NCBI RefSeq assembly: GCF_019423705.1
Contig: NZ_JAHZAX010000005.1
Location: 9,832-33,831, forward strand
Source: Ruminococcus sp.
GTDB lineage: Bacteria > Bacillota > Clostridia > Oscillospirales > Ruminococcaceae
Direction of reading: 5' to 3'
DNA: 24,000 nucleotides
Shown here: one piece after another, positions 1 through 24,000 of the stretch
How positions within the stretch are numbered: position 1 is the first letter of the stretch
Layout: every line of letters begins with the position of its first letter
Notes under the pieces: generated by a model
What the model saw: the letters and a program-made list of their open reading frames with translations, nothing else
The model's database searches: none
What the model was told of the DNA's origin: nothing
Translations under genes and position numbers: made by a program

Positions 1-649
1 TGTCGTCATCGTCATAGAATACGATATCCTGCGTGTTTATGGTGGTGTCTTCCGTGATCTTCTTTGACTTTGATATCTGCGCCACAGCCTTGCTGATGCT
101 GTCAAGCTCGTTTTTCGGACCTTCAACAGTTATCTCGCTAGGCGTAACGTTTGTGTCCTTGAGGATATAGCCTTCCTCTGCGCTTATGAGCGGCGCTTCT
201 GCGGAAAGCGGAACAGTCTTTGTTGTAAGCCTGTCAAAATCCACCGATACCGTGTCAGGGGTAACAGAAACCACAGTCACTTTGTCGGTCGAATGTGTGG
301 ACTTGACCTCAATGTCAAGATCGTAAGTGCCTTCTTTTGTAACGCCGTCAAGATTGACGCTCGCCACAAGGTCGGAAGCCGTGTATCCGCCTATCTCATA
401 GTTCATACCCTTGATCTCAACGTCAACGGAAATATCCTTGTAATTGAGCGCCGAAAGCCCCTTGTCCTGAGCGGCCGTTCCGTCAAGAGAGAACACAACG
501 GGCACGTTTGTGATAGTCTTGTTTATTGTAGGATACTGAGTGATCGAAAGTGCGAACCAGATTATCACGGCAATGATTATCGAAAGTATCCTAAGTCCGA
601 AATCTGCGCCGTGCTTTCTTTCTTTTTTTGTCTTCTTTACTTTTTCCAT
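1..649 (-). CDS. cdaR: YbbR-domain protein CdaR (regulator of diadenylate cyclase), N-terminal part; gene runs off the left window edge
   Basis: Absent from the ORF track because it is open-ended. My minus-strand translation from ATG 649..647 reads MEKVKKTKKERKHGADFGLRILSIIIAVIIWFALSITQYPTINKTITNVPVVFSLDG...VTPDTVSVDFDRLTTKTVPL...VTPSEITVEGPKNELDSI. This gives a basic N-terminus, one TM helix, then repeated YbbR-type beta modules. The start overlaps the cdaA stop by 13 nt (ATGGAAAAAGTAA), matching the conserved cdaA-cdaR arrangement. Confidence 0.8.
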   Translation of the reverse strand, partial: MEKVKKTKKERKHGADFGLRILSIIIAVIIWFALSITQYPTINKTITNVPVVFSLDGTAAQDKGLSALNYKDISVDVEIKGMNYEIGGYTASDLVASVNLDGVTKEGTYDLDIEVKSTHSTDKVTVVSVTPDTVSVDFDRLTTKTVPLSAEAPLISAEEGYILKDTNVTPSEITVEGPKNELDSISKAVAQISKSKKITEDTTINTQDIVFYDDDD

Positions 650-1518
650 TTTGAAATCACCCTTCCTGCAAAAGAATTTTCTCTAATGGAATTAGCGTCC
701 TTCTCTGGGAGAAGTCTGTTGTCAAGAAGCTTTTTGAGAGAGTCCTTTGAATAACCTCTCGTAAGCTCGCCGTTCTCAGCCACGGAAATGTTGCCCGTCT
801 CTTCCGATACAACAACAACGATAGCGTCCGAGTTCTCACTCATACCGATAGCCGCACGGTGTCTTGAGCCAAGCTGCTTGTTGATAAGTTCGTCCTTCTG
901 CGGCCTCGGCAGAAAACAGCCAGCCGCAAGGATAATGCCGTCTCTTATGATAACAGCGCCGTCGTGAAGGGGCGTGTTCGGGAAAAAGATGTTGCCAAAA
1001 ATAGCAGGGGAGGGGATACAGTTGAGCACCGTTCCCGTTGCGATCTGTTCGCCAAGCTTTGTCTTTCTCTCGCAGATTATAAGCGCACCTGTCTTTGTGG
1101 AAGAAAGGTTTGAAGTAGCGTCGCATATAGCGTCGATAGCCTTGCGCCAATGCTCCGTGTTATCGTCCGAGTCGCCTGAGCTGAAAAAGCTGAAGCCCCC
1201 AAGACTTGTTCGGCCAACCTTTTCAAGCACACGCCTAAGCTCAGGCTGGAAAAGAATGATAAGAGCGATGAAGCCCCATTGGAAACAGGTCTTGAGCAAA
1301 AATCTGATAGTTTGCAGATTGAAAAAGACAGCCAGCAAATAGCAGCCGATGAGGATAAGTATACCCTTTGTGAGCTGCTGCGCCCTTGTCTCACGAATAA
1401 GCTTTATACCGTGGAATATGAGAAAGGAGAGGATAGCTATATCGACAATGTCATTAATGCCAATTGATTTAAAAACGCCCCATACAGCGTTCAAAACGTA
1501 AGCGATACCGTCCAGCAT
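637..1518 (-). CDS. cdaA: diadenylate cyclase CdaA (c-di-AMP synthase; three N-terminal TM helices plus DAC/DisA_N domain)
   Basis: 293-aa ORF with a hydrophobic N-terminal third. DAC-domain motifs are TGALIICERKTKLGE, PLHDGAVIIRDG, LGSRHRAAIGMSE and VVVVSEETGNISV. It is followed by cdaR. Confidence 0.93.
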   Translation of the reverse strand: MLDGIAYVLNAVWGVFKSIGINDIVDIAILSFLIFHGIKLIRETRAQQLTKGILILIGCYLLAVFFNLQTIRFLLKTCFQWGFIALIILFQPELRRVLEKVGRTSLGGFSFFSSGDSDDNTEHWRKAIDAICDATSNLSSTKTGALIICERKTKLGEQIATGTVLNCIPSPAIFGNIFFPNTPLHDGAVIIRDGIILAAGCFLPRPQKDELINKQLGSRHRAAIGMSENSDAIVVVVSEETGNISVAENGELTRGYSKDSLKKLLDNRLLPEKDANSIRENSFAGRVISKWKK

Positions 1519-1584
1519 ATTTCACACCCTTTGCAATTTATTAGTAAATGCGCCGTCAAAGCGCAAGAATATTCACTTATAAAT

Positions 1585-1613
1585 AGTATATCATATTTTA
1601 TTAAAAAGTACAA
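1585..1613 (-). promoter_or_regulatory. sigma-A type promoter for cdaA-cdaR
   Basis: Minus strand reads TTGTAC, 17 nt, TATACT (plus coordinates 1608-1613 and 1585-1590), about 70 nt upstream of the cdaA start. Confidence 0.45.
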
Positions 1614-1676
1614 GGGCAATAGCGAATTTTTTTTACATTTTTATTTGCCTTGCACAGCATTTTCAGAACAACAAAA

Positions 1677-1706
1677 AAGGACAGACCCGAAAGTCTGCCC
1701 TTAAAA
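1677..1706 (-). terminator. intrinsic terminator of the SDR gene (hairpin GGGCAGAC/GTCTGTCC plus U-tract on the minus strand)
   Basis: Minus-strand RNA reads AAGGGCAGAC-TTTCGG-GTCTGTCCTTTTTTGTTG. The stem has a G-U pair on the minus strand but an A-C mismatch on the plus strand, so it is built for minus-strand transcripts. Confidence 0.6.
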
Positions 1707-1741
1707 ATTGCTATTTTGCTTTTGCACAGTCGTATGTCAAC

Positions 1742-1765
1742 GGGCGAACGCTGTTCGCCCCTACA
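1742..1765 (-). repeat. REP-like element, CGAAC-stem variant (TGTAGGGGCGAAC-agc-GTTCGCCC)
   Basis: GTAG box immediately 5' of a perfect 8-bp GC hairpin, read on the minus strand. The 3' flank CGTTCGCCCGTT is shared with the copies at 12995 and 20722. Confidence 0.7.
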
Positions 1766-1787
1766 TATAAACAGCGTATTTACGCCA

Positions 1788-1817
1788 ATTGTAGGGGACG
1801 GCGTCCTCGACGTCCCA
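1788..1817 (+). repeat. REP-like element, 30-mer ATTGTAGGGGACGGCGTCCTCGACGTCCCA (copy 1 of 3 identical)
   Basis: Identical 30-mer at 1788-1817, 3892-3921 and 13068-13097. It has a GTAG box plus GGGACG...CGTCCC arms. Related flanks extend to ...TTTTTCAACAAGCT. Confidence 0.8.
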
Positions 1818-1844
1818 CTTTTGTCGGACTTTTTCAACAAGCTG

Positions 1845-1874
1845 AAGGACAGACCCGAAAGTCTGCCCTTAAAA
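1845..1874 (-). repeat. second perfect copy of the 30-nt terminator-hairpin module, lacking a U-tract
   Basis: AAGGACAGACCCGAAAGTCTGCCCTTAAAA is identical to 1677-1706. This copy sits 10 nt after the SDR stop but is followed (minus strand) by CAGCTTG rather than a T-run. Confidence 0.75.
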
Positions 1875-1883
1875 TTCTGTTTA

Positions 1884-2642
1884 TTACAGCGTGCTGCCAA
1901 AGTCGGAAATGATTATCTGTCCCGTGATAGCCCTTGATTCGTCGCTTGCCAAAAACAGCAAAATGTTCGCAACGTCCTCAGGCATACAAGGCTGAGCCTT
2001 GAGATCATTGTGTGTCATCATTGCGCCGAACATATCCTTGTCAAGATTAGCAGCGTTCATTCCTGCAACCATCGGCGTAACGATAGTGCCCGGGCAAACA
2101 GCGTTGAAGCGTATGTAATCCTTTTGGAATCTAAGCGCAGCGTGCTTTGTAACGCCAATTATAGCCGCCTTTGATGAAACATAAGCCGCACCGCCGCAGC
2201 CCATTGCGCCTGCAACGGAAGCCACGTTCACGACGGAAGAGCCTGCCTTCATTCTCTTTGTGGCAGCCCTCATAACCTTCATCGTGCCTTTTTGATTTGT
2301 CTCAACGATCCTGTCAAGATCCTCGTCAGTAAACCTGTCGATGGGCTTTAACCCCTCTTCAAGAATACCAGCATTGTTTATGAGAACATCTATCTTGCCG
2401 AACTTTTCCATTACGGTCTCCATAAGCTTCTCAGGATCTTCGCCCTTGGAGATATCTGTCGGTACAGCAAGAACAGTTCCGCCGGCAGCGGTTATCTCAC
2501 CTGCAACATTGTCAAGCGCTTCTTTTCTTCTCGCCGTGATAACAACAGTTGCGCCCTCTGCCGCAAAAAGCTTAGCAGTTGCAGCGCCAACGCCCGAATT
2601 TCCGCCTGTGATAACGGCAACTTTACCTTTTAAACGATTCAT
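1884..2642 (-). CDS. short-chain dehydrogenase/reductase (SDR) family oxidoreductase
   Basis: MNRLKGKVAVITGGNSGVGAATA contains the TGxxxGxG cofactor motif. NNAG and YVSSK (YxxxK catalytic motif) are also present. I chose ATG 2642 with AAGGAGG 8 nt upstream rather than the ORF-track start at 2693. Confidence 0.9.
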   Translation of the reverse strand: MNRLKGKVAVITGGNSGVGAATAKLFAAEGATVVITARRKEALDNVAGEITAAGGTVLAVPTDISKGEDPEKLMETVMEKFGKIDVLINNAGILEEGLKPIDRFTDEDLDRIVETNQKGTMKVMRAATKRMKAGSSVVNVASVAGAMGCGGAAYVSSKAAIIGVTKHAALRFQKDYIRFNAVCPGTIVTPMVAGMNAANLDKDMFGAMMTHNDLKAQPCMPEDVANILLFLASDESRAITGQIIISDFGSTL

Positions 2643-2698
2643 ATAAAAAAGTCCTCCTTGTCTAACTTTTATATAAGTTTTCAACTCATACAATGCAA

Positions 2699-2727
2699 AT
2701 TATACAATATAAACATCAGTTTGTCAA
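2699..2727 (-). promoter_or_regulatory. consensus sigma-A promoter for the SDR gene
   Basis: Minus strand reads TTGACA, 17 nt, TATAAT (plus 2722-2727 and 2699-2704). Confidence 0.6.
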
Positions 2728-2756
2728 GAGCAACTTTCTGATAGTGTCAACGCTCT

Positions 2757-2780
2757 TGTAGGGGCGACCTGTGGTCGCCC
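2757..2780 (+). repeat. REP-like element, CGACC-stem variant (TGTAGGGGCGACC-tgt-GGTCGCCC)
   Basis: GTAG box plus a perfect 8-bp hairpin, 35 nt downstream of the BSH-like gene stop. It is the exact reverse complement (23 nt) of 3847-3869. Confidence 0.75.
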
Positions 2781-2814
2781 GCCCTCGATACGTCTGTGAT
2801 ATGAGAAATTCGTG

Positions 2815-3789
2815 TCAATTCTGATAATCTATCTTCTCCACCGTGAGCATAGGATACCTGTAAAGCTCGCCGCTGTCAAGTCCGACCCTGTGCATATCCA
2901 CCGCCGATATCTGATGACCGTCATAAGTGGTGTAGTAATAAATGCCCTTGTCAGCGTTGCAGCAGCTTGTGTATATCGTTATCTCAAACTTGCCCTCAGC
3001 CACCTCGCAGCAGCCCCTCTGCTGATCTACCGAGCCAAGAATGTGGAAAAACTGGCTCACGCTCTCTTCCTCAGAGCTTCCCGAGCGTGAATTCATCTTC
3101 ACATAAGCCGCCCTAACAAATCTCGATTGTGACGAAAGATCGCCCGGCAGACCCATTGCGCCCATTCCACGGCTGTAAGCCGTAAGTTCCAGACCCTCGC
3201 CAAAAGTGTTTGCAGGCTGCTTGGGAGAAAGCCCCATAAAGTCTTTGAGCCTGAACATCTGCATATCAAATGGCGGATTGTTTGTGAGCACCCCAACAGG
3301 GTCGTCATAAACCTTGATGCCCTCTTTCACCGATTCCACCACGATACATTCGTCCCTGTCCGCAATTATCCAATGAAGCTGCCCAGCAGGCATTTGCGGA
3401 CTGAACGTCGTCTTTGTAATGTTGATATTCCCGATAAGCGCCCTCGCTTCTTTCACATTTGCACACTTGCTCAGTATCCAAGGAATAAACTCAAACTGCG
3501 CCACATTGTCCTTGCCCTCGATATCGTCACGATAATAAGCATTGCCCACAAAGTTTAGCCCTGCCATGCAAAGCCCTTTCTCGTTTGCAGCGTCATAAAA
3601 CAGGGGATACCCGCCGGCAACGTGTGCAACGCCTATCACCGCATAATGATCTGCGACCCTGCCCATATTAATAAAGTCCAAAGGGAACTCCCTCGGCATA
3701 ATAACTATCTCCTCGCCGTAGGAGCTTTCGTAATCGAGGGTTCGTCCAAAGTAAAAATCATCAGTCTTGTATGTTGCCGCCGTGCACAT
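2815..3789 (-). CDS. choloylglycine hydrolase family Ntn-hydrolase (bile salt hydrolase / penicillin V acylase-like)
   Basis: Begins MCTAATYKTDDFYFGRTLDYE, with the Cys2 nucleophile exposed after Met removal. Length is 324 aa. A GGAGG RBS is present. Family-typical segments include FGRTLD, NEKGL and NNPPF. Substrate (bile salt or other amide) cannot be told from the sequence. Confidence 0.85.
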   Translation of the reverse strand: MCTAATYKTDDFYFGRTLDYESSYGEEIVIMPREFPLDFINMGRVADHYAVIGVAHVAGGYPLFYDAANEKGLCMAGLNFVGNAYYRDDIEGKDNVAQFEFIPWILSKCANVKEARALIGNINITKTTFSPQMPAGQLHWIIADRDECIVVESVKEGIKVYDDPVGVLTNNPPFDMQMFRLKDFMGLSPKQPANTFGEGLELTAYSRGMGAMGLPGDLSSQSRFVRAAYVKMNSRSGSSEEESVSQFFHILGSVDQQRGCCEVAEGKFEITIYTSCCNADKGIYYYTTYDGHQISAVDMHRVGLDSGELYRYPMLTVEKIDYQN

Positions 3790-3846
3790 TTATATCAGCC
3801 TCCGTTTATTTCTTGTAACAGAATGTCAAAAAGCAGCAAAATAATT

Positions 3847-3869
3847 GGCGACCACAGGTCGCCCCTACA
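3847..3869 (-). repeat. REP-like element, CGACC-stem variant (inverted partner of 2757-2779)
   Basis: GGCGACCACAGGTCGCCCCTACA is the reverse complement of TGTAGGGGCGACCTGTGGTCGCC. It lies in the 5' leader region of the BSH-like gene. Confidence 0.75.
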
Positions 3870-3891
3870 TAAAAATTGCTTATTTAAGCAC

Positions 3892-3921
3892 ATTGTAGGG
3901 GACGGCGTCCTCGACGTCCCA
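3892..3921 (+). repeat. REP-like 30-mer, copy 2 of 3
   Basis: Identical to 1788-1817 and 13068-13097. Together with 3847-3869 it forms an inverted REP doublet (REPIN-like) with a 24-nt spacer. Confidence 0.8.
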
Positions 3922-3967
3922 TTTGTTTGACGCTTTTTTAACAAGCTCTACTTTTATCTTTAATAAT

Positions 3968-3996
3968 AATATACCACTATTTCAGTATAAAATCAA
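3968..3996 (-). promoter_or_regulatory. candidate promoter of the BSH-like gene (would place both REPs in a leader of about 170 nt)
   Basis: Minus strand reads TTGATT, 17 nt, TATATT (plus 3991-3996 and 3968-3973). I found no better promoter between the REPs and the RBS. Confidence 0.4.
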
Positions 3997-4014
3997 TACA
4001 TATCTGAAAATATG

Positions 4015-4043
4015 TTGACTTATGTCAAAAATATTGCTATAAT
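4015..4043 (+). promoter_or_regulatory. sigma-A promoter of cls
   Basis: TTGACT (4015-4020), 17 nt, TATAAT (4038-4043). It is divergent from the BSH promoter. Confidence 0.6.
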
Positions 4044-4091
4044 ATTTTAAAACAACAAAATGTGGCAAGCTCCAAGAAAGGAGGAACACCT

Positions 4092-5627
4092 TTGACCTGT
4101 TCCAATGTGAAGAAGATTTTTTTCAGAGTTATCGCCGTTATCGTTCCCGTTGCGGTGCAGTTTCTTTGGTATCTGTTGATACTCAAATGGCTCAGCAAAG
4201 CCGCAGGCCTGCTCACCATCGTGCTGACAGTTCTTGCATTTATTTTTGTGCTGTATATAAATACCAAGCGTGAGGAAAGCAGCTATAAGACCCTTTGGCT
4301 TATCGTTATCCTGACCCTGCCTATGCTGGGCGCAGTAATGTATATAATTTTCGGCAATAATAACACCGCCAAAAAGCTTGAAAGGAGCATTATCAAAGCC
4401 AAACTTCATATGCTCCACTATGACCTGCCCGACGGTGATAAATGCCTTGAACACCTACGCCGAGAGGACAAGCGCTTTGCTCAGTCCGTGGCAAGAATAA
4501 GCAAAGCCACAGGCTTTCCAATGGTGAAGCTTGGCAGCGCAGAGTATTTCCCCATTGGCGAGGATATGTTCGCCGATATGTGCAAAGAGCTTGAAAAGGC
4601 TGAAAAATACATCTTCGCCGAGTATTTTATCCTGCAAAACGGCAAATTCCTCAATACAGTCGTCGATATTATGGCAAGAAAAGCCGCCCAAGGCGTTGAC
4701 GTCAGAATTATGTATGACGACCTCGGCAGCATTGCAACATACTCACTTGCCGACGCCTTAAAGCTTGGCGAAAAGGGCATAAAGTGCGTGCCCTTCAACC
4801 CGTTCCTGTTTATAAAATCCCAGCTCAACAACCGTGACCATAGAAAAATAATGGTAATAGACGGCAAAGTAGCATACAGCGGCGGAATAAATCTCTCCGA
4901 TGAATATATAAACATCGGCTCAAAGTACGGCCATTGGAAGGACATCGGCTTTAAGATAACAGGCGACGGCGTAAAAAGCTATACCTATATGTTCATCGAA
5001 TTTTGGAACGCTTTTTCAAACGATATTATTCCAATGGAACTTGTGAGCGACACATTTGAATCAGAATACAGCGGCAAGACCGACGGCTACGTCCTGCCAT
5101 ATTATGATTCACCAATGGTCAGCGACAATGTCAGCAATACCTTTTTCTCTGAGATACTCTATGCCGCCACAGACTATGTGTGGTTCTATACCCCATATCT
5201 TATGTTAGGCGACAGCCTTTTTGACGCCTTTATCAGAGCCGCCCAGCGTGGCGTTGACGTGCGTATCATAATGCCTGGAATAGCTGACAAAAAGGTAGTT
5301 TTCCGCCTGTCAAGAAGCTATTACCGCCAGCTTATCGAAGCAGGCGTAAAGATTTACGAATACACTCCCGGCTTTGTCCACGCAAAGGGCTGCATATGCG
5401 ATGATAAGCTTGCCGTCCTCGGCTCGGTCAATCTTGATTACAGAAGCCTTTTCCTGCATTTTGAGTGCAGTTCTATCTTCTATGACTCGTCGATCATCGA
5501 CACCTTCAAGGCCGATATCCTCGACACCCAAAGCAAGTGCCGTCAGCGCACCCTAGAGGATACAAAGTCCAACCTCTTTAACCGCCTTATCGACGGAATT
5601 TTGAGGATATTCGCACCGTTGTTGTAA
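4092..5627 (+). CDS. cls: cardiolipin synthase (two PLD/HKD domains, two N-terminal TM helices)
   Basis: HKD motifs are HRKIMVIDGKVAYSGGINLSDE and HAKGCICDDKLAVLGSVNLDYRS. The start is uncertain. TTG 4092 lies 8 nt after AGGAGG; the track uses GTG 4062; GTG 4107 is also in frame. Confidence 0.9.
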   Translation: MTCSNVKKIFFRVIAVIVPVAVQFLWYLLILKWLSKAAGLLTIVLTVLAFIFVLYINTKREESSYKTLWLIVILTLPMLGAVMYIIFGNNNTAKKLERSIIKAKLHMLHYDLPDGDKCLEHLRREDKRFAQSVARISKATGFPMVKLGSAEYFPIGEDMFADMCKELEKAEKYIFAEYFILQNGKFLNTVVDIMARKAAQGVDVRIMYDDLGSIATYSLADALKLGEKGIKCVPFNPFLFIKSQLNNRDHRKIMVIDGKVAYSGGINLSDEYINIGSKYGHWKDIGFKITGDGVKSYTYMFIEFWNAFSNDIIPMELVSDTFESEYSGKTDGYVLPYYDSPMVSDNVSNTFFSEILYAATDYVWFYTPYLMLGDSLFDAFIRAAQRGVDVRIIMPGIADKKVVFRLSRSYYRQLIEAGVKIYEYTPGFVHAKGCICDDKLAVLGSVNLDYRSLFLHFECSSIFYDSSIIDTFKADILDTQSKCRQRTLEDTKSNLFNRLIDGILRIFAPLL

Positions 5628-5640
5628 GACTAAACACCAA

Positions 5641-5680
5641 AGCTGCAATTTTCGCTTATGAAAAGTTGCAGCTTTTTTTT
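5641..5680 (+). terminator. intrinsic terminator of cls
   Basis: AGCTGCAATTTTC-gcttat-GAAAAGTTGCAGCT followed by TTTTTTTT. Confidence 0.75.
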
Positions 5681-5753
5681 GTACACCCCGCCCAACCCAA
5701 AACATCTCAACGCCCACTATCTTATGCACATTGCAGAAATCCCCGCACCCCCA

Positions 5754-5782
5754 TTGACAACCGCATAAAAGTATGGTAACAT
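5754..5782 (+). promoter_or_regulatory. promoter of the TetR gene
   Basis: TTGACA (5754-5759), 17 nt, TAACAT (5777-5782). The -10 element overlaps operator palindrome 1. Confidence 0.45.
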
Positions 5783-5811
5783 AACATTGTTATCAAAGAT
5801 AACAGCGTTAT
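5781..5811. promoter_or_regulatory. two tandem 13-bp palindromic operators, ATAACAttGTTAT and ATAACAgcGTTAT
   Basis: Perfect 5-bp arms ATAAC/GTTAT at 5781-5793 and 5799-5811, 18 bp centre to centre. They sit at or just after the -10 of the TetR gene. Confidence 0.6.
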
Positions 5812-5831
5812 GCAGAAGGAGGGTCAGAGAA

Positions 5832-6509
5832 GTGAAAGCAGATAAGGAAACAAAGGAAAAGCTCCTTGAAAGCGCAAAGAAAGAGTTCCTCGAAAAAGGC
5901 TATAATAAAGCCTCCCTGAGAAAGATCTGCGCCGACGCCGATTGCACAACAGGCGCTTTGTATTTCTTCTTTGAGGATAAGGAAGACCTCTTTGACTCTA
6001 TCGTCCGCAAGCCTTTTGAAGAGCTTTCCGCAATAGTCGATAAGCACGTCGAGGACGATATCGAACTTCTTGGCAAGCCAAACGCCTATGAGCAGGAGGA
6101 CGGCGACCACGACGACCTTGTGAAAAATCTCGTCCACCACCTCTATGCAAATCGTGACGCTTTTATGCTGCTGATAAATAAGTCCAACGGCACGTCATAT
6201 GAAAACTGCGTTGACGGACTTGTTGAGGAAATGGAGCAGGGCTACCGTGCAATGGCGGAAAGTATGATAAAAAATATCCCCGGCGCAAAAATAAACGATT
6301 ATATGGTGCATTGGCTCACCCATTTGTCTATCGAGTCGTTCACCCATTTGCTGGATCACGAGACCGACGAGGCCAACGCTATAATCTATATGAACAGCAT
6401 AATGGATAATCTGGTCAAAAGCTGGTTCGAGCTTATCCTCACCCCAACAGCCGATGATTTGGCGAAAATGCAGGCTGAAAATTCTGATAATAAAACACAA
6501 AACAAGTAA
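5832..6509 (+). CDS. TetR/AcrR family transcriptional regulator
   Basis: N-terminal HTH reads KEKLLESAKKEFLEKGYNKASLRKICADADCTTGALYFFFEDKEDLF. I chose GTG 5832, 8 nt after AAGGAGGG; the track start at 5787 would read through the operators. Confidence 0.88.
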   Translation: MKADKETKEKLLESAKKEFLEKGYNKASLRKICADADCTTGALYFFFEDKEDLFDSIVRKPFEELSAIVDKHVEDDIELLGKPNAYEQEDGDHDDLVKNLVHHLYANRDAFMLLINKSNGTSYENCVDGLVEEMEQGYRAMAESMIKNIPGAKINDYMVHWLTHLSIESFTHLLDHETDEANAIIYMNSIMDNLVKSWFELILTPTADDLAKMQAENSDNKTQNK

Positions 6510-6513
6510 ACAA

Positions 6514-6537
6514 AAGCCGTCTGCGATACGGCTTTTT
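6514..6537 (+). terminator. short intrinsic terminator after the TetR gene, possibly leaky
   Basis: AAGCCGT-ctgcgat-ACGGCTT followed by TTTT. Confidence 0.5.
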
Positions 6538-6550
6538 ACATAACGCTGAC

Positions 6551-6563
6551 ATAACACTGTTAT
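6551..6563. promoter_or_regulatory. third operator palindrome, ATAACActGTTAT, upstream of the ABC operon
   Basis: Same ATAAC-N3-GTTAT palindrome as at 5781 and 5799. It overlaps a possible extended -10 (TGtTATGCT, 6558-6566) and lies 8 nt before the RBS TAGGAGG. Confidence 0.55.
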
Positions 6564-6585
6564 GCTGCAATAGGAGGTAAAGACA

Positions 6586-7287
6586 ATGTATTTGGAGATC
6601 AAAGATGTAAAGAAAAGCTATGGTAAGGACGCAAGCTTTATGCAGGTGCTAAAGGGCGTAACAACAGGCGTCGAGAAAGGGCAGATGTGCGTTATTCAGG
6701 GCACGTCAGGTTCTGGTAAATCAACTCTGCTTAACTGTATCGGCGGACTTGATACAATGGATTCAGGATCAGTAAAAGTCGACGGCAAAGAAATTTTCGG
6801 GCTTAATCCCAACGACCTTTCCGATTACCGCCGTGATAATCTGGGCTTTATATTCCAGTTCTATAACCTCGTGCCGAATCTCACAGTCCGTGAAAATATT
6901 CAGGTCTGCCAGTATCTATCCGACAAGCCCCTCGATATGGACGAACTTCTCGACACTTTAGGTCTGACGGAACATCAGAATAAATTCCCCTCGCAGCTTT
7001 CAGGCGGCCAGCAGCAGCGCTGCGCTATCGCAAGAGCGCTTATCAAGAACCCAAAGCTCCTTCTCTGTGATGAGCCAACAGGCGCTCTCGATTCAAAAAC
7101 TTCACGGGATATCCTTATCCTGCTTGAAGAGATAAACGCAAAATACGGCACAACAATGCTTATCGTCACCCACAATAATTCTATCAAGAATATGGTTCAT
7201 AAGGTCATAATAATCAAGGACGGCCTTATCAAAAAGGACTATGAGAACGAAGTAAGAATACCTGCCGCAGAGCTGGAGGACTTGTAA
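6586..7287 (+). CDS. ABC transporter ATP-binding protein (MacB/LolD/FtsE-like)
   Basis: Walker A GTSGSGKST, signature LSGGQQQR, Walker B LLLCDEPTGALD, H-loop VTHN. The stop overlaps the permease start (TAATG). Confidence 0.93.
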   Translation: MYLEIKDVKKSYGKDASFMQVLKGVTTGVEKGQMCVIQGTSGSGKSTLLNCIGGLDTMDSGSVKVDGKEIFGLNPNDLSDYRRDNLGFIFQFYNLVPNLTVRENIQVCQYLSDKPLDMDELLDTLGLTEHQNKFPSQLSGGQQQRCAIARALIKNPKLLLCDEPTGALDSKTSRDILILLEEINAKYGTTMLIVTHNNSIKNMVHKVIIIKDGLIKKDYENEVRIPAAELEDL

Positions 7288-10013
7288 TGGGAAAAGTATT
7301 GAGAAAACGCCTGCTCCGTGATCTAAAGAGCAATTTTATGCGCTACGCTGCTCTCGTGCTGCTTATCGTAATGGGAATGTATATCGTTGTAAGCGTTTGC
7401 GGCGCAGCGGAAACTATCATAACAGGCACAGAAAATAAATGCGTCGATAACAATTGCGAGGACGGCCAGTTCACAGTTTTCGTCCCCCTTACAGACGACC
7501 AGCTTTCACAGCTTGAGGACAAAGGCGTTATCCTCGAAAAAATGTTTTCTTTGGATATCGAGGTTAGCGGCAACAAAGTCCTCCGTGTTATGCACACCCG
7601 TGAAAAGATAAACCTTATCGACCTTGACGAGGGCAGCCTTGCAAAGTCAAATGGCGAAGTCGTTTTGGAAAAACGCTATGCAGAGGAGAATAAAATCTCC
7701 CTCGGCGATACTGTCGAAATAGCAGGGGAGAGCTTTAAGGTAACAGGCATTGGCAGCGTGCCCGATTACGACCTGCCTGTAAAAAAGCTTTCCGATACCA
7801 GCGCTTCAAGCTCCGATTTCGGCCTTGCTTTCGTGACTGACCAGCAGTATGACGATATCCTCTCGGGAACTCAACAGAAAGCCGAAGAGTATACATATGC
7901 CTATACCCTCGGCAAGAAAATGACCGATGAAAAGCTCAAGCAGGCGATAAAAGACCTCAAGTTCGATTACACAGAAGTTGACGATAAATACTTCCAAGAA
8001 ACTATCAAGGACACAGTCGGCAAAAAGGACGACCTTGTAAATGGCATTGCCGAGCTTAAAGACGGCTCAAAAGAGCTTTCCGACGGTCTTTCAGAACTTG
8101 GCGGACATAACTATGAGCTTCGCAAAGGCGCAGAAGAGATATTCAAATACTATCTCCTCCAAGCCAATACCACAGTAGATAATTTCGGCGTAACAAAGGT
8201 TCTTAAAGCCGATAACTATGCCGATATCTTAGACGAAGCTATCAAAAGCGCCGATGATGAAACATCAAAAGAAGCCCTCACCACCATAAAGTCCACCCTC
8301 GATGAGCTCAAAGCATATTCCGACGGCGTTTCAGATTATACCGACGGCGTAAGAACAGCCGCCGACGGCTCTGATGAGCTTTATGACGGCATAAGCGAAC
8401 TCAAAAGCGAAACAGATAAATTCATCGACGAAGCTTTCGATATCGACATCGCAAATCTCACCTCATTCGTAACAGCCGCCGATAACCCGAGAATACTCGG
8501 CGCAAAGGGCGACCTCGTCCTCAATAAGCAGGTGAGCCTTGTGGCAGGCGTTATCGTGATGATACTCTTTACATACGTTATCTCCGTTTTCGTTATCCAC
8601 CAAATACAGCGTGAATCAAGCGTTATAGGCGCACTTTATGCCCTCGGCGTAAAGAAAAAAGACCTTGTGAAGCACTATATGACCATGCCGACAATAGTTT
8701 CGTTCATCGGCGGCGTCATCGGCGTAATCATCGCATTCACTCCGATAGGCATTTCATACCAAATGGAAGATACCTACGCATACTCCTCTATCCCCGAATT
8801 CACCCCCTCAATGCCAGCGTATCTTATAGTTTACAGCCTTATAATGCCGCCTGTCGTTTCCGTGATCGTGAACCTGCTCGTCATCAATAAAAAGCTTTCA
8901 CGCACAGCTCTTTCCCTTATCAAAAACGAGCAGAAGATAAGCACAGGAAAGAATATCGATCTGCGAGGCAAAAGCTTTGTAACAGCTTTCAGAATACGTC
9001 AAATGCTCCGTGAAGCAAGAACAGGCCTCACAGTTGTGTTCGGTATGCTCATCTCAATGCTTATCCTTATGATCGCCGTTGACTGCTACGTCCTCTGCGA
9101 TAACGTGGAAAAAGAAACAAATTCCGATACGAAATATCAGTATATGTATTCTCTCAAATATCCCGAAAAGCAAGTTCCAAAAGGCGGCACAGCGGTCTAT
9201 ACCGAAAGCCTTTCAAAGACCTATCTCGGCTATACCCTTGACGTGTCCGTAATGGGTATCGAGGAGGGCAATAAGTATTTCAATTGCACCCCCGTCAAGG
9301 GCAAATCAAAGGTGGTGATAAGCCGTTCCGTTCAGCAGAAATACGGCATTTCCGAGGGCGATAAGCTTATCCTCACAGATAACGCCAACGAAATGGATTA
9401 TGCTTTCACAGTCAGCGGCATAGCAGACTATTCAGCAGGCCTTGCAGTCTTTATGGATATCGACAGTATGCGTGAGCTTTTCGGCCAGTCTGAGGATTAT
9501 TACAACACAGTCCTCTCCGATAAAGCCCTTGATATCGATGAGGGCAGGCTCTACGCCGTCACCACAAAGCAGAATATCGAGCGTTCATCAAGAGTGTTCG
9601 CTGACCTTATGATGCCAATGGTGGTAATGCTCACCATCGTCTCTGCAATAATCTTCTTTACCGTAATGTATCTTATGCTCAACGTGATGATAGACCGTGC
9701 CTCATTCGGAATCTCCCTTATCAAGATATTCGGCTTCCGCACCAAAGAGATAAAGAAGCTCTATCTTAACGGCAATTTCTATATCATCACCATAGGCGCA
9801 CTTATCTGCGTGCCGCTCTCAAAGGCGATCTCCGACGCTATGTACCCCTACCTCATCTCAAACGCAAGCTGCGGAATGAACCTCGCCTTCCCTTGGTATC
9901 TCTATGTGATGATCTTTGGAGGCGTCCTACTGCTTTACTTTATCATCAATAGCCTTCTCGTAAGAAAGCTCGGCAAAGTCACCCCCGCTGAGGTACTCAA
10001 AAACAGAGAATAA
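7287..10013 (+). CDS. FtsX/MacB-type ABC transporter permease, 908 aa, two FtsX modules and a large extracytoplasmic coiled-coil domain
   Basis: The N-terminus LRDLKSNFMRYAALVLLIVMGMYIVV is the typical first TM. About 390 aa of hydrophilic loop follow, then TM clusters around aa 420-540 and 575-600. A second soluble domain follows, then a C-terminal FtsX module ending VTPAEVLKNRE. Confidence 0.88.
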   Translation: MGKVLRKRLLRDLKSNFMRYAALVLLIVMGMYIVVSVCGAAETIITGTENKCVDNNCEDGQFTVFVPLTDDQLSQLEDKGVILEKMFSLDIEVSGNKVLRVMHTREKINLIDLDEGSLAKSNGEVVLEKRYAEENKISLGDTVEIAGESFKVTGIGSVPDYDLPVKKLSDTSASSSDFGLAFVTDQQYDDILSGTQQKAEEYTYAYTLGKKMTDEKLKQAIKDLKFDYTEVDDKYFQETIKDTVGKKDDLVNGIAELKDGSKELSDGLSELGGHNYELRKGAEEIFKYYLLQANTTVDNFGVTKVLKADNYADILDEAIKSADDETSKEALTTIKSTLDELKAYSDGVSDYTDGVRTAADGSDELYDGISELKSETDKFIDEAFDIDIANLTSFVTAADNPRILGAKGDLVLNKQVSLVAGVIVMILFTYVISVFVIHQIQRESSVIGALYALGVKKKDLVKHYMTMPTIVSFIGGVIGVIIAFTPIGISYQMEDTYAYSSIPEFTPSMPAYLIVYSLIMPPVVSVIVNLLVINKKLSRTALSLIKNEQKISTGKNIDLRGKSFVTAFRIRQMLREARTGLTVVFGMLISMLILMIAVDCYVLCDNVEKETNSDTKYQYMYSLKYPEKQVPKGGTAVYTESLSKTYLGYTLDVSVMGIEEGNKYFNCTPVKGKSKVVISRSVQQKYGISEGDKLILTDNANEMDYAFTVSGIADYSAGLAVFMDIDSMRELFGQSEDYYNTVLSDKALDIDEGRLYAVTTKQNIERSSRVFADLMMPMVVMLTIVSAIIFFTVMYLMLNVMIDRASFGISLIKIFGFRTKEIKKLYLNGNFYIITIGALICVPLSKAISDAMYPYLISNASCGMNLAFPWYLYVMIFGGVLLLYFIINSLLVRKLGKVTPAEVLKNRE

Positions 10014-10045
10014 CACCATAATTTTAAGTTGAAACAAGCCCCCAT

Positions 10046-10114
10046 CGCCGCACCATAATATGCGAAAAACGTCGCAACTAAGCGCTTTTTGCAGTATGGT
10101 GCGGCGTTTGTCTT
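10046..10114 (+). terminator. long-stem terminator after the ABC operon
   Basis: CGCCGCACCATA (10046-10057) pairs perfectly with TATGGTGCGGCG (10095-10106), followed by TTTGTCTT. The interior can pair further. Confidence 0.6.
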
Positions 10115-10217
10115 GTAATACTATGGATAATGACGGCTTGAAGTTTAATTGTTACAAATATGCGCAGAATGGGTGTAATTATGTTATGCTTGTTACAACC
10201 TAAAGGAGGTAATGGAT

Positions 10218-10361
10218 ATGACAAACATCATCAAGAAGTACAGCACATTTATCGCAGCATTCGCAGTAACAGTCACAGCAATGGTCGCAAATTCAGCTTG
10301 CTGTTTCTGTATTAATCAGCCAAAAATGCCTGAGGGTTCAAAGAAACTCCGTAAGTTCTGA
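10218..10361 (+). CDS. agrD: AgrD-type cyclic-lactone autoinducer peptide precursor (47 aa)
   Basis: Too short for the ORF track. AAGGAGG (10203-10209), 8 nt, ATG 10218. The stop TGA (10359-10361) shares one nucleotide with the agrB ATG. Translation is MTNIIKKYSTFIAAFAVTVTAMVANSACCFCINQPKMPEGSKKLRKF, giving a hydrophobic leader, a Cys core and a Pro-containing charged tail. An in-frame ATG at 10212 is too close to the RBS. Confidence 0.8.
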   Translation: MTNIIKKYSTFIAAFAVTVTAMVANSACCFCINQPKMPEGSKKLRKF

Positions 10362-10942
10362 TGTTCTCAAAACTTGCAGATAAGGTCGCAGATATCGTTG
10401 TGGAAAGCGGCAAGGCGGATAAAGAGTCAAGGGATATCTATTCCTATGGCATAAACCAGGCTCTCACAGTCGTCCTTGATCTCGTCACCACACTAATTAT
10501 CGGTATCTGCTTCCATATGCTGTGGCAGATACTTCTGTTCGTCGGCGCATATGTGCCGCTGAGAAGTTTCTGCGGAGGCGTCCACGCAAAAACGCCACTG
10601 CGGTGTTATGCGTCCTCCGTCGTGTTGCTCATAGCTGTGGAACTTGCGGTGAAAAACTATATGCCAAGCGGCTATATCTTTATAGCGGCATATGTGATCT
10701 CAGCCCTGCTGATATTGACCCTTTCACCTGTTGAGGATCTTAACAAACCCCTTGATGACATTGAGCAAAAGGTTTATAAAAGAAGATCGCTTGTGATATG
10801 GCTTGTGGGATCGGTTCTGATCCTTGTGCTGTATCTGCTGAAATTCAAAACGGCCTCCCTGTGTATATTGCTTTCGCAAGCCGTGCTTGCAGTAATGCTG
10901 ATACTGGGCGTCATCAAGAACCGTGTTATAAGTGCGAGGTGA
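10361..10942 (+). CDS. agrB: AgrB family accessory gene regulator protein (membrane endopeptidase that processes AgrD)
   Basis: 193 aa and polytopic. The family motif LRSFCGGVHAKTPLRCY has His75 and Cys82 spaced seven residues apart, as I recall for the catalytic His77/Cys84 of S. aureus AgrB. Confidence 0.88.
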   Translation: MFSKLADKVADIVVESGKADKESRDIYSYGINQALTVVLDLVTTLIIGICFHMLWQILLFVGAYVPLRSFCGGVHAKTPLRCYASSVVLLIAVELAVKNYMPSGYIFIAAYVISALLILTLSPVEDLNKPLDDIEQKVYKRRSLVIWLVGSVLILVLYLLKFKTASLCILLSQAVLAVMLILGVIKNRVISAR

Positions 10943-10951
10943 CAATAGCGT

Positions 10952-11179
10952 TTGCAGCCCCGATCGACCCACATCTACAAATTCAGATTCAGCAAAAATA
11001 CATATAAAGCTGAGCGGGAGAAGCTAAAGAAAGTTCTGACAACACATAATATAAGGATAATAGATCAAAAAACCGGCGACGATCTCTGCTGTTGTATTAT
11101 CCTCGCAGGAAGTGAGAGAGATTTTCAGCGTGTGGAGAAGGTCTTCCGATCATTTGAAGATTTCCATATCCTCAAATGA
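10952..11179 (+). CDS. hypothetical small cytoplasmic protein (75 aa, TTG start), third gene of the agrDB transcription unit
   Basis: GAGGTGA overlaps the agrB stop, 9 nt before TTG 10952. That is the only start codon available after an in-frame TAG. No terminator separates it from agrB. The terminator at 11216 follows it. It contains DDLCCCIIL. I see no recognisable domain. Confidence 0.45.
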   Translation: MQPRSTHIYKFRFSKNTYKAEREKLKKVLTTHNIRIIDQKTGDDLCCCIILAGSERDFQRVEKVFRSFEDFHILK

Positions 11180-11215
11180 TGAAATAACCAATGCTAAGTA
11201 ATAATCCCCATATGG

Positions 11216-11258
11216 GCAAGTATCGCTTTGACCAAACCAGAGCGGTGCTTGCTTTTTT
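11216..11258 (+). terminator. intrinsic terminator closing agrD-agrB-orf75
   Basis: GCAAGTATCGC-(15 nt)-GCGGTGCTTGC gives an 11-bp stem with two G-U pairs, followed by TTTTTT. Confidence 0.7.
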
Positions 11259-11259
11259 G

Positions 11260-11288
11260 TTGACTATACTCAAATTTTGTGCTATGAT
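11260..11288 (+). promoter_or_regulatory. sigma-A promoter of the GNAT gene
   Basis: TTGACT (11260-11265), 17 nt, TATGAT (11283-11288). Confidence 0.55.
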
Positions 11289-11317
11289 ATTCATATCACA
11301 TAAAGGAGAAAACAAAA

Positions 11318-11761
11318 ATGATAAAAAAATTCACCCCAGCAGACAAAGCCGACTATATCCGCTTTGCCACAGAGTTTTACAATTCCGAAGCCGTTGATAA
11401 GCCCGTCCCTCAGTCACATTTTGAGGAAGGTTTTGACGAAATTATGCGCTCCGATATCTATGTACAGGGCTATATGCTGGTTTTTGATGACAAAAACGTT
11501 GGCTATTGCATAACAATGAAAACCTATTCTATCGAAGCAGGCGGCATAACCATTTGGATAGACGAGCTTTTCGTCCTGCCCGAATACCGCTCCAAAGGCC
11601 TTGGCAGAGAGCTTTTCAAGTTCATCGAGACCAATGGCGATAAAAAGCTCCGCCGTATCCGCCTCGAAGTGGAGGAAGAAAACAGCAGAGCCGTTTCGCT
11701 TTATAAGAAAATGGGCTTTGTACCAGCCCCATATGACGGAATGTGGAAAACTCTGCCTTAA
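11318..11761 (+). CDS. GNAT family N-acetyltransferase
   Basis: 147 aa. Acetyl-CoA motif A reads LFVLPEYRSKGLGRELFKFI, and the C-terminal segment AVSLYKKMGF is present. RBS is AAAGGAG. Confidence 0.88.
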   Translation: MIKKFTPADKADYIRFATEFYNSEAVDKPVPQSHFEEGFDEIMRSDIYVQGYMLVFDDKNVGYCITMKTYSIEAGGITIWIDELFVLPEYRSKGLGRELFKFIETNGDKKLRRIRLEVEEENSRAVSLYKKMGFVPAPYDGMWKTLP

Positions 11762-11762
11762 A

Positions 11763-12836
11763 TTATGGCTGGATAGTCCTCTCGTGTATCTCACGGGATA
11801 TCATATCGCACACTTTGTCAAGAGCCTTGAAATCCATTGCCGAAATGTAGTGATCTTCAATTTCGTCGTGGATCTTCTTGGCTTTCTTTATTGTTGCGTA
11901 AACCTCTTCCGCAAGATCGACCGCCGTCACCCTGTTGAGCCTGAGCCTTGCTTTCAGCGCCGATATCTTGCCCTTGTCGTAAAATCTCGACATATTGATA
12001 CATCTGTCAAAGCAATCAAGCTTGCTGATCGGCGTGTTCGCAACCAGCGCAATGCCGGCCTCGGGGATAAGCAAATGCTCATATACCGTGTTGTTGAATA
12101 TCACCGCAGGGCAGATGATAACGTCATACCCACGCTTCATCGCCTCTTCCGACATAAGCTTCACCAGCATATGTGAAGCCGCATAGTATTCATCGTTCAT
12201 CGCATAAACGTCAAGATAGCTCTCAAGGGTTTCCTTCTGGGTCATACAGCCGTATTCCGTCAAACAGGTGAGCTGCCTCATATCCGACTTGCCCTCGCCC
12301 GTGCCCTTGTTTCGGAATATCCTCTTTGCAAACCTATGTGCAAAGCCCTTTAGCTTCTCCACAAGCAAGCACCCCTCAGCGCAATTGTATGTGTCAAAGC
12401 AAACATTTGAAAGCGCCGTCGAAAATCTCTTCGACCTCGCTAATATCGATTTGTTTTTGTCCGTCACGTCGATTATCTCGTCCTTGAAGTCCGCAAGCTT
12501 TTTCTCATCCCAGTATTGCCCAAGGTTCACGATTTTCTGACAAACGCCGGGGTAATCACATTCCATAACGTGTGGCGCAGTTCCGTCGCAGATTATAGCC
12601 TTTGACCCGTGAAGCACCACAGCGTCCAATGAAGCAGGGTCGGAGGAGCAGTAAAACCTCGTGACGTGCTCCGTCGTCTCAAATTCGTTTGCGATCTTTT
12701 TCATAATGGACGATTTGCCCGTGCCTGCGCCCCCTTTAAGTATAAAGGTGAAAAAGCTTTTGTCCGCCATAATGCTGCGAAACTGCGTTGAAAAGCCCTG
12801 TGCGGTCATTGCGCCTAAAAAATATTTTTCTGACAT
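11763..12836 (-). CDS. P-loop NTPase of unknown function (resembles the Firmicute PRK06851-type 'hypothetical ATPase' family)
   Basis: MSEKYFLGAMTAQGFSTQF...FILKGGAGTGKSSIMKKI (Walker A), then CSSDPASLDAVV..AIICDGTAPHV. I chose ATG 12836 after GGAGGG rather than the track start at 12863. The family assignment is from memory of its N-terminal pattern. Confidence 0.7.
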   Translation of the reverse strand: MSEKYFLGAMTAQGFSTQFRSIMADKSFFTFILKGGAGTGKSSIMKKIANEFETTEHVTRFYCSSDPASLDAVVLHGSKAIICDGTAPHVMECDYPGVCQKIVNLGQYWDEKKLADFKDEIIDVTDKNKSILARSKRFSTALSNVCFDTYNCAEGCLLVEKLKGFAHRFAKRIFRNKGTGEGKSDMRQLTCLTEYGCMTQKETLESYLDVYAMNDEYYAASHMLVKLMSEEAMKRGYDVIICPAVIFNNTVYEHLLIPEAGIALVANTPISKLDCFDRCINMSRFYDKGKISALKARLRLNRVTAVDLAEEVYATIKKAKKIHDEIEDHYISAMDFKALDKVCDMISREIHERTIQP

Positions 12837-12994
12837 AAATTTCCCTCCTGATCCGAAACGCATAAATTATTGACCAAAGCGTTTCTGTTTTCAGTTTTAT
12901 AATATGTCAGAAAATCCCCATTTGTTCAAAAAAATCTTGAAGCCATATAACACACAATGACCGTGCAATACCATTCAAAACGTTGTGATCTAAC

Positions 12995-13047
12995 GGGCGA
13001 ACGTAAATTGTTGAGAGCTTTGTCGAACAACAATTTGCGCCCCTGCC
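12995..13047 (-). repeat. extended two-tier REP-like element (degenerate GGCA box)
   Basis: Minus strand reads GGCAGGGGCGC-AAATTGTTG-ttcgacaaagctct-CAACAATTT-ACGTTCGCCCGTTA. Outer GC arms flank an inner 9-bp AT stem. It is homologous to 20722-20774. Confidence 0.6.
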
Positions 13048-13067
13048 TATGAATATTGTGTTATGAA

Positions 13068-13097
13068 ATTGTAGGGGACGGCGTCCTCGACGTCCCA
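13068..13097 (+). repeat. REP-like 30-mer, copy 3 of 3
   Basis: Identical to 1788-1817 and 3892-3921. It forms an inverted doublet with 12995-13047. Confidence 0.8.
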
Positions 13098-13147
13098 TTT
13101 GTTTTCCACGTTTGCTTTTTTATTCACAAGTCATTGATTTAACTGTA

Positions 13148-13178
13148 CAAAAAACGGACAAGCCGTCAAGCCTGTCCG
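13148..13178 (-). terminator. intrinsic terminator of the alpha/beta hydrolase gene
   Basis: Minus strand reads CGGACAGG-cttgacgg-CTTGTCCG followed by TTTTTTGT. The stem has a G-U pair on the minus strand and an A-C mismatch on the plus strand. Confidence 0.7.
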
Positions 13179-13190
13179 CAAAATATCATA

Positions 13191-14024
13191 TCAAAGTCTC
13201 TTTACCCAGTCGATAGCCGCCTGCGCCCAATGTGCCGCAACAGGCTGATTGTGACCGTCCCAAGTCGCCGTGGTCTCGTCACAAAGCGCAAGACCGTGTC
13301 CGCCGTATTCGTAAATGTGGCTCTCAAATGGAATGTGATACTTTGAAAGACTGCACATATACCAAAGAGTGTTCTCAACTCTAACGCATCCGTCATCAGC
13401 GCAATGCCAAATAAATGTTGGCGGCGTGTTCTCCGAAACTCTCTTCTCAAGTGACACAAGTTCTCTCAGCTCCGCCGATTGCTCCTCGCCGATAAGATTG
13501 AGTATAGAACCTTCGTGAGTGTACTCAGGGTCGGAAGTGATAACAGGATATCCAAGTATAGAACCGTTCACCTTGATGTCCTCAGCCGTGCAGCCAAGTG
13601 GCTTTGTAAGCAGCTCGCTGCTCCAGAAGTTCGCCATAGTCGCCGCAAGATGTCCCCCTGCCGAGAAACCGCAAACTATTATCTTGTCAGGGTCAATGTC
13701 AAACTTCTCCGCATTGTCTCTAACGTATTTCACCGCCCAAGCACATTCAAGTGCGTCCGTCGGGAACTTTTTCTTGCAGCAGGAATATCTCAGCACAAAT
13801 GCGCAAATGCCTGCGCCCAAAAATCTGAATGCGATAGGCTCAGCCTCACGCTCAGAGCACCAGTCGTAACCGCCGCCGGGGCAAACGATAACAGCCTTGT
13901 GCTTCCTCCTGCCCATTTCCTCCGTGACCGTGTTGTAATAACAGTCCAGCACAGGCGCACAGCCCTCGCCCGAAAGCCCAGCCTTTTCGTAATCGACCTT
14001 TATCTCGATAGTCTCTTTGATCAT
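13191..14024 (-). CDS. alpha/beta hydrolase (esterase/lipase-type, Aes/acetyl-esterase-like)
   Basis: Oxyanion region is VCPGGGY. The nucleophile elbow is GFSAGGHLA (GxSxG). C-terminal D..GHG region fits the catalytic Asp/His. RBS is GGAGGAAAG. Confidence 0.85.
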   Translation of the reverse strand: MIKETIEIKVDYEKAGLSGEGCAPVLDCYYNTVTEEMGRRKHKAVIVCPGGGYDWCSEREAEPIAFRFLGAGICAFVLRYSCCKKKFPTDALECAWAVKYVRDNAEKFDIDPDKIIVCGFSAGGHLAATMANFWSSELLTKPLGCTAEDIKVNGSILGYPVITSDPEYTHEGSILNLIGEEQSAELRELVSLEKRVSENTPPTFIWHCADDGCVRVENTLWYMCSLSKYHIPFESHIYEYGGHGLALCDETTATWDGHNQPVAAHWAQAAIDWVKRL

Positions 14025-14145
14025 TTTTCTTTCCTCCGATTTTCTATTGTTGAGCCATTGTGCAGAGCATCACTATGCGAAGCAAAATGGCTCTAATAAG
14101 GCAACACCCAAAGCCCAGCCCTGCGGTGTTGTCTGTATTTACAAA

Positions 14146-15171
14146 TTATTCAGTCGCCACGCTCTCGTCTGTCGAAGCGCTGTTTGCAGCCTCGTCAGAC
14201 ATATTCACGCAAACGATATATCCGTCAACATTGTTGCCCGAAATGGTATAAGGCCTCTCGATATCACCACTCGTCAAAGGTATCGGCACATTTGTCGTGC
14301 TGCCCTTGTCAGCCTCAACGAAGTAAACCGAGTATACCGTGTCGTCAAATGCCGTGAAGCTCAAAGGCTTCTCAAAGGTGTAATCTTTGACAAAATCAAT
14401 GTATTCCTCCAGCGTGAGCTGATTTGCCGTCATTATCTCAGCGTGTGGGATACCAACATATCTGAAATGATATGGCAGGGAAGCCACTCCCGTGATATCG
14501 CTCTTGTCCGCAGGATATCTCAGCACAAGGCCGTATTTCCAGCAGTTGTCCGTTATCCAGCTGTAATCGCCCTCCCCCGTGAATGACGAAAATGTTCCCG
14601 TGCTCGATTCATAAAGGTGCAGATCGAATGCAAGTCCCGTGTCGTGCTCATAGCAAACCGTGTCCTGCTGATCGTCGCCGCCCTCGCTGTCGTCCGAAGC
14701 CGTCGGCATAGCGGTGGATATCATAAGGGTCGAAAGCTTCTTTTCGCTGTAAAAATCGCAGCCCATCTTGTTGAATGCCTCAAAAGTCTTTTTGCAGGCC
14801 GCAAGCTCCGTGCTGCTCGTTGACATTATCTGACTGCCGTTCTTGTCAAACAGATAAGAATAGACCGTGTCCGTGTCCTCAGCCGTTCCCGTGAACGAGT
14901 GTGCAGAGTTCACAAGCACAAGGTCGCCGTTGACCATTGCTTCCTTGTTTTTGACAGTCTCGTATTTGTAATTTCCCGTAAGCTTTGGCGCAGCTGATGA
15001 ACTGCTCTCAGCCTTTGATACCGACGATGAGCTTGAAGAGCTGTCAACTTTCTTGACAGTCTTTGCGCCGCCGTCCGAGCTGCAAGCTGTTGATATCGCA
15101 AGAATAGTTATAAGCAATATCGCTAAAGCTGCCGCAATATTTTTATATTTGTAACGCTTTACCTTTGGCAT
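14146..15171 (-). CDS. VanY/peptidase M15 family D-alanyl-D-alanine carboxypeptidase lipoprotein
   Basis: The signal peptide has a lipobox (LAISTAC) and is followed by a Ser-rich linker. Zn-peptidase motifs are YEHDTGLAFDL (SxHxxGxAxD type) and LPYHFRYVG (ExxH-type region). Confidence 0.8.
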   Translation of the reverse strand: MPKVKRYKYKNIAAALAILLITILAISTACSSDGGAKTVKKVDSSSSSSSVSKAESSSSAAPKLTGNYKYETVKNKEAMVNGDLVLVNSAHSFTGTAEDTDTVYSYLFDKNGSQIMSTSSTELAACKKTFEAFNKMGCDFYSEKKLSTLMISTAMPTASDDSEGGDDQQDTVCYEHDTGLAFDLHLYESSTGTFSSFTGEGDYSWITDNCWKYGLVLRYPADKSDITGVASLPYHFRYVGIPHAEIMTANQLTLEEYIDFVKDYTFEKPLSFTAFDDTVYSVYFVEADKGSTTNVPIPLTSGDIERPYTISGNNVDGYIVCVNMSDEAANSASTDESVATE

Positions 15172-15204
15172 ATCGTATCACCTTCCTGTATAACATACAC
15201 CTAG

Positions 15205-15233
15205 ATTATAACACATTTTCCCCCGTATGTGAA
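15205..15233 (-). promoter_or_regulatory. promoter of the VanY-like gene
   Basis: Minus strand reads TTCACA, 17 nt, TATAAT with an upstream TG (plus 15228-15233 and 15205-15210). Confidence 0.5.
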
Positions 15234-15322
15234 CAGAATCACGTCCATTTATGTGTACTTTTGTTACAACAGCCAAATAGCAATAAACCGATTTATGCAA
15301 CAAGCACAAATATTTTTCACCC

Positions 15323-15362
15323 AAAAAACAAAGGCTGCGCCGATCTCTCAGCACAGCCTTTG
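15323..15362 (-). terminator. intrinsic terminator of the GH2 gene
   Basis: Minus strand reads CAAAGGCTG-(16 nt)-CAGCCTTTG followed by TTTTTTGG. Confidence 0.75.
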
Positions 15363-15376
15363 CTGTCATTAAATTA

Positions 15377-18091
15377 TCAGTTTTTTACATAGTCCATAAC
15401 AGACTTTATAAACGCACGACCCTCAGCCGACTGCACAAGCTTGTCAAAGTCGCAAGCGCAAACAACAACCTTTCCGCCGTCCTTTTCGTATTCATAAAGC
15501 AGCGAAAGATCGTGGTTTCGGTCAAAGTTGTCGATAGTCCTAACGATAACGTTCTTCTCACCCTCAAAGTCGTCAAGTATCACAGCCCTTGAGTTCTGAA
15601 CGATCTCCCACCATTGCGGCGTGGAGTATTTCTCGCTTGCAAAGCCCTTGAGCGCAGGGTGTTCCTTGTCGATAACAAGACCCATAGTTCCCACAGGGTC
15701 AGGCTTGTTCATCATATGTGAAATAAGGCTGAACATATGATAGCACCAGAAGTCCTGACAGTAAAAACCCTCGATAGAGTTCTCCAGCTTGTCAAGCTGC
15801 GGCACGATAAGCACAGTATTGCCCTCGCCGAGAAGCTTCTGCGCCTCGCCGTTCACCTCGTCGAAAATATACGCACCCTCAAGATCGACCTTCTCAACTG
15901 TCGGTATCACCCAAAGCTCGTAGTGATTTCTCACGTCCGTGCCCTCTATCTCAATGCTGAGCACAGCCTTTGTGTTGCGCTGAACTTTTGGCAGCTTCAC
16001 CTCAATATCGCAAATGTCAGCGTAATTTCCGCCCTTGGTGTCAAATCCGCTCTCGCCCTTTGCAATAACACCGCCGCAGTCAAATGCCCACTTCACCTTG
16101 CCGTCAGTCAGCCCCGGCCTGTAATCGCAAAGCTCGATGTGCGCCTTGAATTCGCCCTCAGCTTCCAGCACATAGCTGTCAAATCTCGCCATAAGCACAG
16201 CGTCATTGCAGAACTCTCTCCATTCGCTGTCGGAAATAAGCCCCTTGCTGTCCATAAATGCGTCCAAAACGCCTACCAGCGCCGTGCCTTGTCCGCTGAA
16301 ATCCTGTATGTCAAGTATCTGGAAACCGCCAAGCAAACGTGATCTGAACACCGCTTCCATTTCCTCTTTATAGCATTGTACCGCCAGCTTGCCCGAACAG
16401 TCAAAATAATCTTCCGCCAGTCCGCCAAGCCCCTTTCCTTCAAGTCTCTCTCTGAAAATCTCGAAATTGCGTGCTTTCAGCGAACCCGTGTACTTCTCGA
16501 TCTCCTTGAAATTCGGGTAAGTCTCATACTGTCCTATCTCGTGTGTAACGATCGGCACTTCTGGAATGAAGTCAGCGTCCGCCTCGCTCGCCTTGACTGT
16601 TTTCATCGTCGTGCCGTACTGTATCTGAACAGTTCCGTCCTCAGAAACTTCCGTTGCGCTTGCCTGCTTTTTCGGCCTTATAATGTTGTCATAATCGTGG
16701 TCAGCACTAGGCTTGTCCGTCTGAATATGTCCCAGCGGAGCGTCACACATCGCATAAGAACCTCTTATGAGCCTGTCGTTAGCAAGTCGCACTCCAACAA
16801 AGAAATCGTCGTTTTCGATAACGTTCGGGAACCATTGGAAATTATTTGAACCCTGCGTGTAAAGGTGTCTGTTGTCAAAAGCCTTGTAACCGCCGATAAT
16901 ATCATTGAGTATCTTCTTTGAACCCCAAAGTTCATTGCCCATCGACATCATACAGTACGAAGGGTGGTTGCCGAAAGCTTTCAGCATATTGAAGCCCTCT
17001 TCAACGAGAAAATCCTGCTCTTCTTGGTTGTGGTTCTCCTCGCCCTCTTCGGTGATCGTGCCCCAAAACGGAAGCTGCGGCTCCATATAAATTCCCAGCA
17101 TATCCGCCGCAATAAACGCAGCCTCGGGCGGACAGCAGGTGTGATAGCGGTAATGGTTCATTCCGTATGACTTTGATATCTTCATCACACGCAGCCATTC
17201 CTCAACATCTGTCGGCGCAAAAGCAGTTTTCGGGAAGATCATTCCGTCGTGCTTTCCTCTGAGGAAAGTCTTTTCACCGTTTATGGTGAATTTTCCGCCA
17301 TCGGTCTTGAATTCTCTCATACCGATGATGTGCTCGCTGATATCTCCGTCAATGTCGATCTTCAGCTTGTAAAGGGCAGGATTATGCTCGCTCCAAAGCA
17401 GGCAGTCCTTGCCCATTTGGTAAACCGCTTCAAGCTTGCCGCCCGTATATTCAAATCTCTGCTCAGCAGGTGAGTGACTTTTCTCGCTGTTGAAACTCGC
17501 AGCGCTTATAACAGCCACGCCGTCGCCGCCGTTCACGATATCCGCCGTGACCCTAACAGTCTTTGCGGCGATATCGCACCAAAGCATAACATTTTCCGCA
17601 TAAGCCTTTTTGTATCCGATAAGCTCAATGCGTCCTGTAATTCCGTTCCAGTTGGTTTGTGTGTCGGGCGAGGTCAAATGACCGCCCTTGGTCTTGTAAC
17701 CAACATTTGAAACACAAATAGTCACCTGGTGAACACCGCTGCCGATATACTTTGTCAAGTCATAAATGTGCGGCGTGCAAAGGCTTTCACGTCTGCCGAT
17801 CTTACCACCATCAATGTAAAGTTCCGTTATCCTCGTCCGCTCAAGGAAGAGTTTCAGATTTTCACATTCCACCGCCGAGAAATCAACGTCTTTTCTGAAC
17901 CAAGCAAAGCCCTCAAATTTATATGTGTCTGTGAGGAAGCCCGTCTCTCTTTCATCGTTGTATTCGCCTTTTTTGGCGTTGGAAGTGGTGTTTGGCAAGT
18001 TTATAACATCGTCGAATACAAGCCCTTCGCCCTTGCAGTCTTTGTCAAGGCAGAGCTTCCATTCTCCGCTGAGATCAAGTTTGTTTATCAT
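15377..18091 (-). CDS. glycoside hydrolase family 2 protein (beta-galactosidase/beta-glucuronidase superfamily), cytoplasmic, 904 aa
   Basis: N-terminal sugar-binding jelly-roll signature is FEGFAWFRKDV. The TIM-barrel region has MNHYRYHTCCPPE and the acid/base motif MGNELWG. No signal peptide. Substrate is not assignable. Confidence 0.75.
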   Translation of the reverse strand: MINKLDLSGEWKLCLDKDCKGEGLVFDDVINLPNTTSNAKKGEYNDERETGFLTDTYKFEGFAWFRKDVDFSAVECENLKLFLERTRITELYIDGGKIGRRESLCTPHIYDLTKYIGSGVHQVTICVSNVGYKTKGGHLTSPDTQTNWNGITGRIELIGYKKAYAENVMLWCDIAAKTVRVTADIVNGGDGVAVISAASFNSEKSHSPAEQRFEYTGGKLEAVYQMGKDCLLWSEHNPALYKLKIDIDGDISEHIIGMREFKTDGGKFTINGEKTFLRGKHDGMIFPKTAFAPTDVEEWLRVMKISKSYGMNHYRYHTCCPPEAAFIAADMLGIYMEPQLPFWGTITEEGEENHNQEEQDFLVEEGFNMLKAFGNHPSYCMMSMGNELWGSKKILNDIIGGYKAFDNRHLYTQGSNNFQWFPNVIENDDFFVGVRLANDRLIRGSYAMCDAPLGHIQTDKPSADHDYDNIIRPKKQASATEVSEDGTVQIQYGTTMKTVKASEADADFIPEVPIVTHEIGQYETYPNFKEIEKYTGSLKARNFEIFRERLEGKGLGGLAEDYFDCSGKLAVQCYKEEMEAVFRSRLLGGFQILDIQDFSGQGTALVGVLDAFMDSKGLISDSEWREFCNDAVLMARFDSYVLEAEGEFKAHIELCDYRPGLTDGKVKWAFDCGGVIAKGESGFDTKGGNYADICDIEVKLPKVQRNTKAVLSIEIEGTDVRNHYELWVIPTVEKVDLEGAYIFDEVNGEAQKLLGEGNTVLIVPQLDKLENSIEGFYCQDFWCYHMFSLISHMMNKPDPVGTMGLVIDKEHPALKGFASEKYSTPQWWEIVQNSRAVILDDFEGEKNVIVRTIDNFDRNHDLSLLYEYEKDGGKVVVCACDFDKLVQSAEGRAFIKSVMDYVKN

Positions 18092-18281
18092 TTAAGCGCA
18101 CCCTTTCAAGTTCAAATTTTCAATATTATTATAACATATGCCTAAAAGCATTGCAACCAAAATCGGCGCTTTTTACTATATTACTATAAATTTTTGTTGT
18201 TTTTAACAAAAGAATATGATACAATAAGACTAAAAGAACTTGACCGCTATAAAAATCACGCACAAGGGGGAATATCAAAAA

Positions 18282-19160
18282 ATGAAACTTGACTTTACCG
18301 ACAGAAAAAAGCTTTGGCTGTGGCTCACAATGGCCTTTGGCTATGCAAACCCGAGAATGTGGGAGCTTCTCGAAAAATACGACAGCCTAGAAACTTTCTG
18401 CGACGATCTCGCAAATAAGCGCTGCGGCTTTGTCAACCAAGCAGAAGCCGAGCGTGCAGCGTACAGCTCATTTGCCCAAGCCTGCGCAGTCGCCGACCAT
18501 TGCCGCAGGAAAAATATACATATCTTAACCTATGACGACGATCTTTACCCCGAACGCTTGCGACAGATAAACTGTCCCCCAGCCGTGCTTTTCGTCATCG
18601 GCGATGTCACAAGCCTAAGCGCAGACAACACCCTCTCGATGATCGGCACACGCACCCCAAGCGACTATTCCTCCGCCATAGCAAGAGAATTTTCGTCATA
18701 TTTCACAAGTGAGGGCTTCACAATAATAAGCGGTTTCGCAATTGGCGTTGACAGTATCTCCCACCACGGCGCATTAGATGCAGGGGGCAGAACTATCGCT
18801 GTCCTAGGCAGCGGTATCGAGTACGATTATCCCCGCAACACAATGGATTTCAAGCGGCAGATAGCCGCCAATGGAGCAGTCGTCTCAGAATTTTTCCCAC
18901 AAGCGAAACCTCTCCCAGAAAATTTCAAAGTCCGCAATCGTATCGTCGCCGCCCTGTCAAAAGCCGTCCTCGTGGTGGAAGCCGGCATAAAAAGCGGCAC
19001 CCTCAATACAGTCAACCACGCCCTTGAACAGGGCAGAGACGTTTTCGTAATTCCGCCCCACGATATCTTTTCCGACAAATACGCAGGCCAATGCGCCTTG
19101 CTGAAAGACGGCGCCGAAGCCGTTTACTCGCCAAAAGATCTGTTAGAAATGATAAAATAA
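18282..19160 (+). CDS. dprA: DNA-processing protein DprA (Smf)
   Basis: Rossmann-like core reads MIGTRTPSDY...IISGFAIGVDSISHHGAL..GRTIAVLGSGI...FPQAKPLPENFKVRNRIVAALS..VLVVEAGIKSGTLNT. I chose ATG 18282 rather than TTG 18240. Confidence 0.88.
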   Translation: MKLDFTDRKKLWLWLTMAFGYANPRMWELLEKYDSLETFCDDLANKRCGFVNQAEAERAAYSSFAQACAVADHCRRKNIHILTYDDDLYPERLRQINCPPAVLFVIGDVTSLSADNTLSMIGTRTPSDYSSAIAREFSSYFTSEGFTIISGFAIGVDSISHHGALDAGGRTIAVLGSGIEYDYPRNTMDFKRQIAANGAVVSEFFPQAKPLPENFKVRNRIVAALSKAVLVVEAGIKSGTLNTVNHALEQGRDVFVIPPHDIFSDKYAGQCALLKDGAEAVYSPKDLLEMIK

Positions 19161-19164
19161 ACAC

Positions 19165-19200
19165 ACAAAAAAAGGCTGTCCGCACAAAGCAGACAGCCTT
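19165..19200 (-). terminator. terminator of purA; the hairpin may also stop dprA
   Basis: AAGGCTGTC-(11 nt)-GACAGCCTT. The T-run is present only on the minus strand (TTTTTTTGTG). Confidence 0.7.
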
Positions 19201-19216
19201 AAAATTTCGTATAAAA

Positions 19217-20509
19217 TTACTTGTTGAGAGGGCTTTCTCTGTAAATGATATCCTCTCTCTTTGGTCCGTTTGAAACCATTGTGATAGGGAAGCCGATCTG
19301 CTGCTCAACGAAGTCGATGTACTTCTTGCAGTTCTCAGGAAGATCTTCGTAATTCTTGATACCTCTGATATCAGTCTTCCAGCCGTCAAGTACCTTGAGT
19401 ACAGGCTTTGCCCTTTCGAGCTTCTGAGTTGTAGGGAAGTCAGTCGTAACTTCGCCGTCGATCTCATAGCCAACACATACAGGTATCTTGTCAAGATATC
19501 CCAGTACGTCAACAACTGTAAACGCAACGTCAGTTGTGCCCTGGATACGGCAGCCGTACTTAGTTGCAACGCAGTCGAACCAGCCCATTCTTCTTGGTCT
19601 GCCTGTTGTTGCGCCGAACTCACCGCCGTCGCCGCCTCTCTTTCTCAGCTCGTCAGCCTCGTCACCGAATATCTCGGAAACGAATGCACCTGCGCCAACT
19701 GCGGAAGAATAAGCCTTTACAACAGTAACGATAGTCTTGATCTCATATGGTGGGATACCTGCGCCGATAGCGCCGTAGGCTGCCAGAGTTGAAGAAGAAG
19801 TTACCATTGGATAAATGCCGTGGTCAGGGTCTTTAAGAGAACCGAGCTGACCTTCGAGAAGAACGTTCTTGCCTTCCTTGATAGCGTTCCAAAGATAAGC
19901 GGAAACATCGCAAACATAAGGTGCTACCATTTCCTTGTATTCCATAAGCGTATTGAAAAGCTCGTCAGCGTCGATAGCAGGCTTGTGATAAAGGTGCTCG
20001 AGAAGAATGTTCTTAGTCTCGAGAACTCTCTTGATCTTCACCTTGAGGTTTTCCTCGTCAAACAACTCCTGCACCTGGAAGCCGATCTTAGCGTATTTAT
20101 CAGAATAGAAAGGAGCAATACCCGACTTAGTTGAACCGAAACTAGCCTTTCCAAGTCTTTCCTCTTCGTACTGATCGAAAAGAACGTGATAAGGCATAAC
20201 CATCTGAGCTCTGTCAGAAATAAGTATCTTAGGCATAGGAACGCCCTCAGAAGTTACCTTTTTCAGTTCGTTGAAGAATACAGGTATATTAAGTGCAACA
20301 CCGTTACCGATAATATTAGTTGTATGGTCATAGAAAACGCCTGACGGAAGAGTATGCAAAGCGAACTTACCATAGTGATTTACAATAGTATGACCAGCAT
20401 TAGCGCCGCCCTGGAATCTTACAACGATATCTGATTTCTCAGCCAACATATCAGTAAGCTTACCCTTACCTTCATCGCCCCAGTTTGCACCAACAATCGC
20501 TCTAACCAT
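19217..20509 (-). CDS. purA: adenylosuccinate synthase
   Basis: Motifs are GANWGDEGKGK, GGANAGHT and GATTGRPRRMGWFD. I chose ATG 20509 (MVRAIVGANWGDEGKG), 9 nt after AAGGAGG; the track start at 20530 lies upstream of the RBS. Confidence 0.95.
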   Translation of the reverse strand: MVRAIVGANWGDEGKGKLTDMLAEKSDIVVRFQGGANAGHTIVNHYGKFALHTLPSGVFYDHTTNIIGNGVALNIPVFFNELKKVTSEGVPMPKILISDRAQMVMPYHVLFDQYEEERLGKASFGSTKSGIAPFYSDKYAKIGFQVQELFDEENLKVKIKRVLETKNILLEHLYHKPAIDADELFNTLMEYKEMVAPYVCDVSAYLWNAIKEGKNVLLEGQLGSLKDPDHGIYPMVTSSSTLAAYGAIGAGIPPYEIKTIVTVVKAYSSAVGAGAFVSEIFGDEADELRKRGGDGGEFGATTGRPRRMGWFDCVATKYGCRIQGTTDVAFTVVDVLGYLDKIPVCVGYEIDGEVTTDFPTTQKLERAKPVLKVLDGWKTDIRGIKNYEDLPENCKKYIDFVEQQIGFPITMVSNGPKREDIIYRESPLNK

Positions 20510-20604
20510 TAATTTTTTCCTCCTTGCCATAAAACAGCAAAATAATTGGCAGCAAGAAATATGTAACGCTCTGAAAAAACAGGAAGCAATACTGCCACTA
20601 GGAT

Positions 20605-20633
20605 ATTATAGCACAAAACTATTTCCGTGTAAA
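20605..20633 (-). promoter_or_regulatory. promoter of purA
   Basis: Minus strand reads TTTACA, 17 nt, TATAAT (plus 20628-20633 and 20605-20610). An AT-rich stretch lies upstream. Confidence 0.55.
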
Positions 20634-20721
20634 CACCCTTTTAAACATTTAACAATTTACTCATATTTTAAAGGGGGGCGACAAATCAAATTTGCATACT
20701 TTTACATCGTGCGTTACTAAC

Positions 20722-20774
20722 GGGCGAACGATAAATTGTTGTGAGCGTAGTCGAACCACAATTTTCCCCCCTAC
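20722..20774 (-). repeat. extended two-tier REP-like element (GTAG box present)
   Basis: Minus strand reads GGTAGGGGGGAAAATTGTGGTTCGACTACGCTCACAACAATTTATCGTTCGCCCGTTAG, about 80 percent identical to 12995-13047 by eye. Confidence 0.6.
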
Positions 20775-21106
20775 CATCTGTTGTGCATTATCACCAATTT
20801 CGATAGCGCCAATTTGTGCAAACAAATGATTTATAATTTAATTTGATAACATCCCTGCAATTGTTGCATTTTTAATGCAACTTATCACCAATTTTTCGGG
20901 ATAAGTAGAAAGACATTTGTAGAGTGGCGAGGGAAACTTGTTGGACTGAGGTCTTAGGAAACCCGAAGGGAGGTTTTGTCCGGCGCATCTAAGGACTTGC
21001 ACCCAAATGTTGAGACGAAATCATAAACCTGCGTGTGCGCACAATTTTAAAGCGCAGCTTTACGACGTAATCTCCGCCCAGCAACTTGAAAATTGAATAT
21101 TGACCA

Positions 21107-21129
21107 GTAGGGGCGCACAGCGTGCGCAC
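21107..21129 (+). repeat. degenerate REP-like element (GTAGGGGCGCAC-agc-GTGCGCAC)
   Basis: GTAG box plus a 6-bp GC hairpin. The outer G/C arms are not complementary. Confidence 0.45.
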
Positions 21130-21225
21130 GTGGTTTGTCGCTTTATTTTGACAGACTGTCAATTGCGATAAATCGCCAAACGCATAGCGTATCACAATAT
21201 TTGTTATAAAAATCGCAAAAGGGTG

Positions 21226-21254
21226 TTGCATAATTGATTGATTTGTATTATAAT
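21226..21254 (+). promoter_or_regulatory. promoter of the 372-aa lipoprotein gene
   Basis: TTGCAT (21226-21231), 17 nt, TATAAT (21249-21254). Confidence 0.55.
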
Positions 21255-21320
21255 AGTATAAATATTTGATTTAAATTCTAACAAAACGAAATAAAAACGC
21301 AAAGAACGGAGACAAAAGCT

Positions 21321-22439
21321 ATGAAAAGGATAAAAAAGGTCGTGGCTGTGACGGCTGCATTTCTGATAGCGCTTTCGGCAACTGCCTGCGAAAAGGACAG
21401 CGCCACAGCGCAGTCATCAGCTGTCTCTCAGATAAAAAACAGCAGCAACGCCGCCCCAACTAATACAAAGGTGGCAAGCTATTCTTTCCCCGAGTTTTTA
21501 GGGGGTATCAAGACCCTCGATGAGCTTTCCGTGCCGCTGTATCAAAGCTTTGACCCTGCACAGTATACAAAAGACGTTGACGAACAGCCCTTTGAGGACT
21601 ATACCTGCGAATCGCAGCTTGTGGATATGTTCTATACATTCCGTTCGGGAAAGTTTGTCGGCCTGCTTGATAAAAACGGCGATGTGCTTATCGAAGCCGA
21701 TGAGTATACCGAAATAACCGTGGTGACAAAGGGGCTTTTGCAGCTTTCTTATGATAAGGAAAGAAACGCTCCAATGCAGTATTATTCCTATTCCGATGAC
21801 GGCAAGATCGAAAAGACTGAGCACGAAAAGTTCTCCACCGATAAGCTGGACGTTTTTATGTCGGATATCGACGAAGAGGGCAATACATATCAACAGCTTA
21901 TCCTGCCCGACGGTTCGGCAGTCGTTGACGCAAAGGGCGACGGCAACTGGCATAATATCAAGGACGTTTCAATGTCGGATATCGCCACATCAAAGGCTTT
22001 CAAGGGCTATTATGTGCTGAAAAGAGGTTCGGCTGTATATTACGCCTGCTTTGATGATTTTTACAATTATACCATTTATGAGGCGGCTTATGCCCTCGTG
22101 AAGATCAAGGTGGATGGAACTTACGGCGAGTGTTACATAATGAATTATGACGATTATGCAGAGCTTGAAAAAATGATCGACAGCTTCGGCTATTCATCAT
22201 ATCGCACAGCGCCCTCAAAAGACCCGGGACTTGATTTTATCCAAATAACTTTCGGACTGAAAGATAAGTCGCAAACTGATATAACCATATCCTCAGACGG
22301 CTATTGCCTGACGGAAACTCAGTCAGATGATACCCAACAGGTGAATAAATATTTCTCTTATCTCGATAAGGAAGATTTCGCCGATCTGATATTGTGGACT
22401 GACGATGTTCTCAGCGGCGAATATCAATCGAAAAAATGA
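21321..22439 (+). CDS. lipoprotein of unknown function
   Basis: Signal peptide with lipobox LSATAC, then a low-complexity linker. One segment, GKFVGLLDKNGDVLIEADEYTEI, resembles a WG/KWG-type beta repeat. Confidence 0.7.
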   Translation: MKRIKKVVAVTAAFLIALSATACEKDSATAQSSAVSQIKNSSNAAPTNTKVASYSFPEFLGGIKTLDELSVPLYQSFDPAQYTKDVDEQPFEDYTCESQLVDMFYTFRSGKFVGLLDKNGDVLIEADEYTEITVVTKGLLQLSYDKERNAPMQYYSYSDDGKIEKTEHEKFSTDKLDVFMSDIDEEGNTYQQLILPDGSAVVDAKGDGNWHNIKDVSMSDIATSKAFKGYYVLKRGSAVYYACFDDFYNYTIYEAAYALVKIKVDGTYGECYIMNYDDYAELEKMIDSFGYSSYRTAPSKDPGLDFIQITFGLKDKSQTDITISSDGYCLTETQSDDTQQVNKYFSYLDKEDFADLILWTDDVLSGEYQSKK

Positions 22440-22488
22440 TCTTATTTGTATCAGTCTTGCAATGACAAGTAAAATGTTTGTAAACAAA

Positions 22489-22519
22489 ATGCAGGAATGT
22501 ACGGATCTCCTGCATTTTC
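22489..22519 (+). terminator. intrinsic terminator of the lipoprotein gene
   Basis: ATGCAGGA-(11 nt)-TCCTGCAT followed by TTTCT. A second small hairpin with a T7 run follows at about 22521-22540. Confidence 0.65.
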
Positions 22520-22544
22520 TCCTTTCAAGGGGCTTTTTTTCTTG

Positions 22545-22573
22545 TTGACAATATGAGTTAATTGTGCTATCAT
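22545..22573 (+). promoter_or_regulatory. promoter of tepA-ylzJ(-uppP)
   Basis: TTGACA (22545-22550), 17 nt, TATCAT (22568-22573). Confidence 0.5.
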
Positions 22574-22703
22574 TAATAAGGTTCGTTTTTGCGGCGAAAT
22601 AAACGGCGGTTTTCCTGCATAATTTCATAAAGGCTGCAAATGCTAATGCTATCTGTTAAGGCGAGACGTTTCGGTGTTGCCTTATATTTTTGGAGGTGGC
22701 ATT

Positions 22704-23435
22704 ATGGAAGAACAGCAGGAGAATTTAAAGGACGGGGAGAATGAGTTTAAAGCCCAGTCTGATGAGATAAAGGAAATGGGCGATGTTCGGCTGCCAAATG
22801 CAAAGCACGTCATTCATTGCCTTAATATAATCGGACAGGTGGAAGGGCATTATATCCTGCCGGCGCAAAACAAGACCACAAAGTATGAGCATATCATACC
22901 CGCACTTGTGGCGATCGAGCAGGACCGCAGTATCGAGGGGCTTGTGATAATCCTAAATACTGTCGGCGGCGATGTTGAAGCAGGCCTTGCTATCGCAGAG
23001 CTTATCGCAAGTATGAAAACGCCTACCGTTTCGATGGTGGTGGGCGGAGGTCATTCTATCGGTGTGCCGCTGGCAGTCTGCGCAAAGCGTTCGTTCATCG
23101 TGCCGAGTGCGACTATGACCATTCACCCTGTTAGAATGAACGGACTTGTGCTGGGCGTTCCGCAAACGCTGTCTTATTTTGACAAAATGCAGGAGCGTAT
23201 CGTGCGGTTCGTGTGCGATAATTCAGCCATTAAAGCGGAGCGTTTTCGTGAGCTTATGATGGCAACGGGCGAGCTTGTTATGGACGTGGGTTCAGTTATC
23301 GACGGCGAACAGGCAGTAAAAGAAGGGCTTATCGACCAGCTGGGAGGGCTTTCCGAGGCGATAGAGTGCCTTTATGATATGATAGAAAACAGTTCTGAAA
23401 AGGAGCGTGCTGAGAATGTTTCAGACAATTCTTGA
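22704..23435 (+). CDS. tepA: TepA-like ClpP/crotonase-fold protease-like protein (YmfB family)
   Basis: ClpP-like core reads IIGQVEGH...[49 protein letters not shown]...TMTIHPVR. I chose ATG 22704 after GGAGGTGG. The downstream ylzJ-like ORF supports the call. Confidence 0.8.
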
Positions 23436-23553
23436 CCCGTATGACGTTTTCAGAAATGACATAAACATCGAAGATGAAGAAAATTACAGCGGGGAGGATA
23501 TGATAGAGACCGACCCACGCTGCTATCTCAGCAGAGACGGATTTTATCTCTGA
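23416..23553 (+). CDS. ylzJ: YlzJ-like small protein (45 aa)
   Basis: Too short for the ORF track. AAGGAG lies 10 nt upstream. The ORF overlaps the tepA end by 20 nt in another frame. Translation is [45 protein letters not shown]. The position after tepA and the ...DP..YL... tail fit my recollection of YlzJ. Confidence 0.55.
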
Positions 23554-23574
23554 CGGACGATTTGGAGGACAGCA

Positions 23575-24000
23575 ATGAGTATCATCAATGCAATTTTTCA
23601 GGCAATAATTCAGGGCTTGACGGAATTTCTTCCTGTTTCAAGCTCGGGACATCTTTCCCTTTATCAGCACTTTACAGGCAACAGCGGCGAGGGTGCGCTG
23701 TTTTTCACGGCGGTGCTCCATTTAGGCACGCTGGTGGCGGTTTTCGTGGCTTTTCGACAGACCATATGGTCTATGATAAAAGAGCTGTTTGTGATGATAA
23801 AGGATATTTTCACAGGCAAGTTCACACTTAAAAATATGAATCCCGACCGCAGAATGATCGTGATGATGATAATTTCCTGCTTCTGCCTTGTGCCGTTCCT
23901 GCCGTTCAAGAGCTGGTTCGAGGGCATTGCAGAGGACTCAAGCATTTTCGCCGAGGGACTTTGTTTCCTTTATACTGCGGCTATCCTTTATATGTCAGAC
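23575..24000 (+). CDS. uppP: undecaprenyl-diphosphate phosphatase UppP/BacA, N-terminal 142 codons; runs off the right edge
   Basis: Open-ended, so absent from the track. GGAGG lies 7 nt upstream. Translation begins MSIINAIFQAIIQGLTEFLPVSSSGHLSLYQHF..., carrying the hallmark EFLPVSSSGHL motif. Confidence 0.9.
   Translation, partial: MSIINAIFQAIIQGLTEFLPVSSSGHLSLYQHFTGNSGEGALFFTAVLHLGTLVAVFVAFRQTIWSMIKELFVMIKDIFTGKFTLKNMNPDRRMIVMMIISCFCLVPFLPFKSWFEGIAEDSSIFAEGLCFLYTAAILYMSD

Follow-up and report, generated by a model that had tools for sequence, protein, structure and literature searches.

Work on repetitive extragenic palindromes (REPs) and their RAYT enzymes (REP-associated tyrosine transposases) has been confined almost entirely to Proteobacteria, apart from surveys in Cyanobacteria and Bacteroidetes. 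In E. coli, each REP is a GC-rich imperfect palindrome whose foot directly follows a 5' GTAG, one genome holds several REP types that form heterotypic inverted pairs or clusters with short linkers (BIMEs), and a single-copy HUH/Y1 enzyme, TnpA-REP (RAYT, YafM; PDB 4ER8), bears a Y..NP motif and a WQ...(E/D)H..R segment. The repeats and the RAYT homologues described here share each of these features, and 4ER8 is the best match of the homologues in both sequence and fold. They differ from the E. coli system in their host, which belongs to a lineage of Gram-positive anaerobes, in an enzyme that is ~23% identical over the fold alignment, in REPs that lie inside the RAYT reading frame rather than merely flanking it, and in a RAYT gene that sits in the dnaA-recF-gyrB cluster in four lineages. 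The REPINs and RAYTs of P. fluorescens (Bertels and Rainey 2011) offer a second comparison, with short GTAG palindromes, frequent inverted pairs and a vertically inherited single-copy RAYT that are also seen here. A REPIN, however, consists of two near-identical REPs that form one long hairpin, whereas the doublets described here are heterotypic and fold separately.

For the enzyme and its gene, the relevant group is tnpA-REP subclass 2.4 (Quentin 2018, PMC6006769), equivalent to RAYT Group 4 (Bertels 2017), whose hallmark is frame-keeping REPs inside the tnpA-REP gene together with a foot of three G-C pairs. Subclass 2.4 was described mainly from Cyanobacteria and Bacteroidetes, and the Oscillospirales genes, which we compare with it by description only, share the three G-C pairs at the hairpin foot, the lack of a C-terminal extension, and in-frame REP insertions in the variable region past the HUH strand (beta3 to alphaC). 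Internal in-frame REPs are therefore not new in kind, having already been reported for this subclass. The fit is imperfect in other respects: the HUH-to-Y spacing is ~63-66 aa here against a subclass 2.4 median of 88 aa, position 100 is occupied by D, as has been reported for subclasses 2.5 and 2.7, and the insertions here are regular in their arrangement, an inverted pair with its members at two fixed loops (58/80 genes).

Two further systems share parts of this anatomy. Intragenic REPs and the Rickettsia palindromic elements (PMC3733652) are likewise short palindromes that can lie in frame within protein-coding genes, in loops, but the copies in the stretch studied here are all extragenic, and the regular in-frame site in relatives is the RAYT gene. 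IS200/IS605 elements such as IS608 and ISDra2 share the HUH/Y1 fold and hairpin recognition on single-stranded DNA; the enzymes here have Y..NP where those of IS200/IS605 have Y..Q, neither a multicopy IS nor tnpB accompanies them, and the 27-nt repeats stand alone. Overall, the elements agree in anatomy with the GTAG REP superfamily set out by Di Nocera et al. 2013 (PMC3733652), who describe 24 REP families in 8 phyla in a text that names no Firmicutes. Bertels 2017 mentions Group 1 RAYTs in Clostridia without a link to REPs, and beyond that paper and Quentin 2018 we found nothing in the searchable literature on REP/RAYT systems in Firmicutes/Bacillota, Ruminococcus or Clostridia.

Here we describe a large REP family in Clostridia of the rumen, gut and termite gut that is undescribed in that literature. 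It came to light in a stretch of 24,000 nucleotides (the window) of Ruminococcus sp., for which a first-pass annotation had proposed a REP family mobilised by a RAYT. The repeat family is real and that interpretation is essentially right. We consider it very probable that the window repeats are GTAG-superfamily REPs with a cognate RAYT/TnpA-REP enzyme.

Nine GTAG-tagged hairpins in the window

The window is chromosomal and Clostridia-like, with 46% G+C, and encodes cdaA, an SDR, a choloylglycine (bile-salt) hydrolase, a PLD-type synthase, TetR/ABC/FtsX proteins, agrB, GNAT, hydrolases, VanY, a GH2-like protein, dprA, purA and a ClpP-like protein. The heptamer GTAGGGG occurs in it nine times, against 1.05 +/- 0.9 expected from dinucleotide-preserving shuffles, none of which (0/100) reached nine. 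Eight of these occurrences are intergenic repeat copies; the ninth (9845-9851, in the FtsX-like gene) has no hairpin, and we rejected it as a chance match. All nine copies listed in the first-pass annotation are where it placed them, and all are intergenic, confined to 5 of the window's ~14 intergenic regions; by a tally of ORF coordinates, intergenic DNA makes up ~3.6 kb, or 15%, of the window. Two of the five REP-bearing spacers lie between divergent genes, which is unusual for REPs, and we counted this against the REP/RAYT reading.

The tag stands 0-1 nt from the stem and reads GTAG in eight copies and GCAG in one, in agreement with the annotation's (T)GTAGGGG or a degenerate form of it (GTAGGGG in eight listed copies, GCAGGGG at 12995-13047). 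Folding as single-stranded DNA reproduces the proposed hairpin in six copies, at z = -3.6 to -4.6, with 0-1 of 200 shuffles as stable. The claim that a hairpin follows every tag is clear for those six and weaker for the two long copies at 12995-13047 and 20722-75 (z = -2.2 and -1.3) and for the copy at 21107-29 (z = -1.5).

Three kinds of copy are present. The simple type, TGTAG followed by an 8-bp stem with a 3-nt loop, comprises copies A, C, D and I. Copy A (1742..1765, minus strand) is TGTAG + GGGCGAAC-AGC-GTTCGCCC (-9.2 kcal/mol, z = -4.45), and copy C (2757..2780, plus strand) is TGTAG + GGGCGACC-TGT-GGTCGCCC (z = -3.93). Copy D (3847..3869, minus strand) has the sequence of copy C, of which it is the perfect inverted counterpart, with a 7-bp stem (z = -4.61), and copy I (21107..21129, plus strand) is GTAG + GGGCGCAC-AGC-GTGCGCAC, with 7/8 pairs (z = -1.49). 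The GGGCGCAC stem class of copy I also occurs in other genomes and inside two RAYT genes (L151 and L193). Copy C lies 34 nt past the stop codon of the bile-salt hydrolase.

The second kind, which we call the 27-mer type, is TGTAGGGGACGGCGTCCTCGACGTCCC, with a 6-bp stem and a 10-nt loop. It is represented by copies B (1790..1816, plus strand; TGTAG + GGGACG-GCGTCCTCGA-CGTCCC, z = -3.59), E (3894..3920, plus strand; z = -4.13) and G (13070..13096, plus strand; z = -4.13), which are identical over 30 nt. The stem arms quoted in the annotation (GGGCGAAC/GTTCGCCC, GGGCGACC/GGTCGCCC and GGGACG/CGTCCC) are as it gave them. The long type has a 33-nt palindrome nested within the REP hairpin. In copy F (12995..13047, minus strand; z = -2.15), the degenerate GCAG precedes a GGGCG..CGCCC stem that encloses this palindrome (AAATTGTTG...CAACAATTT), and in copy H (20722..20775, minus strand; z = -1.26) the nested palindrome is retained while the outer stem has decayed; H is 84% identical to F over 44 nt. 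Four copies of the nested insert were found, every one inside a REP and in the window's species only. Neither strand of the 20905-21105 region, which is absent from Logan unitigs, gave a fold signal (z = +1.45 and -0.07). No REP matched an Rfam covariance model, whether the cut-off was the gathering threshold or E <= 1; elsewhere in the window, a weak sub-threshold RsaF-like match covers 1587-1708.

Heterotypic doublets and their flanks

Six of the copies are arranged as doublets. Doublet 1 (1743..1843) consists of copy A (minus), a linker of 24 nt that contains a small hairpin, copy B (plus) and a T-rich tail ending in AACAAGCT, and it folds as three separate hairpins (z = -5.07). Doublet 2 (3847..3947), made of copy D, a linker, copy E and a tail, is a direct repeat of doublet 1, with 81% identity over 101 nt (1743-1843 vs 3847-3947), and the two bracket the SDR and bile-salt-hydrolase genes. 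In doublet 3, copy F is partnered with copy G, and the linker and tail are only weakly conserved relative to doublets 1 and 2. The three doublets that the annotation had placed at 1742/1788, 3847/3892 and 12995/13068 are thus present with their GTAG boxes facing, and each joins two different REP types in inverted orientation. Inward-facing GTAG boxes correspond to 'TT' in Di Nocera's terms (PMC3733652), where the annotation had written head-to-head.

The annotation had also suggested that the doublets are REPIN-like, and this part did not hold. They form no single long hairpin, and among close neighbours in relatives 185/197 are heterotypic. Because they are heterotypic and fold as separate hairpins, the window doublets resemble the BIMEs of E. 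coli and not REPINs; what the window offers towards a BIME assignment is heterotypic inverted doublets with a linker and tail that are 81% kept between doublets 1 and 2, on three examples only.

Doublet 1 is itself bracketed by a perfect 30-nt direct repeat. Its first copy (1677..1706) contains the hairpin that serves the SDR gene as terminator, has a T-run after it on the minus strand, and overlaps the RsaF-like match; its second (1845..1874) contains the same hairpin without the T-run. To our knowledge, a 30-nt duplication is not among the products of HUH transposition, and we counted it against the REP/RAYT reading. The right flank of the doublets, TTTTTYAACAAGCT, which the annotation had described as conserved, is so within the window's genome and is limited to it.

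The repeat unit outside the window

The exact 27-mer TGTAGGGGACGGCGTCCTCGACGTCCC was found at more than 116 loci in GTDB species genomes among the matches listed, in unrelated flanks. The hosts listed include six R. flavefaciens strains, many MAGs from rumen and gut (Ruminococcus, Oscillospiraceae, Acutalibacteraceae, Ructibacterium and Faecousia), termite-gut Bacillota and two MAGs labelled Leptolinea, and the exact 27-mer is present in 7 IMG/VR contigs as well. When 141 copies of the 27-mer from other genomes are compared, the conserved stretch breaks off abruptly at T(-1) on one side and G(+26) on the other, which defines a unit of 27-28 nt set in unrelated flanks. Neither the right flank nor the T-rich tails of the window copies are conserved across the 27-mer copies of other genomes. 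That the 27-mer is exactly the same in different families could also be due to selection for some role in the host.

The tag is a property of the hairpins in general. In 886 kb (window plus related loci, stems of at least 7 bp), GTAG stands directly 5' of 164 perfect hairpin flanks, a 48-fold enrichment, with the runner-up tetramer at 5-fold, and the GTAG-tagged perfect hairpins in this set are mostly other than the 27-mer that seeded it. Stems in the related loci are diverse, including GGGCGGAT, GGGAGGGG, GGGCGATT, GGGCGCAC, GGGCGAAC, GGGCGACC and others.

To guard against circularity, sites for the structure tests were chosen without regard to pairing. At 256 sites anchored on the loop GCGTCCYCGA, GTAG lies exactly 6 nt upstream in 242, and a perfect 6-bp Watson-Crick stem is formed in 234, in 12 different paired versions. 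Anchoring instead on GTAGGGGCG gave 157 unique sites. In 140 of them, at least 7 of the 8 stem positions are paired, and stem positions 6-8 are filled by 12 different triplets; pairing is perfect in 53%, compared with 7% when arms are swapped between sites. The annotation had argued for selection on structure from a few window stems, and the compensatory variants seen in both pairing-blind tests, with 12 paired versions in each, likewise indicate that the stem structure is under selection.

These REPs are units of 23-28 nt in which (T)GTAG is directly followed by a hairpin with a GGG/CCC foot. Oscillospirales genomes (Ruminococcus, Oscillospiraceae, Acutalibacteraceae) hold several co-resident types, mostly in intergenic DNA: ~30% of elements fall within stop-to-stop ORFs of at least 200 aa, compared with 78% of random positions. 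By crude gene calls, density is 2.4 per kb in convergent spacers, 2.3 in unidirectional and 1.1 in divergent ones. REPs often cluster with REPs of another type, much as they do in the BIMEs of E. coli. Among 417 elements, 112 are single, and neighbour pairs within 150 nt are of different types in the 185/197 cases already mentioned, in all orientations (HT 99, HH 65, TT 33). Most of these family statistics come from loci picked for holding the 27-mer, so that densities are biased, whereas the RAYT loci described below were picked independently of REPs.

RAYT homologues in relatives

The window itself encodes no transposase, as the annotation had noted, and its ORFs include no match to the RAYT gene. 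Queries with approximate E. coli YafM and IS200 sequences, whose matches served as leads only, returned five ORFs in 27-mer loci, and leads were validated with NCBIfam, Pfam, PDB and fold searches. The homologues match NCBIfam NF047646 REP_Tyr_transpos (E = 1.5e-22; 80.1 bits against a cut-off of 80) and Pfam Y1_Tnp. Their sole PDB sequence match is 4ER8, with the HxH and Y..NP motifs aligned, and the GTAG-reading segment of the E. coli enzyme, WQ..EH.IR, aligns with WQ..DH.IR here. An AlphaFold model of one homologue (P0004, pLDDT 71.7) also has 4ER8 as its best fold match (TM 0.58-0.61), followed at ranks 2-30 by IS200/IS605 TnpAs. Judged by these residues and matches, the homologues belong to the TnpA-REP family and keep the GTAG-reading residues.

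The family is abundant, with at least 1408 protein clusters at E <= 1e-10, and R. flavefaciens has several RAYT paralogues. Some of the clusters are named 'REP element-mobilizing transposase RayT' in their sources. We fetched 80 RAYT loci from metagenomes with protein patterns that are not REP-encoded, and in 76 of them the gene is intact and has both HUH and Y..NP. Four lineages, one of them the isolate R. flavefaciens Y1, have the RAYT gene within the dnaA-gyrA cluster, with recF/remB on one side and gyrB on the other. Strain Y1 combines a RAYT gene (FRCT01000001.1:24868-25437) with extragenic 27-mers in two loci (L011 and L111).

For the window's own strain, the called genes of the two further loci L217 and L220, within the 41.8 kb recovered, include no Y1_Tnp match. 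Two RAYT contigs (P0047 and P0004) were considered as the window's species and rejected, since they share no samples with it and have 42-44% GC against 46%, and are probably from other species. A blastn comparison of the window with all fetched loci gave no orthologous overlap.

The cognate enzyme is very probably a short (~170 aa) RAYT/TnpA-REP, an HUH-Y1 nuclease. By analogy with E. coli TnpA-REP and the IS200/IS605 TnpAs, it would bind the folded hairpin on single-stranded DNA and read the 5' GTAG. It would then cut and rejoin the strand, and such cutting and rejoining would both spread and homogenise REPs. We infer RAYT catalysis and REP mobility here. The window copies may in addition have a host role, for example in 3'-end stabilisation or transcript termination.

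REPs within RAYT genes

Repeat and enzyme are physically coupled: RAYT homologues of relatives carry the very same REP sequences, in line with the REP-RAYT link that the annotation proposed. Unexpectedly, the 27-mer occurs in frame inside RAYT genes, where it encodes VGDGVLDVP in the forward orientation and GTSRTPSPT when reversed, and GTAG hairpins are found in frame inside 70/80 RAYT genes. REPs lie in the gene or within 250 bp of it at 75/80 RAYT loci of relatives, and their density is 3.3 per kb inside the gene compared with ~0.2 per kb beyond 500 bp. The internal REP type matches the extragenic type of the same locus in 19/70 cases, against 1.9 expected.

Most of these genes have a fixed arrangement. 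An inverted pair of same-type REPs brackets the HUH-coding segment in 58/80, with the forward copy at ~+105-117 nt and the reverse copy at ~+276-300 nt, and the type varies from gene to gene. The two arms differ by at most 2 nt in 50/58, the inverted repeat stops at GTAG, and the modal spacer is 145 nt with the reading frame fixed. In AT-rich hosts, the two internal REPs are GC islands within the RAYT gene. The peptides that they encode fall in low-confidence loops of the model, one in the hairpin after beta1 and the other in the stretch that leads from the HUH strand to the helix following it. Different or multiple REPs can occupy the internal sites, which indicates turnover. REPIN-like pairs were found only here, inside RAYT genes.

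A bolder reading, which we think rather doubtful, is that the Oscillospirales RAYT, far from being a stray domesticated transposase, is a syntenic member of a dnaA-dnaN-recF-remB-[RAYT]-gyrB-gyrA origin cluster, and that its in-frame cognate REP pair is functional. Under such a scheme, the internal pair could be a protected master copy that templates genomic REPs. Alternatively, it could be a self-regulating module that ties REP processing to replication, and such a module could take the form of a long-range RNA/DNA stem or a putative RAYT binding site. Searchable papers describe no fixed pair, no concerted evolution of its two arms and no origin-cluster position.

Differences between strains

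Ten REPs in 41.8 kb of the same strain amount to ~0.24 per kb, which would extrapolate to a copy number of several hundred per genome, and the flanks of RAYT loci, chosen independently of REPs, have a comparable ~0.2 per kb. The SDR-cdaA spacer is identical in other assemblies of the same strain. In one strain, a GH43 gene replaces the hydrolase/SDR pair, and homology breaks exactly at the GT|AG of copy B. In a diverged strain (L221), the doublet is in the opposite orientation and there is a single terminator hairpin. Such breakpoints at REP edges between strains are indirect signs of mobilisation, as far as sequence comparison can speak to it. They also place the window repeats at strain-level rearrangement breakpoints beside a bile-salt-hydrolase/SDR gene pair.

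Alternative explanations

The REP/RAYT reading draws together the enrichment and folding of the window copies, the 48-fold GTAG enrichment, the compensatory stems, the spread of the 27-mer, the coupling to RAYT genes and the breaks between strains. The same repeats might instead be structural motifs selected by the host and not mobilised by RAYT, acting as 3'-end stabilisers or terminators or as sites for nucleoid, gyrase or uptake proteins, with the copies in RAYT genes being secondary. The enrichment in convergent and unidirectional spacers, the place of copy C shortly past the hydrolase stop and the exactness of the 27-mer across families would all suit this, as would the fact that the three window 27-mers are followed by T-rich tails and score as terminator-like. 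The tails, however, are confined to the window's genome, and several copies either lie between divergent genes or are wrongly oriented with respect to the gene upstream of them. Free stem variation combined with a fixed GTAG is the recognition signature of TnpA-REP, and each RAYT gene has its own REP type. A host role and RAYT mobilisation are in any case compatible, and we regard host selection as the sole explanation as improbable.

It is also conceivable that the copies are pieces of a conventional mobile element, either subterminal hairpins of an IS200/IS605 element or a TIR MITE, with the 101-nt doublet as the mobile unit. The resemblance of doublets 1 and 2 over their whole length, the opposite orientation of the doublet in the diverged strain and the 30-nt direct repeat around doublet 1, which looks like a target duplication, speak for this, but the duplication occurs at one site only. 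Conservation across 141 copies is limited to the 27-28-nt unit, there are no terminal inverted repeats that continue past TGTAGGGG, and close neighbours are nearly always of another type and in all orientations. Moreover, no tnpA/tnpB ORF adjoins the copies, and the Y1 genes that were found are of the single RAYT type only, so that an IS or MITE origin is very improbable. Chance palindromes or a decayed CRISPR array have next to no prospect of being the explanation. Shuffle statistics exclude chance, and the one CRISPR-like locus, L051, with three 27-mers at a 59-nt period, is a tandem duplication with identical 'spacers', and the window copies are spread across 19 kb, occur in either orientation and are of mixed types. 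The first-pass annotation had itself allowed that its reading would fall if copies were few, if no Y1 relative existed anywhere or if the copies were parts of an IS or MITE; the repeats recur at the density given above across 41.8 kb of the same strain, RAYT relatives are abundant, and the short unit has no IS or MITE context.

Implications for enzymes and assemblies

With REPs and a cognate RAYT as the preferred reading, the features that merit follow-up are the fixed internal pair, the position in the origin cluster and the very wide spread of one 27-mer. Since each RAYT gene carries its own in-frame REP type, enzyme and substrate should be pairable from sequence alone, and this pairing would provide many natural, putative hairpin-specific single-stranded-DNA nucleases with known targets. 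The repeats also leave a mark on assemblies. Short-read contigs of the window's organism end at REP sites, among them a Logan contig whose end, by arithmetic on coordinates, falls inside copy G (~13075), and the family may therefore fragment metagenome assemblies more widely.

REP pairs within RAYT genes and the location of these genes

Among 80 metagenomic loci carrying REP-associated tyrosine transposase (RAYT) genes (L137-L216), 58 of the genes contain an in-frame inverted pair of a single REP type that brackets the HUH-coding segment (for example L206:3114-3320 and L212:829-1020), and in 50 of these 58 pairs the arms are mismatched at no more than 2 nt. The REP type that makes up the internal pair varies from one RAYT gene to another, and some RAYT proteins have mixed REP types or three REPs stacked at site 1 (P0036, P0011, P0061).

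The RAYT gene that holds the 27-mer REP is found within the origin-region cluster in four lineages, one of which is the isolate R. flavefaciens Y1 (L016:209-838, L223:4001-4591, L233:4001-4522 and L242:5001-5570). The gene order is dnaA-dnaN-S4-recF-remB-[RAYT]-gyrB-gyrA, with the RAYT gene abutting or overlapping gyrB. The RAYT paralogues of two further loci, L021 and L066, are sited outside this cluster. In L051, the 27-mer is part of a tandem duplication (3 x 59 nt). On two IMG/VR contigs classed as viral (L003:3230-5510 and L006:140-4180), REPs of mixed type are densely arrayed and give rise to long spurious ORFs.

REP doublets and nested palindromes in the window

Two 101-nt REP doublets (window 1743-1843 and 3847-3947), which are direct repeats of each other with 81% identity, bracket an SDR gene and a bile-salt-hydrolase gene. 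In another strain of the species (L130/L222), a GH43 gene replaces this pair, and homology breaks off in the REP at window 1791, at its GT|AG. The terminator hairpin of the SDR gene is duplicated without mismatch over 30 nt, with one copy on each side of the first doublet (window 1677-1706 and 1845-1874), and only the copy nearer cdaA retains its T-run. The diverged strain L221 has a single terminator hairpin and an inverted doublet. The terminator copy upstream of cdaA is overlapped by a weak Rfam similarity to RsaF, an sRNA of S. aureus (window 1587-1708, minus strand), which at 34.9 bits and E = 0.0016 stays below the gathering score (60) and is probably due to chance.

A 33-nt nested palindrome, AAAATTGTTGTTCGACAAGGCTCACAACAATTT, is confined to REP hairpins and to the window's species (window 13004-13036 and 20732-20764; L217:13339-13371; L130:21-53). 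Either these REPs are a long-loop variant, or the palindrome is a very small element that inserts itself in REPs.

The purA spacer and other features of the window

The 790-bp divergent spacer between purA and a 372-aa gene includes a segment that is absent from Logan unitigs, which stop at 20920 and resume at 21064. This segment, which may be repeated or variable, has no Rfam match, and neither strand gives a fold signal. The minimum of the cumulative GC skew lies at window about 20000-21300, where the coding strand also changes from mainly minus to plus; this is the window's most AT-rich part (40% G+C).

Adjoining agrB, a 47-aa gene is called in another assembly of the same strain (L220:1158-1301; window 10014-10360). 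From its size and position alone, it likely encodes an AgrD-type autoinducing peptide precursor.

Follow-up and report, generated by a model that had tools for sequence, protein, structure and literature searches.

The locus examined here raises two linked questions: whether a 47-codon open reading frame (ORF) placed directly ahead of agrB in a 24,000-nucleotide stretch of Ruminococcus DNA (hereafter the window) codes for an AgrD propeptide and, if it does, how its core, C-C-F-C-I, with three cysteines in five residues, is to be read. To our knowledge, hardly any AgrD peptide from gut Clostridia has been characterized. The cores of these peptides are at the same time being mined for synthetic signaling and antibiofilm peptides (PMC11953309).

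The ORF (agrD) occupies positions 10218 to 10361 of the plus strand, stop codon included, and is translated as MTNIIKKYSTFIAAFAVTVTAMVANSACCFCINQPKMPEGSKKLRKF. Its layout is as originally predicted and can be read directly from the DNA: a Shine-Dalgarno sequence, AAGGAGG (10203 to 10209, plus strand), is separated by an 8-nt spacer from the ATG at 10218, and the A of the TGA stop codon (10359 to 10361) is the first base of the agrB ATG at 10361 (TGATG). An in-frame ATG at 10212 was rejected as the start because it lies 2 nt from the Shine-Dalgarno sequence and is absent in relatives, and the RefSeq protein begins at 10218; ORFs on the opposite strand or in alternate frames across 10160 to 10430 were rejected as short and without homology support. 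An Rfam scan of the whole window returned zero matches, so that the ORF coincides with no known RNA element. The search against the NCBIfam model TIGR04223 (AgrD family cyclic lactone autoinducer peptide) that the original prediction had proposed confirmed the assignment, with a score of 40.3 bits against a cutoff of 19 (E = 2.4e-10) and an alignment in which residues 6 to 43 of the peptide span the full 38-position model. A Pfam search of the same 47 amino acids (aa) retrieved no family at an E value of ≤1, and PF05931 gave no match; this Pfam AgrD model is staphylococcal, which makes TIGR04223 the right family test for a peptide that belongs to the clostridial rather than the staphylococcal branch of AgrD. 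The description of the gene as unannotated has to be withdrawn: the identical peptide is entered in RefSeq as "cyclic lactone autoinducer peptide [Ruminococcus sp.]" (WP_295210367.1), and gene calling on a near-identical Logan contig places a 47-aa gene at this position. The exact peptide is present on 16 contigs, and its setting, a small ORF co-oriented with and overlapping a gene for a PF04647 AgrB, is common to about 70 related loci. The TIGR04223 E value, together with conservation of the peptide in comparison with a lineage 72% identical at the nucleotide level (see below), sets the ORF apart from a chance reading frame; it is a genuine and already catalogued gene of a known type.

Searched by word index, the 47-aa peptide matched its own cluster alone. 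Relatives of AgrD were reached instead through relatives of agrB, by reading the adjoining ORF. Scanning genomes with one AgrB sequence confirmed no loci, whereas a scan with a profile built from AgrB relatives succeeded, yielding 80 genome loci from Ruminococcus, Oscillospiraceae, Lachnospiraceae, Clostridium, Tissierella, and others. A phmmer search over all small ORFs at the related agrB loci then gave the comparison set used throughout, namely, 73 AgrD homologues, nearly all of which are situated immediately 5' of agrB and on the same strand. Their alignment bears out the tripartite layout that had been proposed for the propeptide: a leader (residues 1 to 27; 10218 to 10298, plus strand) comprising a hydrophobic segment with a conserved V-A-N-S-A end; a predicted core or macrocycle, C28-C29-F30-C31-I32 (codons 28 to 32; 10299 to 10313, plus strand); and a Pro-containing, charged follower, NQPKMPEGSKKLRKF (10314 to 10358, plus strand), which is predicted to be removed by AgrB and shares a highly conserved C-terminal KKLRKF with the relatives. 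The register that had been given for clostridial AgrD peptides, ANS-x-C-x4-(H/N)QP-x-x-P, was likewise verified on the 73 sequences. Counting from C28 as position 0, Cys is present at that position in 73/73 relatives; position −3 is N in 72/73, −2 is S or T, and −1 is A or T; position +5 is H, Y, or N in 73/73; and Q at +6 and P at +10 are each invariant (73/73).

Column entropy in this alignment reaches 2.3 to 3.1 bits at positions +1 to +4 only and falls to 0 to 0.8 bits at the flanking anchor positions. As judged from the alignment, the hypervariable, specificity-type block comprises exactly the four residues that follow the invariant Cys, and the confinement of the entropy peak to this block marks a five-residue ring. 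The original choice of C28 to I32 as the predicted macrocycle is upheld in this comparison. Its accompanying statement that the ring-forming Cys is ambiguous is for the most part not, given that C28 aligns with the sole Cys conserved in all of the relatives, whereas C29 and C31 fall in hypervariable columns. A PDB sequence search with AgrB found no solved relative, which leaves ring size without a structural rule, and the cleavage sites and ring size given below are inferred by analogy with related systems.

The gene that follows, agrB (10361 to 10942, plus strand), is translationally coupled to agrD and codes for a 193-aa membrane cysteine peptidase/cyclase (PF04647, 138.5 bits; RefSeq record WP_295210369.1). 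Its H75 and C82 are invariant in 67/67 relatives and display an H-x6-C spacing, by which we take them to be the counterparts of the catalytic H77 and C84 of Staphylococcus aureus AgrB. A stop/start overlap of agrD and agrB (TAATG, TGATG, or TAGTG) occurs in 45/70 relatives; together with the placement of nearly all of the homologues 5' of agrB, this establishes the D-then-B order and the coupling as the norm of the clade. The AgrB proteins of the clade with the CCFCI core additionally possess an extra Cys, C71, four residues ahead of the catalytic His, which among the relatives recurs at only one other locus (L053). Directly 3' of agrB lies a conserved 75-aa ORF (orf75; 10952 to 11179, plus strand) that shares 39% identity with its positional counterpart at two related loci, L082 (the sister lineage) and L001, and is probably the third gene of the agrD operon. 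Family scans with its product retrieved no family and a homologue search came back empty; a single-sequence AF2 model (pLDDT of 78) has a beta-alpha-beta-beta-alpha-beta fold with weak matches to ACT and NikR domains, suggesting that the fold might be ACT-like.

The agrD-agrB-orf75 unit appears to be closed by a terminator-like hairpin and T-run (11214 to 11254, plus strand), with a 17-pair stem that includes 7 G-C pairs and is followed by TTTTTGTT. Upstream, the terminator that had been proposed for the ABC operon fits a terminator-like hairpin at 10046 to 10106 (plus strand; minimum free energy, −33.3 kcal/mol; z = −4.3; 0/200 shuffles fold equally well), which is followed by UUUGUCUUG and would close an operon coding for a TetR regulator, an ABC ATPase, and an FtsX permease; its long loop and interior account for its having been missed by a simple terminator scan. 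A functional tie between agrD and this operon was considered and dropped, in view of the strong hairpin between them and of the different genes found at this position in the sister lineage, as was a tie to the downstream GNAT gene, from which terminator-like and promoter-like sites separate the unit. Elsewhere, the window also encodes a protein of the choloylglycine-hydrolase family, which includes bile-salt hydrolases.

The locus differs from most of its relatives in having no candidate receptor beside it. No histidine kinase or LytTR response regulator was found among the ORFs of the 24-kb window scanned against Pfam, and a profile of the AgrC-like kinases of the relatives had no match in the window or at L001 or L082; the same profile detects such a kinase directly 5' of agrD in 62/83 related loci. 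The CCFCI clade is accordingly an orphan agrD-agrB pair, and the 24-kb window does not encode a complete agrBDCA-type circuit with an AgrC (HATPase_c_5) kinase and a LytTR regulator at the locus. The region upstream of agrD also departs from the pattern of the relatives, most of which have, about 100 nt upstream of agrD, a 9-bp direct repeat that is perfect or nearly so and has a 21- to 22-bp period, the architecture of LytTR/AgrA boxes; in the sister lineage L082, a TTGTTACAT/TTATTACAT pair with a 21-bp period is situated at −96. Upstream of the window agrD, there is no clean repeat pair with a 21- to 22-bp period, the best candidate being a 6-of-9 pair at 21 bp, and no sigma-70-like site was called between 10107 and 10218. 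What is present just 5' of agrD is a pair of exact TTGTTACAA copies, 41 bp apart (10149 to 10157 and 10190 to 10198, plus strand); the motif has three exact copies in the 24 kb, against 0.27 expected, and the two that fall within 10149 to 10198 may be regulator sites or mark the promoter region.

Comparison of lineages indicates that the ring has been maintained by selection. In the nearest other lineage, an uncultured Ruminococcus (UMGS91; GCA_964328905), AgrB is 55% identical to that of the window and AgrD reads MTSLVKRYSATIAALALGLTAMVANSACCFCIHQPKMPETAKKLRKF. The two lineages share 72% identity in agrD DNA, and 15 of the codon differences are synonymous and 13 nonsynonymous, yet residues 22 to 32 are identical, and the codons of C28 and C31 differ synonymously. 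Among 12 population variants (two clusters at 90%), substitutions are seen in the leader and follower (A21T, A10V, T11A, K42R, P35L, and N33H), whereas MVANSACCFCI is invariant in all 12. The peptide of the sister lineage is present on 96 contigs. Judged by these sequence comparisons, the CCFCI ring is under purifying selection, which argues against a decaying remnant.

We then asked how unusual the additional cysteines are. More than one ring Cys is found in 18/73 loci, corresponding to 11 of the 55 distinct rings (e.g., CCFLV, CCFIM, CCFFS, CMCWI, CICFI, CICLI, CVCIM, CMCYA, CVYCV, and CIWCT), and the extra Cys occupies +1, +2, or +3 with no fixed pattern and never +4 in the 73 loci. Cys accounts for 7.6% of the residues at ring positions +1 to +4 but 1.5% in the long ORFs of the same loci and 0.6% in the rest of AgrD, an enrichment of about 5-fold over background by a statistic that ignores phylogeny. 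An exhaustive search of 1.84 billion representatives retrieved 54 relatives, none of which exceeds 63% identity to the peptide; 8 of the 53 examined (representatives at the 50% identity level) have an extra Cys in or beside the ring. One of these, the database representative P0128 (CCYEC), is an independent three-Cys ring and the sole case seen of a Cys at +4. If each of positions +1 to +3 carries Cys as often as in the other rings (about 6%), the 55 distinct rings should include about 0.6 with two extra cysteines; the observed number is 1, suggesting that three-Cys rings are the tail of a continuous distribution and not a separate class. In the alignment, position +2 is almost wholly F, Y, W, or C, and the codons of F, Y, and W are one nucleotide change from those of Cys. 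Of the 14 two-Cys loci, 12 have the gene for an AgrC-type kinase immediately 5' of agrD; multi-Cys rings thus occur where a candidate receptor kinase is also encoded. On this comparative evidence, the three-Cys ring of the window is an uncommon endpoint of a tendency widespread in this AgrD subfamily. Searches of the searchable papers for the CCFCI motif and for multi-Cys autoinducing peptide (AIP) chemistry found no description of an AIP with three ring cysteines, native or synthetic, and the earlier claim that no chemically characterized AIP has three ring thiols may still be right.

On the basis of these observations, we propose, with a probability of roughly 0.7, that the locus is a functional agrD heading an orphan agrD-agrB(-orf75) operon, with a product that is cyclized through C28 and rearranges to cyclo(CCFCI), and in which C29 and C31 serve as normal ring residues that determine specificity and not as alternative points of cyclization. 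In the maturation scheme that we infer, the 47-aa propeptide would enter the membrane via its hydrophobic leader, and AgrB, by means of His75 and Cys82, would cleave between I32 and N33, freeing the follower and retaining I32 as an acyl-enzyme thioester. Attack on this thioester by the C28 thiol would then give the predicted ring (C28 to I32) as a five-residue thiolactone, C-C-F-C-I. The leader would be cut directly before C28, as in native clostridial AIPs, and the free alpha-amine of C28 so exposed would undergo a spontaneous S-to-N acyl shift to the homodetic cyclo(CCFCI), in which all three thiols would be free in a reducing gut lumen. This follows the route described for clostridial homodetic cyclic AIPs, i.e., an AgrB-made thiolactone, cleavage of the leader at the Cys, an S-to-N shift, and a free-thiol lactam, and all native clostridial AIPs detected so far do lack an N-terminal tail and undergo this rearrangement (PMC8251862). 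In Clostridium perfringens, the tail-less ring CLWFT is the most likely signal, with VirS as its receptor (PMC7492741). These tail-less, rearranging AIPs and the position of CLWFT before the same HQP motif make cyclo(CCFCI) the most likely mature product. Its receptor would be encoded elsewhere in the genome, outside the 24-kb window, as is VirS in C. perfringens, or this genome could lack a receptor for the signal altogether. Before removal of the leader, trans-thioesterification to smaller thiolactones through the two further ring thiols is chemically possible.

That possibility leads to the reading in which the ring is closed differently, with the thiolactone formed on or migrating to C29 or C31 (four- or two-residue rings) or with cleavage after N33, which would give either a ring of six residues starting at C28 or one of five residues (C29 to N33) with an exocyclic Cys, so that the product would be an isomer or a mixture. 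Five residues do hold three thiols here, facile exchange has been noted for AIP thioesters, and six-membered clostridial rings are known from Clostridium acetobutylicum and Ruminiclostridium cellulolyticum (PMC8251862); moreover, a review table places the ring of the two-Cys AgrD1 of Clostridium botulinum at the second Cys, ACYW[CVYQP] (PMC12312760, Table 1). We nevertheless regard such products as unlikely, as a ring of two residues is implausible on steric grounds, C28 is the only one of the three to match the invariant Cys in the alignment, and the +5 residue, being H, Y, or N throughout the relatives, behaves as part of the conserved follower and not of a variable ring; in C. perfringens, too, it is the five-residue ring excluding His that is the likely natural signal (PMC7492741). 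Less probable still is a decaying or silent remnant, in which the loss of the agrC kinase and the AgrA-box promoter has put an end to quorum signaling. The missing kinase, so common next to the related loci, and the lack of both a clean repeat and a sigma-70-like promoter before agrD would be accounted for on these terms, but the same locus retains intact agrD and agrB ORFs, a strong Shine-Dalgarno sequence, translational coupling, and the catalytic residues of AgrB; selection on the ring extends to the processing motifs, across two lineages and many metagenome contigs, and an orphan agrBD is functional in C. perfringens (PMC7492741).

It is also conceivable, though we consider it improbable, that the extra cysteines bring new chemistry, making the product of the CCFCI clade a tri-thiol pentapeptide with a redox- or metal-gated signal, perceived by a receptor not linked to AgrC. 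The two additional thiols might then permit thiolactone isomers, an oxygen-induced disulfide-locked bicycle, a disulfide dimer, or metal binding, and AgrB Cys71 and the ACT-like 75-aa protein could belong to the same adaptation. The strict conservation of CCFCI over two lineages and more than 100 contigs, the enrichment of Cys at ring positions, and the near restriction of C71 to this clade favor a role for these residues. Against it, single extra cysteines are common and scattered over three positions, the number of rings with two of them matches per-position usage, and a single mutation separates Cys from F, Y, and W, the prevailing residues at these positions; further, no dedicated oxidoreductase or metal-related gene adjoins the locus. 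Ruminococcus is a genus of strict anaerobes, and the reducing gut habitat that we assume from this source and from the choloylglycine-hydrolase-family protein would disfavor disulfides in situ. Were this reading true, the redox or metal behavior of the tri-thiol product would be without precedent among autoinducers.

The proposed C28-cyclized peptide has its closest parallels in clostridial systems, some of which are without agrC and agrA (PMC12312760). With C. perfringens it shares the register C-x4-H/N-Q-P, a predicted tail-less five-residue ring, a Pro-containing charged follower (PMC7492741, PMC12312760), and the absence of agrC and agrA from the locus; it differs in the two extra thiols of CCFCI, in the agrD-to-agrB order with overlapping stop and start codons, and in the conserved 75-aa ACT-like ORF 3' of agrB. 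The agr1 locus of Clostridioides difficile (agrD1B1; core, ANST[CPWII]) has the same ANS(T/A)-C-x4 motif and is likewise listed without agrC and agrA, unlike the second locus of that organism, agrB2D2C2A2 (PMC12312760), but its ring has a single Cys and it belongs to the Peptostreptococcaceae and not to Ruminococcus. The predicted maturation logic is common to R. cellulolyticum, with its Rc-AIP1 (cyclo-CWFWSY), and C. acetobutylicum (PMC8251862), whose rings have six residues and one Cys, whereas that of the window is predicted to have five residues and three Cys, such that the rearranged product would bear three free thiols. More distantly, S. aureus agrBDCA shares the His/Cys peptidase-cyclase AgrB, the leader-core-follower organization of AgrD, and a five-residue thiolactone between Cys and the C-terminal residue, as predicted here; there, however, the gene order is B-D-C-A, the peptide has an exocyclic tail, and RNAIII is part of the system, while the window has the order D-B, lacks C and A, and is unlikely to yield a tailed peptide.

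The gene was already annotated, a two-Cys core had been published, and the peptide of the window is an ordinary family member; what is of use here is the orphan status and a set of rules for this subfamily, and not a new class of molecule. By these rules, the cyclizing Cys lies exactly five residues ahead of the [H/Y/N]-Q motif; an extra Cys is common at +1 to +3 and, P0128 excepted, absent at +4 (73 loci); and multi-Cys rings usually lie beside a cognate kinase. They should be of use in predicting or synthesizing AgrD-type peptides, where multi-Cys cores pose questions of regiochemistry and oxidation for which the precedent in the field has so far been C. botulinum AgrD1 alone. The core of the latter, ACYWCVYQP (PMC12312760), has two Cys and not three and matches C28 and C31 of the window in a C-x-x-C-x-[Y]-Q-P frame; the register common to 73/73 relatives predicts that its ring is A[CYWCV]YQP and not [CVYQP].

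In this AgrB clade, the usual gene order (loci L003 to L080 of those retrieved with the AgrB profile) is AgrC-type kinase, agrD and agrB, unlike the B-D-C-A order of staphylococcal agr. The kinase, a HATPase_c_5 protein of about 427 aa, is encoded directly 5' of agrD; Pfam recognized it in 43 of the 58 ORFs upstream, and a profile search in 62 of 83 loci. The genes 3' of agrB are heterogeneous across the related loci, with a LytTR regulator next in only three of them. One Ruminococcus MAG locus (L003) has two tandem agrD genes (2130-2294 and 2346-2501) upstream of a single agrB; their leaders differ, and the ring is CIYLT in both.

Analysis of the regions upstream of agrD revealed that most related loci (L001 to L080) have a 9-bp direct repeat, perfect or nearly so, whose period is 21 to 22 bp, about 95 to 120 nt 5' of each agrD start (e.g., two copies each of TTCGTACCA, ACAGTTCAC, and TTTCTACAA). 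The repeat sequence varies from lineage to lineage across these loci, and its architecture is the same as that of LytTR/AgrA boxes. In the window, the 9-mer TTGTTACAA occurs in three exact copies, against 0.27 expected in 24 kb. Two lie shortly 5' of agrD (10149-10157 and 10190-10198), and the third is intergenic (15261-15269), about 90 nt upstream of a VanY-like gene (14146-15171, minus strand). The 9-mer could be a regulator site common to these three positions.

Directly 3' of agrB is a 75-aa ORF (10952-11179, plus strand) with a TTG start codon and a Shine-Dalgarno sequence, GAGGTGA, within the 3' end of agrB. Counterparts with 39% identity follow agrB at the equivalent position in the sister CCFCI lineage (L082, 5587-5814; L001, 3087-3311). 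Searches of Pfam and NCBIfam matched the ORF to no family. In a single-sequence AF2 model (pLDDT 78), the product adopts a β-α-β-β-α-β fold that weakly matches ACT domains and the C-domain of NikR. The orphan agr operon may have this ORF as its third gene, specific to the clade.

In AgrB, residue 71 (codon 10571-10573) is a cysteine in the context RSF-C-GG, four residues N terminal to the catalytic His75. It is present in all four CCFCI loci and elsewhere, among 67 relatives compared, only in L053, the position being Ala in 58 of the 67; these occurrences reflect no more than two independent events, too few for a correlation to be claimed.

The register C-x4-[H/Y/N]-Q-P is kept in all 73 aligned AgrD relatives. 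The Clostridium botulinum AIP-1 core has been given as ACYW[CVYQP] (PMC12312760, Table 1). By this register, its follower would begin at YQP and its ring would be [CYWCV]. The bracket as printed may be out of register.

Elsewhere, the window encodes a choloylglycine (bile-salt) hydrolase family protein (2815-3789, minus strand) and a 904-aa GH2-like relative of exo-β-1,4-galactosidases (15377-18091, minus strand), both consistent with a gut Ruminococcus, as well as a 366-aa P-loop protein of the uncharacterized PRK06851 group (11763-12863, minus strand). Synteny with L082 covers a block spanning the GNAT gene through the GH2 gene.
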